NCBI GenBank assembly: GCA_038897215.1
Contig: JAWAWX010000001.1
Location: 160,001-224,000 of the forward strand
Length of the DNA stretch: 64,000 nt
Reading direction: 5' to 3'
Origin: Acidilobaceae archaeon
GTDB taxonomy: Archaea; Thermoproteota; Thermoprotei_A; Sulfolobales; Acidilobaceae
The position numbers were made by a program, and so were the translations under genes. Below the pieces are notes generated by a model. The model ran no database searches. It saw only the letters and a program-made list of their open reading frames with translations, and was not told the origin of the DNA. Of the stretch, positions 1 through 64,000 are shown in pieces; position 1 is the stretch's first letter; every line of letters starts with the position of its first letter.

Positions 1-167
1 TCCACGTTGTCCAGGTACGCTCTGTAAACCACTCTAGCGACTTCCCGCTCCTCTAGCGCAGCAGCTCTCCTGATGGCTTCCTCAACGTCTCCAGGTAGCT
101 TCACAGCAGTCTCCGCGACTAGCTCGAATAGAGCTCTCTCCAGGTCTCTAAACCCGCTCTCCGCCAT
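1..167 (-). CDS. Fe-S class I fumarate hydratase / tartrate dehydratase alpha subunit, N-terminus (runs off the window edge)
   Basis: Manual translation from ATG at 167 gives MAESGFRDLERALFELVAETAVKLPGDVEEAIRRAAALEEREVARVVYRAYLDNV, which fits the LPxDV...A...E...N pattern; directly downstream of the malic enzyme gene. Confidence 0.75.
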   Translation of the reverse strand, partial: MAESGFRDLERALFELVAETAVKLPGDVEEAIRRAAALEEREVARVVYRAYLDNV

Positions 168-1479
168 GCCCTACCGCCAGCCCCCTCGAGGAGAGAGCGG
201 CCGCGACTCTCCTGGGTCTCTCCACCAGCTCTCTTATCTCGCGCTCTAGCTCAGAGCGCGATAGCCTTCTTCTAGCAACCCCCTCCTCCAGCGCTCTCAC
301 AGCGACAGCCAGAGCCTCTCTCACGTAGGCCTCGCTCTCGAGCATAGAGGGGACTATCCTATTCTCCGAGAGCCCTGTCTCCTCAGTGTAGGCTGCTAGA
401 GCCTCAGCCGCGGCTATCACCATAGAGTCCGTTATCCTCGTGGCTCTCGCTGAAAGAGCTCCCCGGAAGACAGCGGGGAACCCGAGGCTGTTGTTGATCT
501 GGTTCGGTAAATCGCTCCTACCCGTGGCTACTACTCTAGCCCCGGCTTCTCTAGCCTCCCAAGGCCATATCTCGGGAGTGGGGTTTGCTAGAGCGAAGAC
601 TATGGCGTTGTCCGCCATCAGTCTAACCCACTCTTTCTTGACGACCCCGGGTCCCGGTCTCGAAGCCGCTATCAGGACGTCCGCTCCCCCGAACGCGTCC
701 TCCAGCCTCTCCTCCACCGGGTCCGTCTCAAGAGCCACTCTGTACTTCCAGGGGTTGCTTCGAGCCATCTCAGCCGCGTCCTCCCTGCTCGGTCTCAGTA
801 CTCCTCTCGAGTCGATGACCACGATCCTCTTGGGGCTGGCTCCGAGAGCCTTGAGGTACCTGTAGGTCCCGATGTTCGACGCCCCGGCTCCAAACAACAC
901 TATCTTAGATGAGGAGAGCTTCTTGCCGACCAGCTTTAGAGCGTTGAGTAGCCCCGCTATGACGACTAGAGCCGTCCCCTGCTGGTCGTCGTGCCATACC
1001 GGTATCCTGAGAGTCTTCTCGAGCTCCTCGAGGAGCCAGAAGCACTTCGGGGACTCTACGTCCTCTAGGTTGACACCCCCGAAGCTCGGCTCTAAGCTCT
1101 TGACTATGTAGGCTAGCCTGCCAGCGTCTCTCTCCCTCACCACGATGGGGATAGCATCCACTCCCCCTAGGAGCTTGAAGAGGAGAGCCTTACCCTCCAT
1201 AACCGGGAGAGCCGCCTCAGCCCCCACGTCGCCCAAGCCTAGTACGCGAGAGCCGTCGCTGACCACTGCTACAGTGTTCCATCTCCAAGTGAGCTCAAAG
1301 CTCTCATCGGGGTTCTCGAGGATCCTCCGAGCAGGCCCAGCCACCCCCGGGGTATACCAGAGAGAGAGGTCTCTGGGGGACTCCACGGGGACTCTGACTA
1401 GAACCTCTATCTTGCCAGCATAGGCTCTATGCGCTTCCACAGAGAGACTCTCCCAGTCAGCAACCCCGCCCAACAGCAC
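148..1479 (-). CDS. NAD(P)-dependent malic enzyme
   Basis: YTPGVA, VSDGSRVLGLG, PVMEGKALLF, NLEDV, HDDQQGT, GAGAS, FALANP and TGRSDLPNQINNSLGFP motifs. Confidence 0.95.
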   Translation of the reverse strand: MLLGGVADWESLSVEAHRAYAGKIEVLVRVPVESPRDLSLWYTPGVAGPARRILENPDESFELTWRWNTVAVVSDGSRVLGLGDVGAEAALPVMEGKALLFKLLGGVDAIPIVVRERDAGRLAYIVKSLEPSFGGVNLEDVESPKCFWLLEELEKTLRIPVWHDDQQGTALVVIAGLLNALKLVGKKLSSSKIVLFGAGASNIGTYRYLKALGASPKRIVVIDSRGVLRPSREDAAEMARSNPWKYRVALETDPVEERLEDAFGGADVLIAASRPGPGVVKKEWVRLMADNAIVFALANPTPEIWPWEAREAGARVVATGRSDLPNQINNSLGFPAVFRGALSARATRITDSMVIAAAEALAAYTEETGLSENRIVPSMLESEAYVREALAVAVRALEEGVARRRLSRSELEREIRELVERPRRVAAALSSRGLAVGHGGERV

Positions 1480-1628
1480 TCCAGCCTCCTCGAGATCGCC
1501 AAGGCGCTTGAGTGAAAGCTATAAGCGCGCTCCCCAACCCCCCAGCTTTCGAGATTGGTTAGACGGGGGTCTCACTCGGGCTCGCTGAGGTTAAGCTCTG
1601 GGAGAGCCTTGAAGACGAGGGGTCGAGC

Positions 1629-1871
1629 TTGGGGGAGAGGCTTGCTAGAAGCTTGAGCGTAGTCGTTGACGACCAGGTTAAGAGGATACTCTCGGATATA
1701 AGCTGGATAGAGTACAGGCTCTCAGTGCTCGGAGACAGCGAGGAGGACCAGATAGAGAGAAGGCTCTTGAGCATACTCAAGAACAGCCTGGTCAAAGACC
1801 TCGAGTCTCTCCTAGCGTTTAGAAACAACGGCTACAAGCTGTCTAGAGCAGAGGAGAGCATAGCTAGCTGA
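1629..1871 (+). CDS. small hypothetical protein
   Basis: 80-aa ORF with host-like codon usage; divergent from the malic enzyme gene; start uncertain. Confidence 0.5.
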   Translation: MGERLARSLSVVVDDQVKRILSDISWIEYRLSVLGDSEEDQIERRLLSILKNSLVKDLESLLAFRNNGYKLSRAEESIAS

Positions 1872-2026
1872 GCACGGCTCCTAGGCCGGAGCCAGTCTTC
1901 CAGCGGGCTTCTCTGAGCACTCAGGCTGTCCCGATAACCCGGGATAGCTCTCGAGACGGAGTGAGTAGAGAGTAATAGCGTAGACTTGAAAAAGCTACTA
2001 GCTGAGTAGATAGAACGCTCTTGTGT

Positions 2027-2040
2027 AAACGCTTATATAT
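2027..2040 (+). promoter_or_regulatory. BRE/TATA promoter
   Basis: AAACGCTTATATAT about 35 nt upstream of the 2076 ORF. Confidence 0.5.
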
Positions 2041-2075
2041 GTGTCGCTCCTAATACATCCTCGGGTGAGTTTCCC

Positions 2076-2468
2076 GTGCAGAGGCATAGAGAGGAAGATG
2101 TTGAGCTAGTGAGGAAGCTTAGAGAATCCATTATGAGCGAGTACGGCGGGCTCAAGAACGAGGTCGACATGGGAGACATATCGATAGTCACAGCTCTAGT
2201 AGACGAGGACATAGAGAAGCTAGTCCTCCTAGCTCTCAAGAAGGCGGAGAGGCCTCTGTCTTGGAGAGAGCTCAAGGCCGTCTTCGCCGGGATAGTTGGA
2301 GAAGACAGGCTGAGGAGGATCCTCGGGAGTCTCAAAGCTAGAAACATGGTTGCCGAACTCACTCACACAAGGTACTCTCTCCCAGAGTACGTGCCTTTAA
2401 GCGAGATAGGCAGGATAAAGAACCCCGGCATAATAAACAAAGTTCTCCAACTATCGAGAAGGAGATAG
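2076..2468 (+). CDS. winged-helix-like protein, putative DNA-binding
   Basis: LVLLALKKAERPLSWRELK..GEDRLRRILGSLKARNMVAE..RYSL resembles a wHTH; upstream TATA. Confidence 0.65.
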   Translation: MQRHREEDVELVRKLRESIMSEYGGLKNEVDMGDISIVTALVDEDIEKLVLLALKKAERPLSWRELKAVFAGIVGEDRLRRILGSLKARNMVAELTHTRYSLPEYVPLSEIGRIKNPGIINKVLQLSRRR

Positions 2469-2475
2469 CTGAGCC

Positions 2476-2631
2476 ATGGCTAGAGTCGTGGCTAGACGTG
2501 TAGGCAAGGATATAGTAGAGCTGAGAGGAGAAGGAGGGCTCGAGGCTGTAGTCGCTCTAGAGAACCTCTGTAGTACCGCTAAGAAGCTGAAGCTAGAGGT
2601 GGTCGACGAGAGCGGGAGAGCTCTCTGCTAG
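2476..2631 (+). CDS. small hypothetical protein (51 aa), below the ORF-track cutoff
   Basis: ATG 2476 gives MARVVARRVGKDIVELRGEGGLEAVVALENLCSTAKKLKLEVVDESGRALC*; fills the gap exactly and shares a CTAG stop with thiL. Confidence 0.55.
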   Translation: MARVVARRVGKDIVELRGEGGLEAVVALENLCSTAKKLKLEVVDESGRALC

Positions 2632-3557
2632 AACCACGCCCAGCCCTCTCGGGGAAGTAGCCTGCTCTCTAGGTAGACTCCTCTCCCCTCCTCTACTCTG
2701 CCCACGACTCCGCAGTACTCTACCCCCTCTCTCACGCAGGCTTCTAGGAGGCACTCGGCTGCTCTCGGGGAGGCTACTACGGCCATGTTGTAGTCTTCAG
2801 CGCTGTAGAGAAGCTCTTCTAGAGAGAGCCCCAGCTTCTCGGCTTCCACTGCCACCCTCTCGTCTACTAGAGCTCTCTCCAGCACTATCTTGACTCTACT
2901 AGCGTCTGATATAGAGTAGAGCGATGCAACCCACCCATCGCTGTTATCTGTGGACGCGCTCGCTCCACACTCTCCTATACTAGAGCCTAGAGCTATTGGG
3001 GGCCTAGGCCTCCTAGAGTACTCCACAGCTGCGGAGACCTCGCTCACGCTCACGCGACCGGATAGAGCTAGAGAGGCTAGGAGACCGTAGCCCAGAGCCC
3101 CCACTTGGACTAGGAGGTCTCCCGGTCTAGCTCCACTCCTGGAGACTGGTCTCTGAGCGCGGCCTACTACAGCTACGTCTATCCACCTGTCTCCCCTAGA
3201 GAGATTCGTGTCCGACTTGGCAACACGGACTCCAGCCCATCTCGCGGCATCCCCCACGCCCTCGGCTATCTCTCGAGCTTCGTCGGGCGACGCGACCCCG
3301 ATGCTGTAAGCTATAGCTAGAGGCTTGCCCCCAGCCGCGGCTACGTCGGCTATAGCGGCTACAGCGGCTTTCCAGCCCCAGTCGCTCCAGCTCATCCACG
3401 GTAGCTTGGAGGCTGAGGAAGCGTAGCCGTCTATGGTTATCAGGAGTCCGTCGAGCGGGGTCGCGTCCCACTCTAGGCTATCCTCGGAGCCGGATGCTCT
3501 AGCGAGCTCTCTCAGAAGCTCTAGCCAGCGCTCGTAGCTCAAGAGCTCAGAGCGCAC
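2628..3557 (-). CDS. thiL: thiamine-monophosphate kinase
   Basis: WGWKA..AAIADVAAAGGKP, SRSGARPGD, STDNSDG and SAEDY motifs (PurM/ThiL fold). Confidence 0.88.
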   Translation of the reverse strand: MRSELLSYERWLELLRELARASGSEDSLEWDATPLDGLLITIDGYASSASKLPWMSWSDWGWKAAVAAIADVAAAGGKPLAIAYSIGVASPDEAREIAEGVGDAARWAGVRVAKSDTNLSRGDRWIDVAVVGRAQRPVSRSGARPGDLLVQVGALGYGLLASLALSGRVSVSEVSAAVEYSRRPRPPIALGSSIGECGASASTDNSDGWVASLYSISDASRVKIVLERALVDERVAVEAEKLGLSLEELLYSAEDYNMAVVASPRAAECLLEACVREGVEYCGVVGRVEEGRGVYLESRLLPREGWAWF

Positions 3558-4761
3558 CCCCTGAGGCTATGAGCGCTGTCAGCCTCTCTATTTCCTTCTT
3601 CACGCTCAGCGGCAGGCCTGGAGCGTCTACGCTCATGAATCCTCTTATTATGATCGCTCTCGCCTCATCCTCCGAGAAGCCCTTGCTCATCAGATACTCT
3701 ATCTCCTCCTGGGCTATGACCCCTATGGCTGCCTCGTGGCTGAGCTTGCTCGTAGGGTCTCTCGACGTCACCACTGGTATCGATGATATCGTCCCCTTGG
3801 GGGAAGCCATGAGACCGAGGCACTCTATGTGCCCTGCTGTCTCAGGAGCGTTTCCGTGTATGTCTCCTCTAGCGTATATCGTGGACTCATCGAAAGCCAC
3901 TACTCTCGACACTAGCTCCGCTCTACTCTGCCTCCCGTTAAGCAACGCTACAGTACCCACGTCTAGGTGGGCTGTAGACCTGCCCGCTACGACCGAGACA
4001 GAGTATAGCTTAGCCCCCTCCCCTAGCTCTACTACTGGATTCGTCTGGATGGATGCTACGGGAGAGTAGATCATGTAGTAGCTCACGTACTCCCCGCCCT
4101 CCTCAACTCTCACTGCAGTCCTAGGCCTGACGTGGAGTCCTTCAGCCCATGAGTGTATCATGGAGAATGTCAGCCTAGCTCCTCTGCCCACGTAGTACTC
4201 GGATATGCCCACGTGGAGCCCTCCCTTGAGCCCGTGTGGTACAGCGCAACCGCTGACTACGTGAGCCTCGGCTCCATCGTCTACGTATATCACGTTGTGG
4301 ACTAGCTGAGCTCTCCTCTCAGTCTTTAGGACCAGGCAGGTGTAGAGAGGAGTGGGGACTCTGACCCCTTTCGGCACGTATATGAAGTAGCCGAGCTCTC
4401 CTCCCTGAAGGTAGGCTAGCGCTGTGTACTTGTCTGCATCGGGCTTCACGAGTCTCCACGCTAGCTCCCTAGCTAGGTCCGTCTTCTCTAGAGCTACTCT
4501 TAGAGGCATCACCTTGACTCCGTAGCGCTCTACAGCGGCTCTCATGAAGCCGTAGAGAGCTACCTGGTCTAGCTGCACGTAGTGAGACTTAGATGGTCTG
4601 ACTCCGACTCTGGACTCTATAGATGCGTCTATCCCTCTCGGTAGAGCCTCTGGAGAGCTCTCTACTCTAGGCTGGTCCACTATGTACTCCGACACGTCTA
4701 CATCGAGACCGTACGCGGCGGGCTTCTTGAGAGCAGCTAGAGCGCGCTCCCTCAAGCTCAT
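3547..4761 (-). CDS. sufB: SufB/SufD-family Fe-S scaffold (SmsB-like)
   Basis: AQLVHN, SGC, HVGISE, HSW, RPRT, GHIECLGL, LSHEAAIG and YLMSKGFSEDEA motifs. Confidence 0.9.
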   Translation of the reverse strand: MSLRERALAALKKPAAYGLDVDVSEYIVDQPRVESSPEALPRGIDASIESRVGVRPSKSHYVQLDQVALYGFMRAAVERYGVKVMPLRVALEKTDLARELAWRLVKPDADKYTALAYLQGGELGYFIYVPKGVRVPTPLYTCLVLKTERRAQLVHNVIYVDDGAEAHVVSGCAVPHGLKGGLHVGISEYYVGRGARLTFSMIHSWAEGLHVRPRTAVRVEEGGEYVSYYMIYSPVASIQTNPVVELGEGAKLYSVSVVAGRSTAHLDVGTVALLNGRQSRAELVSRVVAFDESTIYARGDIHGNAPETAGHIECLGLMASPKGTISSIPVVTSRDPTSKLSHEAAIGVIAQEEIEYLMSKGFSEDEARAIIIRGFMSVDAPGLPLSVKKEIERLTALIASGGAL

Positions 4762-5480
4762 AGCGCTACACCCAGCTTCCTGAGCCCCTCAGTGTAGCCC
4801 TCGGAGAGTATCAGGCTAGCTACATCCCTCCCGCCCGAGTAGACGATCCTCCCGCTCATCATCACGTGGACTTGAGAGACTTTAGACAGCCTCTCTATGA
4901 TCGCTCCTGAGTGCGTGACTAGGAGGACGCTTGTCTCCTTGCGGTCAACCATGTAGTTGAGAGCTTCAGCTATCAGCTTCAAGCTGTCAACATCTATCCC
5001 GCTATCGGGCTCGTCGAGGAGAGCCACCTTAGGCTTCTGGAGCATCGTGAGGTATAGCTCTAAGCGCTTCCGCTCACCCCCACTCAGCCCGTGGAAGAGG
5101 TACCTCTCCAGAAGCTCGTCTACTCTGAGCATCTTAGAGAGGAGAGTATAGTCGCTACAACCATACCTCTCTATGAGAGCCTTGGCTACATCGGAGGCTC
5201 TGACACCCTTTATCACCGGAGTGAACTGGTGAGCTAGAGCTATGCCTCTAGAAGCTCTCTCGCTTGGAGGAAGGCTCGAGACGTCCTCTCCCTCTAGCAC
5301 TATGCTACCTCCGCACAAGCTAACTCTGGGTAGCCCCATGATGGCAGCTAGCAGAGTCGACTTCCCCGCACCGTTAGGTCCGAGCACCACGTGGACCTCT
5401 CCTCTTCCGACTCTCAAATCGACCCCCTTCACTATCTCAGACCCCCCCACGCATACTCGCACACTCCTCAGCTCGAGCAA
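4758..5480 (-). CDS. sufC: SufC-type ABC ATPase (SmsC-like)
   Basis: GPNGAGKST, LSGGERKR, LLDEPDSGID and VTH motifs; overlaps the start of sufB. Confidence 0.9.
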   Translation of the reverse strand: MLELRSVRVCVGGSEIVKGVDLRVGRGEVHVVLGPNGAGKSTLLAAIMGLPRVSLCGGSIVLEGEDVSSLPPSERASRGIALAHQFTPVIKGVRASDVAKALIERYGCSDYTLLSKMLRVDELLERYLFHGLSGGERKRLELYLTMLQKPKVALLDEPDSGIDVDSLKLIAEALNYMVDRKETSVLLVTHSGAIIERLSKVSQVHVMMSGRIVYSGGRDVASLILSEGYTEGLRKLGVAL

Positions 5481-5615
5481 AGCTCTCTCGAGCCCCTCTC
5501 CTCTACTGAGAAACTGGAGCTATTTTTGAGCGAGTTAGGTAAACCGAGCTTTAGCCACAGCCTCCTCCACGCGCTCTCAGGGACTCCTATGGAGAGTAGT
5601 GTAGCCGGAGCTTTC

Positions 5616-5652
5616 TCCCTACGGCTTCCCTAGCCTTCCCTAAGCGCCCCTA
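5616..5652. repeat. four CCCTA direct repeats spaced 10-11 bp apart
   Basis: CCCTA copies end at 5621, 5632, 5642 and 5652 in the divergent intergenic region. Confidence 0.6.
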
Positions 5653-5693
5653 ATTAGAGGCCCTCCAGTCTAGTAGGAGAACGGTGCTGTGAG

Positions 5694-7211
5694 GTGCTCG
5701 GCGTGACCGGCTACTTGAGGAGTCTAGTGGTCTTCGCTCTAGTCTCGCTGATAGCTGCTTCTCTAGTGTTACCGCTAGCGAGCATTGCTAGAGCGGAGGC
5801 TCCAGAGGAGGGCTTCGAGGCTCTCGAGAGAGCTCTGAGAAGCCTTCAGGCTGCTCTAGAGAAGTCGCCTTCTCCCGAGGCTCAGAGAATCCGCGAGGCT
5901 CTCGAGAGAGCTCTGAGAGAGATAGAGGAGATCAAGGCGAGAGGAGGGAGTTTCGAAGAGGCTGTTAGAGCGGTAGCTAGAGAAATGGCTAGAGTCAGGA
6001 GCGAGCTGAGAGCAGTAGAGCTCGAGGAGGCTGCGAGAGTCCCGCCAGGACTCCTAGTGGCTATCGATGTGAGGCTGAGGATGGTAGAGGAGCTCAGAGG
6101 AGTAGTAGCCTACCTGGAGGAGCGCGGAGTAGAGGTAGACCCGAGAGTCCCGCAGCTCCTAGACGAGGCTGAGAGTAGAGCGCTAGACCTCAAGAGGAGG
6201 CTGGAGGCCGGGGAGGTCGCTGTCAGAGATGCTGCAAGAGAGCTGGGCGAGATATCTAGGCTGATAGCAGAGGCGAGAGTCCTCCTGGCTAAGAGCTCTA
6301 GAGAGTGGGCTAGGCTACAGCTAGAGAACGCTGCGGCTAGAGTAACAGCTAGAGTAGCGACTCAGCTGGGAGCAGGTCTGCTGAGGCTGGAAGAGCTCCC
6401 CGAAGACGAGATAAGGAGAGCTGCGGAGAGCATCGAGGAGGCAGTGACCTACAGGTGGATGATAGAGACTAGGCTTAGAGAGAGAGTCATGTACTGCGAT
6501 ATAGAGGCTCTACTGAAAGAGCTCGGGATAGACAAGCCGGAGCCCGGCTTCTTCGGCAGAGCTGTAGCCAAGCTAGCGCGCGAAGACCCCCAGAAGCTGA
6601 GAGAAGCTCTAGCTAAGCTCAAAGTCTGCCTCATAGGAACCATGGCTTCAACTGAGATAGAGAAAGTGCCCGGAGTAGGCCAGGAAGAGGCTAGAGCAGC
6701 CTTAGCTGTCGTAGCTCAGGTAGCCGAGATAGCTAAAGGCATCAGGGTAGAGCCACCGGCTCCGGTCACGCTCCCTATCCCCACAGCTAGAGGCACTGCT
6801 AGGCTAGAGCTCAGCGTAGCCCCCTACAAAACGTGGGTCAGACTAGAGCCCGCTAGGCCAGTAGCGGAGATCGAGCTTAGAGGGCAGACGGGGAGCGTCA
6901 CGCTCAACCTAGCTAAGCTAGTCGTCGAGAGGCAGACCACGATACAGGTAATCGTGGACACCTCGACTGTAGCAAGAGGGTCGGCAACGATCTCTCTCAA
7001 AATAACCCTAGAGGGTAGAGGCGGAGAGAAGATAGAGATACCAGTGCCGTGCGCGGCCTCCTCAGAGGCATGCTATAGAGTCCTCGTAATCATACCAGGG
7101 CACGATGTGCCCACGCTGATACAGAGAGGAGAGTACACAGTCACTGTCACCATCTACTGGAGCATAGCCTCGGGAGAGCCAGCTACTAGCATCAGCCTCC
7201 AGATAAGATAG
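5694..7211 (+). CDS. secreted hypothetical protein (helical N-terminal region, beta-rich C-terminal domain)
   Basis: Signal-peptide-like N-terminus ending ASIARA|E; E/R/A/L-rich helices; Pro linker EPPAPVTLPIP; V/T/I-rich C-terminus. Confidence 0.8.
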   Translation: MLGVTGYLRSLVVFALVSLIAASLVLPLASIARAEAPEEGFEALERALRSLQAALEKSPSPEAQRIREALERALREIEEIKARGGSFEEAVRAVAREMARVRSELRAVELEEAARVPPGLLVAIDVRLRMVEELRGVVAYLEERGVEVDPRVPQLLDEAESRALDLKRRLEAGEVAVRDAARELGEISRLIAEARVLLAKSSREWARLQLENAAARVTARVATQLGAGLLRLEELPEDEIRRAAESIEEAVTYRWMIETRLRERVMYCDIEALLKELGIDKPEPGFFGRAVAKLAREDPQKLREALAKLKVCLIGTMASTEIEKVPGVGQEEARAALAVVAQVAEIAKGIRVEPPAPVTLPIPTARGTARLELSVAPYKTWVRLEPARPVAEIELRGQTGSVTLNLAKLVVERQTTIQVIVDTSTVARGSATISLKITLEGRGGEKIEIPVPCAASSEACYRVLVIIPGHDVPTLIQRGEYTVTVTIYWSIASGEPATSISLQIR

Positions 7212-7404
7212 ACGCCGTTAGCGAGCCCCACTCTCTCCCCTTCCTCTCTCATCCTCTCTCTATCTCCACTCTCGAAGCTCTCTCCTGGGCTCTTGCGTAG
7301 TTGTGCTTACTCGGCTTGCTCGACTAGTGGCTCACTTATTAGGCTGAAGTCGTGGAGTAGGGGGTAGGGTTTAGCTCGCTCAGTCTTGAAGGGGGTCGCG
7401 GGGC

Positions 7405-9048
7405 TTGACTAGAGTTGATGCGGAGAAGTTTAGGGAGATGAGTGTAGCGGAGTTCTTCGCTAGGTACCGTGAGGTAGCGGGCTTCGCCAACCCTAGTAGA
7501 GCTCTCTACCAGACCATCAGGGAGCTCGTTGAGAACGCCTTGGACGCTACTGATTCGCACGGCATCCTGCCCGATGTCAAGATATATATCGATATAGTTA
7601 GCTCTAGCGATGAGAAGACTGTTTGCAGAGTCAGCGTTGAGGACAACGGGGTAGGGATACCTCCCAGCTTCCTCCCCGAGGCTTTCGGCAGAGTTCTCTT
7701 CAGCAGCAAGTACGTGCTGAAACAGGCTAGAGGCATGTACGGGATAGGGGTTAAGGCTGTAGTTCTATACTCTCAGGTCACCACTGGAGCCCCCTTCGAG
7801 GTCTACTCCTCGACTAGAGCATCGAGCTACGTATACATGAAGAAGCTCCAGATCGATATGAGGCGCAACCAGCCCATAGTGCTAGAGGAGGGTCAGTGGA
7901 GGAAGCCTGGCTCTTGGAACGGGACTCTAGCGTCTGCTCTGATTGAGTGCGACTGGCCTAGAGCTAGAGCTAGAGTACTCGAGTACCTCAGGAGGACTGC
8001 TATAATCGCTCCCTATGCTGAGATAACGCTGAAGACCCCCGAGGGCTACTACATCCACTTCCCCAGAACCACCTCTAAGCTCCCAAAGCAGCCAGTCGAG
8101 GTGAAGCCTCACCCTCACGGTGTAGACGTCGAGACACTGAAGCAGATGCTACTGAACACTAAGGCTAAGACTCTTCTCGAGTTCATGGTCGAGGAGTTCC
8201 AGAGCGTCGGGGAGACATCTGCTAGAAGGTTTCTAGAAAGCCTAGGCTTAGACCCCGAGGCTAGTCCTAGAGAGCTCCTAGAGGGAGAAACAGGGGTCAG
8301 CCTAGCGGTATTCGTGGATGCTCTGAAGAGCTTCAAGTTCAGGTCTCCTAGGAGCGATGCTCTCAGCCCTCTGGGAGAGAGCATAATAGAGATCGGGCTG
8401 AGCAGAATGTACTCACCCGAGTGGGTCGACGCTATATCGAGACCTCCGAGAGCATACCAAGGGCACCCCTTCGTGGTCGAAGCGGGCTTAGCGTACGGCG
8501 GCTCCATCCCTCCGAGCGATACGCCGATACTGCTGAGGTACGCTAACAAGATCCCCCTGATATACGAGGAGAAAGAGGACGTCGCCTACAAAGTCGTCAG
8601 CGAGATCAACTGGAGAAACTACGGCGTCGAGACCCCGGCTCCTCTAGTAGTCCTAGTCCACATAGCGAGCACCAAGATCCCCTACAAGGGTGTGGGTAAG
8701 GAGAGCATAAGCGAAGTGCCCGAGATAGAGTCGGAGATCAGGAGCTCTCTGCTAGAGCTCGCTAGAAGGCTGAGAGCATACATATCAGCCAAGGCTAGAG
8801 AAGCTGAGGCAATGAAGAGGATACTGGTGCTCTCGAAGTACATACCGGAGGTCTCCCGGAGCCTGGCCGTGATAGCATCACAGCAACTCACCGGCTCTCA
8901 AAGCCACGACTCGACGCTAGAGGAGAGGATAAGAGAGAAACTGATCAAGCTAGTAGCCGGGCACGTCACTTTACCCAAGAGCCTCAAGACGGGCAAGAGC
9001 GTAGAGGAGATTGTGAGAAGCGTGGTGGAGGGTGTGAGGATTGAGTGA
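7405..9048 (+). CDS. top6B: DNA topoisomerase VI subunit B
   Basis: ELVENALDA, EDNGVG, SSKY..QARGMYGIG, KPHPHG and RYANKIPL motifs. Confidence 0.97.
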   Translation: MTRVDAEKFREMSVAEFFARYREVAGFANPSRALYQTIRELVENALDATDSHGILPDVKIYIDIVSSSDEKTVCRVSVEDNGVGIPPSFLPEAFGRVLFSSKYVLKQARGMYGIGVKAVVLYSQVTTGAPFEVYSSTRASSYVYMKKLQIDMRRNQPIVLEEGQWRKPGSWNGTLASALIECDWPRARARVLEYLRRTAIIAPYAEITLKTPEGYYIHFPRTTSKLPKQPVEVKPHPHGVDVETLKQMLLNTKAKTLLEFMVEEFQSVGETSARRFLESLGLDPEASPRELLEGETGVSLAVFVDALKSFKFRSPRSDALSPLGESIIEIGLSRMYSPEWVDAISRPPRAYQGHPFVVEAGLAYGGSIPPSDTPILLRYANKIPLIYEEKEDVAYKVVSEINWRNYGVETPAPLVVLVHIASTKIPYKGVGKESISEVPEIESEIRSSLLELARRLRAYISAKAREAEAMKRILVLSKYIPEVSRSLAVIASQQLTGSQSHDSTLEERIREKLIKLVAGHVTLPKSLKTGKSVEEIVRSVVEGVRIE

Positions 9049-10222
9049 GGACAGGAGAGTCTTCGAGCCTCCAGTCGACAAGGTGGACTTAGAGGCTAGG
9101 AGGAGAGCGGCTGAGGTGATCAGAGAGAGCTTCTTGAAGCTCCTAGAGCACATAGAGAAGTCCGAGCCCCCGAGGCTAGTCATACCGAAGAGGACTCTCT
9201 CAAACACAATCTACGACCCGGAGAGAGGGCTCCTCCTACTGGGCGAGGAGTCATTCGAGAGAAGCTTCCTAGACGTTGGGGAAGCGAGGAAGTTCATGCA
9301 GACTCTACTAATGGCCAGCATAATCTACAAGGCTCTAGTCGAGAACGAGTACCCGACCATAAGAGACCTCTACTACAGAGGGAAGCACACGATAGCCTAC
9401 AGAGACCTAGCCGGCAGGCTGAGAGAAGAGAACACGTGGGACGAGCAGGCTGAGAGCGATGCTGTCATAAGAGACATAGAGGTCTACACTAACCTGCTGA
9501 GAGAACACATGCTGATCTTGAGCAAAGAGAAGGGGAAGGTGGTGGGGGATATGAGGATAAGGAGTGGCGGAGACGTGATAGACCTCTCCAGGCTCGGTCA
9601 CGGAGCCTACGCTATAGAGCCAACGCCGGACCTCATAGAGTTTCTCGACTACGACGCTGAGTTCGTTCTAGTAGTAGAGAAGGACGCTGTCTTCCAGCAA
9701 CTACACAGGATAGGCTTCTGGAGGCAGTACAAGGCGATACTCGTCACTAGCGCAGGCCAGCCCGATAGAGCGACGAGGAGATTCGTGAGGAGGCTCAACG
9801 AGGAGCTCAAGCTACCAGTATACATACTCACAGACAGCGACCCCTACGGGTGGTACATATACTCAGTCTTCAAGGTTGGTAGCATAACTCTCAGCTACGA
9901 GAGCGAGAGGCTCGCTACGCCGAAAGCCAGATTCCTCGGGGTATCCATGACCGACATATTCGGAGACAGGGGGAAGAAGCCCTACCTCACGGACTCCGAG
10001 AGGAAGAACTTCATCATCAGAGCCAAGGAGAGAGACTTGAAGAGAGCCAGGGAGCTGATGAGCTACCCGTGGTTCCAGACGCCTAGCTGGGAGAAGGAGG
10101 TCAAGATGTTCCTAGAGAAGAAGGTCAAGCTCGAGATAGAGGCTTTGACGGGCAAGGGGCTCAAGTTCCTTGCCTTCCAGTACATACCGGAGAAGATACA
10201 GAAGGGGGACTGGATAGAGTGA
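9041..10222 (+). CDS. top6A: DNA topoisomerase VI subunit A
   Basis: TIRDLYY (catalytic Tyr), VVEKDAVF, GQPD, TDSDPYG and KLEIEAL motifs. Confidence 0.97.
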   Translation: MSEDRRVFEPPVDKVDLEARRRAAEVIRESFLKLLEHIEKSEPPRLVIPKRTLSNTIYDPERGLLLLGEESFERSFLDVGEARKFMQTLLMASIIYKALVENEYPTIRDLYYRGKHTIAYRDLAGRLREENTWDEQAESDAVIRDIEVYTNLLREHMLILSKEKGKVVGDMRIRSGGDVIDLSRLGHGAYAIEPTPDLIEFLDYDAEFVLVVEKDAVFQQLHRIGFWRQYKAILVTSAGQPDRATRRFVRRLNEELKLPVYILTDSDPYGWYIYSVFKVGSITLSYESERLATPKARFLGVSMTDIFGDRGKKPYLTDSERKNFIIRAKERDLKRARELMSYPWFQTPSWEKEVKMFLEKKVKLEIEALTGKGLKFLAFQYIPEKIQKGDWIE

Positions 10223-10259
10223 TCGCAGTAGATAGCCCCCGGTTGCTCAGAGAGTTGAT

Positions 10260-10314
10260 TGGATGAGGAGCTCTGCCGCTACTGAGTCGGGTGATGTAGC
10301 GAACTCCAGGCTGA
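10260..10314 (+). ncRNA. candidate C/D box sRNA
   Basis: C-like TGGATGA 10260-66, D' CTGA 10282-85, C' GTGATGT 10291-97, D CTGA 10311-14; 15- and 13-nt guide regions; intergenic. Confidence 0.65.
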
Positions 10315-10320
10315 CATCTC

Positions 10321-10881
10321 TTGAGCAGCTCTCTGACGCTAAGGGAGGGCACGTACTACGAGCTCATCTGCAGGCTCTGCGAGCCCGGAGTAGAGACCCC
10401 CCTGGGGCTGAAGCTAGAGGGGGGCAGAGCGCGCTTCAGAGTCTACTCGAGGAAGCTACGGGCCTCCATGAGGGAGACCGAGAGGCTAGTCTGCCTAGCT
10501 CCCGTAGACCCTCTAGTCTTCTACGAGTCTGTCGTCGAGGGGAAGAGCGTAGTCTCCTGTAGCGAGCTCGACTCGAGCAGAGGGCACTGGCTTGTCTGCA
10601 AGCCCGAGCTAGTGGAGGAGAGAGAGGACTACGATGTCTATGCGTGCACTAGACTCGAGGTCGTGAGGGGGGCCTCGAGCCCCTACGCGAGAGCCTACGG
10701 TTGCTTGGTGGAGCTTCTCGTGCTACTGACCAAGGCTAGAGCAGGGGTTCTGGGAGCCGGGGCTCTAGAGTACGCTAGATGGCTCTCCTGGTGTATCGAG
10801 AGGTCTAGCTCGGTGGAGAGCTATGTGCGCGCCGCGAGAAACATACTCGAGCTTCTTGAGAGAGCTCTTAGAGAGAGCTAG
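10321..10881 (+). CDS. DUF447-like protein (flavin-binding split-barrel family)
   Basis: N-terminal E...TPLG, DPLVF and C-terminal RAYGCLVELLVLLTK resemble DUF447. Confidence 0.55.
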   Translation: MSSSLTLREGTYYELICRLCEPGVETPLGLKLEGGRARFRVYSRKLRASMRETERLVCLAPVDPLVFYESVVEGKSVVSCSELDSSRGHWLVCKPELVEEREDYDVYACTRLEVVRGASSPYARAYGCLVELLVLLTKARAGVLGAGALEYARWLSWCIERSSSVESYVRAARNILELLERALRES

Positions 10882-11584
10882 GAGAGCTCTGAGCCTCTAC
10901 TACGACATAGTCGAGCCAGTCGTAGAGCACCCTAGGCACAGAGAGAGCCTCTGTGGCTGTATCTGCGAGCTAGACCTCTGCTGGAGCGCTGCTGAGACCC
11001 TCTCGGAGCTAGCGGGAGAAGTGGAGGGCAGGAGAGTCTGCGTAGCAGGGCCTCTGGCCTCGGGGCTCGACTACAGCGGCTGCGATACTGTCGGCGCCCC
11101 GGAGGGTGGGCTCCTGCCTCTCGTAGAGGCTGGAGTCAAGCCTCTCTACGTAACCGGAGACCTGGACGTGGATAGCAAGCTGCTCCCAGTACTCCTAGAG
11201 TCTCCTAGAGTCCTCCTGGCTCACGTTCACGGAGACAACTTCTCTAAGCTAGAGGAGGTCCTGGAGCGCGGGGGGAGCTTGAGGAGACCTGGATTAGTGG
11301 TCACGAGCCAGGTGGAGACCTGTGGTTGCAGCATGCCTCTCGGAGGCTACACCGACGGCGATAGAGCTGTTCTCGTAGCCATGCTCCTCGGAGCGAGAGA
11401 AGTAGTCATAGCCGGCTACTCCTTCAGCTCAGCTGTCTTCGTCCACAAGACTAGAGCAGTGGCGCCCGAGTACAAGGCCGTAAAGCTCGCTCTAGCCTCC
11501 GAGGTCGTCAGAGAAGCCTCCCGCATATACGGCTACAGGCTCAGAGAGCTGGAGAGAGGCCTCGCTGTCCTGGAGAAGCTCTAG
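10823..11584 (+). CDS. mptE: 6-hydroxymethyl-7,8-dihydropterin pyrophosphokinase MptE-like (DUF115); the start may be TTG 10856
   Basis: VTGDLD, HVHGDN, TSQV and GGYTDGDRAV motifs. Confidence 0.75.
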   Translation: MCAPRETYSSFLRELLERARRALSLYYDIVEPVVEHPRHRESLCGCICELDLCWSAAETLSELAGEVEGRRVCVAGPLASGLDYSGCDTVGAPEGGLLPLVEAGVKPLYVTGDLDVDSKLLPVLLESPRVLLAHVHGDNFSKLEEVLERGGSLRRPGLVVTSQVETCGCSMPLGGYTDGDRAVLVAMLLGAREVVIAGYSFSSAVFVHKTRAVAPEYKAVKLALASEVVREASRIYGYRLRELERGLAVLEKL

Positions 11585-11627
11585 ATTTAACCTCTCAAAC
11601 TCCAGAGCCCCCCGTGGAGAAGGCTCG

Positions 11628-12422
11628 ATGCTCTACAAGCCCGTGGTCGAGACTTCTAGGCGTAGAGCTCTCTCAGTACCCCCTGATGCTCAGCTGGAGA
11701 GAGTCAGAGCAGTCTTCAGAGCCTACGGGGTCAGGGTTGTAGCCGTAGTGCAGGGCTCTAGGCTACTTGGAGTCATAAGCAGAGCTGACGTCATAAGAGT
11801 CACGGCAACCAAGACGGAAGCGTTAGCTAGAGACGTGGCGTCAGCTCCCAGAGCTACCCTGAGCCCGTCCACGACGGTAGCGGAGGCTCTTGAGAAGCTA
11901 CTCTCTCTAGGCGAGTGGTACCTGCCCGTGGTCAGCGAGGGAGACTTCCTAGGCTTCTTCGGCCTAGAGGACGCTATAGAGGCGTGCTTGAGCTCAGCGG
12001 AGTGCTCGAGGAGGCTAGAGGGCTTGAGGGTAGAGGAGGTGATGGTCGAAGACTACCCCAGAGTCCTAGCCACAGACCCCCTCAGCTCTGTCTGGAGACT
12101 CTTAACCGAAGAAGGCTACGTGAGCGTGCCCGTAGTAGACGAGAAGAACAGGATAGTCGGCATAGTCACTCAGTTCGACTTGATAAAGAAGGGCTACACG
12201 AGGATCCACGTAGAGTCGCCCAGCGGCCCGGCTAAGCGCCCGAGAGTGAGGAGCGCCATGACCAGACCATGCACCTACGTCTACCCCCACACTACAGTCA
12301 GAGAAGCGGGAGCACTACTAGTCACTAGAAACATAGCGGGAGCCCCCGTAGCTAGAGACGACGCCTCTAGAGCCATGGTCGGGTTCGTCTCCAGACTAGA
12401 GGTAGCTAAGTCGATACTCTAG
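11628..12422 (+). CDS. CBS-domain protein (4 CBS)
   Basis: Repeated PVV/G-I-V-T/S-x-x-D CBS motifs. Confidence 0.9.
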   Translation: MLYKPVVETSRRRALSVPPDAQLERVRAVFRAYGVRVVAVVQGSRLLGVISRADVIRVTATKTEALARDVASAPRATLSPSTTVAEALEKLLSLGEWYLPVVSEGDFLGFFGLEDAIEACLSSAECSRRLEGLRVEEVMVEDYPRVLATDPLSSVWRLLTEEGYVSVPVVDEKNRIVGIVTQFDLIKKGYTRIHVESPSGPAKRPRVRSAMTRPCTYVYPHTTVREAGALLVTRNIAGAPVARDDASRAMVGFVSRLEVAKSIL

Positions 12423-12461
12423 AGGGGGAGGAGGCTTCTAGCTATCTCGATATAAAGGTTC

Positions 12462-13475
12462 TTGGCTCTAGTTGCGAGAATGGTGCTGTGGTTGAGGGCT
12501 CCGCGCTTACCCTCAGCTAGGATGCACAAGCCTCCTAGCGCTCCCCTGCCGAGGTCTAGGCCTGAGGGCTTGAGGTGGCTTAGAGCAGACGGGACTCCTA
12601 ACTGGAGCCAGAGAGTTCACAGGTTTCAGGGTGCTGTCGCTAGGCTGTCTTCGACTCCGGCTATCACGATAACTAAGACTGCTACCATCATGGAGGCTGC
12701 TGAGCTCATGCACGAGAAGAGAGTAAGGGGGCTCGTCGTGGAGCACCTCGGTAAACCAGTGGGAGTGCTCATGGCTTCAGACCTGGTTAACTACCTGGGG
12801 GGAGGCCATCTCTACAGGATCGTTGTTGAGAAGCATGGAGACAACGTGTACACTGCTCTGAGAGGAGAGTACGTGAAGAACGTGATGAACTCCTCTCCCG
12901 TAGTAGCGTTCACGACTCAGAAGCTGGAGGAGGTCCTGGAGGTAATGGTGTCGAAGAGGATAGGCTTCATGCCTGTTGTAGACGAGAAAGGAGACCTCTA
13001 CGGAGTACTCACAGAGCACGATGTAGTCAAGGCTCTAGCGTCTCTCGATGAGCCGGCCGGAGTAGCCGTCGAGACAGTGGCGACGAGCCCCATAGTCGCT
13101 GTCTCCGAGAGCGAGCCGCTGAAGAGAGCTCTTGAGCTGATGACCTCCTACGGGTTTAGGAGAGTAGTGGTCGTAGACGAGGAGAGCCGCGTGGTTGGAG
13201 CGGTGACCTCTAAGAGCTACGTGTCGCTCTTCGGCTCTCATAGAGTCTTCAGGATGATGAGCACATTCAGCTTGAAGGAGGTTCTATCTATGCCAGCCAA
13301 GGTGGCGGTAGACCCCAGGTACTCCTACGTGAGCGGAGACGCTGACATAGTCGAGGCTTGCAGAGCTATGGCTGAGAGCGGTCTCAGCTGGCTTCTAGTA
13401 GTGAGAGGAGACGAGGTAACAGGCATAGTCACAGAGAGAGACATGCTGATAGCTCTGGCTCTAGAGGAGCTCTAG
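12462..13475 (+). CDS. CBS-domain protein (4 CBS)
   Basis: DLVNYLGGG insert; GFMPVVD..GVLTEHD; GFRRVVV; GIVTERD; the true start may be ATG 12480 or 12522. Confidence 0.9.
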   Translation: MALVARMVLWLRAPRLPSARMHKPPSAPLPRSRPEGLRWLRADGTPNWSQRVHRFQGAVARLSSTPAITITKTATIMEAAELMHEKRVRGLVVEHLGKPVGVLMASDLVNYLGGGHLYRIVVEKHGDNVYTALRGEYVKNVMNSSPVVAFTTQKLEEVLEVMVSKRIGFMPVVDEKGDLYGVLTEHDVVKALASLDEPAGVAVETVATSPIVAVSESEPLKRALELMTSYGFRRVVVVDEESRVVGAVTSKSYVSLFGSHRVFRMMSTFSLKEVLSMPAKVAVDPRYSYVSGDADIVEACRAMAESGLSWLLVVRGDEVTGIVTERDMLIALALEEL

Positions 13476-13488
13476 GAGGCTGAGAGTA

Positions 13489-14340
13489 GTGGGGGTCGCT
13501 AGAGTATCCACATACATGTCGTCGCCCGTCCACGTAGTACACCCTACAGACACTCTGGCTTACGCTAGAAACCTCCTCCTAGAGAAGGGGGTCAGTAGAC
13601 TCGTAGTGGTAGACGATGACGAGAAGCCAGTAGGGGTTCTAACGCTCTCAGACATAGCTAGAGTCATCATGCTAGGCTCTGAGAGAGAGCTCGACGAGAT
13701 CCTGGTGAGAGAGGTTATGAGCAAGCCCCCCGTGGTGATAGAGGAGTCTAAGACTCTCAAGACAGCAGCTAGGCTCATGCTGAAGCACAAGATCGGAGGA
13801 CTACCCGTAGTCGACGAGGAGGGGGCTCTAGTCGGCATAGTGACGAGAACAGACCTAGTGAGAGCTTTCGCAGACAGGTATGAAGGAAGGTACACAGTGA
13901 GAGACCTCATGAGGAAAAGCTTCCCCGTGCTTAGGAGAAGCCACTCGATATACTACGCTGCTAAACTAATAGAGGCAGATATCTCGGGCAAAGCCGTAGT
14001 CCTAGACGAGGAGGGGAGGCCAGTGGGGGTAGTGACTAGGAGAGACATCGCTTTCCTAGACCTCTCTCTGCTATCTAGGAGAGGCAAGGAGAGCTATAGG
14101 AAGGTGAAGGCGAGACACCCAGCTAGAGGAGAGCTCTCTCCAGCCAGGCTCTACCTGGTGCCTCTAGTCGAGGACGTGATGAGTAGCGACGTTGTGACAA
14201 CAAAGCCTAGCGCTGACGCTGCGGAAGCTGCTAGAGTAATGCTCGAGCACGGGATAGGATGCCTCCCTGTAGTCGACGAGGCTGGGAGAGCTATAGGGCT
14301 CTTGACTAAGATTGAGATACTCTACGCTATAGCTCTATAG
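13489..14340 (+). CDS. CBS-domain protein (4 CBS)
   Basis: YMSSPV, IGGLPVVD..GIVTRTD and IGCLPVVD motifs. Confidence 0.9.
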   Translation: MGVARVSTYMSSPVHVVHPTDTLAYARNLLLEKGVSRLVVVDDDEKPVGVLTLSDIARVIMLGSERELDEILVREVMSKPPVVIEESKTLKTAARLMLKHKIGGLPVVDEEGALVGIVTRTDLVRAFADRYEGRYTVRDLMRKSFPVLRRSHSIYYAAKLIEADISGKAVVLDEEGRPVGVVTRRDIAFLDLSLLSRRGKESYRKVKARHPARGELSPARLYLVPLVEDVMSSDVVTTKPSADAAEAARVMLEHGIGCLPVVDEAGRAIGLLTKIEILYAIAL

Positions 14341-14409
14341 CCTTGAGAAGACCGCTCTATATTAGGCTCTCGCTATCTCAAACCATAGAGAGCTAGAGGA
14401 CCTAGAGCC

Positions 14410-15201
14410 TTGAAATTCGTGATCATAACCGGTCCAGCTGGCTCGGGTAAGAGCGTGCTCACTGGAGAGCTCTCAGCCCTCATGGAGTCTTACGGTGTCG
14501 TCGTGGCTAGAGCTAACTTCGACCCTGCAGCCGAGTATCTGCCCTACGACCCCGATATCGATATCAGGCAGTACGTTACAGCCAGAGACTTCATGAGAGA
14601 AGGGCTGGGGCCTAATAGTGCTCTCATCGCTGCCGTAGACTCTATGATCAACCATGTCTTCGACGTCAGGAAGGTCATAGAGGACATAAATCCCGACTAC
14701 GTCGTAGTAGACACTCCAGGACAGATGGAGCTCTTCGCTTACAGACAGGGAGGCCCCTTTGTCTTCAACGCTCTCACTCACGGCTACCCCGTGGTCGTAG
14801 TCTTCCTGATAGACTCTCTCCTCCTAGCTAGCCCTGCTAGCATAGTCTCAGCATTCCTTCTAGCCTCGAGTGTAGCGATGAGGTTCAAGAAGCCTCAGAT
14901 CAACGTGATCAGCAAAGCAGACCTAGTTCAGCCAGAGAAGCTGAGAGAGTTGCTGGAGAAGCTCGGAGAAGAGGGCTTCCTGACATCTCTAGCAGAGGAG
15001 ATCTCGGACCCCTTCGCTAGGTCTCTAGCCGTTAGGCTAGCCGAGGCTCTCTACGAGAGCGGGTTCTTCGGGGAGGTGATACCAGTCTCTGTCGAGGACC
15101 CCCTCTCTCTAGGCAACCTCTACGCTAAGATAACCCAGGTGCTCAGTGGGGGGGAGGAGTACAAGTACTACGATGTAGCTAGAGCTGGGAGCGATGCTTA
15201 A
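14410..15201 (+). CDS. GPN-loop GTPase
   Basis: GPAGSGKS, NFDPA, GLGPN, DTPGQMELF and SKAD motifs. Confidence 0.92.
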   Translation: MKFVIITGPAGSGKSVLTGELSALMESYGVVVARANFDPAAEYLPYDPDIDIRQYVTARDFMREGLGPNSALIAAVDSMINHVFDVRKVIEDINPDYVVVDTPGQMELFAYRQGGPFVFNALTHGYPVVVVFLIDSLLLASPASIVSAFLLASSVAMRFKKPQINVISKADLVQPEKLRELLEKLGEEGFLTSLAEEISDPFARSLAVRLAEALYESGFFGEVIPVSVEDPLSLGNLYAKITQVLSGGEEYKYYDVARAGSDA

Positions 15202-15273
15202 CCTATAAGCTTATAAACTTATCCTGATAAGGACTCCCGGAGTCCAGCCTTAGGGCATGAGCCTTAGCGAAGG

Positions 15274-16185
15274 GTGGTGAAGAATCAGTTGAGTGACCAT
15301 AGTGCAATCGAGGTCTCTGAGAGCGAGTTGCTAGAGAGAGTCTCGGAGCTACAGGAGAAGATAGTCGCTGTCAAGGAGGAGAGGAGAAGGCTAGTCGAGG
15401 AGGTCAGAGGGCTCAGAGAAGAGAGGAGAAGGCTAGCGAGCGAGCGGAGAGAGCTCGTAGAGAGGCTCAAGGAGATCGGGAGAGAGCTCAGCTCTCTCAG
15501 AGAAGAGCACGCTAGACTAAAGGAGGAGAGAGAGAAGCTGAGGAAAGAGGTCGAGGCTAGGAGGGGAGAGCTCAAGATAGCATCTCAGCTAGCCGAGAAG
15601 GAGGGAGACGTGGCTAGGATAAGCTTGAGGAGGCTCCAGCGGAGGCTAGAAGAGCTAGAGTTCAAGCAGATGACCAGCGTCTTGACTGCTGAGGAGGAGA
15701 AGGAGCTAGTAGACCAGATAGCTCGGCTCGAGAATCTCATAATGAGAGTCAAGAGCGCCAGGAGGCACATGGTGACCCTAGTCGAGCTCAAAGCAGACTA
15801 CAAAGCGCTAGTCCTCCAGCTCAAGGAGACTAACTCGAAGCTAGCCTCAGTGAGGCAGAGGCTAGTAGAGCTGGTCAAGGAGAGAGACTCGCTTAGAGAA
15901 GAGGTCAAGAAGCTCAGCGATAAGATAGCTGAACTCTCATCTCAGATTGATAGCTTAAGCCAAGAGATAGACTCCAAGACGAGAGCTCTAGACGAGCTGT
16001 ACTCAGAGTACAGAGCGCTACTCTCGAGGCTCAGAGAGATGAAGATAGCTAGGAGGCTCAAGCTAACCCTAGAGGCTCTAGAGAGGAAGAAGAGAGAGGT
16101 GAAGGAGAAGGCTGAGAGAGGAGAGCCTCTGACTCTAGACGAGCTGAAGATACTCTACGGAGAACTCGACCAGGACCTGCAGTAG
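15274..16185 (+). CDS. archaeal coiled-coil protein (COG1340-like)
   Basis: Long heptad repeats; LEFKQMT..LTAEEEKELVDQIARLE; C-terminal GEPLTLDEL. Confidence 0.8.
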   Translation: MVKNQLSDHSAIEVSESELLERVSELQEKIVAVKEERRRLVEEVRGLREERRRLASERRELVERLKEIGRELSSLREEHARLKEEREKLRKEVEARRGELKIASQLAEKEGDVARISLRRLQRRLEELEFKQMTSVLTAEEEKELVDQIARLENLIMRVKSARRHMVTLVELKADYKALVLQLKETNSKLASVRQRLVELVKERDSLREEVKKLSDKIAELSSQIDSLSQEIDSKTRALDELYSEYRALLSRLREMKIARRLKLTLEALERKKREVKEKAERGEPLTLDELKILYGELDQDLQ

Positions 16186-16186
16186 C

Positions 16187-16576
16187 TCAGCTTGTTCTGC
16201 GGAGCCACTCACCGACTATATCGTAGCCGAAGAGTTCTCTCAAGAGCTTCCTGCCTTCCTCCGAGACTCGCAGAGGAGTCCAAGGCCTGCTGAAGTCTAG
16301 CTCTACGTCTACCTGAGCTCCGGGGATCCTGTCTTTTAGAGCCTCCTCCACGAAGTAGACTATAGTCCCGGCTAGCGGGCACCCTAGAGCAGTCATAGTC
16401 ATAACTACTCTTATCTCCGGCACGCCTCTCTCGTTTCTCCTAGCGTGCACCTCGTAGACTAAGCCTAGGTCGTAGATGTTCACCGGTATCTCGGGGTCGT
16501 AGACCTCCTTCAGAGCCTCCACTGCTCTAGCTAGGAGGTCCTGGTCTCCCACTAGCTTCACTCTATCCTCCAGCAC
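16187..16576 (-). CDS. SufT/PaaD/MIP18 (DUF59) Fe-S assembly factor
   Basis: VYDPEIPVNIYDLGLVY, TMTALGCP and PWTP motifs. Confidence 0.92.
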   Translation of the reverse strand: MLEDRVKLVGDQDLLARAVEALKEVYDPEIPVNIYDLGLVYEVHARRNERGVPEIRVVMTMTALGCPLAGTIVYFVEEALKDRIPGAQVDVELDFSRPWTPLRVSEEGRKLLRELFGYDIVGEWLRRTS

Positions 16577-16627
16577 TCCTCTCCTCCTATCCCGGCTTCC
16601 GTGCTCGAGATTTTTATCTAGTCGCTT

Positions 16628-18013
16628 CTAACTCCTCCTCTTCCTCACTGGGACTATGTAGTCCTTGGGGGCTCTCGAGAAGGGCTCGAGATACTTTCTC
16701 AAGACCTTGGGTATGACTACTGTCCCGTCTGGCTCTTGGTGGTTCTCCAGTATCGCTGTTATGGTTCTAGTCGAGGCTATAGCGGTGCTGTTCAGAGTGT
16801 GCACGTACTCTCTAGTCATCCCCCTCCTCCTGATCATCCTGATCCTCAGCCTGTAGGACTGCCAGTCTGTACAGTTGCTAGCGCTAACCATCTCTCTGTA
16901 CTTCCCCTGAGCGGGCATCCAGACCTCTAGGTCGTACTTCTTGTACGCTGGAGCCCCCAGGTCTCCTGATGCTATCTTGACTACCCTGTAGGGGAGCTCT
17001 AGCCCTCTGAACAGCTCTTTAGCGTTCTCCACCAGCTCCTCTAGGATGGCGTTGCTCTCCTCGGGCTTCGCGAAGACGAACTGCTCCACTTTGTGGAACT
17101 GGTGTACTCTGAAGACGCCCTTGAGGTCCTTGCTCCCCGCTCCAGCCTCCTTCCTGAAGCACGGGCTCACCCCGGCTAGCTTTACTGGGAGCTCGTCGTC
17201 GTAGATCTCGGAGTCGTAGTAGAGAGCAGCTAGAGAGTGCTCTGAGGTCGCTATGAGGTACAGGTCTTCGCCCTCTATCTTGTATATAGCGTCCTTGAAT
17301 GTAGCTAAGTCTATGACTCCCGACATGACGTTATGCCTGAGCATGTACGGGGGTAGAACCAGCCTGAACCCTCTGCTCGTGAGGAAGTCTATAGCGTAGA
17401 GGAGGAGAGCGAAGTCCAGCCACACCAGGTCGTCGAAGAGGTAGTAGAACCTGGAGCCTGCTACCTCACCCGCTTTCTTCGTATCCCCTAGCTCTAGAAC
17501 CTCTTCGAGCATATCAGCGTGACCCACGGGCTTCCAGTCTAGGAGCTCGTAGTCTACCCTGAAGCCATAGCGCTCAGTCTGCTCTCTAAACGAGTCTAAG
17601 TGCTCTCTCCAGACTCTGGGCTTGCCCCAGAACTCTACGGGGACGCTGGCTGTCTCGTCGCCCACGGGGACGTCGTCAGCCACTAGGTTGGGTAGAGAGA
17701 GCAGGAGGTCCTCCCGTCTAGCCTCTACGTCTCTCAGTCTAGCCTCTAGAGCCTCTATCTCTCTCAGCACCTCTCGAGCTTCAGACTTCAGCCGCTCTCT
17801 CTCAGCCTCGCTACCCGCTGTAGCGATCATCCTCGTTATAGTGTTGTGCTTGTGCCTAAGGCTATTCACCTCTGTCTGCAACCGCCTCCACTCTCTATCC
17901 AGAGCTAGAACCTCGTCGACCACACTCGGGTCCATGAGTCTCTTAGCGATATGCTTCTTCAGCTCCTCGGGATTCTTCCTGAGTAGCTCTAGCACGCTCC
18001 ACGTGTAAGGCAA
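16628..18013 (-). CDS. serS: seryl-tRNA synthetase
   Basis: N-terminal coiled arm; [34 protein letters not shown] and HTLNSTA motifs. Confidence 0.97.
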
Positions 18014-18067
18014 CTCCTAGACCCCGAGGAGCTACCGAGAGCGGAGCTATATTAAACCGTTTAAGAA

Positions 18068-18127
18068 CAGGGTCGGGCTGTGGTCCACTCCACACTCTCT
18101 CGGACTGGCTAGGACACCTCATCCCCG
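18068..18127 (-). ncRNA. candidate C/D box sRNA with degenerate boxes
   Basis: Minus strand reads GGG-GATGA, guide GGTGTCCTAGCCAGT, CCGA, gagag, TGTGGA, guide GTGGACCACAGC, CCGA-CCCT, with a short terminal stem. Confidence 0.5.
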
Positions 18128-18298
18128 TAGAAGCGTAGAGCGCAATCCAGCCCTAATAGGTGCTCGGCTTGAGCCCCGTCTCTCGAAGACTTCCTGCTCT
18201 CGCATCTCGCCTTAGGCATCGCCGAGACCAGCGAGAGAGCCCGCCCCCTCTCTCTCGATTAGCTCTCCTAGCACGTAGAGGTACCGGTAGCCGGGAGC

Positions 18299-18736
18299 TT
18301 GGCTGGGTGGAGAGCCGCCTGTCTGAGCGCTCTGTCTAGGATTAGGGTTTTGCAGATTAGAGCCAGGATGGTGGCAGCTAGGCTGGGTCGTGGCGAGGAG
18401 GCTAGAGACTACGCTGTCAAGCTGGCAACTCTCTCCGAGGTATTGGAGAGAGCTGCTCTCAAGCTCGAGACAGTAGTCTACACTGGGGTAGCATCTGAGT
18501 CTGCTGGAGAGGCTCTCGCTGTCCTAGCCGAGGCTCTCAGGAAGATGAGGCACGCTTTGCCGCCACCTCTCCAGCACGATGCTCTAGCCTTGTGGAGAGA
18601 GCTCTCAGAACTCTCTCAATCCATGGCTCCAGACTCCGTCATCCACTTGAGCTCCTCGACTCTAGAAGCGGAAGCCGAGAGAGTCCTCAGAGAAGCGGAG
18701 GAGGTCGCTAGGAGTAGACTGAGCGAGCAGCGCTAG
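18299..18736 (+). CDS. divergent Snf7/ESCRT-III (CdvB-like) helical protein
   Basis: YAVKLA..LERAALKLETV..G and EAERVLREAEEVA resemble CdvB core and helix-5 motifs. Confidence 0.55.
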   Translation: MAGWRAACLSALSRIRVLQIRARMVAARLGRGEEARDYAVKLATLSEVLERAALKLETVVYTGVASESAGEALAVLAEALRKMRHALPPPLQHDALALWRELSELSQSMAPDSVIHLSSSTLEAEAERVLREAEEVARSRLSEQR

Positions 18737-18749
18737 CTCGGCGCGGCTC

Positions 18750-20201
18750 TCAGACCTCGATACCGTACTCTCTCCACCTAGAGTCCACGAGCTTCACCGT
18801 CTCCGGGTCGGGTCGAGCTTCCTCAGGCCACTCTCTACCGTAGTTCTCCTCCGGCAGCTTCCTCGTGGCGTCTATCCCTAGCTTCGAGCCGTATCCCGGG
18901 TATGGGGCAGCATGGTCTAGGATGTCGGTTACAGTGTTCGGGATCACTAGAACGTCTCTCTGCGGGTCTACGCAAGTGGCTAGAGCGTAGGCTACCTGAC
19001 CCCAGTCGTTCACGTTCACGTCGTGGTCCACTACTATCAGGATCTTCACTAGAGAGAACTGGCCGAGACCCCAGAGGCCCATCATGACCTTCTTGGCGTG
19101 ACCCGGGTAGCGCTTCTTTATGCTCACTATCGCTACTCCCCCCGTGGCGAGACCCTCGGGGGGCAGGTTTACGTCAACTATCTCGGGCATTATAGTCTTC
19201 ACGACTGGGAGAAATATGCGCTCAGCCGCTTTACCTATCCACGCGTCTTCGAGAACAGGCTTCCCCACTACTGTGAAGTAGTATATCGGGTCGTCTCTGT
19301 AGTAGACTCTATCAAGCTTGAAAAGCGGATACTTGCCCACAGGACTATAGTACCCCGTGTGGTCCCCAAAGGGGCCCTCGTCGACCAAGACGTCTGTGTA
19401 GACTTCTCCCAGATAGACTACCTCAGCGTTAGCGGGCACGGGGACCCCGTCTAGGTCTACGTACTCTAGCGGCGCTCCTCTAACGAGAGAAGCGAAGAAC
19501 AGCTTATCCATAGGGTATGGGACCGGCAGCGAGCCAGTGAGCATAGTGCCGGGGTCTGAGCCCACGGCTATAGCCACCTTTATCCTCCTCTCCCCCCTCT
19601 CTCTAGCCTTGCTCCAAGCCAGAGCCCCCCTCTTGTGGACCTGCCAGTGGATAGCTGCTCTCTCCCCGTCTATCACCTGGACTCTGTAGACGCCCATGTT
19701 GGCTACTCCGGTATCCGGGTCTCTCGTCATGACCAGACCGTACGTTATGTACCTCCCCGCGTCCTTAGGCCAGGTCTTAGGTATCGGGGTCTTATCGAAC
19801 CCCCTCTCTTCTATCACGTTGTCCTCGAAGAGCCCTCGAGAGACCTTCTTGGGGAAGAGGGAGCCTATCTTGAGAGCGTCTCTCAAAGCCCCCAGCTTCT
19901 CCAAGAGGCCCGAGGGCGGGGGCTTGAGAGCGGTCTCCACGAAGCTCTGGGTTATGCTCTCGAAGCTCTCTACTCCGAGAAGCCTCCTTATGGTCTCCGG
20001 GTCTCTGAAGAGATTCGTCGCCATCCTCCAGCCCGGGTAGCCTTTGACGTTCTCGAAGAGAAGAGTGGGGCCTCTAGCGTACATGACCCTCCTCGCGATC
20101 TCCGCTACCTCCAGGTGGGGGTCGACCTCAACCCTGACTCTCTTAAGCAAGCCCCAGGACTCGAGCTTCTCTAGAGCTTCTCTCAGGTCTCGGAGAGCCA
20201 C
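18750..20201 (-). CDS. UbiD-family prFMN decarboxylase (menaquinone MqnL-like)
   Basis: WPKDAGRYIT, NMGVYR, EGPFGDHTGYY, GKAAERIF and KLGIDATRK motifs. Confidence 0.92.
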   Translation of the reverse strand: MALRDLREALEKLESWGLLKRVRVEVDPHLEVAEIARRVMYARGPTLLFENVKGYPGWRMATNLFRDPETIRRLLGVESFESITQSFVETALKPPPSGLLEKLGALRDALKIGSLFPKKVSRGLFEDNVIEERGFDKTPIPKTWPKDAGRYITYGLVMTRDPDTGVANMGVYRVQVIDGERAAIHWQVHKRGALAWSKARERGERRIKVAIAVGSDPGTMLTGSLPVPYPMDKLFFASLVRGAPLEYVDLDGVPVPANAEVVYLGEVYTDVLVDEGPFGDHTGYYSPVGKYPLFKLDRVYYRDDPIYYFTVVGKPVLEDAWIGKAAERIFLPVVKTIMPEIVDVNLPPEGLATGGVAIVSIKKRYPGHAKKVMMGLWGLGQFSLVKILIVVDHDVNVNDWGQVAYALATCVDPQRDVLVIPNTVTDILDHAAPYPGYGSKLGIDATRKLPEENYGREWPEEARPDPETVKLVDSRWREYGIEV

Positions 20202-20307
20202 GAGGAGACACCCGGGCTTCCTCGAGCCCTCCTAGTCTTTTTGAATCTACCCCTGCCTCTCAGCGCTCGCTACATCTACGCGCAGAGCTAGTAGGAGAAG
20301 CATTGAC

Positions 20308-20385
20308 TGGTGCCGCGGCCGGGATTTGAACCCGGGTCACGGGCTCGAAAGGCCCGCATACTGGGCCTGGCTATACTACCGCGGC
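20308..20385 (-). tRNA. tRNA-Glu(TTC), CCA encoded
   Basis: GCCGCGGTAGTATAGCCAGGCCCAGTATGCGGGCCT-TTC-GAGCCCGTGACCCGGGTTCAAATCCCGGCCGCGGCACCA forms a cloverleaf. Confidence 0.97.
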
Positions 20386-20430
20386 TCTAGGTTATCGCTA
20401 AGCTTCGGGAGGCTTAATAGTATTGCATCG

Positions 20431-20537
20431 TGGAGCCGGGGCCGGGATTCGAACCCGGGAGTAAACGGGTCTCAGCGGCTGGGCAGTCTTCTGAGGCCAC
20501 TGCAGCCCGCCGCCTTAGACCGCTCGGCCACCCCGGC
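20431..20537 (-). tRNA. tRNA-Cys(GCA) with a 29-nt intron at 37/38 (20471-20499), CCA encoded
   Basis: GCCGGGGTGGCCGAGCGGTCTAAGGCGGCGGGCT-GCA-G[intron]ACCCGT...GGTTCGAATCCCGGCCCCGGCTCCA; bulge-helix-bulge at the junctions. Confidence 0.95.
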
Positions 20538-20572
20538 TCCTCTATCTTCTCTAGCTCTTAGACCTTATAGGC

Positions 20573-20851
20573 TTGCTTCACTCGAGGACTCGGGAGCGCT
20601 CCTTGGTGGTCGAGTGCCGAGACTACTACCTCTGCCCCCGCTGCCGCAGCGAGATGGAGGTGTACGTAGAGCGAGGCAGCGGGCCGGAGAAGAGGGAGGT
20701 AGCCAGGTATCTCAAGTGCCCGGCTTGCAGCTTCAGAATCCACATCGAGACTGTGGCCGTGAGGGAGTCCGAGGACAGCTTATCGGTCACCTTCATTAGG
20801 AGAAGGCAGGCGAGGCAGCCTCTTAAGACCCGGCTATGCTACACGGCTTGA
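20573..20851 (+). CDS. small Zn-ribbon protein (the start may be TTG 20603)
   Basis: CPRC...CPAC pair. Confidence 0.7.
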   Translation: MLHSRTRERSLVVECRDYYLCPRCRSEMEVYVERGSGPEKREVARYLKCPACSFRIHIETVAVRESEDSLSVTFIRRRQARQPLKTRLCYTA

Positions 20852-20861
20852 GTGGAGCGCG

Positions 20862-22073
20862 GTGAAAGTGAGGGTAGCGGTTCTCCACCACCGCTGGGGC
20901 TACGGGGGGGCTCAGGTAGTATTCTTCTACGCTGTCAGAGCTCTCGCCGAAGCCGGGTTCGACGTGACAGTGCTCACCGTCGAGAAGCCCGAGTTCAGAG
21001 TCTACGAGGACATCGTTGGAGAGCCCTTCCCTCCAGGCGTTAGAGTCGAGAGAGTGCTCCCCGTGGGCGTTCGAGCATTCACCATATACAAGGGGCTGCT
21101 CTCCGGAGCTCTAGCACCACTGCTAGCGCCCAGAGGCTCCTACGACGTCTTGCTCGCTACCCACGGCTACCCCGTCATGACGCGAGGGCTCGAGACTCCT
21201 CTCGTCTTCTACGTTCAGGCTCCAGCGAGCCTCGTCTTCGACGACCGGTACAATCCGGAGCTCAGCACAGCGTACTCTCTCAAGAGCCCTCTGAGAGAGG
21301 GGGTGGTGGGCTCTCTCTGGAGCGCCGTTCTCTGGCTCTACTCCAGGCCCTACGTCCTCCTGGGCGAGATGCTGGCTAGGAGCGTCCTCAGAGGCGCCCG
21401 CAGGATACTGGTGAACTCCGCCTTCACGCTGGAGGCTCTGAGGTACGCGGTCGAGAAGTACGGCTGCTGCGACGACGCTCTGAGCAGAGCGGAGATACTA
21501 CATCCCCCCCTGCCGAGAGCCGGGGAGCTGGTGGCGGCGAGGAGGCCCGAGCGAGAGCCCTGCGTGACAGCCATGGGGAGACTCAGCCCCGAGAAGAGGA
21601 TCGACCTAGTCGTGGAGACAGCCAGAGTCCTGGAAGACATGAGGTTCTACGTGCTGGGAGCGGTCTGGGGGAGAGCCTCCAGAGCGTACTACGAGAAGGT
21701 GAGGAGCGCTGCTCCGCGCAACGTCACGATAGAGGTCAACGCTCCCAGCGAGAGGAAGCGCGAGCTTCTCTCGAAGTGCTCCGTCTACCTGCACCCCGCG
21801 GCCGGCGAGGCATTCGGCATAGCCCCCCTCGAGGCCATGGCGGCGGGGGCCACTCTGGTAGTCCACAAGTCCAGCGGCACCTGGACAGACGTGTGCCTAG
21901 AGGGCTCCTACTGCTACGGCTTCGAGAGCCAGGACCCCCGGGATATAGCCCGGAGAGTAGAGGAGGCTCTAGCCAGACCCAAGGTCGCCCCCCTCGAGCA
22001 CATCGAGAGGTTCTCGCCGAAGAGGTTCGCCAGCGGCATCGTCAGAGCGGTCGAGAGCGCTCTCGAGAGCTAG
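20862..22073 (+). CDS. GT4-family glycosyltransferase (Alg11-like features)
   Basis: GGAQVV, NSAFT, HPP, GRLSPEKR and EAFGIAPLEAMAAG motifs. Confidence 0.92.
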   Translation: MKVRVAVLHHRWGYGGAQVVFFYAVRALAEAGFDVTVLTVEKPEFRVYEDIVGEPFPPGVRVERVLPVGVRAFTIYKGLLSGALAPLLAPRGSYDVLLATHGYPVMTRGLETPLVFYVQAPASLVFDDRYNPELSTAYSLKSPLREGVVGSLWSAVLWLYSRPYVLLGEMLARSVLRGARRILVNSAFTLEALRYAVEKYGCCDDALSRAEILHPPLPRAGELVAARRPEREPCVTAMGRLSPEKRIDLVVETARVLEDMRFYVLGAVWGRASRAYYEKVRSAAPRNVTIEVNAPSERKRELLSKCSVYLHPAAGEAFGIAPLEAMAAGATLVVHKSSGTWTDVCLEGSYCYGFESQDPRDIARRVEEALARPKVAPLEHIERFSPKRFASGIVRAVESALES

Positions 22074-22299
22074 AGCGAGGCGGACGGCATATCAGCGAGG
22101 CTTGGCTGATAGTCGTCTCAGTCGCTGGCTCTACTGTGTTCGCGCGACTTCTTCAAGGCCTCCCCGCCAGGATGAGCGCGTGCGTCATCGGCACCCCGAT
22201 CGCCTAGGATACTCTCTTCGGCTCTCTGTAGTCCTCTGCTCTCAAAGCTACTTGCGTGACCCCCCGCCCGGCCTCTCTCGAGCCCGCTGACCGGCTGAC

Positions 22300-22776
22300 T
22301 CAATACGAGCTCGTCGAAGTAGGCTTTCTCGGGCTCCTCCCCGGGCCGCTCCTCGGCAACTCCCGGAAGGCTATCGTGTAGGATACCATTAGCAGGGTTA
22401 CTGCCTCGTCTTCGTCTAGCTCCCCGATATCGGGGCACTTGATTTTGGCGCACTTGAGCTCGTCTATGTGGTGCTCTAGCAGATCTCCTATCTTCATCAC
22501 CAGCTTGGACCAGCCGGCTTGGCAGGAGCAGTCGCGCAGGATAGATATGGTCTCCGCGTCGACGAAGATCTGCACCTTGTTCTCGTAGAGGCGCCCCCCA
22601 GTGCTCTCGGCATACTCGAGGATCTTCTCGATCAGCGTCCCCGCCTCCTCGATCACCTTCTCTTTCAGCCTCTCGTCGACCCCGCTATCCGGGTATACCA
22701 GCTCGACAGCGACCCCCCTGACGACGTGAGTCTCGGAGGCGCGGTTCTCCGGCATCACCGACTCACCTCGAGCCAA
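22300..22776 (-). CDS. hypothetical protein (the start is probably ATG 22755)
   Basis: Coding-like acidic ORF with several Cys; AT-rich promoter-like sequence at 22778-22806. Confidence 0.6.
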   Translation of the reverse strand: MARGESVMPENRASETHVVRGVAVELVYPDSGVDERLKEKVIEEAGTLIEKILEYAESTGGRLYENKVQIFVDAETISILRDCSCQAGWSKLVMKIGDLLEHHIDELKCAKIKCPDIGELDEDEAVTLLMVSYTIAFRELPRSGPGRSPRKPTSTSSY

Positions 22777-22915
22777 GTAATACGTATCTTACAGTGTAAT
22801 AATATGCCTAGCCGTCTCTACAGCGTGCTAGCAGAGCTACGGGCTCGGCTTCGCGTACACGTATACACGGAGGGCTCATCCCGGGAGCTCTCTCCGAGAG
22901 CCTCTCTTGAGAGCT

Positions 22916-23641
22916 CTAGCCACGCTTCTCTCTGAATTTGGCGAACGTCTCCACGACGAGGCCTGCAGTGCTGGTCCCGATCCTGCTCGCTCCAGCGGAC
23001 AGAGCTAGCAGAGCGTCGAAGAAGGTCCTAATCCCCCCGGACGCTTTCACCAGCAGGCCTCGAGGCGACGCCAGCTCGTAGACTCTCCTAACCGTCAGAG
23101 GGTCTCCGCCCTTCGAGTAGACCCCCGTGCTCGTCTTGACGAATCTAGCGCGGCATCTGCGGGCAACGTCTACTAGAGCCTCGAGCTCGCTATCGGAGAG
23201 CAGCGGAGCCTCGACTATGACCTTAGACGAGGCTCCCCCCGCTAGAGCCGCGTCAACCAGCGTCGAGAGCTCGCTCTCGAGCTCGCTCAAGAGCCCGCTC
23301 TTGAGCAACGCGAAGTTCGGGACTATGTCGACCTCGGCCACTCCACGAGACGCGAGCTCCTCAACCTCAGCCAGCTTCGACTTGAGCGGAGCAAAGCCCC
23401 CGGGGAACCCGGCGACGCCGCAGAGCCTAACCCCCCTCTCCGCAGCGTACCCGCTGACGAGCCCCACGATAGAAGAGGGCACCACCACGCAGTAGAAGCC
23501 GTAGGCGGACGCCTCGTCCACGAGCCTGAAGTACGACTCCAAGCGGGCAACCGGGTCTAGCAGAGTAGACTCTATCATCGAAGACAGCTCCCTCAACTCG
23601 ACTCTCGAGAACTTCTCGAGCCTCTCAGCGATAGAAGACAC
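22916..23641 (-). CDS. deoC: 2-deoxyribose-5-phosphate aldolase
   Basis: GFPGG, EVDIV, KVIVE, FVKTSTG, VKASGGIR and RIGTS motifs. Confidence 0.95.
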   Translation of the reverse strand: MSSIAERLEKFSRVELRELSSMIESTLLDPVARLESYFRLVDEASAYGFYCVVVPSSIVGLVSGYAAERGVRLCGVAGFPGGFAPLKSKLAEVEELASRGVAEVDIVPNFALLKSGLLSELESELSTLVDAALAGGASSKVIVEAPLLSDSELEALVDVARRCRARFVKTSTGVYSKGGDPLTVRRVYELASPRGLLVKASGGIRTFFDALLALSAGASRIGTSTAGLVVETFAKFREKRG

Positions 23642-23836
23642 GAGGAGACCCCCCGAGAGCAGCGAGAGCCCGGGTCGGAGCTAATATCGGAAACGATAGC
23701 TGAAGAGGAGCACGCCAGACCAGCGGGACGCGCTCCACCCCGCCTACTCAGAGAAGACCGGCCAAGAGTCGGGCTCTCCGAAAAATATTAGGATTAGTAT
23801 TGCTATCTAGCTACCCTGAGTGCAGAGGGGGCTATA

Positions 23837-24523
23837 GTGGCCTCCCGAGGCTTCTTAGGTTCGAAATCCCTGATTCCGGTCTCGATAGCGCTAGTCCTGC
23901 TCCTCGCCATCCTGCTGCTACAGTTTGCGAAGTCACCAGAGCCTACGATGCAGAATGAGAACGAGCAGGAGCCTGCTACGGAGAATAGGGATGAGCAGAA
24001 GCCCACTATGCAGAACGAGAACGAGCAGAACGCGTACGGAGCCAGTGCCGGGGTCTACCTAGTCTTCGAGTTCTACAGTGGCCCCGCTGGAGTTAACGAG
24101 ACGCCAGAGCTAGACAGGAGGTCTGATGTCGTCACCTGCGTCTCTGTTGAGATCATTGCCCCTGCTGACATCGTACCTCTGGGCTCGGGCTGCTATAGAG
24201 GAGTCCCCGCTGTACACATACCCTACTCTGTAGTCAAGCGTTTCGTCGATCTCAGAGTACAGCTACTGAGAGAACGAGGAACCCCTGAGGAGCTCATAGA
24301 CAACACAGAGTTCGGGATGATCGTGAGAGTATTGGTAGTAAACGAGACAACCAGAGAGGTGATACGCAATATACTGGACTCTGTGCCTCTCAGAATAGGA
24401 GACTTCAAGGAGCCGAGAATAGTAGTCTACAACCTCAAAAACGTCATGGGATCGCGTTATGTCCACGTAGAGAAGCACCTAGACTCTTTGCCATCCGCCA
24501 GAATAGTGACTCTCGGGCAGTGA
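23837..24523 (+). CDS. membrane-anchored or secreted hypothetical protein, probably truncated
   Basis: N-terminal hydrophobic helix, then 10-aa repeats; the stop codon is created by a 14-bp tandem duplication. Confidence 0.7.
   Translation: MASRGFLGSKSLIPVSIALVLLLAILLLQFAKSPEPTMQNENEQEPATENRDEQKPTMQNENEQNAYGASAGVYLVFEFYSGPAGVNETPELDRRSDVVTCVSVEIIAPADIVPLGSGCYRGVPAVHIPYSVVKRFVDLRVQLLRERGTPEELIDNTEFGMIVRVLVVNETTREVIRNILDSVPLRIGDFKEPRIVVYNLKNVMGSRYVHVEKHLDSLPSARIVTLGQ
23939..24028 (+). repeat. three imperfect 30-bp tandem repeats
   Basis: Encode EPTMQNENEQ / EPATENRDEQ / KPTMQNENEQ. Confidence 0.9.
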
Positions 24524-24532
24524 CTCTCGGGC
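24505..24532 (+). repeat. perfect 14-bp tandem duplication AGTGACTCTCGGGC x2
   Basis: Read directly at 24505-24518 and 24519-24532. Confidence 0.95.
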
Positions 24533-24774
24533 TCGACGATAGAGACTCTGAGCGTAGACGCAGTGAGAGGTCCTGCCTCGCTACCCTGGAGCGGCTCTCG
24601 TGGCAGAAGCTAGGCTGGGAGCTCGGCTGGTCTTCCTCACGCTGAGCCAGCGACCATACTAGAGCGTGCGCGAGGGTTGCTGCGCGCGGAGCCGGGTAGG
24701 GCACGGATCGCGCGCGTAGACTCGCCGTCAAAAAGCTTCGGCCCAGTGGGAGTAGTTGGGGATGACTTCTCGAG

Positions 24775-26040
24775 ATGAGGACGCTCGAGATCGCGTGTGT
24801 GCAGCCCGATGTGGGGGGAGGCTGCCGGCGCGCCGTCATGAGCCTCAGGCATAGGTGTAGGCGTCTCGAGAGATGCCATCTCATCGTCGTAGGGGGCGTT
24901 GGGAGAGCTCGAGGCGAGGCCATGGCTCGCCTCCTCTCCGAGAGCAACGTGGAGCTGGCCGGCGTAGCCGCCGACCTCGTAGACATCCCGGTCCTGAGGC
25001 ACTACCTTTCTCTCGTCCTCCCTCTCGAAGTGCACTCAACGAGGGCCGGCGGAGGCCTCGGCAGCGTAGACGTGGTAGTGTGCCACCACGAGCAGCCGGG
25101 CTTTCTGAGACTAGCCGTCAGAATGGCTGAGGAGACCGGGTCGAGGAGCGTCGCTATCCTCCAGCTGCCCCCCTTCTACGGCGATGCGGCTAGAGCCAGG
25201 AGGATAGCTGAGAGCTACAGGCTCTTCTACGAGCTGGCTAGAAGATACGCCGGCGTCGAGGGCCTAGCGGCTAAAGTCTACTATGGCGGACTGCATCCTC
25301 TGAGAGAGCTGGCAGAGAGGAGGCTCCTCGAGAGCTACCTCAGCAGGCTCGACTTAGTCCTAGCAGTCTCTCCCTCCATACCTCTCGAGATGGGCGAGCC
25401 CTGGTCTGACAGAGTCGTGGCCATGAGGTACTGGGCCGGGGTAGACGAAGACCTCGTAGGCGCTCTGAGGAGATGGAGAGCTCTCCGCAGACCCAGCGGA
25501 GACCTGGTCTCCTTCGCCGCCAGAGTAGTCCCGTCTAAGGGCGTGGGAGACCTTCTGCTCGCGTGGAGGCTCGTCAGGAGATGGTCTCGCCGCAGAGCGA
25601 GGCTCCTCGTGCTGGGCAAGGCTACCCTGAGGCGGAGAAGGTTCATCGAGAAGGTCGCTAGAGGGCTTGGGATAGAGGACTCTGTGGTCGTGGCTGGCTA
25701 CGTCGGGGGAGACGAGTTCTGGAGGCTTAGAGCCTCCTCTACTCTCATGATCTACCCGAGTCACGAAGACTCGTACTCCTACAGCGTCTTCGAGTCTCTC
25801 ATGATGGGGGTGCCGGTCGTCGCGTACGACATACCAGCTCTCAGGCTGAGCTACGAGGGCAGCCAGGGCCTCCACCTGGTCCCGGAGGGCGACGTGGAGG
25901 CTCTGGCTCAGAGAGCAGTGGAGGTCTTAGAGAAGCCCGGCGTAGTCGAGGAGGAGCCGTTCTTCAAGACGTGGAGCGAGGTGGCGAGAGAGGAGGAGGC
26001 TGTGCTGAGAGCGGTGGCGGCGAGAGGTAAGCTAATATAG
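24775..26040 (+). CDS. GT4-family glycosyltransferase
   Basis: GGGCRR, AVS, GVD, FAARVVPSKG and YPSHEDSYSYSVFESLMMGVPVVAYD motifs. Confidence 0.9.
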   Translation: MRTLEIACVQPDVGGGCRRAVMSLRHRCRRLERCHLIVVGGVGRARGEAMARLLSESNVELAGVAADLVDIPVLRHYLSLVLPLEVHSTRAGGGLGSVDVVVCHHEQPGFLRLAVRMAEETGSRSVAILQLPPFYGDAARARRIAESYRLFYELARRYAGVEGLAAKVYYGGLHPLRELAERRLLESYLSRLDLVLAVSPSIPLEMGEPWSDRVVAMRYWAGVDEDLVGALRRWRALRRPSGDLVSFAARVVPSKGVGDLLLAWRLVRRWSRRRARLLVLGKATLRRRRFIEKVARGLGIEDSVVVAGYVGGDEFWRLRASSTLMIYPSHEDSYSYSVFESLMMGVPVVAYDIPALRLSYEGSQGLHLVPEGDVEALAQRAVEVLEKPGVVEEEPFFKTWSEVAREEEAVLRAVAARGKLI

Positions 26041-26077
26041 CTCGGCTCGCATCTACCGCTCCCCCAGGCTCGAGGTC

Positions 26078-28711
26078 TTGAGGACTCTAGTCAGGCTGAT
26101 GGACACGCCGTGGGGGAGAGCTAGGCTCGTCGACTTGAAGAGCGTAGACTGGCTTCAGAGAGCTCCCTACACCGTGAGAGTCCTGGCCGAGAACATCGTT
26201 AGAAGCCTCGGAGAAGACGGGGGCGAGCGAGCTCTAGAAGCTCTGAGAGACTGGAGGAGGGGGTCTCGGGCAGAGATCCCCTTCTACCCGGCCAGGGTAG
26301 TCTCCCAGGACCTCACGGGCGTGGCTCTAGCTCTAGACCTCGCTCTCCTGAGAGAAGCGGTGGCGGCGAGAGGCCTAGACCCGGGGCTCGTGGACCCGTC
26401 CGTCAGAGTAGACCTGATCGTAGACCACAGCCTCCAAGTAGACAGATACGGCTCTAGGGGGGCTCTGCGAGAAAACATGAGGCTCGAGGCGCTGAGGAAT
26501 AGAGATAAGTTCAGGCTCCTGAAGTGGGCTCAGAGAGCGTTCAAGAACTTCAATGTGCTCCCCCCGGGCTCCGGCATAATACACCAGGTTAACGTGGAGC
26601 ATCTGGCTGAAGTCGTGCGCGCCGAGGACTATAGAGGAGAGCTCTGGGTCTTCCCGGACACGGTCATAGGGACGGATAGCCACACCACCATGGTCAACGC
26701 TCTAGGAGTCCTAGGCTGGGGGGTCGGGGGTCTCGAAGCGGAGGCAGTCATGCTCGGCGAGCCCTACTACATCTCTGTGCCCAGAGTCGTCGGCGTGAGG
26801 GTCTACGGAGAGCTGAGGGAAGGAGTCACGAGCACAGACCTGGCTCTCTACGTGACGGAGCTCTTGAGGAAGAAGGGTGTCGTCGAGGCCTTCGTCGAGT
26901 TCTACGGGGAGGCTCTCGGAGAGCTCCCAGTGTGGGCCAGGCTCCCCGTGGCCAACATGGCTCCAGAGTACGGGGCCACGACTGGGTTCTTCCCGATAGA
27001 CGAGAGGACGCTAGAGTACCTCTACGCTACCGGGAGGGAGGAGGCTAGAGTCAAGCTCGTAGAGGCCTACGCTAAGGCAGCCGGCCTCTGGCACGAGCCG
27101 GGCAACGAGCCAGAGTACAGCGAGGTAGTAGACCTCGACTTGAGCGACGTAGAGCCCTCCATAGCGGGCCCCCGAAACCCCTTCGAGAGAATCCCGCTGA
27201 GAGAAGCCAAGGCTAGAGTAGCGGCTAGCCTGCCTCAGAAGCGGTCCAGGCTAGAGGTAGAGTCGCGCGGAGCCAGGTACGTGGTGGAAGACGGCTATAT
27301 CGCCATAGCCGCTATAGCTAGCTGCACTAACACCGGGAGCCTAGACCTCCTCGTAGCAGCAGGACTCTTAGCCAAGAGAGCAGTAGAGAGAGGGCTTCAG
27401 GTCAAGCCTTGGGTCAAGACGAGCTTCACGCCAGGCAGCAGGCTAGTGGCTAGAGCTCTCGACGAACTCGGCTTAACCCCGTATCTTGAAGCACTGAGAT
27501 TCCACGTGGTGGGCTACGCTTGCGCTACCTGCATAGGCAACAGCGGCCCCCTAGCCCCGCCAGCCGAGGAGGCGGCTAGGAGAGGAGTCCACCTGGTCGC
27601 GGTCATAAGCGGGAACAGAAACTTCTCCGGCAGAATCCACCCGCTCGTCGGGAGCGTCTACTTGGCCAGCCCCCCTCTGGTGGTCGCCTACGCTATAGCG
27701 GGCCGCGTGGACATAGACCTAGAGCGGGAGCCCCTAGACCTAGACCCGGGCGGCGACCCGGTATACCTCAGAGACCTGTGGCCGCCGAGAGAGGAGGTGG
27801 AGAGAGAGCTCAGAAAGCTCAACATTAGGAGGCTGGCAGTAGAGGTCTACTCCTCTCTAGAGGAGCCCCCCGAGTGGGCCGAGATCGATGCCCCCGAGTC
27901 TCCGCTCTACGACTGGAAGCCCAGCGCTCAGGTAGTCAAGCCCCCGCTCCTCGGAGCCGGAGAGGAGCCGGAGCTCGAGGACATAAGGGGGGCTAGGATC
28001 CTGGTGCTCGCTCCGGACAACACGACCACCGACCACATAAGCCCAGCTGGGCCCATAAGGAGAGACTCTCAAGCAGGCAGATACCTCTCGGAGCTCGGAG
28101 TAGACCCGGAGAGAGAGGGGCTCACCTACGGCTCCATGAGGGGGAACCACGAGGTGATGGTCAGAGGGGCCTTCGACAACCCCGGCTTCAGGAACCTAGC
28201 AGCTAGCAGGAGCGGGGCCTGGGCTAGAGTGTGGCCGGAGGGAGGCGAGGTCTCGGTGTTCGAGGCGAGCAGAGTCTACGCCTCCAGAAAGACCCCTCTC
28301 GTCATAGTGGCTGGCAGGAACTACGGCATGGGCAGCAGTAGAGACTGGGCTGCGAGAGCCCCAAGGCTGCTGGGAGTCAGAGCAGTGATAGCGGAGAGCT
28401 TCGAGAGGATACACAGGAGGAACCTCATAGCCGTAGGCATACTGCCCCTCGAGGTCGAGGATAGGCTAATCGAGAAGCTCAGAGGAGACGAGGAGGTAGA
28501 CGTGATAGGCTTGAGAGACATAGCTCCAGGCTCTGAGGTCAGGCTCGTGTTCAGGAGGGGCGACGGCTCAGCGGTAGAGGCTAGAGCCAGAGTCAGGCTT
28601 GAGAACTGGGCAGAGCTCGAGTACTACAAGAGCGGGGGAGTACTGGGCTACGTCCTCAGGAAGATTCTCGAGAAGAGTCGTGGAGCGTCGCTGAGAGAAC
28701 CCTCGGCCTGA
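26078..28711 (+). CDS. acnA: aconitate hydratase A
   Basis: QDLTG, DHS, HQVNVE, GTDSHT, ASCTN, CATCIGN, NRNF, TTDHISP and GSSRDWAA motifs. Confidence 0.96.
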   Translation: MRTLVRLMDTPWGRARLVDLKSVDWLQRAPYTVRVLAENIVRSLGEDGGERALEALRDWRRGSRAEIPFYPARVVSQDLTGVALALDLALLREAVAARGLDPGLVDPSVRVDLIVDHSLQVDRYGSRGALRENMRLEALRNRDKFRLLKWAQRAFKNFNVLPPGSGIIHQVNVEHLAEVVRAEDYRGELWVFPDTVIGTDSHTTMVNALGVLGWGVGGLEAEAVMLGEPYYISVPRVVGVRVYGELREGVTSTDLALYVTELLRKKGVVEAFVEFYGEALGELPVWARLPVANMAPEYGATTGFFPIDERTLEYLYATGREEARVKLVEAYAKAAGLWHEPGNEPEYSEVVDLDLSDVEPSIAGPRNPFERIPLREAKARVAASLPQKRSRLEVESRGARYVVEDGYIAIAAIASCTNTGSLDLLVAAGLLAKRAVERGLQVKPWVKTSFTPGSRLVARALDELGLTPYLEALRFHVVGYACATCIGNSGPLAPPAEEAARRGVHLVAVISGNRNFSGRIHPLVGSVYLASPPLVVAYAIAGRVDIDLEREPLDLDPGGDPVYLRDLWPPREEVERELRKLNIRRLAVEVYSSLEEPPEWAEIDAPESPLYDWKPSAQVVKPPLLGAGEEPELEDIRGARILVLAPDNTTTDHISPAGPIRRDSQAGRYLSELGVDPEREGLTYGSMRGNHEVMVRGAFDNPGFRNLAASRSGAWARVWPEGGEVSVFEASRVYASRKTPLVIVAGRNYGMGSSRDWAARAPRLLGVRAVIAESFERIHRRNLIAVGILPLEVEDRLIEKLRGDEEVDVIGLRDIAPGSEVRLVFRRGDGSAVEARARVRLENWAELEYYKSGGVLGYVLRKILEKSRGASLREPSA

Positions 28712-29972
28712 GGGTCTTGCTCGGCTCCTCCGGTATCAAGCCCTGAGGTCTCAGGTAGAGGACTAGGAGGACGAGGACCCCGGTGACTATGTGGGGCATT
28801 ATGGCCTGAACCTCTGTGACAGCATGGCTCTCCAGCGAGACGCCCATAGCGGAGGCAGCGGCTTCGAGGACCTCGGGGGTTAGGAGGCTCGAGAGCCTCC
28901 TGAGGAGGTAGACTAGGAGAGCTCCCACTATCACACCCCTGTTGTTAGCCATGCCCCCGAGTATCATCATAGTCCACGGTAGGAAAGTCCAGTTCATTCT
29001 ATCGAAGCTAGTGGGTATGACGCTAAGCATGTAGAGAGTGTAGATAGCTCCCGCTAGGCTGGCTATAACGCAGCCGAGTATGAGGACTCTCATCTTGACA
29101 GCGCCCACGTCTCTCCCGAAGATGCCTGCTACCACCTCATCGTCTCTTATGCCTCTCAGTAGCCTCCCCAGCGGGCTATTAGACACCTTGACTGAGTACG
29201 CGTAGACAGCGATGAGGACAGCTAGTAGGAGGGCTGTGGTTACTATGAACGAGGGCGAGCCTACCCGCAGAGTATCGTTTAGAGAGCTCAGTAACCCGCT
29301 ATGAGGGATGACTTGGGGAGCGCTGACCCCGTAGGCTCCACCGCCTAGAAGCTCTAGGTTGTGGAAGATCACTGTCACCATCAACTCGGCCAAGACTAGA
29401 GAGAATATCGCTAGATAGTCTCCTCTAAGCCTTAGAGCCACGAGCCCCAAGACGAACGCAAAGAGTAGCGATAGGAGCACGCTCGAGAACAGCCCTAGAG
29501 ACAGGTATAGGAGCCAGAGGAAGAAGCTAGAGCTAGCGTGGCTCCCGATGATGTCCGAGACTCTAGCGCTCAGAGTCCTGTAGGTGGCTTGGACTAAGAC
29601 CTCCTGGAGGCTCCCCGCGTACCTAGCTATTATCTCGTCTGAGAGGAGGCTCTCTCTCAGACTGCTGTCAGCGAGCCCCACGATAGCTATGTAGAGCCTC
29701 ATAGCCATAGCGCTCATACCGAAAGCTCCTATGTAGACGAAGAGATGCAAGCCGAAGTGCGGTATCCCGGTATACCCGGCTACTAGGTTTAGAGATAGCA
29801 CTATGACAGCTAGAGCTAGTATCGACACGAGGTCAGCCTCGATGAGAAAGCCTACTCCTGTGAGCTTCCACACAGCTATCAGCACTACGGGAGTGGCGAC
29901 TACCAGAGCTAGAGCTAGAGCGTCTAAAGCCACGTCTCTACGCTCTCTAACCAGGCTTCTCACTAGCCCCAC
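28656..29972 (-). CDS. livM: branched-chain amino acid ABC permease, LivM-like
   Basis: LSLNLVAGYTG..HFG, LRLRGDYLAI, SPLGR..IRDDE and ILGG motifs. Confidence 0.9.
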   Translation of the reverse strand: MGLVRSLVRERRDVALDALALALVVATPVVLIAVWKLTGVGFLIEADLVSILALAVIVLSLNLVAGYTGIPHFGLHLFVYIGAFGMSAMAMRLYIAIVGLADSSLRESLLSDEIIARYAGSLQEVLVQATYRTLSARVSDIIGSHASSSFFLWLLYLSLGLFSSVLLSLLFAFVLGLVALRLRGDYLAIFSLVLAELMVTVIFHNLELLGGGAYGVSAPQVIPHSGLLSSLNDTLRVGSPSFIVTTALLLAVLIAVYAYSVKVSNSPLGRLLRGIRDDEVVAGIFGRDVGAVKMRVLILGCVIASLAGAIYTLYMLSVIPTSFDRMNWTFLPWTMMILGGMANNRGVIVGALLVYLLRRLSSLLTPEVLEAAASAMGVSLESHAVTEVQAIMPHIVTGVLVLLVLYLRPQGLIPEEPSKTLRPRVLSATLHDSSRESS

Positions 29973-30993
29973 CTCTACTGAAGCCCAGTACTCTCTCCCA
30001 GTCGATCGATGCTAACCCTCGGGGAGCGGCTAGCAGGACGACCATGATGGCGGTGAAGCTGAATATTCCCTTTAGCGCGTGTAGCTGAAGATTCAGTCCC
30101 GTCGTGAGTAGCACGAAGTTGTTTAGAGTCGTCGCTAGAATGCTCTCAGAGAACCCTATTATGAAGCCTCCGAGCATAGACAAGTATATAGATGTCATCC
30201 CTCCCAGCACGCTACCAGCGAATATAGATATCAGGAAGAGGTACTGCGTCCTAGTCGGGTTGATCCCACCGTAGTGGCTCGATAGCTGGAACCCCACGAG
30301 GCTCCCTATGACTCCTGAGAGGAACCCGGCTAGGAGCCAGGCAGTAACGTAGGCTCTATCCACGTCTATCCCGAGTACTCGAGCTAAGCTCGGGTTCTCT
30401 ATGGATGCTCTCAAAGCCACGCCCAGCATGGTCTTGTAGAGCAGGTAGTGCATCGCCACAGCTAGGATGACAGCGACAGGCAGTACTAGCAGGTCGCTCA
30501 GATACATGTATCCCAGCGGGGTCTCTAGCAGGACGTCGTAGGACCTGAGACCGATATCGATTATCTTCCGCACGTTCACAGCCGGCACTAGAGCCACGAC
30601 TATAGCTAGCGTCCCGGCTAAGACTATGTCGAAAGCTAGAGTGGATATCATCACCCCCACGTCTCCTATCCCTCTAGCTCTGAGAGGCTTGATGACGAGC
30701 AGGTACTCTGCTAGAGCGAGCAGAGCTACGAGGAGCCCGGCTATCGGGGGGACGGCTAGGTATAGTAGCACGTAGAGCGGGCCGCCTATATGCTCGTAGA
30801 ACACTCTGTCTATAGCGTAGACTGTGACCAGAGTCCCGCATATCACGAGAGTCCCTTGAGCGAAGTTCGGGACTTTGACGACCAGGTATACGAGAGTCAT
30901 CATCGCCGAGAGTAGCGCTAGACTCGAGGCGAAAGCCAGTCCTGCTATGATGTACTGGGGGCTCGGGGTAGCTAGTAGGAGCGTGTCGATCAA
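29947..30993 (-). CDS. livH: branched-chain amino acid ABC permease, LivH-like
   Basis: NFAQG, LGVALRASIENP.LA..GI, VLGG and PRGL motifs. Confidence 0.9.
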   Translation of the reverse strand: MIDTLLLATPSPQYIIAGLAFASSLALLSAMMTLVYLVVKVPNFAQGTLVICGTLVTVYAIDRVFYEHIGGPLYVLLYLAVPPIAGLLVALLALAEYLLVIKPLRARGIGDVGVMISTLAFDIVLAGTLAIVVALVPAVNVRKIIDIGLRSYDVLLETPLGYMYLSDLLVLPVAVILAVAMHYLLYKTMLGVALRASIENPSLARVLGIDVDRAYVTAWLLAGFLSGVIGSLVGFQLSSHYGGINPTRTQYLFLISIFAGSVLGGMTSIYLSMLGGFIIGFSESILATTLNNFVLLTTGLNLQLHALKGIFSFTAIMVVLLAAPRGLASIDWERVLGFSRGGASEKPG

Positions 30994-31703
30994 GGCGATA
31001 ACCCCACGTACTTAGAGCCCAGCTCGGGGTCTCTCGCCAGGGTTACAGCGTCGCCGAAGTACGCTACCCTACCGCTGACTAGTAGTAGAGCCGTGTCGGC
31101 TATGCTTAGAGCTAGCCTAGCGTTCTGCTCTACTAGTAGCACTGTCTTGCCGAACTCGTCTCTAAGCCTCGATATATGCGAGGCCATCCACTTAGCTATA
31201 GAGGGCGCTACCCCCGCTGTCGGCTCGTCGAGCATTATGAGCTTAGGCTCTCTGATCAGCACCATAGCCAGCCCGAGCATCTGCCTCTCTCCGCCACTAA
31301 GGCTACTTGCTTTCTGCTCCATCCTCTTCTTGAGGAAGGGGAAGAACTCGAGTACTCTTTCAATCCTCTCCCGCGCCTCCTCTTCTCTCAGCCCGTACGC
31401 GGCTATCTTCAGATTCTCCTCTACGCTTAGATTGAGAAACACGTTGTCTGTCTGAGGCAAGTAGGCTAGCCCTAGTCTCGCCTTCTCGTGGGGAGGCACT
31501 CTAGTCACGTCTATTTCCTCAAACACGACTCTCCCGGAGTAGACGCTAGCCAGCCCGAATATCGCCTTCAGCAACGTGCTCTTACCGCTACCATTAGGGC
31601 CCACTATGGCGACTATCTCTCCCCTCTTGGCGCCGAACGAAATATCGAATAGTATCTGTAGCTTCCCATAGCCAGCGCTCAGAGACTCGACCCGTAGACT
31701 CAT
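30990..31703 (-). CDS. livF: ABC ATPase, LivF-like
   Basis: GPNGSGKST, LSGGERQM, LDEPTAG and LVEQN motifs. Confidence 0.92.
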   Translation of the reverse strand: MSLRVESLSAGYGKLQILFDISFGAKRGEIVAIVGPNGSGKSTLLKAIFGLASVYSGRVVFEEIDVTRVPPHEKARLGLAYLPQTDNVFLNLSVEENLKIAAYGLREEEARERIERVLEFFPFLKKRMEQKASSLSGGERQMLGLAMVLIREPKLIMLDEPTAGVAPSIAKWMASHISRLRDEFGKTVLLVEQNARLALSIADTALLLVSGRVAYFGDAVTLARDPELGSKYVGLSP

Positions 31704-32467
31704 CAAGCCTCACCCAGATAGCTTGCTACAACCTTCGGGTCTTCTAGCACCTCGCGCGGGCTACCCTCAGATATCACCTCGCCCAGGTGTAGAGCGTAGG
31801 CGTAGTCAGCGTGCTCAGCCGCGATGTCTAGCCTGTGCTCTACTATCAGGAACGTGAGCCCTCTCTCCTGAGAGAGGCTCTTGAGAGTCCTGAATATCTC
31901 TCTGGCTAGGACGGGGTTGACTCCGGCTGTGGGCTCGTCTAGAAGGACTAGCTTAGCGTTCTCTGCGACCATTATTCTAGCCAAGTCGAGGAGCTTCATC
32001 TGGCCCCCACTGAGCTCTCCAGGCCTCCTCCCCCTGACTCTCGAGAGGGAGAGCTTGTCTGTCGCGCTCTCCACGTCAGACATAGTTCTAGACTCGAAGC
32101 TGAGCCAGAGAGACTCTATGGGGGCTCGCGAGAGGCTCTCGCCGGGGTTACCGGACCTCCCGATAGCTATGTTCTCGTCTACCAGGAGGTTCTGCATAAG
32201 CCGAGGGATCTGGAAGCCTCTCACCAGCCCGAGCTTGTGTCTCTCGTGTAGAGGCATCCTAGTGATATCTGTCTTCTCGAAGACTACTCTGCCGGAGTCA
32301 GGCTCTATGAGCCCACTGATTATATTCAAGAGAGTAGTCTTACCGCTACCATTAGGCCCTATGAGTAGAGTCATCTTGCCCCTAGGGACTCTAATAGACA
32401 CTCCCTTGAGAGCCACGAGAGCTCCGAACTTCTTCCAGACGTTCTCCACCTCTAGTATAGCGTCCAC
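31703..32467 (-). CDS. livG: ABC ATPase, LivG-like
   Basis: GPNGSGKTT, LSGGQMK, LDEPTAG, IVEH and V..SYLG motifs. Confidence 0.92.
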   Translation of the reverse strand: MDAILEVENVWKKFGALVALKGVSIRVPRGKMTLLIGPNGSGKTTLLNIISGLIEPDSGRVVFEKTDITRMPLHERHKLGLVRGFQIPRLMQNLLVDENIAIGRSGNPGESLSRAPIESLWLSFESRTMSDVESATDKLSLSRVRGRRPGELSGGQMKLLDLARIMVAENAKLVLLDEPTAGVNPVLAREIFRTLKSLSQERGLTFLIVEHRLDIAAEHADYAYALHLGEVISEGSPREVLEDPKVVASYLGEA

Positions 32468-32605
32468 TCCACGACCCCATCGAATTTACGGTATCTGCTC
32501 TTTAGCACCACTATAAAGGGAGAAGCTATAAGTGTTAATGACCGGCTCGGAGATAAGGGGAAAAAGAGGCCATGGGGAGGAGAGGCTGAGAGAGGCTCCT
32601 CTCCT

Positions 32606-34024
32606 TCATCTCCTTCTGAGCACTATGTATCCTGCGGCGGCGACCGCGACTATCGCTATCACGACTGCTGCTAGAAGAACCGGCGAGACTCCTGGAGCCG
32701 CCACGTTAGCCTCTATAGTCTTGAACACTGTCTCCGCTAGAGCCGGGAATCCTGGGCTCTTCGGGTCGTAGGCGTACATCTCTAAGACCTTGACGCCCAG
32801 CTCCTCAGCTCTTCTAGCTGTGTAGTCTGCCAGCATCCTCCCCCAGTAGTCGTTCCGGTAGACTATCACTACCTGCTTTACCTTATCGTCTGCAATCATT
32901 CTAGCTATGGCTAAGCACTGGTAGTCGTCGGGCGGCGGGAACCTGTATATCGTGTCTTCGAACTTGAGCGCTGGTGAGGTGCTCGACGGGCTTATGACTA
33001 CGGACCTGCTTCCTCCAAGTATCAGGTCTCTCACTTTAGCTAGCTCGCTACTAGCCATCGGTCCAGCGAAGACCCTGATCCCTTTAGCGTAGAGAGCGCT
33101 ATAGGCGTCTTTAGCCTTCTCGGGGTCTGTTCCAGTGTCTCTCAGCTCGTAGGTGAACCTGAACTTGAACCCGTTCTGTGTGAGCCACGCGTTCAGGTCC
33201 TCTATAGCGATCTTGACGGCCTCCACGTTGGCTTTGCCGAAGGACGCTAGGCCTCCTGTCAGCGGGTAGAGGAGTCCGATAGTCACTGTTACAGTCGTGG
33301 GCGGCTCTTTCCTCACCAGTTGCCTCAGCTTCGCTGCATCCACGCTGGGCATAGGTCTACCAGCGGGCCTCGTGGCCAGCGGGTCTGCCTCGTACTTCTT
33401 TATCGTGTCTGTCTCCATGTCCCATAGAGCTTTCAGAGTCCAGTCGTACTTGCCGTCTTTCTTGGTTACCCCGAATATGCCGTAGTCTGTTCCAACCCTG
33501 TCCCCGTATCGGTCGAGGACGATCTTGCCCGAGGCTCCGTAGTAGATCTTGATGATCTCCGGTATAAGCGCGGCTATCGTGTCGACGTCGGCGTCAGTAG
33601 CTCCCCCCGCGGCCACCACCGCCAGGCCTAGGACCCATATCGCGTCGTAGCTGTTGAACGCGTAGCTGTCGGGAGCGTAGCCGACAGCGTCTCTCACGCT
33701 CCAGTAGATTCTCCTCACTAGCTCTATGTTCTCCAGGCTTAGAGATATAGTGGCTCTGAAGTTAGTCCTAACCGCTAGGTCTGCTGCTCTCTCGCTAGCC
33801 ACTAGTTTCTCGCTCAGAGCCAGGCCGTCTGTGCCGTACCATCTTATCTTGAACGCTATAGGGTACTTGATGGCTTCCGTCATGAAGTCCACTCCTTCCT
33901 CGAAGCTCACTAGAACTAGTCCTGTTTCTTCAGCTGTAGGCTTATCTTGCGCTATCGCTATAGTCGAGTAGGCGTACGCGAGAACTAAGGCTACGAGTAG
34001 TAGAGCTAGAGCCTTTCTCTTCAT
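32606..34024 (-). CDS. Liv-type substrate-binding protein, apparently circularly permuted, with signal peptide and C-terminal membrane anchor
   Basis: MKRK plus hydrophobic signal; the canonical N-terminal motif IGLLYPLTG lies mid-protein; C-terminal TM helix followed by RRR. Confidence 0.88.
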   Translation of the reverse strand: MKRKALALLLVALVLAYAYSTIAIAQDKPTAEETGLVLVSFEEGVDFMTEAIKYPIAFKIRWYGTDGLALSEKLVASERAADLAVRTNFRATISLSLENIELVRRIYWSVRDAVGYAPDSYAFNSYDAIWVLGLAVVAAGGATDADVDTIAALIPEIIKIYYGASGKIVLDRYGDRVGTDYGIFGVTKKDGKYDWTLKALWDMETDTIKKYEADPLATRPAGRPMPSVDAAKLRQLVRKEPPTTVTVTIGLLYPLTGGLASFGKANVEAVKIAIEDLNAWLTQNGFKFRFTYELRDTGTDPEKAKDAYSALYAKGIRVFAGPMASSELAKVRDLILGGSRSVVISPSSTSPALKFEDTIYRFPPPDDYQCLAIARMIADDKVKQVVIVYRNDYWGRMLADYTARRAEELGVKVLEMYAYDPKSPGFPALAETVFKTIEANVAAPGVSPVLLAAVVIAIVAVAAAGYIVLRRR

Positions 34025-34105
34025 CGCTATTTCACCCACTCTAGACTAACTGGTTTCTAGTGCTACTCTTGCAGAAGCTTATAAGCTTTAAAGAGGGGAT
34101 TATTA

Positions 34106-34168
34106 GGAGGCGATGAGAGGCGCTGGGTTGGCTGAGATCGTGATGTGTTCACGAACCACTCGAGCCCT
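34106..34168 (+). ncRNA. candidate C/D box sRNA
   Basis: GCGATGA 34110-16, D' CTGA 34132-35, C' GTGATGT 34140-46, degenerate D TCGA 34160-63; TATA-like TTATAAGCTTTAAA upstream. Confidence 0.55.
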
Positions 34169-34180
34169 GCTTCTCCCGTG

Positions 34181-35308
34181 CTACCCCAAGAGGCTAGACG
34201 CGAGAGAAGCGAGGGCTCTCGTGTTCAGCAAGCCGAGAGCTCCGCGACTCCTCAGAATCCTGGTAGCGACAGCTACTAGATTCTCGCCGTGTCTATCGTA
34301 GTCTAGTCTCATCAGCTCCCCTTCCAGAGCTCTCTCCAGAGCTCTCAAAGCCTCCTCGACGAGCACTGGGTTTTCGTGAGCGAGCCTAGCTATGGGCGCG
34401 AGTACTCTCATCTCTCTAGCTACGTGAGCAACCGAAGCTTCAACGGACTCCACGAGACTCCCCCCTCTTCTAATCAACCGCCCAGCGATCTCGGCTGCTA
34501 GAGCGTTCGGATAGAGCCCTCCGCCTGTTAGAGGCTTGTTTAGCGCGGCCGCGTCGCCCACGACTAGCACTCTTCCAGCTCTAATCCTGGAGGAGGGAGG
34601 TCCGAGGACTACTGTTCCACCATAGGTGGCTCTAGGCTCTCCTAGCGCGAGCTCTCTCTCGAGTCTATCGAGAAGCCTTGTGGCTACTCTCTTCTCGCGA
34701 GCTCCAAGCCCTAGAGTGGTCTCGCTCCCTCTCGGAATCCTCCAAGCGAAGAACCCGTGGGGGTACCGTTCTCCCAGATAGACTTCGATAGCTCTTCCTC
34801 TCGCGGGAACCAGGTAGTCTCTGTTGACTCCGTAGACTACTCTAGGCTCGTGCGTTAATCCCAGAGCTCTCCTGAGAGCCCCCATGTACCCCTCTGCTAG
34901 CAGGACTAGGTCGTAGCTCTCCCAGGAGCCTCTAGCTTTGACCGACCCGTCGGCAGACACTCTATCAACTCTTGAGTTCAGCTCGATTCTAGCGCCTAGC
35001 CTCTCGGCTTTCTCCAAGAGCTTCTCTTCTAGCGCTCGCCTATCGAGTCTCGCGACTCCCCCCTCAACTAGCACTGTCACGCTAGACGCTCTCCCCACTA
35101 GCCTCACGAGCTCGTACACGTTCTCCACGCTACTCAAGGCAGGGTCGCCGATTAGCCTCACAGTCCTCATAGAGACTAGCCCAGTGCAGTGTCTAGGAAC
35201 ACCCACAGCGCTGTGCTCCTCGTAGACCGTCACGCGAACCCCGGCTTCGGCTAGCTTTACGGCGAAGATGAGCCCAGCGAACCCTCCCCCCACGATAGCA
35301 ACCTTCAA
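34181..35308 (-). CDS. geranylgeranyl reductase-family FAD oxidoreductase
   Basis: GGGFAG, PRHCTGLVS, GFFAWRIP and VGDAA..NKPLTGGGL motifs. Confidence 0.88.
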   Translation of the reverse strand: MKVAIVGGGFAGLIFAVKLAEAGVRVTVYEEHSAVGVPRHCTGLVSMRTVRLIGDPALSSVENVYELVRLVGRASSVTVLVEGGVARLDRRALEEKLLEKAERLGARIELNSRVDRVSADGSVKARGSWESYDLVLLAEGYMGALRRALGLTHEPRVVYGVNRDYLVPARGRAIEVYLGERYPHGFFAWRIPRGSETTLGLGAREKRVATRLLDRLERELALGEPRATYGGTVVLGPPSSRIRAGRVLVVGDAAALNKPLTGGGLYPNALAAEIAGRLIRRGGSLVESVEASVAHVAREMRVLAPIARLAHENPVLVEEALRALERALEGELMRLDYDRHGENLVAVATRILRSRGALGLLNTRALASLASSLLG

Positions 35309-35554
35309 GGAGCACTCCTCCAGAAGAGTCTCGGAGAAGCGGGAGCACTGTTATCTAAAAAGCTCTCACTAGCCCCCCTCTCTAGCAGATTCCGGCTTTG
35401 CTCACGTATCTCGACGATACCCACGGTAGGCTATGCTGCTTAAGTGATCTCAGAGCGTGAAAGCTGTCTACGAGCGTAGATCGAGGAGCGGCTAGAGTCT
35501 TGAGGTAGACTCTTTTTTAGCGCTCGAGTCTTCTACGCGTAAGACTGGAGACGC

Positions 35555-36316
35555 GTGTTGAGATTCCACCTAGCTTACTCTAAGGCTTCTAAGTTCAAGT
35601 ACGTCACTCTAGCTTTATCCAAGATCAGCGATGAGTGTAATCTAAGTGTTACAGAGGATGGAGTCACGTTCTGGATGATGAGCCCCGATAAGACGATCAT
35701 GGCTGTAGTCTCGATACCCCCGCTATCGCTCGACGCTTTCGAGGTAGACGAGCCAGTAAGGCTCGTCGTGAGAACAGAGGATTTACACAGGGTAGCGAAG
35801 AGAGCGGGGAGGAACGATGTGCTAGAGCTAGAGCTACCAGAGGGGGAGACGGGCTTCGTGTCATCGAGGCTCGTCGATAAGAAGACGGGGATGCAGCGGT
35901 CCTTCGAGATCCCAGTGCTCTCGACTAGCGGGGCCGAGTACAGAGAGCCCAGGATCAGCACTACGGCTAGGTTCACGATGAACTCCAAGGACTTCAAGCT
36001 GCTATCGCAGGACGTCAAGGTAGTAGGAGACACTCTAGCGGTGAGAGCAGTCTCCGGAGAGGTCAGAGTGACTGCTAGAGGCGAGAACAAGCTCTACGAG
36101 TGGGTCCTCAAGCCCGGAGACCCCCTCATAGACCTAGACGTCGAGGAGCCCTCCGAGTCTCTCTACTCGAGGTCATCGATAGACATAGCGGTGAAGCCTG
36201 CTGGAGCAGCTGAGACGGTTAGATTCGAGTTCGCCACAAACTACCCGGCCAGGCTGACATTCAACCTGCCTGGCGGAGAAAAGATGATGATACTTGTGGC
36301 TCCCATCGTCGAGTAG
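35555..36316 (+). CDS. pcn: PCNA sliding clamp (one crenarchaeal paralog)
   Basis: KISDE..TEDG..MSPDK..M; C-terminal F.T.YP.RL.F..G....VAP. Confidence 0.9.
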   Translation: MLRFHLAYSKASKFKYVTLALSKISDECNLSVTEDGVTFWMMSPDKTIMAVVSIPPLSLDAFEVDEPVRLVVRTEDLHRVAKRAGRNDVLELELPEGETGFVSSRLVDKKTGMQRSFEIPVLSTSGAEYREPRISTTARFTMNSKDFKLLSQDVKVVGDTLAVRAVSGEVRVTARGENKLYEWVLKPGDPLIDLDVEEPSESLYSRSSIDIAVKPAGAAETVRFEFATNYPARLTFNLPGGEKMMILVAPIVE

Positions 36317-36318
36317 CG

Positions 36319-36867
36319 GTGAGAGCCACGAAGCTGGTAGCTATAGCGGCTCACAGCGGGAGCTACGACGAGAGTCTAGAGGAGGCAGCTAGGAGGCTAG
36401 TCGCGTCTCTCACTACACACTGCGGAGACGTAGCGCTACTCCTAGGCGGGTATTGGGGCTTAATGAAGGTAGTGGCAGACGAGGCTCTATCGCGAGGCCT
36501 CACAGTCGTAATCCTGCCCCCGCTAGAGAGAGAGCACGAGAGCTTCCCTGAGAAAGCGATAGTCGTAAGGACGGGGGTCAGCTATAGAGTCAGGAGCGTC
36601 TTCCTAGCGAGGAGCTGCGACGCTATGGTGGCTCTAGGGGGAGCAGCTGGGGTCATCCAGGAGGCTGTAACAGCGTACACCGAGAGCAAGACAGTCTTCC
36701 TCCTCAAGAGCGGCCTAGATAGCGATAAGCTTGAAGCACTAGCCCCCTACCTAGACTACAGGAGGCTCGCCCCCATACTAGTCTACAGTGACCCCGAGAG
36801 CCTAGCCAGAGACCTCTGCGCGTACCTCTCTAGCCGTGACCAATCAGTAGTAACGGAACACGGCTAA
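36319..36867 (+). CDS. LOG/SLOG-family Rossmann-fold protein
   Basis: GGYWGLMKVVA, R..FLARSCD and GGAAGVIQE motifs. Confidence 0.85.
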   Translation: MRATKLVAIAAHSGSYDESLEEAARRLVASLTTHCGDVALLLGGYWGLMKVVADEALSRGLTVVILPPLEREHESFPEKAIVVRTGVSYRVRSVFLARSCDAMVALGGAAGVIQEAVTAYTESKTVFLLKSGLDSDKLEALAPYLDYRRLAPILVYSDPESLARDLCAYLSSRDQSVVTEHG

Positions 36868-36882
36868 AACTCCATACAACTT

Positions 36883-36932
36883 TCTAGATTCTCAACGATC
36901 TAGACGTACGTCTTCATGATTAACTTTTTAAA
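36883..36932 (+). promoter_or_regulatory. tes promoter with palindromes
   Basis: TCTAGAT-N8-ATCTAGA, perfect palindrome AGACGTACGTCT (36902-36913), then TTTTTAAA TATA. Confidence 0.5.
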
Positions 36933-36972
36933 TTTCGACAACACTTGAGAAGTCTAAGGGTGGTCTCCCCCC

Positions 36973-38679
36973 ATGACTGCCGAGACTGTAAGCGATACCT
37001 CGGCAAACCCTGCTCCTAGCCTCCTCTCGGGAGAACTCCTCAAGCTCTTAGGCGAGGGGGAGAAGCCTGTCAAAACCACTCTGAGCTTATGTCCTGAGTG
37101 TCGCAGACTTGTCTTAGCGCTTATACTCGAGCGTGAGGGGAGACTCTACATAAGGAAAGAGTGCCCGGTTCACGGCATCGAAGAGGATGTCTACTTTGGA
37201 GACGCGAGTATCTACGCTAAATTCATGAGGTTCCAGGAGAGGGGAAAGAGAGTCCTAGCAGAGGAGCACAGCGCAGAAGCTAGTGAGCTATGTCCCTTTA
37301 GTTGCGGACTCTGCTCGCTTCATGAAAACGCTCCAGCTTTAGTCAACATAGTGGTCACTAACCGTTGCGACCTCTCATGCTGGTACTGCTTCTTCTACAT
37401 GGAGAGAGCCGGCTATCTATACGAGCCGAGTATTGAGGAGATAGAGTTCATGGCTGAACGCGTAGGGAAGCAGAAGTACCCTGCTGGAGTCCAGCTCACT
37501 GGAGGAGAGCCTCTTCTGAGAGAAGACTTGGTCGAGATTGTTAGAGCGATCAGAGACAAGGGTGTTCCATACGTTCAGCTCAACACGAATGGGATTAGGT
37601 TAGCAGTCATGTTCTTAGAGAATGAGGAAAAGGCAGTGAATTACGCTAAGAGTCTAGCTGAAGCTGGGGTCTCAGCTATCTACATGAGCTTCGATGGAGT
37701 CACTCCGGAGACTAACTGGAAGAATCACTACGAGGCTCCATTCGCTCTCGAAGCTTTCAGAAGAGCCGAGCTCAACGTGGTTCTAGTCCCTACACTCTTG
37801 AGGGGAGTCAATGACCACGAGCTAGGAGACATGATCAGATTCGCTGGCAAACACATCGAGGTAGTAAGGGGGGTCAACGTCCAGCCCGTGAGCTTCACTG
37901 GGAGAGCTAGTAGAGCAGAAAGGGAGAGATACAGGATCACCATACCTGATGTAATGAGAGCTGTTGAGGATCAAACAAGTGGAGAGATACCTAGAAAGTC
38001 GTGGTTCCCCGTCCCTATCGTGGCTAAGCTAACGAGACTCATGGACTTCATCCTAGGCGGAGACTACCTAGCCTGGGCTAACCACCCTGTCTGTGGAGCA
38101 GCCACATTCGCTATCGTAGCTGAGAGAGATGAGAACCACGTACCAAGGAGATTCATAGCTCTCACTGACTTTTTCGACGTAGAAGGGTTCATAGAGTATG
38201 TGGATGAGCTAAGAATAGAGGTCGAGAAGAGGGGGGGAGCAACACTTCTAGATAAAGCCAGACTACTCGCCAGTATTCGTAGATTCGTTGACGCTAGCAA
38301 GCTACCTAGAGACATCAAGCCCGCGCGCCTGCTAGCTAAGTTCCTGCTAGGAGCCAATATAGAGGCTGTGAAAGAGTTCTTGAAGCACAGTCTTCTAATT
38401 GGAGCAATGCACTTCATGGACCTCTACAACTACGACGTGGAGAGAGTGAAAAAATGCAATATCCTCTACGCTCTCCCAGACGGGAGGCTAGTACCGTTCT
38501 GCGCCTTCAACGTGCTCCCAGACCGCTATAGGGAGGAGGTGCAGAGAAGGTTCTCGAAGCCAGTCACAAAAGCCAGCACCAGGGAGGTCTTCAAATACGA
38601 TAGAGGCAAGTACATAGAGTCGATATTGAAGCACCCTATCTACTTGAGCTACTATCGCGGGATACTGTCCGGTCTCTGA
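36973..38679 (+). CDS. tes: tetraether lipid synthase (GDGT-MAS/Tes, MJ0619-family radical SAM)
   Basis: CPEC..CPVHG rubredoxin-like site, CPFSCGLCSLH, CDLSCWYC radical-SAM motif, HPVCG, MHFMDLYNYD..KKC..PFC. Confidence 0.88.
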   Translation: MTAETVSDTSANPAPSLLSGELLKLLGEGEKPVKTTLSLCPECRRLVLALILEREGRLYIRKECPVHGIEEDVYFGDASIYAKFMRFQERGKRVLAEEHSAEASELCPFSCGLCSLHENAPALVNIVVTNRCDLSCWYCFFYMERAGYLYEPSIEEIEFMAERVGKQKYPAGVQLTGGEPLLREDLVEIVRAIRDKGVPYVQLNTNGIRLAVMFLENEEKAVNYAKSLAEAGVSAIYMSFDGVTPETNWKNHYEAPFALEAFRRAELNVVLVPTLLRGVNDHELGDMIRFAGKHIEVVRGVNVQPVSFTGRASRAERERYRITIPDVMRAVEDQTSGEIPRKSWFPVPIVAKLTRLMDFILGGDYLAWANHPVCGAATFAIVAERDENHVPRRFIALTDFFDVEGFIEYVDELRIEVEKRGGATLLDKARLLASIRRFVDASKLPRDIKPARLLAKFLLGANIEAVKEFLKHSLLIGAMHFMDLYNYDVERVKKCNILYALPDGRLVPFCAFNVLPDRYREEVQRRFSKPVTKASTREVFKYDRGKYIESILKHPIYLSYYRGILSGL

Positions 38680-39316
38680 ACTCTCGAAGAGCCATCCTTA
38701 CAGCGAATAGCGCTAGGAAGGCGGCGAGCAGTAGCAGGAGAGCAGCGTAGACCCTGTAGTCTATGGAGCCGGCCGCGCTCCCTACTGCTGCGAGGAAAGC
38801 GAGCCAGGCGAAGTCTATGGATACGTGTACAACGTACATGGCGGCGAGCCCAGCGTAGCCTAGTCTACGCGACTCGGCTATGAGAGGGTAGCCCACGGTG
38901 ACCCACCATAGGAGGAAGTGAGCGTTGAGCCCTGTTAGAGCTAGCCCCGCTACTAGAGCCTCGGTGAGCTTCACGCTTCTAACGCCAGCGTCTACCTCGA
39001 GAGCTCCCGTAGAGTAGACGTCGAGAGCGCTGGATGCCAGCAGGTAGGCGAAGTAGAGCATGAAGATGATAGCAGCAACAGTCATGTACGGCCTGAGTCT
39101 CCTGATACCGCTCTCCACACTCTCTAATGTCTTGTAGAGGAGGACTACGTAGGGTAGCTCGAAGAGAGCGTGGCCCACAGCTACAGCAACCCCCCCGGCT
39201 ACGCCGAGGCTGGCTCCAGACGCTAGAGCAGACGCTGAGAGAGGGCCCGGAGCCAGGGCTCCAGTAGGCGTTATGGCTAGAGTTAACAGTAGCAAAGCCA
39301 GCAGCTCTCTAGCCAT
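38636..39316 (-). CDS. LysE-family exporter
   Basis: ALAPGPL, GHALFE, NAHFLLWW and H..DF.W motifs; about 6 TM helices. Confidence 0.85.
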   Translation of the reverse strand: MARELLALLLLTLAITPTGALAPGPLSASALASGASLGVAGGVAVAVGHALFELPYVVLLYKTLESVESGIRRLRPYMTVAAIIFMLYFAYLLASSALDVYSTGALEVDAGVRSVKLTEALVAGLALTGLNAHFLLWWVTVGYPLIAESRRLGYAGLAAMYVVHVSIDFAWLAFLAAVGSAAGSIDYRVYAALLLLLAAFLALFAVRMALREFRDRTVSRDSSSSR

Positions 39317-39483
39317 TCCTCCAACCTGCCTGAAGCAGGAGAAGATAGCGCCTATTAAGTGCTATTATTGGAAAGCCGTGAATCTAAGACTCGAGGTCTC
39401 GCCACTACACGCTCACAGTGCTTCTCAACAACTGTAGCTCGACGGAGGATGGAGGCGACTGGCGGCAGTCGAGAGTAGAGCCT

Positions 39484-40155
39484 CTAGAACGGGGGGTTGT
39501 AGAAGACCAGGTAGTACGAGCCGATTAGTATCACGAGAGCTAAGAGTAGCGCTCTAGCTAGGAGCACTGTCCTCAGGTTTAGCGAGAGATGCTCGGCTAA
39601 TAGTGTGGGGATGAAGGCTGCGATGATTAGAGGAGACACTATTATCGCGCAGTAAATCACAACAAATAGCGCTCTAACAGTCCAAGACGCTACGTGCGAG
39701 GAGAGGAGCCCTAGGAATATCAGGTAGGGAGCGGCTGAGCACAGCATGAAGCTCCAGGATACTAGAACACCGTAGACGAGAGCCCCTCCGAGGAGCCAGA
39801 GTCCTGAGAGTCTCTGAACCCAGGCTGGGAGGCACTCTCCAACTCTGCAAGCCGCGGTCTCGCTCTTCAGAGCTTCTCGTAGATCGAGTACTAGGAGCGC
39901 GAGCGCTAGAGCTAAGACTAGCGCTAGGAGAATCCTGAAGTAGGCGAGGATAGAGCTTAAAGCTAGGCCTACTAGCACGTAGCCACAGTATACTCCCAGG
40001 ATGAAGAAGGCTGGGAGAGCGAGTCTCCTAGCTCCCCTAAAGCCTAGAGTAGACGAGTAGAGAGCTAGAACAGCTGTTGTCGAGATCGCGCATGCGTTGA
40101 GCGAGTCTATCGAAGCATAGACAACCATCAACACCAAGAGATGCGAGAGGTCCAC
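39484..40155 (-). CDS. CcdA/DsbD-like membrane redox protein
   Basis: DSLNAC and LCSAAPY correspond to the two TM cysteine motifs. Confidence 0.7.
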   Translation of the reverse strand: MDLSHLLVLMVVYASIDSLNACAISTTAVLALYSSTLGFRGARRLALPAFFILGVYCGYVLVGLALSSILAYFRILLALVLALALALLVLDLREALKSETAACRVGECLPAWVQRLSGLWLLGGALVYGVLVSWSFMLCSAAPYLIFLGLLSSHVASWTVRALFVVIYCAIIVSPLIIAAFIPTLLAEHLSLNLRTVLLARALLLALVILIGSYYLVFYNPPF

Positions 40156-40213
40156 TCGAGAGCTCCCCCGCAGGGAGAGTCTATCGCTTAGGTAATATTT
40201 TAGAAGAACAGCT

Positions 40214-41122
40214 CTAAGCCGGCATGAATGCCGGAGAATCCATCGTGGCTACAGTCTTCTCAGCCTCTATCCTAGCTCTAAGATATCTAGGTACGCTGAA
40301 GATATGCTTGTGCGCTATGGAGTCGTAGAATCTGGTCTCCACGCCTAGTCTCGCTAGAGCTTCATCCACAAGCTCGGCTTCAAGAGACTCGGGGTCTTTG
40401 TAGTCAGAGGCGATCACGAAGCCCCATAGGGATTGGAAGCTGGGGACATAGACGTGATAGTATGCTGTGTGCTTAAACACGCTCCTGACGGTATTGTAGA
40501 TTATGGAGTGAGTTCTGGGAGTACTCGAGGGGCTCGTAGCCTGAGTCACGAACACTCCGTTCTCCTCCATGATCGAGCGCACTCTCTCGTAGAACTCTCT
40601 CGTATAGAGCTTGTAGGATGGACCGGCCTCCACGGGGTCTGAGAGGTCTGCTATCACTACATCGAATTTCTCGCTCGTGCTGAACACGTAGTCGAGAGCA
40701 TCACCGATCACAAGCTCTAGCCTCGGGTCTTCGAAAACACCTCTATTCATGAACTCTAGGTGCTCTCTAGACACCTTGATCACTTCCTCGTCTATGTCGA
40801 CCATGACTACTTTCTCCACGCTCCTATACTTGAGGACCTCTCTCGCGGTCGCTCCCTCTCCTCCGCCCAGGATGAGGACTCTCCTAGGGCTTCCGTGGAG
40901 CACCATTGCTGGATGCACTAGTGACTCGTGGTAGACGAACTCATCTGCTTCAGACGACTGAGTCTTACCGTCTAGCACGAGGAGCTTCCCGAAATCCTCT
41001 GTTTCAGCGACTATGATCTCCTGATATTTCGAGACCCTGTAGTCAATTATTCTCTTGAAAACCTTAACGTGAGCCAGACCCGGGGTATCCCACTCGAGGA
41101 AGATCAGATAAGGCATTCTCAC
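40214..41122 (-). CDS. speE: polyamine aminopropyltransferase
   Basis: SKYQEI, LDGKTQ, YHESLVH, GGGEG, VDID and DLSDP motifs. Confidence 0.95.
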   Translation of the reverse strand: MRMPYLIFLEWDTPGLAHVKVFKRIIDYRVSKYQEIIVAETEDFGKLLVLDGKTQSSEADEFVYHESLVHPAMVLHGSPRRVLILGGGEGATAREVLKYRSVEKVVMVDIDEEVIKVSREHLEFMNRGVFEDPRLELVIGDALDYVFSTSEKFDVVIADLSDPVEAGPSYKLYTREFYERVRSIMEENGVFVTQATSPSSTPRTHSIIYNTVRSVFKHTAYYHVYVPSFQSLWGFVIASDYKDPESLEAELVDEALARLGVETRFYDSIAHKHIFSVPRYLRARIEAEKTVATMDSPAFMPA

Positions 41123-41301
41123 AGCGAGCCACCGAGAAGCCTAGTGGGAGCGCTAGCTTCCAGCTATATGCTTTGAGCTCTCCTTCAAGCTTAGTGGCGC
41201 TAGAGCTCCAGAGAACCGGGTAGCGCTGAGTAGCTGGTCGCGGGGCTCTCGCTCTCCAGCTTTTTAGGGAGCGGTTCGCGGTCTAGGGTCTGAGGGCTCT
41301 C

Positions 41302-42045
41302 TTGGAGCGGGATAGGGGCTCTCTCAGAGTCGCTGTGCTTGATGTAGACGGTACTCTGACCGTTAGGCGGGGTAGCCTTCTGCTCTCTCCCGAAGCCGTC
41401 GTGGCTGTTCGCGTCTTGAAGTGTATGGGGATGATTGTCTCTCTAGTCTCAGGCAACTCTCTCCCCATTGTAGCCGGGCTCTCCGCCTACCTCGGTGCAG
41501 ACATAGCCATTGGCGAGAATGGCTGCATAGCTCTGCTAGAGGGAGAGGAGGAGGTCCATATCTGTAAGTCTAGGCCTCCCCGGTGGCTCGTGGAGGAGGT
41601 CTTGAAGCTAGGCTTCAGGGAGTCTTGGCAGAACAAGTTTAGAGTCTACGACCTAGCATTCTACCCTCCTCCCGGCGACCTGACTGGAGGCTTGAGGAGA
41701 GCTAGAAAGCTAGCTCTCGAGAACGGCTTTGCCGCATCCTGGTCTGGCTACGCTCTCCACATACACCCACGAGAGGGAGGCAAGGATAGAGGCGTTGAGG
41801 CTATTCTCGAGAAGCTAGGGCTCGAGTGGAGCAATGTCTTAGCTGTAGGGGATGGAGATAACGATGCTGTCGTGTTAGCGAAAGCGAGAATGTCTATAGC
41901 GCTAGCAGACGCCTCCGAGCTAGCTAAAAGAGCCTCGACGGTGATCGCTAGGAGCACCGGGGGGTCTGGCGTGCTAGAAGCTCTCCTCGAGCTAGCAGGC
42001 TTTGAGAGCTACTCGGAGGCTCTATCTAGATGCGGGAGTCTCTAG
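41302..42045 (+). CDS. HAD phosphatase (archaeal phosphoglycolate phosphatase type)
   Basis: DVDGTLT, SGNS, ENG, KDRG and GDGDND motifs. Confidence 0.9.
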   Translation: MERDRGSLRVAVLDVDGTLTVRRGSLLLSPEAVVAVRVLKCMGMIVSLVSGNSLPIVAGLSAYLGADIAIGENGCIALLEGEEEVHICKSRPPRWLVEEVLKLGFRESWQNKFRVYDLAFYPPPGDLTGGLRRARKLALENGFAASWSGYALHIHPREGGKDRGVEAILEKLGLEWSNVLAVGDGDNDAVVLAKARMSIALADASELAKRASTVIARSTGGSGVLEALLELAGFESYSEALSRCGSL

Positions 42046-42918
42046 CGCTGGCTCAGCTTTCCTGAAAGCTCTCACAACGCTCGCTTCAGGCCTCTTACCC
42101 ACAGGGAATATCATGACGGGGAACTCTTCCTCACAGTCTATCTCTAGAATCCTGCAGACATCATCATCGTAGAACGCTCCCACGGCTACAGTAGCTAGGT
42201 TGAGTGCTTCAGCAACGAGGTACACGTGCTCAGACGCCATAGCAGCATCTAGGAGCACGTAGCGATACGCTCGAAGCCCGTATCTGCTCGCAGTCCTCCT
42301 GTAGACAGCAGTCACTACTATAATGGCTGGAGCTCTAGCGACAAATGTCTGGTCTAGAGAGGCTACGGAGAGAGCCACGGAGAAGTCTCCTCTCTTGAGT
42401 AACTCGAGACTATGCTCGCTAGGATTGTAGTGGTATAGCCCTCTATCCAAGCCCGTCACTCTAGACGCCGCCAGGTAGAGCTCGACAGGCTGGAGGTTGC
42501 CAGCGCTAGGGTAGGCTCTGAGAAGCTCTCCCCACCTAGTCCTAGAGGTCACTCCCGCGGTGTAGTACAGGAGAGCAGAGACCTCGCTCAGGCTCAGAGG
42601 CTCGTGAGAGTAAGACCGTCTGCTCCTCCGAGACTTGATAGCAGTGAATACATCGACCCCGCTCTTCTCAAGAGGCTCAGGTAGAGGAATCCTTATAGCG
42701 TTCGGGTAGACTTTGTGGAATGGCTCTGATTTATATAGAAGACTCATACCCAGATAGCCGCGGCTATGGAGCGAGAGGTAGTGGTACACCAGAGACGGGT
42801 CTCTCTTCTCTCTAGCTCTTCTAAGCCCTCTAGCCAGAACTCTAACCACGTCCTCCGGCAGGGTATCACATAGCTTCTCTACTGCTTCACTAGCCTCTCT
42901 TAAACTCACTCTCTTCAC
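42022..42918 (-). CDS. SagB/ThcOx-family nitroreductase
   Basis: RRSRR, RAYPSAG.LQPVE, GLYHY, RYG.RAYRY and GAFYDD motifs. Confidence 0.9.
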   Translation of the reverse strand: MKRVSLREASEAVEKLCDTLPEDVVRVLARGLRRAREKRDPSLVYHYLSLHSRGYLGMSLLYKSEPFHKVYPNAIRIPLPEPLEKSGVDVFTAIKSRRSRRSYSHEPLSLSEVSALLYYTAGVTSRTRWGELLRAYPSAGNLQPVELYLAASRVTGLDRGLYHYNPSEHSLELLKRGDFSVALSVASLDQTFVARAPAIIVVTAVYRRTASRYGLRAYRYVLLDAAMASEHVYLVAEALNLATVAVGAFYDDDVCRILEIDCEEEFPVMIFPVGKRPEASVVRAFRKAEPALETPASR

Positions 42919-42930
42919 CTTTTAAGAGCG

Positions 42931-42990
42931 AGCTTTAGCTGGTTTTAAAGCTAGAGTTTTAGCTAAGATTTATAAATTATCTTAAGATCT
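42931..42990. promoter_or_regulatory. AT-rich promoter with two inverted repeats
   Basis: AGCTTTA-N8-TAAAGCT (42931-42952) and TAAGAT-N9-ATCTTA (42964-42984). Confidence 0.5.
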
Positions 42991-43084
42991 ATTTTTAGTG
43001 CTTGGTTTCAGTTATACTCACACATAGACAGGGTAGCGTGAGCGAGAGTAGAGCGATGACCTCCACGAGAGTCGAGAGCAGGGT

Positions 43085-44248
43085 CTAGAAGAGGCTTATG
43101 GTTACTCGAGTGTTATGACTTCCCACAGCTACCTCTCTAGATGAGACCCTGTAGGGTCTCGTGTCTGGCTTCGCGTCTTTGATGAATAGATGCGTCTTAC
43201 ACCTGCCTACAAAGGTCACTATCGGCTTCAGCTTGGCTATAGAGGGAGCCCAGGTGCAGCCGTGGAGGGGTGCTGTTAACGCTAGCGTTTTCCTGACCCC
43301 GGCTCCGAGCATCTTGGAGACTATGAGGTCGGCTACTTCTCCGCTAAGCGGCCCTAGTATTAGCAGAGCAGGGTTCTTCTTGTTGGAGACTAGAGGCTTG
43401 TAGAGGCTTGTGTGAGAGTATCTCTGCAAGTCTCTCTTAACCTCTATCTCTGCATATGTCTCGCTCAAAGGCTCTACCAGTATGCTGAGAGATGTGAGCT
43501 GGTTGACTGCGGCTAAGAGCTCTCCGTAGACTCCTTTGAGTGATGGGATAGGCTTTGACATGAATGAGGTTAAGTCGACGCTCCCGCTTAGAGAGAGCTC
43601 TGAGTGAAGCACTGGCTTCTCGCTTATAAGCTGCCTCCAGCGCTCATCTCCTACTCCCAGCGGCTTCGCTCTAGCAGAGACATCGTCTAGCAGCTTCTCC
43701 ACCACCTCCTCTCGTCTAGCATAGCTTTCTCTACAATCCTCTCTCTCAAGGCATCTCTCGAGAACCCTAGCTAGGCTAGTCTCAGCTCTCCTACAGTACT
43801 CGCTGAGAGCCTCGGGGGGAGGAGGCCAGAGCACTGAGAGAGCGGTCTTCGAGAAGGATAGAGTAGAGCCGGCTGAGAGAAGGCTGATGCTAGAACATCT
43901 TCTAGCCAAGCCTTCGAGAGACGCTTCGAGCAAATGGGGTGATGTCAGTGAAAGGAAGGCTAGAGTCTTCGACAAGAAGCTTCTACACTCAGAGCTAGCT
44001 ATAGGCGCGGCTAGCCCGCATCTCTCGAGCTCTCCGCGAGACGCTATGAGGAATAGCGGAGCGTAGAGAGGGCTTAGAGAAGCCTGGATGTGGCTATCCG
44101 GGGGCACTCTCGCTAGGAGGCTCTCCCGCAGGACTCTCTCAGCGCAGGAGTGGTAGACTCCAGCATCGATGCTCACCACGTGCCCACCGTCCTGGATCAG
44201 GCTAGAGACGCCCCAGCCGCTGGGCAGGATGAAGACTCGAGTCTCCAG
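43085..44248 (-). CDS. degenerate metallo-beta-lactamase-fold (ComEC-like) protein; proposed CTG start at 44248 (ORF-track start 44179)
   Basis: LETRVFILPSGWGVSSLIQDGGHVVSIDAG, LSVLWPP, LLILGP and TAPLHG parallel MBL motifs, but the His/Asp ligands are missing. Confidence 0.55.
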   Translation of the reverse strand: METRVFILPSGWGVSSLIQDGGHVVSIDAGVYHSCAERVLRESLLARVPPDSHIQASLSPLYAPLFLIASRGELERCGLAAPIASSECRSFLSKTLAFLSLTSPHLLEASLEGLARRCSSISLLSAGSTLSFSKTALSVLWPPPPEALSEYCRRAETSLARVLERCLEREDCRESYARREEVVEKLLDDVSARAKPLGVGDERWRQLISEKPVLHSELSLSGSVDLTSFMSKPIPSLKGVYGELLAAVNQLTSLSILVEPLSETYAEIEVKRDLQRYSHTSLYKPLVSNKKNPALLILGPLSGEVADLIVSKMLGAGVRKTLALTAPLHGCTWAPSIAKLKPIVTFVGRCKTHLFIKDAKPDTRPYRVSSREVAVGSHNTRVTISLF

Positions 44249-44365
44249 AGCTCAGCCCCCAGGGGGTCTCGCCGCCTAGGATTTATTATGTGGGCGAGTC
44301 TCCGAGCAGTCGTGGATAAAGGTTAGAGAACAATTATTCTCGAGGAGTGGTGCTCTCTCGAGCTA

Positions 44366-44650
44366 CTACTCTCCGTACTCTCCTATGCTCTCTAAGACTA
44401 TCTCGTAGTACGAGTCTTTCGCTTGCTCTAGCTCCTCTCTCCGCTCTTCTCCAGTAGCCTGAGTCTTGCTCACAGTCTTAGTAGTTAGAATCTTGGGCTC
44501 TCCCTTGCTCACAGTCCTCATCTCCACTCTATCCTTCTCTGTCACCGGTATCTCGTAGCCGCAGCTACTGCACCTCATGACGACCTCCTTGTCTTTCCTA
44601 ATGGGGGCCATGATGCTACCACATTTGGAGCAAAATCTCACAAGCAACAC
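44366..44650 (-). CDS. TFS/RpoM-like protein with the N-terminal Zn ribbon only
   Basis: RFCSKCGSIM..RCSSCGYE; ends with an acidic helix; no C-terminal ribbon or SADE motif. Confidence 0.8.
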   Translation of the reverse strand: MLLVRFCSKCGSIMAPIRKDKEVVMRCSSCGYEIPVTEKDRVEMRTVSKGEPKILTTKTVSKTQATGEERREELEQAKDSYYEIVLESIGEYGE

Positions 44651-44696
44651 CTCATCCGGAGCAGTCTTAGAGCCCATATCTTCTCTTTCCGGCAGG

Positions 44697-45626
44697 TTAA
44701 ATATTTTCCGTTGATCCATCGACTGGAACGCTTTCGAAGCCCCTCTCAGAAAGTGCCTCCCCGCTGGCTATCTTCAGTGCTAGCACGCTAACCCAGAAGG
44801 GCTTCCCTCTAGTAGACCTCAGGACCCCCCTCTTCCAGCTTCTCGAGCGCGGCTCCCTGAAGGGTAGAGGGTTACCGCAGCGAGGGCAGCTGGGGTCTTC
44901 TACTATCGTGACGAGAGTGCTCCTAGACCTCTGAGCTAGGATGGCTCCGCAGTTCTCGCAGTAGGTGTCGTGCTCGTAGAACCCTCCTGAGTGTATGTAC
45001 GTGTAGGGGTTAGCCTTCCTGAGCTTCTCGTAGAGCTCTCTCAATCCCCCCCAGTGGCTCTCGGCGACGAAGACGTGTAGGGGAGTCTTGTATCTGGCTG
45101 CTAGCTCAACTGACTCAGAGGACTCCACGTCTCCAGCTTTCTCAGCGTAGACAGCTACCTCCACGTGAGCCCCCAGGTTTCTCGATGCCTCTAGGAGGTC
45201 TGCTATGTTTCCCACGGCTTGGGGGGCTATGAGGCTCAGGTCTTCTAGGAGAATGCAGTCTAGCCATGGGGGTAGCTCTACTCTAGCCAGCCCCTGAGAC
45301 CGGGAGCAGAGAGGCTTGTCGAAGACTCTCTCCCTCAAGACACTCGAGGCTTCTGCTAGAGGCTCAACGCCGTCTAGGAAGACGACGTCGTGAGTCCACC
45401 TTCCCGCTATAGACTTGACCCAGGCTACGTCCACGAGAACGCCCGGGTAGACCTCAGGCCCTCTACCCCACTCGCAGACCTCCAGCTCTCTACTCTCGCC
45501 AAGCTTGCAGTCTATGGAGGTGTAGGGTTTGAGCAGTACTCTCAGAGCTCTAGAGCCCGGCATGAAGTGATAGATGGGTATAGACTCTATTGCCGATAAG
45601 CCGACCATCACTACGCTGAGCTCCAC
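44697..45626 (-). CDS. degenerate AmmeMemo/PflA-like radical SAM homolog
   Basis: IESIPIYHFMPGS and C-terminal TYCENCG...CPRCG; no CxxxCxxC. Confidence 0.65.
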   Translation of the reverse strand: MELSVVMVGLSAIESIPIYHFMPGSRALRVLLKPYTSIDCKLGESRELEVCEWGRGPEVYPGVLVDVAWVKSIAGRWTHDVVFLDGVEPLAEASSVLRERVFDKPLCSRSQGLARVELPPWLDCILLEDLSLIAPQAVGNIADLLEASRNLGAHVEVAVYAEKAGDVESSESVELAARYKTPLHVFVAESHWGGLRELYEKLRKANPYTYIHSGGFYEHDTYCENCGAILAQRSRSTLVTIVEDPSCPRCGNPLPFREPRSRSWKRGVLRSTRGKPFWVSVLALKIASGEALSERGFESVPVDGSTENI

Positions 45627-45692
45627 AACAGCCCCCTAGTCTATGAGAGAGATTAGGCTCTCTATTAAACTCTAGAGAGCGGTGGGGTATTT

Positions 45693-46595
45693 TTGAGAGC
45701 TAGGATAGCCGGGCTCACGGAGCACGCTAGAAGCATTGCTCTCAAGCTCTCGGATATCGCGGGATTCGAGTACCTAGACCTCTCCCACAAGAGGTTCCCA
45801 GACGGGGAGGTCTACGTGAGGGTAGAGAGGAGACTCGATGGCTCCAGAGTGGTTCTAGTAGCTGACTGTAGCCCCCCTAGGCAGAGCGAGTGCATAGTCG
45901 AGTCAGTGGTGGCAGCAGATGCTCTATACGGCTCTGGAGCCGAGGAGGTAATCCTCTACGCGCCCTACCTCCCCTACGCTAGGCAGGATAGAGTGTTCCT
46001 CGAGGGGGAGGCTGTTAGCGCTAGAGCAGTGCTTAGAGCTCTCTACAACTCTGGCTTCAGGAGGCTGGCTGTCGTCGAGGCTCACAGCGAGAGAGTCGGG
46101 GAGCACTTCCCCGGAGTCTTCTGCAACATCAGACCCCTCCCCTACATGGCTAAAGTAGCTGGAGTGAGCTCCTCTAGCATCGTGGTCGCTCCGGACTCTG
46201 GAGCTCTCGAGAGAGCGCGTAGCGTGGCCTCAGCCACCGGGTCTGCTCTAGTATCGTTCAAGAAGACCAGGGATAGAGTTACTGGAGAGATTAGAGTAGA
46301 GGCTCGAGACCTGCTCGAAGCACGCGGTAGAGAGGCTTACATCGTCGACGACATGATCAGCACAGGCTCGACTATAGCGGAGGTCGCTAGAATACTCTTA
46401 GAGATAGGGGTAGCGAGAGTGAGCGTTCTCGTAGCCCACTACCTGAACCTCCCTGGCTCGATGGAGAGACTTGTGGGAGCTGGTGTGAGTAGAGTGATCG
46501 CGGCTAACACCATCGCTCCAGCGGCAAGCAGCTCTCTGGTCTACGTGGATATAAGCGAGGTTGTTGCAGACGAGCTGAAGAGGTGCTTGTCTTAG
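45693..46595 (+). CDS. prs: ribose-phosphate pyrophosphokinase
   Basis: FPDGE, PYLPYARQD, APDSGA, KTRD and VDDMISTGST motifs. Confidence 0.95.
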   Translation: MRARIAGLTEHARSIALKLSDIAGFEYLDLSHKRFPDGEVYVRVERRLDGSRVVLVADCSPPRQSECIVESVVAADALYGSGAEEVILYAPYLPYARQDRVFLEGEAVSARAVLRALYNSGFRRLAVVEAHSERVGEHFPGVFCNIRPLPYMAKVAGVSSSSIVVAPDSGALERARSVASATGSALVSFKKTRDRVTGEIRVEARDLLEARGREAYIVDDMISTGSTIAEVARILLEIGVARVSVLVAHYLNLPGSMERLVGAGVSRVIAANTIAPAASSSLVYVDISEVVADELKRCLS

Positions 46596-47575
46596 TGGAG
46601 AAACTCTACCTACTCTACTCTCTCGAAAACCAGCCTCTAGCAAGAGAAGAGCTGGGAGCCCTGATAGAGATAGCGGTCCCCGAGTCTAGGATACTGGCTG
46701 AAGCAGAAGGCCTAGTCCTCCTAGAGGCTAGAGTAGAGGATGTGAGGAGAGCGTTCTCCAGGTCAGCGTACATCCTGGAGTACGGAGAGCTCCTATCCTA
46801 CGGGAGCATCGACGAGGTCGAGCAGGTGGTAGAAGAAGCAGTAGCAAAGAAGGGCTACAGCAGTCCAGCGATTCACGCTAAGAGCATCAAGAGCTATGGG
46901 AGAGAAGCTCTCTCCAAGCTCGAGAAGCTCTCTCTAAAGAACTCGAGAAGAGGCTATCTCAGAGTCGTCGCTAGCGAGAGCCTCGTAGCGGCAGGAGTCC
47001 CTCTGGAGAAGCTGAAGATCTCGAGAGCGATAAAGCCTAGAGCTAGAGCGGTAACGGGAGCCCTAGACCCTAGAGTCTCCAGAGCGCTAGTCAATCTCTC
47101 AAGGCTGAGAGAGGGAGGAGTCTTCCTAGACCCCTTCTGCGGAACAGGAAACCTAGCTATAGAAGCGTGTAGCGTGGGCGCGTCGAGAGCTCTCTGTAGC
47201 GACATAGATAGCTCTATGTGCGGAGTCTCCCGAGTCAACGCGGAGAAGGCGGGAGTAGCCGAGTGCGTTGAGGTCTTGAGGAGCGATGCGAGAGAGCAAC
47301 CGCACCCAGGGGAGTCCTTGGACGCTGTAGCCACAGACCCTCCTTACGGGAGGTCGAGCTCTACCCGGGGGGAGGGCTATGAGAGGCTCGTAGAGGAGTT
47401 CCTAGAGGAGTCTCTAGACTCGCTCAAGAGAGGCTCCTACATAGTCTACGCTGGCCCCTACGAGCTCAAGCCCTGGCTTCTAGCCGAGAGAGTGGGCCTC
47501 GTTTTCGTCAAGAGGATCCACATGTTTGTCCACAGGAGCCTAGTCAGAGAAGTCGTGGTAGCGAGAGTGCCGTAG
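46583..47575 (+). CDS. tRNA (guanine-N2) methyltransferase, Trm11/TrmG10-like
   Basis: DPFCGTG, TDPPYG and VHRSL motifs. Confidence 0.85.
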   Translation: MLVLVEKLYLLYSLENQPLAREELGALIEIAVPESRILAEAEGLVLLEARVEDVRRAFSRSAYILEYGELLSYGSIDEVEQVVEEAVAKKGYSSPAIHAKSIKSYGREALSKLEKLSLKNSRRGYLRVVASESLVAAGVPLEKLKISRAIKPRARAVTGALDPRVSRALVNLSRLREGGVFLDPFCGTGNLAIEACSVGASRALCSDIDSSMCGVSRVNAEKAGVAECVEVLRSDAREQPHPGESLDAVATDPPYGRSSSTRGEGYERLVEEFLEESLDSLKRGSYIVYAGPYELKPWLLAERVGLVFVKRIHMFVHRSLVREVVVARVP

Positions 47576-47577
47576 AG

Positions 47578-48513
47578 TTGGCTAGATACATAGAGGTATA
47601 CATGCTCGGAACCGGGGGAAGCGTCCCCACAGCTGAGAGGATGACTTCCTGCATACTGGTGAAAGACTGGCTTGGCTTCCACGTGCTCCTCGACGTAGGA
47701 GAGGGGTGTCAGCTCAGGCTACAGCAAGCGGGGGTCTCTCCGGCCTCTATAGACGTGGTGGCTCTAACGCACAGCCATGGAGACCACGTGAACGGACTAG
47801 CTGGACTAGTGCAGACCATGACTCTCCAGGATAGGAGTAAGGAGCTCCTGATAATTGGGGCTAGGGATGCTGTCGAGTTTGCTGAAGAAAGCCTGGAGGT
47901 AACCAGGCTGAGAGCAGGGTTCTCTATCAGGACGCTCGCTGTGAAGAACAGGGGGTCGGTGGAGCTACAGGTCAGAGGAGGAGACACTCTAGCCCTCTCC
48001 TGGTCTCCGGCGTGTCACAGCATAGAGTCCTACGCTTTCAGGCTCGAGTGGAGTCTGAGAGCTAGAGTCGACGTAGCGAAGCTAGAGGCTCTCGGGCTCA
48101 AACCCGGCTCCTGGCTTAGAGAGCTCTTCGAGAAAAAGGAGGTCGAGGTCGGGGGGAGGATGCTCAGAGTAGAGGACGTAGCACTAGAGCCTCCTCGCTC
48201 CTTCTCAGTCACGTACTCTGGAGACACCACGCTATGCGATAGCGTCGTGGAGCTCGCTAGAGGCTCCCACCTCTTGATCCACGAGGCCACGTTCTCCGCT
48301 AGAGACTCGAGAGACGCTAGCGAAGCCTACCACAGCACGTCTCTAGACGCTGCTACAGCCGCTCTAGAAGCGAGAGTAGCGGAGCTAATCCTCACACACG
48401 TGAGCGGCAGGTATAGAGGATTCGAGGCTAGAGTTCTCGAGAGAGAAGCCCGGCAACTGTTCCCCCGAGCCCGCCTAGCCTGGGACCTGATGAGACTCAG
48501 ATTCATTGTATGA
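47578..48513 (+). CDS. rnz: ribonuclease Z
   Basis: LGTGG, DVGEG, THSHGDH, exosite GLKPG, SGDT, HEAT and THVSGRY motifs. Confidence 0.95.
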   Translation: MARYIEVYMLGTGGSVPTAERMTSCILVKDWLGFHVLLDVGEGCQLRLQQAGVSPASIDVVALTHSHGDHVNGLAGLVQTMTLQDRSKELLIIGARDAVEFAEESLEVTRLRAGFSIRTLAVKNRGSVELQVRGGDTLALSWSPACHSIESYAFRLEWSLRARVDVAKLEALGLKPGSWLRELFEKKEVEVGGRMLRVEDVALEPPRSFSVTYSGDTTLCDSVVELARGSHLLIHEATFSARDSRDASEAYHSTSLDAATAALEARVAELILTHVSGRYRGFEARVLEREARQLFPRARLAWDLMRLRFIV

Positions 48514-48533
48514 GCTAAAGCTAAAGCTCTCCA

Positions 48534-48950
48534 ATGGGAGAAACCTCGGGGAGAGCAGGAGTGAGCGAGAAGCATAGAGAAGAGGAGGTCCAGAAGAAGA
48601 TGATTGCTCTGCTGAGAGCAGGAGCGACGATGCTCGCTGAATCGTGCCCTCTAGACGGCTACCCCCTATTCAGGCTCAAGAGCGGAGAAATAGTGTGCCC
48701 TCTCCACGGCAGGGTCTTCGTTGTATCCAGTGAGAGTGAAGCTGAGGAAGTAGAGATAGACTACGTGGTCTCTAAGATAGCGCTCTACGCGGCTAGGAAA
48801 GCCTACGAGACGCTATCATCTAACGGAGACCCCGACGATATCAGAGCATGGCTCTCAGTGCTGGAGGCAGCGGAGAGAGTCAGGAGTCTCAGGTTGCAGG
48901 CTAAGAGCCACCTAAAGCAAGCCGAGGCTAAGGGTGAAAGCAGAGGTTGA
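48534..48950 (+). CDS. UPF0148 / Sjogren autoantigen p27-family Zn protein
   Basis: LLRAGATML..CP.DGYPLF..G...CP.HG. Confidence 0.85.
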   Translation: MGETSGRAGVSEKHREEEVQKKMIALLRAGATMLAESCPLDGYPLFRLKSGEIVCPLHGRVFVVSSESEAEEVEIDYVVSKIALYAARKAYETLSSNGDPDDIRAWLSVLEAAERVRSLRLQAKSHLKQAEAKGESRG

Positions 48951-49891
48951 GCAGTATACTGAGCAGAGAGGAGCTCGAGGCGTGCATAGACGTAGCCTAC
49001 AGCACCTACACCAGGTCGGAGGTCCTCGGGGGCTCGGTAGAGGTAGAGAGAGAGTCGAGCGCGAGCTCTGAGACGAGCTATGGTAGAGTCGCTCTCTTAG
49101 TCAAGAGCGTTCACGAGGTTAGCGTAGACGAAGTCCCGATACTGAACTCTATAATGGATGCTCTCAGTCCTCGCGACATAGACTTGGAGATATACGAGTA
49201 CGATAAGCTAACAGGCTTGAAGAGCTCTCGCTACGAGGTTTTCGCTGAAAACCTCGAAGAAGCCGTGCTGAAAGGAAGAGCGTTGATAGCCATACTCCCC
49301 TACGTCATGCCCATAGCTCTCCTCTCACGCTTGAGTAGAGAAGCCTCGGAGGTCTTGGAGGAGAAGTCTAGCGTAGTCTTGGTGAACGTGAGGTACAAGA
49401 ATCTCCTCTACCTCCCCGAGGCTAGCGTTGCCGGAGGAGTAGTAGAGCTAGTGGGCAAAGAGAGTAGCCTCTCGAGCACTGAGAGGCTTCAATGGCTTAG
49501 AGAAGAGGCTCTCAGGAGAGGGTTTAAGAGAGTAGAGTTAAGGGTTCTCCCCGATAACAGGAGCATATTCGAGTACGTGACAAGCCTAGGGCCTAGAGGC
49601 ATCTACAAGAGAGTCCCTGTCACCAAGCTCTCCTACTTCCTAGTAGCCTTAGCTCGGTGCCAGGGCTGGTCTGGCATAGAGGAGCTGATGAGGAGAGAGG
49701 AGGCGGTGCACGCTATATACATGTACGGCTTGAGCAAAGACCTGGAGAACGACATACTCTCAGAGCTCAAGAAGACTCTGAGCAAGCGCTCGCTACCAGT
49801 GCCCCGCGAGCCTCACAAAGCGTGGGTCAAGAAGGGAGTCGAGAGCGTGATGGTCGAGCTCCTCAGAGTCTACGGGCTTATAGGAGGATAG
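48947..49891 (+). CDS. hypothetical protein
   Basis: 314-aa ORF, translationally coupled within the operon. Confidence 0.75.
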   Translation: MSSILSREELEACIDVAYSTYTRSEVLGGSVEVERESSASSETSYGRVALLVKSVHEVSVDEVPILNSIMDALSPRDIDLEIYEYDKLTGLKSSRYEVFAENLEEAVLKGRALIAILPYVMPIALLSRLSREASEVLEEKSSVVLVNVRYKNLLYLPEASVAGGVVELVGKESSLSSTERLQWLREEALRRGFKRVELRVLPDNRSIFEYVTSLGPRGIYKRVPVTKLSYFLVALARCQGWSGIEELMRREEAVHAIYMYGLSKDLENDILSELKKTLSKRSLPVPREPHKAWVKKGVESVMVELLRVYGLIGG

Positions 49892-49899
49892 CTCTAGAG

Positions 49900-50757
49900 A
49901 TGCCTAGAGTCAGAGTGTCTGAGAGCAGAGCAGTCGAGGTCGGCAGGCTCCTATCCAGGCTCGGCGTTAGAGCAGTTCTAGAACTCGAAGACGCGGACCC
50001 CCAGAGGGTAGCAGCTCTAGTTATAAGGAGCCACGTGGGAGCCTGGGCTCCAGTCTACACTCTACTCCTTGCTCTAGCCAGCTACAGGCTCTCAGCTAGA
50101 GGAGAGGAGTGGTGGAGCTCCTACGCGGACTTCGTCGTGTCTCGGAGGAAGCCAGAGAGCTTGGAGGACGTGGTCGGAGACGTGGTTGATTTCATCTACA
50201 CCAGCCCGGGAGCAGGGGTCAGGAGAGACGAGAAGGCTAGGAGAGTCGAGAGAGCATCGAGGAGCGCTAGAGGCTTGCTACTAGCTCTCAGAGAAGACAA
50301 CAGCATAGTCTACACTAGAGCTCAGTGGATCCTGGGAGAGGTCTCTAGAAGCCTGGGAGCACCGTGGTACTCAAAGACTGTAGTGTTCGCTCTAAAGATG
50401 GCGTACTACGCTGTCAGAAGCCCGGGAGAAGCCAGGGTAGTCGAGGGGGTCGACGCTGTCCCAGTAGACTCTAGAGTAGCTTGCGCCTCGTACTCCAGCC
50501 TCATAGTGGAAGCTGAGAGCTACAGAGATGCTCTCAGAGAGCAGAGAGAAGTCTCTAGAGCCTGGGCTCTAGCATCTAGAGCTAGCGGCATACCTGGAGT
50601 CCACCTAGACTCGCTCCTATGGCTCACAGGCTGGGCTCCTCGAGACCTAGACCTGAGCGCGGCTAGAGTAGCGGTAGCAGAGACGCTCTCGAGAGTAGCC
50701 TCCCGCGACCTAGCCGAGCAGATAGCCGTGGAGATCTGCAGGAGAGAGTGCAGATAA
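49900..50757 (+). CDS. archaeal 8-oxoguanine N-glycosylase/AP lyase (AGOG)
   Basis: SYRLS.RGEEWW, KTVVFALKM, PVDSRV and HLDSLLW motifs; start reassigned to ATG 49900. Confidence 0.88.
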   Translation: MPRVRVSESRAVEVGRLLSRLGVRAVLELEDADPQRVAALVIRSHVGAWAPVYTLLLALASYRLSARGEEWWSSYADFVVSRRKPESLEDVVGDVVDFIYTSPGAGVRRDEKARRVERASRSARGLLLALREDNSIVYTRAQWILGEVSRSLGAPWYSKTVVFALKMAYYAVRSPGEARVVEGVDAVPVDSRVACASYSSLIVEAESYRDALREQREVSRAWALASRASGIPGVHLDSLLWLTGWAPRDLDLSAARVAVAETLSRVASRDLAEQIAVEICRRECR

Positions 50758-50803
50758 GACCTTGAGCTAGCCCTCTTGGAGAGCAGAGGAGGCGAGGGAG
50801 AGA

Positions 50804-51058
50804 GTGCCTGCTCTAGTAGAGGTGGTGGCTGTAGGCTCTAGGAGAGTCGGCTTGGTAGAGCTCGCTGAAAAGCTAGCAGAGCTGACTAGAGCGAGCTCTA
50901 TCGAAGTCGAGCTAGTGGAGTCAGACGAGGACTCGAAGAGCTTCAAGATAGTAGTGGAGAGCGATAGAGTAGACTTGAGGGAGCTCGAGTCAGCACTACT
51001 ACGCCTAGGCCTGGTTCTCCACGAGGTTAGGAGAGTAGCGGTTAAGACCTCCTCCTAG
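50804..51058 (+). CDS. DUF211-like small ferredoxin-fold protein
   Basis: beta-alpha-beta pattern LVELAEKL..IEVE..D..KIVVE..D..LE..G..H. Confidence 0.6.
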   Translation: MPALVEVVAVGSRRVGLVELAEKLAELTRASSIEVELVESDEDSKSFKIVVESDRVDLRELESALLRLGLVLHEVRRVAVKTSS

Positions 51059-51074
51059 CCCACTACCAGAGTCT

Positions 51075-51131
51075 GGCTGTGAGCGAGACCACCGACTCTG
51101 AGGAGATGATGTAGCCCAGCGATGGTGAGCC
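51075..51131 (+). ncRNA. weak candidate C/D box sRNA overlapping the trkH start
   Basis: GGC/GCC terminal stem, CTGTGA, D' CTGA 51098-101, C' ATGATGT 51106-12, GTGA 51125-28. Confidence 0.4.
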
Positions 51132-52672
51132 GCTATTTGCCTCTACGATGGCTCGCCTACGTCTGGATAAGCCTACTGGTAGCTGGAGCGCACAGCCTAG
51201 CCTCAGGGCTCCTCGGCCTAGTAGCGTACAGGCTACTAGGAGGCGGTTCTGGCGAGCCATACCACTCCATAGTGTTCACGGTCTTCGGTCTACTCTCGCT
51301 AGCAGTAGCCTACGCTATCGCAACCCTCCCGAAGCCAGAGCTGAGTAGAGAGGAGGCTTTCCTCGTCGGCGTTCTAGTCTGGGTCTCGACGCCCCTAGTC
51401 TCCGCCATACCGCTCTCTCTCGCTCTAAGAATCCACTACGTGGACGCTCTGTTCGAGAGCGTCTCGGGCTGGACTACCACAGGGCTGACCTTGATGACTG
51501 GAGAGTACAGTAGCTTAGGGGGCTTTCTGCCCTCTCCCGAAGAGCTCCCCCCAAGCGTCCAGTTCTGGAGGAGCTTGTCTCAGTGGATGGGGGGTCTCGG
51601 GATACTGGCGCTAACAGCCTACCTGCTCGCAGGGCACAGGCTCTCGATAGCCTACCTCTACATGGTTGAGGGTAGGTTTCAGAGGATATCATCGAATATA
51701 TATGTTGCTGTGAGAGAACTCTCAGCAGTCTACATAGCGTTCACTATAGCAATCGCTATCGCGCTCTACGTGGCCGGCATGAGCTTCTACGATTCGATAC
51801 ACCACGCTATGACCAGCATCGCCACAGGAGGCTTCTCCACACACAGAGATAGCGTGGGATTCTATGGGAGCACGCTGGTCCACGTAGTTGTGCTAGCGGC
51901 TATCCTCACGGGAGCAACATCGTTTCTAGACCTGTATTATCTGCTAAGACTCAAGCTGAGAAAGCTTCTTGAAAGCGTTGAGCTCAAGGCTCTGCTCACA
52001 GTCTGCTCCATAGCCGTAGCGCTCACTACAGCTCTCTGGCTAGTAGACCCCCTGACTAGAAGCGAGTTCCCTAGCCTCTTCGCGCTAGTCTTCAGCTCGA
52101 TATCGGCTCTCGCTACAGCCGGGTTTACTGTAAGCGATATCTCTAGAGCTGACGAAGCGTACAAGTTCTTAGCGATCACGCTAATGCTCGTCGGCGGTAG
52201 CGCTTTCTCCACAGCCGGGGGGATCAAGCTACTGAGAGTAGTCGTGGTCGCTAAGAGCATCTCCTGGGAGATAGAGTCGTCTCTCAAGCCTCAGAGCTAC
52301 GTTAAGCCCAAGAGAGTAGGAGCCTACGCTCTCGACGACGCTCTGCTGAGGAGGACTCTAGTCATAGTCGCTCTATATGTAGCCAGCGTTCCCCTCTTCG
52401 CCACACTCATATGGCTCTCTCTAGGCGGGACTGTGGACTACATAGACGCTATGTTCGAATCAGCTAGCGCGATATCGGGGACGGGGCTCTCAGTGGGCGT
52501 CGCTAGAGCGAACTCACCGCTAGAGGTCAAGGCTCTCCTGTGCTTAGCGATGCTCCTAGGGAGGCTGGAGATACTAGCCTTCCTAGCGGCTCTAGCGGCT
52601 CTCGCATCGAGACTCTCTAAGAGGACCCCGCTGAGAGCCGGCTCTCTGAGGTCTCTACTCTCTCGAGTCTAG
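51122..52672 (+). CDS. trkH: TrkH potassium uptake membrane protein
   Basis: FESVSGWTTTG, QWMGGLG, TGGFS, TAGF, STAGGIK, SGTGLS and GRLE motifs. Confidence 0.94.
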   Translation: MVSRYLPLRWLAYVWISLLVAGAHSLASGLLGLVAYRLLGGGSGEPYHSIVFTVFGLLSLAVAYAIATLPKPELSREEAFLVGVLVWVSTPLVSAIPLSLALRIHYVDALFESVSGWTTTGLTLMTGEYSSLGGFLPSPEELPPSVQFWRSLSQWMGGLGILALTAYLLAGHRLSIAYLYMVEGRFQRISSNIYVAVRELSAVYIAFTIAIAIALYVAGMSFYDSIHHAMTSIATGGFSTHRDSVGFYGSTLVHVVVLAAILTGATSFLDLYYLLRLKLRKLLESVELKALLTVCSIAVALTTALWLVDPLTRSEFPSLFALVFSSISALATAGFTVSDISRADEAYKFLAITLMLVGGSAFSTAGGIKLLRVVVVAKSISWEIESSLKPQSYVKPKRVGAYALDDALLRRTLVIVALYVASVPLFATLIWLSLGGTVDYIDAMFESASAISGTGLSVGVARANSPLEVKALLCLAMLLGRLEILAFLAALAALASRLSKRTPLRAGSLRSLLSRV

Positions 52673-53140
52673 ACCCTCTCCCTGGTACGCTCCCTCGTAG
52701 AGTCTGTGAGGGCTCTCTAAGAGCTTGAAGAAGACTAGCTGGGCTACTCTAGCTCCACGCTGTATCCTCAGCCCTCTCTTGTTGTAGACTACTAGGAGCC
52801 CCTCGCCTCTCCCCACATAGCCCGGATCCCAGACAGTGCACCTCAAGTCGGACCCCATTCTGAGAAGGCTACTCCTCGGGAAGCATAGGGCCACCTGGTC
52901 GCCGGGGACTCTCACCACTTCGCAGAATCTGACCTTGTAGGCTCCGGGCTCCAGTAGCCACCAGCCGTCTCTGCTCTCGAGAAGGCGCCCTCTGGGAACG
53001 GCTCTCGCCTCGATCCCCAGGACTCCGGGCTCGTTGTACTCTAGCACCTCGCAGACGCTGACATCGACTCCAGCCGGCTGGATAGCGCTATCGCTAGCTC
53101 CTAGAACGCTAGAGGCGGCAACACGCCCCGGTAGAGCCAC
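52655..53140 (-). CDS. archaeal dUTPase / dCTP deaminase-family protein (start GTG 53140 or ATG 53164)
   Basis: QPAGVD, PRSSLLR, WDPGY, RVAQL and YEGAYQ motifs. Confidence 0.88.
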   Translation of the reverse strand: MALPGRVAASSVLGASDSAIQPAGVDVSVCEVLEYNEPGVLGIEARAVPRGRLLESRDGWWLLEPGAYKVRFCEVVRVPGDQVALCFPRSSLLRMGSDLRCTVWDPGYVGRGEGLLVVYNKRGLRIQRGARVAQLVFFKLLESPHRLYEGAYQGEGLDSRE

Positions 53141-53230
53141 AGCAAGGCCCCCGAGACCCTTCATCCTCTTTAGCTCTATCTGTAGAGGAGACCTCGATAA
53201 CACGGAGCCGGGGGGAGCGTGAGTCCAGCC

Positions 53231-54172
53231 ATGGCTGTGATAGCTGTTCACGGAGGAGCCGGCTCTTGGAGAGGTAGAGACGAGGCTCGAGTAGTAGAGG
53301 CTCTGAGGAGTGCGGTCGAGGCTGGGCTCAGGGTTAGCGAGAACGGCTGTCTAGACATGGTTGTCGAGGCTGTAGCCTACCTGGAGGACTCGGGCTTGTT
53401 CAACGCTGGAACCGGGAGTATTCTCGACTACTCCGGAGGAGTCTCTATGGACGCGGGGCTCATGACTAGCTCGGGTAGAGCAGCTGGAGTAGCTGCCGTC
53501 AGGTACCCAAGGAATCCGATAAGGCTAGCCAGGGTAGTTTTGGAGGAGACCCCCCACGTGTTGCTCGTAGGGCATTGGGCTGACGAGCTAGCGGTCAAGA
53601 AAGGGCTCCCCCCGCATCCGGGGCCGAGCCCTCAAGCTCTCGAGAGATGGAGGCTCCTCAGGGAGACTCAGCCTCACCCATGGCTTAGAGCCTACGCTGA
53701 AGCTGCTAGAAAGCTTGGCTACGATACCGTGGGTGCTGTAGCGTTAGACGATAGGGGGTGTCTTGCTGCAGCAGCGAGCACGGGGGGCGTGTCGCTAAAG
53801 CTCCCTGGTAGAGTCGGGGACTCCCCGATACCCGGAGCGGGGTTTCACGCTTCAGACCTGATAGCGTCCTCGGCTACAGGCATAGGGGAGACGATCATCT
53901 TATCGATGGTCGCTTTCAGAGCCAGCTACCTCTACTCGGTGCACGGAGACCTAGTCAAGGTTCTCCACGATCTTGTCAGCGAGCATACTCTAAAATGGGG
54001 CCCTGACACTCTCGGCGTCATATCGCTGACAAGAAGCGGGGAGGTCGGAGGTTGCTACAACACTGAAGCTATGCCCTGGGCTTGGGGCTCATCAAGCGGC
54101 CGCATAGAGGTCCTAGGCCTCCCTCGTCACGAAGAGAAGTGTGTTGTGAGACGCGTAACACTCAAGCTCTAG
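53231..54172 (+). CDS. isoaspartyl peptidase / plant-type asparaginase (Ntn hydrolase)
   Basis: HGGAG, FNAG.GS, DTVGAVA nucleophile site, STGG, GRVGDSP and TGIGE motifs. Confidence 0.93.
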   Translation: MAVIAVHGGAGSWRGRDEARVVEALRSAVEAGLRVSENGCLDMVVEAVAYLEDSGLFNAGTGSILDYSGGVSMDAGLMTSSGRAAGVAAVRYPRNPIRLARVVLEETPHVLLVGHWADELAVKKGLPPHPGPSPQALERWRLLRETQPHPWLRAYAEAARKLGYDTVGAVALDDRGCLAAAASTGGVSLKLPGRVGDSPIPGAGFHASDLIASSATGIGETIILSMVAFRASYLYSVHGDLVKVLHDLVSEHTLKWGPDTLGVISLTRSGEVGGCYNTEAMPWAWGSSSGRIEVLGLPRHEEKCVVRRVTLKL

Positions 54173-54205
54173 CAACTACCCCCAGTGCGAGGGCCGAGCT
54201 AGCTC

Positions 54206-56860
54206 ATGACGGTAGCCGTCACGCTAACAGATAGAGAGATTCTATCGATGCTGAGACCGTACGTTAGAGAGTGGTTTAGCGGCAAGTACGGAGCCTTCAC
54301 TGAGCCCCAGAGGCTAGCGATACCCTTGATAAAGTCGGGGAGAAACGTCCTCATATCGTCGCCCACGGGGACGGGGAAGACTCTAGCAGCCTTCCTCGGC
54401 ATAATCGACGAACTCTTCTCCATGGGCGAGAACGGGGGTCTAGAAGACTACGTCTACGTAGTCTACGTGAGCCCGCTTAGAGCTCTCAACAACGACGTGA
54501 GGAGGAATCTGCTCGAGCCTATGAGCGAGATAAGAGAGACAGCCGCCAGGATGGGGTACGAGCTACCCGAGGTTAGAGTCGCTGTTAGAACAAGCGATAC
54601 CTCTCAGTCAGAGAAGCAGAGGATGGCGAGAAAGCCCCCCCATATATTGATAACGACTCCGGAGAGTCTAGCGGTAAGCCTCGTAGCCCCCAGGTTTAGA
54701 GACAAGCTGTCTCGAGTCAGATGGGTCATTGTAGACGAGATCCACGACCTAGCCTCGAGCAAGCGTGGAGCCCACCTGATGCTCAGCTTGGAGAGACTAG
54801 AGTGGCTTGTCTCCAGCTCTACTGGGAGAGGCTTCCAGAGGATAGGGCTCTCAGCAACTATAGCTCCTCTAGAGGTCGTAGCCAGCTTCCTGGGAGGCTT
54901 CGACGACGAGGGCAGGCCTAGGAGCGTGGAGGTAGTCGACGCTAGATTCTCTAAGCCTATAGATATCCGCGTAGTAGTCCCAGACGTCGACATAATTGAT
55001 GGCCCTCCGGACAAGGTCAACGAGTCTATATACAAGAAGCTAGCGGAGCTCATCGAATCCCACAGGACGACTCTGGTATTCACGAACACTAGGAGCGCCA
55101 CGGAGAGAGTGGTCTTCAAGCTTAAGAGGATCCTCTCGAGTAACGGTCTCGAGGACCTCGACAGGATAGAGGCTCACCACTCAAGCATCTCGAGAGACCT
55201 AAGGCTATCGGTCGAGGAGAGGCTCAAGAGGGGAGAGCTTAAGGTAGTAGTCTCTAGCACGAGCCTAGAGCTCGGCATAGACATAGGATACATAGACCTA
55301 GTAGCTCTCCTAGGTAGTCCCAAGAGCACCACTAGGCTCCTCCAGAGAGTGGGTAGAGCGGGCCACAGGATAACAGAGGTCAGCAAGGGAGCGATCATAG
55401 TGGTCGATAGAGACGACCTTGTAGAGTGCAGCGTTCTAGCTAAGAGCGCTATGGAGAGAGCGATAGATAGCGTGAAGATCCCCGAGAAGCCTCTCGATGT
55501 CCTAGCTCAACACATTGTGGGGATGAGTGTAGAGAGGAGGTGGTCGATAGACGAGGCCTACAGGCTGGTGAGGAGAGCCTACAACTACAGAAACCTGACC
55601 ATGGAGGAGTTCATGAGCGTGCTCAGATACCTAGCTGGGAGATACGAGTCCTCTGAGAGCCTCGAAGCTGAGAGAGTCTACGCTAAGATATGGCTGGACG
55701 AGGAGGAGAGAGTATTCGGCAGGAAGAGAGGAGCCCGCATGATCTATCAGCTCAACTCCGGAGTCATACCCGACGAGGCTAAGATAGAGGTCGTGACCAC
55801 TTCCGGCAGGTACGTAGGCAACCTAGAGGAGGGCTTCGTCGAGATACTCGTTCCAGGAGACATATTCGTGCTTGGAGGCAGAACCTACAAGTTCCTGAAG
55901 TCAGAGGGGCTCCTAGCAGTAGTAGAGCCCGTGGAGGGAGCTAAGCCCACTGTGCCCACGTGGTATAGCGAGATGCTACCTCTAAGCTTCGAGAGCGCTC
56001 TCAGAGTAGGGAGGTTTAGGAGGAGGCTAGCTCAGCTACTCAGAGAGGGGAGAGAGGAGGAGGCTCGTAGAGAACTCGAGGAGGTCTACAGGCTTCAGCC
56101 AGAAGCAGCTAAGATAATCTTAGACTATGTGAGAGAACAGCTAGAGTACGTCGGCGAAGTTCCCGGAGACGATTTGATCCTAGTTGAGTACTTCTGGGAT
56201 AGCGAGTGGAGTATAGTCTTCCACACTCTCTACGGGAGGAGAGTCAACGACGCGCTCTCGAGAGCTCTAGCCGCGAAGCTCTCGGAGCGCATCCTAGCCC
56301 CTGTTAGGATCACGGTTACAGACAATGGCTTCATGCTGAGCTACGATGCCCCCATAGAGCCCTCTCGAGAGCTCATAGAGGAGGTGCTCGGCTCTCTAAG
56401 CCCGGAGAGCCTCTGGAAGACTCTAGAGGAGGCTGTAGAGAACACTGAGCTCTTCAAGAAGAGGTTCAGGCACGTAGCCGAGAGGTCTTTCATGATACTG
56501 AGAAGGTATAAGGGTAAAGAGAAGAGCCCCGATAGGCTCCAGCTGAGCGCAGAGAAGCTCGCTAAAGTGCTTCTAGCCTACTTCAGGCACCTTCCACCAG
56601 TCAGAGAGACCTTTAGAGAGATACTGGAAGACTACATGGACATTGAGAACGCCAGAAGAGTGCTAGAGTGGCTAAGAGAAGGCAGAATCAAAGTAGCGGT
56701 CGCTGGGCCTCTAGAACACCCATCACCAATGGCTCACAGCATAGTAGTCAAGAGCTTCAGCGACGTTGTCCTCATGGAGGATAGAAGAAGACTCCTCAAG
56801 GCTCTCAGAGAGAGGATACTAGAAGCGATCAAGTCGAGGAAGAGAGCTCCAGAGACCTAG
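54206..56860 (+). CDS. lhr: Lhr-family SF2 helicase
   Basis: SPTGTGKT, SPLRALNND, DEIH, GLSAT, HHSS, LELGID and QRVGRAGH motifs. Confidence 0.93.
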   Translation: MTVAVTLTDREILSMLRPYVREWFSGKYGAFTEPQRLAIPLIKSGRNVLISSPTGTGKTLAAFLGIIDELFSMGENGGLEDYVYVVYVSPLRALNNDVRRNLLEPMSEIRETAARMGYELPEVRVAVRTSDTSQSEKQRMARKPPHILITTPESLAVSLVAPRFRDKLSRVRWVIVDEIHDLASSKRGAHLMLSLERLEWLVSSSTGRGFQRIGLSATIAPLEVVASFLGGFDDEGRPRSVEVVDARFSKPIDIRVVVPDVDIIDGPPDKVNESIYKKLAELIESHRTTLVFTNTRSATERVVFKLKRILSSNGLEDLDRIEAHHSSISRDLRLSVEERLKRGELKVVVSSTSLELGIDIGYIDLVALLGSPKSTTRLLQRVGRAGHRITEVSKGAIIVVDRDDLVECSVLAKSAMERAIDSVKIPEKPLDVLAQHIVGMSVERRWSIDEAYRLVRRAYNYRNLTMEEFMSVLRYLAGRYESSESLEAERVYAKIWLDEEERVFGRKRGARMIYQLNSGVIPDEAKIEVVTTSGRYVGNLEEGFVEILVPGDIFVLGGRTYKFLKSEGLLAVVEPVEGAKPTVPTWYSEMLPLSFESALRVGRFRRRLAQLLREGREEEARRELEEVYRLQPEAAKIILDYVREQLEYVGEVPGDDLILVEYFWDSEWSIVFHTLYGRRVNDALSRALAAKLSERILAPVRITVTDNGFMLSYDAPIEPSRELIEEVLGSLSPESLWKTLEEAVENTELFKKRFRHVAERSFMILRRYKGKEKSPDRLQLSAEKLAKVLLAYFRHLPPVRETFREILEDYMDIENARRVLEWLREGRIKVAVAGPLEHPSPMAHSIVVKSFSDVVLMEDRRRLLKALRERILEAIKSRKRAPET

Positions 56861-56989
56861 AGGTCAACCGTGAGCTCTCCGGCACGCTGCTCTCCACGAG
56901 CTCTAATCGGCTTTCCCCTTCTCGGAGCTTGCTCGAGTCTATTCGCGAGAATACGTAATTATAAACATTGCGGACTCGAATCAACTACG

Positions 56990-58261
56990 GTGAGTAGATT
57001 GAGCACTCTCAGAGACCCGTATGAGGAGGCGAAGAAGCAGCTCAGAGCGGCAGTCGAGTTGCTAGGCTTGGGGCACGATGTATACGAGGCTCTAGCTGTT
57101 CCCGAGAGAGTCGTTCAGGTCAAGATCCCCGTTAGGATGGATGATGGTAGCGTCAAGGTGTTTATTGGCTGGAGGAGTCAGCATAACAGCGCTCTAGGTC
57201 CATACAAGGGAGGTGTACGCTACCACCCCGAGACCACCATGAATGAAGTCATAGCTCTAAGCATGCTGATGACTTGGAAGTGTAGTCTAGCAGGTCTACC
57301 GTACGGTGGGGGTAAGGGCGGAGTCAGAGTTGACCCTAGGCGCTTGAGCATTGGAGAGCTCGAGAGACTGAGTAGAGGCTATCTAGCAGCTATAGCAGAG
57401 ATTGTCGGCGAAGACCTGGATATACTGGCTCCCGACGTTTACACCAACCCTCAGGTGATGGCTTGGTATTTCGATGAGTTCTCTAAGATAAAGCGCGGGC
57501 TATACTTCGGAGTAGCTACCGGGAAGCCTGCAGAGACCGGGGGCCTGGGAGCTAGAGTATACTCCACAGGGCTGGGTGTAGCCATATCGGCTAGAGAAGC
57601 GGCTAAGAAAGTGCTAGGCGGAATCGAGGGTAGAACCGTGGCGATACAAGGATTCGGGAATGTCGGAGCTCATGCCGCTCGCTTCTTGGAGGAGATGGGC
57701 GCCACCATAGTCGCAGTCAGCGATAGCAGAGGCGGGGTATTCAACTCGAACGGGTTGAAGATAAGCGAGGTCATAGACGTCAAGGAGAAGACAGGGTCGG
57801 TGGTAAACTACGATAGAGTCGAGAGGAGAGTAACGAATGAGGAGCTACTAGAGCTAAAGGTAGATATACTGATACCCGCCGCTATAGAGAACGCGATAAC
57901 AGAGGCGAACGCTAGAAGAGTCAAAGCAGAGGTCATAGTGGAGGGTGCTAACGGACCGACGACAGTCGAGGCTGAGAGAATGCTGACAGAAGCGGGGGTC
58001 GTCATAGTGCCAGATATCCTAGCTAACGCTGGGGGAGTGATAATGAGTCACATAGAATGGGTCAATAACAGAATAGGAGGCTGGATAACAGAAGAGGAGG
58101 CTAGGAGAAAGCTAGAGGAGAGAATGATGACATCATTCAATACAGTGTGGAGCTTCTGGGACACAAAGCTAGACAAGAGCAAGCACAACCTTAGAGCAGC
58201 AGCTTACGCTATAGCCGTGGATAGAGTGGTTAGAGCTATGAAGCTCAGAGGCCAGCTTTGA
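56990..58261 (+). CDS. gdhA: glutamate dehydrogenase
   Basis: GPYKGGVRY, GGGKGG, APDV, GFGNVG, EGANGP and PDILANAGGV motifs; start moved to GTG 56990, with a TATA (AATTATAAA) about 25 nt upstream. Confidence 0.95.
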   Translation: MSRLSTLRDPYEEAKKQLRAAVELLGLGHDVYEALAVPERVVQVKIPVRMDDGSVKVFIGWRSQHNSALGPYKGGVRYHPETTMNEVIALSMLMTWKCSLAGLPYGGGKGGVRVDPRRLSIGELERLSRGYLAAIAEIVGEDLDILAPDVYTNPQVMAWYFDEFSKIKRGLYFGVATGKPAETGGLGARVYSTGLGVAISAREAAKKVLGGIEGRTVAIQGFGNVGAHAARFLEEMGATIVAVSDSRGGVFNSNGLKISEVIDVKEKTGSVVNYDRVERRVTNEELLELKVDILIPAAIENAITEANARRVKAEVIVEGANGPTTVEAERMLTEAGVVIVPDILANAGGVIMSHIEWVNNRIGGWITEEEARRKLEERMMTSFNTVWSFWDTKLDKSKHNLRAAAYAIAVDRVVRAMKLRGQL

Positions 58262-58264
58262 CTC

Positions 58265-59179
58265 CTAGAGAGCTAGGAAGAATCTGAGTATATCTGTTCT
58301 AGTCAGTATGCCTACTGGTTTCTTCTGGTCGTCTACTACCAGGAGCCTACCTACCCCGTAGAAGTCCATTATCCTCATCGCTTCAGTCAGGCTTTCCTTC
58401 TCGTTCACCACGAAGATCGTCTTCCTCATGTAGTTCGTTACGCTCGCGTCCAGGTCTTCTCTATTGGCTACTGCTTGAGCTATATCGCTTGTCGTGATGA
58501 ACCCGACGACTGTGCCCTCGCTATCGAGTACTGGAGCTCCTCTGATACCGTGTTCTGAGAGTACTCGAGCAGCATCCCTCAGCGTCATAGTGTAGTCTAG
58601 CGTGATAAGGTTACGAGAGCATACACTCCCCACTTGCTCGTCCGGGATCACTGCGAGCTTAGAGATCTCGATCAAGACCTCTGATGAACTCACATCTCTC
58701 CTCTGAACTATCCCTTCGACTACGAACCTCTTCTTAGGCACGCTCTCCAGCCTGACTCTCCTCTTCTCCTCGATCTTGCCCACGTCTCCCGCGACTTTGA
58801 CTAGAGCTCTCGGCTTCTCTGAGGTGAAGATGTCTAGGAGCTCTAACGAGATAGCAGCGAGTCTAAGCTCTTCTCTAACTCCTTCTCTATCGTAGACTAC
58901 CAAGAATCCGTACATGGGTCTAGCTATGTAGGTAGTGGTTCTCACAACCTCGTAAGCCTTGAGAGTCGGGATGTAGCCGCCAGCAGGCCCTGTTTTGCTC
59001 TCAACGAAACCCATGCTCTTCAACCACATCACGGCATTTCTGACAACCCACTCTTCTTTATTCAAGTATTTCGCTATGTCTCTCGTTTTCACCATCTTCT
59101 TACTCTGCTCGTAGATTCTTATCAGAGCTTCTAGGACCTCTCTATGGATAGGCTTGATGCTAGAGTAGGGTGTAGCCAT
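58265..59179 (-). CDS. HTH plus CBS-domain transcriptional regulator (COG2524-like)
   Basis: wHTH with VRN..LK.MG.VES..GP.GGY.PT, followed by two CBS motifs. Confidence 0.88.
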   Translation of the reverse strand: MATPYSSIKPIHREVLEALIRIYEQSKKMVKTRDIAKYLNKEEWVVRNAVMWLKSMGFVESKTGPAGGYIPTLKAYEVVRTTTYIARPMYGFLVVYDREGVREELRLAAISLELLDIFTSEKPRALVKVAGDVGKIEEKRRVRLESVPKKRFVVEGIVQRRDVSSSEVLIEISKLAVIPDEQVGSVCSRNLITLDYTMTLRDAARVLSEHGIRGAPVLDSEGTVVGFITTSDIAQAVANREDLDASVTNYMRKTIFVVNEKESLTEAMRIMDFYGVGRLLVVDDQKKPVGILTRTDILRFFLAL

Positions 59180-59424
59180 TAAACCACCATCTGATGGTTT
59201 CTTGTCGAAGCTTAAAAATCTATCCAGTAGATTCACTAGAGATTCAAGCTCGGCTAGCATCACTCCGACTCTCGCGAATCCAGCCTAGCTCTCACTCCCG
59301 AGCTACAGTTAAGGCGCCGCTCAGACGGGCTACTCGAGTCGTAGAGTAGAGAGTGCTCCAGGTATACGCGTAGACACGGAGCGGAGACCCGGGGGGAGAT
59401 TGTGGAGGGCGAGGCTCTAGTCTT

Positions 59425-60216
59425 CTACCTTCGCTGAGCTTCTCTTAGCGTCTTCTGCTTCTCTCTTCTAGCTTTCGGGGCTCCTAGCAGGTTTTGGAGA
59501 TGCTTAGGGCTAGCTTTAAAGACCTCCATTGCTATGATTCTTATGTAGTCGTCGTCCGGCATTCTCTTCTTAGAGAGCCCTAGCTCTAGCGCTAGAGCTC
59601 GCTTAGCCGCCTCCTTGGTTATCTTATCCTTTATCTCTCCTCTGCTTATCGCCTCCGCTATCTTGAAGGCCACGTAGAACTTAGCGTAGTTGCTCGCAAC
59701 CTTCTCCTTGTCCGGGAAGACTTCTCTAAGCTTTTTGAGTAGCTGGAGGAACGTCTCGTCTCTATCGAACCCGAAGTATACCTGGACCATCTTCAGCCTG
59801 AGGATCCTGGCTAGAGTGTTATCGTCCGGGCTCCCGCCCAGCAGTATTCTCACGCGTTCTCTAGCTCTCTCAGGGGGCTCCGATAGGATGATCGATATCG
59901 CGTTCTCGTACTTGTACTCTTCGACGAATATCTTGTCGAAGAGTTCAGAGTACTCTTCCTCCAAGCCCATCCCGTACCTACCTACAACGTATAGACTTGA
60001 TAACTCCTTATCGTATATGTCCTGAGGGTTAGAGGCGCCCTTGATTGGAGCTATCTTCTCTCTCTTGTAGACTTCAGAGAGCACTCTAGCTATATCGTGC
60101 CTGGTTAGAGCTCCCCCGGACTCCTCCCACATCTCTATGATCTTCTGCCAGACATCCATGAGGATGTTTATGCGTGTCTTGACGTCGACCACTCTCCTCT
60201 TCGTCAACACCACCAC
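59425..60216 (-). CDS. DUF2192-like conserved crenarchaeal protein
   Basis: PIKG..P.DIYDKELSSLYVVGRYG. Confidence 0.7.
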   Translation of the reverse strand: MVVLTKRRVVDVKTRINILMDVWQKIIEMWEESGGALTRHDIARVLSEVYKREKIAPIKGASNPQDIYDKELSSLYVVGRYGMGLEEEYSELFDKIFVEEYKYENAISIILSEPPERARERVRILLGGSPDDNTLARILRLKMVQVYFGFDRDETFLQLLKKLREVFPDKEKVASNYAKFYVAFKIAEAISRGEIKDKITKEAAKRALALELGLSKKRMPDDDYIRIIAMEVFKASPKHLQNLLGAPKARREKQKTLREAQRR

Positions 60217-60328
60217 GCTCGCTTATCCTCCAAGGCATCGGCTGTAGTTGAGCGCGTCTTAATCAAGCTTTAAGGTCTAGCTCGAGCCTAATATCTCCTA
60301 GGGGTCGCTTATAGCGAGCTCTTGGTTC

Positions 60329-60493
60329 TTGAGAGAAGAGGTGAGAGTAGTCAAGTCGAGCGAGTGCGGGGGGCTTAGCGAGTGCTCTCGAATCTGTAGC
60401 GAGGACTTAGTGATAGTAGCTAGACCAGAGGAGCTTCTAGAGAGTGGAGTGCTCCCGAGAGACTGCGTGGTGGTGGTAGAGGATATTGGCTAG
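60329..60493 (+). CDS. small Cys-containing hypothetical protein (54 aa), below the ORF-track cutoff
   Basis: TTG start gives MREEVRVVKSSECGGLSECSRICSEDLVIVARPEELLESGVLPRDCVVVVEDIG*; overlaps the start of the next ORF. Confidence 0.5.
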   Translation: MREEVRVVKSSECGGLSECSRICSEDLVIVARPEELLESGVLPRDCVVVVEDIG

Positions 60494-60668
60494 GCTTGTA
60501 GTAGCGATGCTAGCATCGCTCGATCTAGAGCCTCCCGTTGACGTGTCTACAGAGTGGGTTAGCGGACCTCTCTGGAGCGTCTGGCGGTTAGCTATTCTAG
60601 CTCTTCTACTACTAGCTCTACTGTTAAGCTTGGTGGCTGAGATTGGCTTTGCTGAGAGAGGTGGGTGA
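60486..60668 (+). CDS. small membrane protein
   Basis: One strong TM segment; coupled to ribB. Confidence 0.5.
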   Translation: MARLVVAMLASLDLEPPVDVSTEWVSGPLWSVWRLAILALLLLALLLSLVAEIGFAERGG

Positions 60669-61332
60669 AGCGCTAGAATCAGGGCTCCCCATCGTGATCT
60701 ACGACTTCGAGGAGAGAGAGGGAGAAGCAGACCTCGTCTATCCAGCTTGGGTAGTCGGGGTCGATGAGGTCTACGAGCTGAGAGCCGAGGCTGGGGGGCT
60801 TGTGTGCTACGTGACAGAAGGCTCTCTAGCGAGAAGCCTCGGGATCCCCTGGGCTTACGAACTCATCGGGTCGTGGAGCACTCTATCGCCTCTAGCTTCG
60901 AGAACGCTGAGGTACGGTGATAGACCTGCTTTCACGATATGGGTTAACCATGTTAGTGTCAAGACCGGGATAAGCGATGAAGATAGGAGCGTGACCATAA
61001 GAGAGCTAGACGGAGTCTCGAGGCTCTACTACAGCGGGAGAGTAAGCGAAGCCAGAGAAAAGTTCTACTCGGAGTTCGTAGCCCCAGGCCACGTCCCCAT
61101 CCTGGCATCTAAGAGTCTCAGAGAGAGGAGAGGCCACACGGAGCTCTCGGTAGCTCTCTTCAAGCTAGTAGGCTTGAGGCCGAGCGCGGCTTTCGCGGAG
61201 ATACTCGTGAAGGGGAGGTCGGCTACCTACGAGGAGGCTAGAGAGCTCGCTCTAAAGAAGAGAATCCCTATAGTTAGAGGCTCCGATATCCTGAAGTGGT
61301 GCGAGAGCAGTGAAGTGTGTTGGAGTAGCTGA
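60643..61332 (+). CDS. ribB: 3,4-dihydroxy-2-butanone-4-phosphate synthase
   Basis: REGEAD, GGLVC, TGISD.DR, PGHV and RRGHTE motifs. Confidence 0.95.
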   Translation: MALLREVGEALESGLPIVIYDFEEREGEADLVYPAWVVGVDEVYELRAEAGGLVCYVTEGSLARSLGIPWAYELIGSWSTLSPLASRTLRYGDRPAFTIWVNHVSVKTGISDEDRSVTIRELDGVSRLYYSGRVSEAREKFYSEFVAPGHVPILASKSLRERRGHTELSVALFKLVGLRPSAAFAEILVKGRSATYEEARELALKKRIPIVRGSDILKWCESSEVCWSS

Positions 61333-61771
61333 CACTACCTTCGCTAGAGTAGACATGGCTCGCTACGCCATTGAGGTCTTGGAGAGAGAGCTCCCGGGGT
61401 ACAGGATAGTCAGGCACACAGTCCCCGGAATCAAGGACCTCCCCGCAGCAGCTAGGAGACTGCTAGACCTGGGTTGCGATGGCGTGATAACCCTCGGGTG
61501 GGTTGGCTCAAGCCAGGTGGATAAGTACAGCTACATAGCTTCCAGCGTTGGCCTGATAGTTCTCGGAGTACTAACCGGCAAGATAATCATAGACGTGACT
61601 GTCCACGAGGACGAAGCCGAGAGCCCGGAGGAACTCAAGACTATAGCTGTTGAGAGAGCGAGAGCTCACGCTAGAAACCTAGCGGCTCTAATCAAGGGAG
61701 GCCTCGAGGCTCTGACTCCGAGAGCGGGCATGGGGGTCAGGCAGGGGAGGCCCGACGTGGGGCCTCTCTAG
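61310..61771 (+). CDS. ribC: archaeal riboflavin synthase
   Basis: DTTFARVDM, TVPGIKDLP, VHEDE and G.RQG..D motifs. Confidence 0.95.
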   Translation: MKCVGVADTTFARVDMARYAIEVLERELPGYRIVRHTVPGIKDLPAAARRLLDLGCDGVITLGWVGSSQVDKYSYIASSVGLIVLGVLTGKIIIDVTVHEDEAESPEELKTIAVERARAHARNLAALIKGGLEALTPRAGMGVRQGRPDVGPL

Positions 61772-62460
61772 CTCTCAGAGACTCTGGAAACCCATCTAGC
61801 TTCATCTTCATCGTAGACTAAGAGCCCTAGTCTAGCAAGCTTCTTGAATAGCTTAGACCCGCTCTCTCCCAGAGCTATTCCCGCGAGCTCTGAAGCCTCG
61901 TCTACGCTAGAGACGCTGATGTTCCCGACCTCTTCGAGAAACCTCTTCCAGAAGTCTCTGTCTACAGCGATCCTCTCCTGCCCGCGCTCTATCACAACAG
62001 CTCCTTCTCTCTTCAGCTTCTCGAAGAACCTCTCGGGAGCTCTAAGCCACTTAACGTCCTCGCTGAAGACCACGCCCTCCTTCTTCAGCCTATCGACAGC
62101 AGTGAGAGCTCTCCTAACCGTAGCTGGGTGAGTCTCGAGCTCCTGCTTGCTCTCTTCGTGAAGCCTCCCCGAGGACTCTAAGACCTCTTGTATCTGCGAG
62201 AGTCTTCTCAGAACCTCGTCTACTTTAGCTGTGAAGGGGTTCAACAGGTCTGCTATGAATCTCTCCATCCTCCTATAAGTCTGTTCGAGGTCTCCCCCAG
62301 CTCCCCGCTCCAGCCTCCTCCCCTCAGCTAGAGCTCTCAAGACCCCCCTCACGTACTCCGGCACCGTAGCATAGCCCTCTGACTCTGCAAGAGCTCGTAG
62401 CTTCTCGTACTCGCTCCTAGATATCCTCACCTTGAGTATAACCTCCTCCTCAGAGCTCAA
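61768..62460 (-). CDS. ribbon-helix-helix (CopG-like) protein with C-terminal extension
   Basis: VILKVRISRSEYEKLRALAESEGY..VPEYVR. Confidence 0.75.
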   Translation of the reverse strand: MSSEEEVILKVRISRSEYEKLRALAESEGYATVPEYVRGVLRALAEGRRLERGAGGDLEQTYRRMERFIADLLNPFTAKVDEVLRRLSQIQEVLESSGRLHEESKQELETHPATVRRALTAVDRLKKEGVVFSEDVKWLRAPERFFEKLKREGAVVIERGQERIAVDRDFWKRFLEEVGNISVSSVDEASELAGIALGESGSKLFKKLARLGLLVYDEDEARWVSRVSES

Positions 62461-62535
62461 CCCCGGCTCTCCACGACTCTACTAGGAGAATAGAAGCTAT
62501 AAGCTGGAGCAGTCTCGACCTCAGAGCCCGCGCCT

Positions 62536-63276
62536 TCAGGCTTCTCGCAGAGAGCTCTTGACTACCACGCGTTCTCTCAAACCGTGCCTCCTGACGTCGT
62601 CGAGAGCTTCTGTAGCTAGCGCTACAGCTTCTCCAGCGCTCTCGGCTATCCCGACTCCAGCCTTGAGGTCTGCTATCTCCAACAACCTCGAGGTCAGAGA
62701 GTCGACTACGGCTGGGCTCATTGCTACCAGCACGTTGTCTCCGCCCAGGTAGGCTGCGATGCCCCCCCAGTCGAAAGCGAGTCTCGCTATCCTTGCGTAT
62801 ATCTCTGTGAAGTGGACGAGAGACTCGAGAGGACTCGTTCTCCTAGTGTAGCCCGTTATGTTGTTGAAGTCTATGTGAGCTATAGCTATCGCCTCGGGTC
62901 TCCTGCACTCTCTGAACGCAACCGAGCTCAAGGGAGTCTCGGAGAGTAGCTTGAAGGACTCTCTCTCCGAGTCTCTAGGAGTCTCCCCGCAGGCAGAAGA
63001 CGCTCTCAGAGGTGTCGGCGACACTGCCTTCAGAGCTTCGAGCAAGCCGGGTAGAGCTTCTGGGTCAGCGTTGGGAGCGAGTAGGATCTCGTAGTCGAAC
63101 CTCCCGGGTAGCGCGAAGAACCCCAGTTTCTCCGACTCTCTCTGGAGGACTTTGTAGACCTCAGTCTGAGCCTCCTGGACCCTCCACTCTCTCCGAGACC
63201 CCAGGCTCTCCGTCCACTCCCTGTAGCCGTAGAGTTCAACCAGGACTACTCTAGTCCAGTAGCTCGCGCGGCTCAA
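62536..63276 (-). CDS. gch3: GTP cyclohydrolase III (IIa)
   Basis: GYREWTESLG.RREW.VQ, RFD, AHIDFN, YLGGDN and KAGVG motifs. Confidence 0.9.
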   Translation of the reverse strand: MSRASYWTRVVLVELYGYREWTESLGSRREWRVQEAQTEVYKVLQRESEKLGFFALPGRFDYEILLAPNADPEALPGLLEALKAVSPTPLRASSACGETPRDSERESFKLLSETPLSSVAFRECRRPEAIAIAHIDFNNITGYTRRTSPLESLVHFTEIYARIARLAFDWGGIAAYLGGDNVLVAMSPAVVDSLTSRLLEIADLKAGVGIAESAGEAVALATEALDDVRRHGLRERVVVKSSLREA

Positions 63277-63302
63277 CCAAACGCCCCCGAGGCTGCTGCC
63301 CC

Positions 63303-63761
63303 CTACTCTATGACTACAGTCTCCCCAGTGTACGATACCCTCTTGAGTTCACTAAGCCTCCGCGACATCTTGACAGCGGCCTCTACAGCTCTCCTAGCGT
63401 ACTCCTCAGCTCTCTCTAGAGCCTGCATTCTGGAAGCGCCGGGGCCTATGACTCCTAGAGCCACGGGTTTCCCGTGAGCCACACCGATGTCTAGTAGCTT
63501 TCTCGCTGCTTGGTGAGCGACTACCTCGTCGTGGCTCGTCTCACCCTTCAGCACTGCTCCCAGGACCACTACTGCGTCGACGTAGTCCAGCCTAGCCACC
63601 TGGTCGACAGCATAGGGGGCATCGTAGACTCCGGGCACCTTGAAGACCAGCGTTACAGTCGCTCCGAGAAACTTGGCGTGAGATAGTGCCTTCTCTAGCA
63701 TGACTCTAGTCACGTCGTAGTTGAACTCCGAGACAACTAGAGCGAGCCTTACACTACTCAA
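63303..63761 (-). CDS. ribH: 6,7-dimethyl-8-ribityllumazine synthase
   Basis: SEFN, VPGVYD, LGAVLKGETSHD and PVALG motifs. Confidence 0.96.
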   Translation of the reverse strand: MSSVRLALVVSEFNYDVTRVMLEKALSHAKFLGATVTLVFKVPGVYDAPYAVDQVARLDYVDAVVVLGAVLKGETSHDEVVAHQAARKLLDIGVAHGKPVALGVIGPGASRMQALERAEEYARRAVEAAVKMSRRLSELKRVSYTGETVVIE

Positions 63762-63944
63762 AGCCAGCTCCCGACTCCTCCAGCTCTAATCCACTCCCTT
63801 AAAACTCTACGCTTCAGAGTAGTCTCGAACACCTTGGTCTAAACGAGTAGCGGCTGAGCTTAGAAGACTTAAACGCTTCCCCATAACCGGGGGATACGAC
63901 TAGATTTAAGTCTCGCTCTTCACATCAACTTAAGGGGTCTAGAG

Positions 63945-64000
63945 ATGGGGTATCTTAATCTCAAAGTCATGGAGTCCTACCCCTCGGATGTCGGCAGAAA
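63945..64000 (+). CDS. CDC48/VAT AAA+ ATPase, N-terminus (runs off the window edge)
   Basis: MGYLNLKVMESYPSDVGR matches the LKV.E...DVGR start of CDC48_N. Confidence 0.7.
   Translation, partial: MGYLNLKVMESYPSDVGR

Follow-up and report, generated by a model that had tools for sequence, protein, structure and literature searches.

Substrate-binding proteins of the LivJ/LivK type and their relatives (Peripla_BP_6; Type I / Cluster B; structures 1z15, 2lbp, 4n0q, 3td9, and 4gnr) belong to a family of which LivJ and LivK themselves are free in the periplasm. Some archaeal binding proteins, for example those described for Sulfolobus, carry a signal peptide, a Ser/Thr/Pro-rich stalk, and a C-terminal transmembrane (TM) anchor. 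As a rule, natural circular permutations of proteins are ancient events deduced from comparisons of distant families, and their origin and cost have mostly been studied with engineered proteins. The classic route to a permutation, duplication followed by truncation, is represented by DNA methyltransferases, saposin/swaposin, and engineered intermediates.

The closest precedent for the protein described here is TpMglB-2 (Tp0684) of Treponema pallidum, which was shown crystallographically to be a circular permutant of a Type I sugar-binding protein (PMC4990184). In TpMglB-2, the relocated segment is limited to the first three strands of the N lobe (~70-100 residues), which now lie at the C-terminus and hardly resemble canonical relatives in sequence (PMC4990184). 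The permutant still binds ligand, possesses an extra connecting segment, and is tethered to the membrane; its authors proposed a class termed 'Type Ic / Cluster Bc' and speculated on a link between topology and tethering (PMC4990184). Full-text searching of the literature turned up TpMglB-2 as the sole relevant case and no permuted binding protein of the Liv type.

We analyzed a stretch of 64,000 nucleotides from an Acidilobaceae archaeon (the window; positions 160,001 to 224,000 of contig JAWAWX010000001.1), in which an open reading frame on the minus strand (32606..34039) encodes a Liv-type binding protein. In the following, A denotes the N-terminal half of the canonical domain, B its C-terminal half, and T a Pro-rich tail, at the beginning of which lie the last strand region and the motif DP[FL]A..[RK]P. 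By profile score the window protein belongs to the LivJ/LivK family, with which it has the structure of the N-terminal half, the family motifs, and the livGFHM context in common. In contrast to LivJ/LivK, its parts are permuted to the order B-T-A, its termini would lie in a loop that corresponds to ~LivJ residue 195, and it is predicted to be tethered to the membrane by a C-terminal TM helix.

Like TpMglB-2, the window protein has a permuted chain order, and its model suggests a Type I fold with an ordered connecting segment and a membrane tether. However, TpMglB-2 is an MglB-type sugar binder, whereas the window protein matched only Peripla_BP_6 and ANF_receptor in Pfam, and the cut of TpMglB-2 lies inside the N lobe, whereas in the window protein the whole N-terminal half (~195 residues) follows the C-terminal half. 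Unlike TpMglB-2, the family of the window protein includes canonical orthologues that are up to 90-94% identical; the origin of the permutation is legible in the DNA, and re-cutting took place repeatedly, with two cut points. An assignment of the window protein to the Type Ic subclass was considered and rejected, because family, cut, and moved segment all differ. The predicted structure aligned colinearly with TpMglB-2 (6bgc) over 241 residues (model 62-445, Z 13.1, rmsd 3.8, 11% identity), in a register that is possibly lobe-swapped.

The Sulfolobus-type layout is found exactly in the canonical orthologues P0008, P0027, and G143. The window protein shares with it a signal-peptide-like N-terminus, the TM helix, and the basic tail, but lacks the flexible (TP)n stalk, and the ordered part of the stalk serves as internal connector. 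In line with the classic duplication-truncation route, tandem fusions, junction remnants, and a partial duplicate occur in the Liv family. Unlike in the classic cases, only the mature domain was rotated, with export signal and anchor remaining fixed, and in contrast to ancient splits between families the events are recent (sisters with 85-94% identity) and recurrent among orthologues.

Our reading, to which we assign a probability of roughly 85%, is that the gene encodes a working circularly permuted receptor (B-T-A) of the adjacent LivGFHM importer and that the order of its parts was re-cut repeatedly in the family. Three cyclic orders among orthologues, their recurrence, and their recency are the notable new aspects: a single-copy, essential-looking transporter component occurs in three chain orders among closely related archaea. 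The analysis goes beyond the original prediction by tracing the linker to a wrap of the canonical protein, by placing signal peptide and anchor outside the rotation, and by revealing recurrence with three cyclic orders.

Order of parts in the gene and its operon

The open reading frame comprises 477 aa when counted from GTG. The true start is likely the ATG at 34024 (MKRKALALLL) rather than the GTG, since relatives start at the equivalent position. The chain is composed of signal peptide, B, T, A, a 7-residue tether, a TM helix, and RRR, as follows (residues in GTG numbering):

33950..34024, minus strand: signal peptide, residues 6-30, MKRK plus hydrophobic core, predicted cut between AIA and Q (direct sequence reading)
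33395..33934, minus strand: segment B, residues 36-215, C-terminal half of the type I binding-protein fold, first in the chain (ANF_receptor match)
33293..33394, minus strand: segment T, residues 216-249, Pro-rich connector from the old C-terminus to the old N-terminus (model and homology)
32705..33292, minus strand: segment A, residues 250-445, N-terminal half of the fold (IGLLYPLTG ... YDP ... last helix), second in the chain (Peripla_BP_6 match)
32684..32704, minus strand: tether, residues 446-452, AAPGVSP, linking the last helix of A to the membrane helix (model helices)
32609..32683, minus strand: C-terminal TM anchor and RRR tail, residues 453-477 (hydrophobic run 450-474, model helix 453-476)
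32606-32608, minus strand: stop codon (sequence)

Homologous signal peptides are present in canonical and permuted orthologues alike, and that of the window protein is probably of the Sec type and cleaved at the predicted site. The TM anchor, too, is homologous to the anchor of the canonical orthologues.

The original prediction had placed motifs of the C-terminal half directly behind the signal peptide, followed by a Pro-rich linker and the canonical N-terminal half. All of these elements were located accordingly: LVLVSFEE, WYGTDG, PDSYAFNSYDAIWVL, and GASGKIVLDRYGDR before residue 200, the Pro-rich stretch at 213-249, and IGLLYPLTG, DTGTDP, GPMASS, ISPSSTS, YRFPPPD, VYRNDYWG, and YDP after residue 250, with a hydrophobic helix and RRR at the end. 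A motif set in this order is far beyond chance. The whole protein matched the Pfam profile Peripla_BP_6 with an E-value of 1.2e-28 (101.3 bits; cut-off 31.7). A separate scan of the two halves, which had been proposed together with the permutation, gave inverted order and abutting coverage: residues 251-435 alone matched positions 1-183 of the Peripla_BP_6 profile (E 3e-26) and residues 42-193 alone matched positions 183-352 of the related ANF_receptor profile (E 7e-7). Both halves of the domain are hence present in one copy each, and the colinear order from N-terminal to C-terminal half was not found. In phmmer searches against PDB sequences, segment A matched residues 10-194 of 4n0q and segment B gave no significant match. 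The identity of B is based on its Pfam match and on an alignment in which it pairs with the second half of canonical P0008 and P0027.

Directly downstream and on the same strand lie the genes for all components of an ABC importer, which agrees with the intact transporter that had been claimed:

31703..32467, minus strand: livG-type ATPase (ABC_tran and BCA_ABC_TP_C)
30990..31706, minus strand: livF-type ATPase (ABC_tran)
29947..30993, minus strand: livH-type permease (BPD_transp_2)
28656..29972, minus strand: livM-type permease (BPD_transp_2)

The same livGFHM arrangement was present at all loci of relatives that were examined. The window gene is the sole PF13458 (Peripla_BP_6) gene in the 1.16-Mb single-contig genome.

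If the permuted reading frame were an assembly chimera or a decaying pseudogene, it would not give rise to a working protein. This explanation is extremely improbable: the gene is located in a single-contig genome as the only binding protein of its operon, the order B-T-A recurs in >15 independent assemblies and metagenome sequences (NCBI MAGs, JGI, ENA, Logan), the frames are intact, and the fold is predicted with very high confidence (see below). Among permuted orthologues dN/dS was 0.095-0.138, compared to 0.101 for one canonical pair, and from these values the permuted orthologues are judged to be under purifying selection, like the canonical ones. The same observations bear out the earlier proposal of a natural circular permutation and its rejection of a misassembly.

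Elsewhere in the window, the plus strand encodes a radical SAM protein whose N-terminus carries a zinc ribbon of the HMPTM type (36973-38679; Pfam PF04055 and PF23545). At 35555-36316 (plus strand), a 253-aa open reading frame, for which a Pfam search at E 1e-5 gave no match, occupies the place where the loci of relatives have a PCNA gene (weak PCNA_N/PCNA_C matches there). The convergent reading frames of the livM-type permease (minus strand) and aconitase (plus strand), as listed, overlap at their 3' ends by 56 nt (28656-28711).

Predicted fold and origin of the connector

An AlphaFold model based on an 82-row alignment showed a single globule with a mean pLDDT of 95.5 and a pTM of 0.89. The connector (216-249) had pLDDT values of 96-98 and comprised a short strand and a helix (235-241), and the last two helices (431-445 and the membrane helix 453-476) were 7 residues apart. 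The best Foldseek matches were Leu/Ile/Val-binding proteins (4n0q, 3ipc, 1z15, 2lbp, 3td9), each covering only ~200 columns. With VIA-align, model residues 250-446 were superimposed on residues ~1-195 of LivJ/LivK-type structures (Z 12-13, ~190 residues). Such matches to one half only are what order-dependent aligners should give for a permutant, and the support for the whole fold consists of the model confidence and the half-by-half matches. The top structural matches also included 5er3 (Z 15.1) and sugar binders that aligned to model residues 33-414, at 8-12% identity, which was attributed to the pseudo-symmetry of the lobes; membership in this other family was rejected, because the sequence profiles are unambiguously of the Peripla_BP_6 type.

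According to the model, the cut would map to ~LivJ residue 195, within the surface loop that in the canonical order leads from the last helix of A into the first B strand. By the published LivJ domain limits, this residue would lie within lobe 2. Together with the structural alignment to LivJ residues ~1-195, these limits suggest that the termini and the membrane attachment were moved into lobe 2, which, as the original prediction proposed, might alter docking on LivHM.

In the canonical orthologues P0008, P0027, and G143, the signal peptide is followed by A, B, and T, and these in turn by a (TP)n spacer, a TM helix, and RR(R). Segment T is common to the C-terminus of canonical proteins and the connector of permuted ones, as seen by comparing PTIDMTKFMALL of P0027 with PTVDLAKFRALV of P0005 and PSVDAAKLRQLV of the window protein. 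In an AlphaFold model of canonical P0027 (pLDDT 92.5), T (421-450) was ordered with pLDDT values of 95-97 and displayed the same strand-plus-helix pattern as the connector of the window protein, and low confidence was confined to the (TP)n stretch. The conserved T motif and the ordered T in this model imply that the canonical wrap was already docked before the permutation. The modeled connector is accordingly the already ordered C-terminal wrap of the canonical protein, which in the permutant is predicted to run straight on into strand 1 of A. Export signal and C-terminal anchor kept their original places, the rotation being limited to the mature domain. The spacer in front of the TM helix is a (TP)n stretch of 15-45 residues in canonical orthologues vs ~7 residues in the window protein.

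Orthologues in three cyclic orders

Canonical genes (P0008, P0027) and permuted genes share the neighborhood PCNA / FAD oxidoreductase / binding protein-livGFHM / aconitase and are therefore orthologues by position. These positional orthologues of the same family occur in the orders ABT (canonical), BTA (window gene), and TAB. Within one genus, BTA was found in three species, ABT in four, and TAB in one. The TAB form is known from one MAG (G144 = P0203, a single-member cluster; L045:1411-2874, plus strand) and is composed of signal peptide, T (last strand and wrap), A, B, (TP)n, and TM helix; its B lacks the last strand, i.e., the circle was cut in the turn of the last hairpin.

In trees of concatenated A and B segments, canonical and permuted proteins were interleaved within a fully supported clade, and an independent tree of LivG, F, H, and M (1,236 columns) showed the same interleaving. 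A single permuted clade was rejected by an AU test in which the groups were named after the first tree had been seen (delta lnL 182, p 3e-6). A focused tree contained three rearranged lineages, each with a canonical sister of 85-94% identity. P0007 (BTA) is sister to P0205 (ABT), with 90% identity and an identical 32-residue signal peptide; P0209 (a cluster of 43 member sequences) and P0213, both BTA, are sister to G143 (ABT); and G144 (TAB) is sister to G147 (ABT), with 85% identity. Older BTA clades are formed by the genus of the window (G000, G151/P0004, P0003), by P0005/P0006 with G141/G142/G146, and by P0009/P0032/P0238/P0240/G169. A distant lineage with the order B-linker-A was found in another family of the order (G014, L026:1483-2883, minus strand; G084, L033:1468-2931, minus strand; 27-28% identity). 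Its proteins have an N-terminal TM anchor and a Thr-rich stalk and no C-terminal anchor, and the permuted gene is directly followed by a gene for a LivH-type permease.

Parsimony required 4-5 changes on each tree. We estimate at least five independent rearrangement events, a number that is uncertain, as is their direction, because older nodes are poorly resolved. Within the family, BTA appears to have at least three to five origins and TAB a single one. Judged from these phylogenies, rearrangement is both repeated and recent among close relatives. The joins of the BTA genes P0007 and P0209 differ at all three junctions, which fits with independent events.

A single ancient permutation could mimic such recurrence if the two forms had coexisted as paralogues, undergone gene conversion, and then been lost differentially. 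Liv operons of other organisms often carry two binding proteins, which would accommodate such coexistence; a tandem duplicate is present at one locus (L062, see below), and the cut position is nearly the same across permuted lineages. However, neither the 67 genomes of the family survey nor the 121 genomes searched in the order-level survey contained a genome with both forms, and at the loci viewed there was one binding-protein gene per operon. The duplicate at L062 consists of two BTA copies rather than of one ABT and one BTA copy, TAB was cut elsewhere, and the junction details vary between BTA lineages, as described for P0007 and P0209. We consider a single ancient event improbable and favor repeated re-cutting.

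Close relatives also differ in the mode of anchoring, as seen for P0009/L009 vs G137/L061 and also for P0030, P0010, and L012-L015. The canonical sisters of the P0009 group have an N-terminal TM anchor and a Ser/Thr stalk and end with ...NPLQC, whereas the permuted proteins of the P0009 group combine a signal peptide that looks cleavable with a C-terminal stalk and a TM helix.

Proposed route of rearrangement and function

DNA comparisons of sister pairs revealed a clean block relocation with colinear flanks at 76-97% identity. Blocks were swapped between L003 and L004 (76-77% identity) and between L003 and L063 (92-97% identity), and the block moved between G144 and G147 (83% identity) comprised just ~140 nt. 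In permuted genes, A is preceded by a remnant of the signal-peptide end. The joins of T to A echo this end (AQV-KEITIG vs VQEV-TEITIG; AQVTEVTIG vs ARVEVTIG), and some of them echo the (TP)n spacer instead.

Tandem fusions, from (A-B)x2 to (A-B)x5, abound in the wider binding-protein family. Dozens of clusters with tandem Liv domains were found at ~30% identity to the window protein, among them P0024 with five complete Liv-type domain copies in 1,943 aa and the further tandem proteins P0025, P0028, and P0037. A duplication is also visible at the P0209 locus L062 (JGI 3300058691 contig), where positions 1-660 at the contig start hold a partial second copy (...B-T-A', 602 nt) directly upstream of an intact B-T-A gene. 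The partial copy is 96.2% identical to the intact gene, has the same T-to-A join, and runs out of frame into the sequence for the signal-peptide core of that gene, with a CTAC/CTAG microhomology at the fusion point. The start of the intact gene appears to have been rebuilt from out-of-frame A' sequence. This duplicate, situated at a contig end, is a copy of an already permuted gene.

Based on junction remnants, tandem fusions, and the partial duplicate of L062, tandem duplication followed by microhomology-mediated deletions is most likely the route of rearrangement. The original prediction had likewise suggested duplication and deletion. These three lines of evidence agree with it, but an ABT-ABT intermediate was not found in the clade. 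The search of relatives that it had proposed confirmed the same order in other species but uncovered only distant tandem parents: searches for longer proteins and exhaustive searches for a close parent of the form SP-A-B-T-A-B-T-TM returned distant fusions only (~26-33% identity).

Alternatively, each re-cut might have occurred in one step by block translocation or by replication template switching inside the gene. The DNA comparisons, which show just a clean relocation of one block between colinear flanks, and the absence of the ABT-ABT intermediate among the close relatives searched are in line with this possibility. We regard it as rather unlikely, because the T-to-A joins retain traces of the signal-peptide end (AQV turned into VQEV or ARV) and of (TP)n, which are expected where the duplicated unit spanned the joins, and because the tandem fusions and the partial duplicate indicate that duplication is frequent in the family and at this locus. 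According to the duplication-deletion route, a tandem duplication within or of the gene would have been followed by microhomology deletions around the low-complexity Pro/Thr-coding stalk.

The gene product would act as membrane-tethered substrate-binding receptor for the adjacent LivGFHM-type ABC importer. It would be exported via its signal peptide, cleaved at the predicted site, and then tethered by the C-terminal helix, with the wrap T presumably bridging the old C-terminus and the old N-terminus while signal peptide and anchor remain unmoved. The globule is predicted to hang from the membrane helix by only ~7 residues. Since the sequence retains the conserved family motifs and the model the fold, the presumably bilobed protein would be expected to close around a ligand resembling an amino acid and to dock on LivHM in the manner of its canonical relatives. 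Family, conserved motifs, and operon suggest that the ligand is probably an amino acid.

A more speculative idea, which we regard as doubtful, is that the gene represents a hot spot where the orders ABT, BTA, and TAB are reshuffled and selected for the site and the closeness of membrane attachment relative to the face docking on LivHM. Tandem duplications around the Pro/Thr-coding repeats, being unstable, might then supply rearranged variants that coexist in populations. If true, circular permutation would be an ordinary, fast, and adaptive variation of tethered receptors, and near-isogenic natural topological isomers would be available for testing the influence of connectivity on folding, stability, and transport.

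For the preferred reading of a working permutant that was re-cut repeatedly, the orthologues provide a natural test set in which connectivity and tether position can be related to folding, thermostability, ligand binding, and permease docking. They also offer evidence on the route of a permutation: a pre-docked wrap that made the old ends neighbors, a fixed signal and anchor, remnants of duplication, and joins at microhomologies. The cut sites, validated by nature, and the natural linker could be used for engineering biosensors of the Liv type. With respect to annotation, profile searches call such proteins an ordinary 'ABC transporter substrate-binding protein' despite the half that is out of order.

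A Liv-type binding domain was also found fused to a Ser/Thr protein kinase domain in P0246 (825 aa, JGI; 39% identity to the G144 protein), possibly a sensor kinase whose ectodomain is a binding protein.
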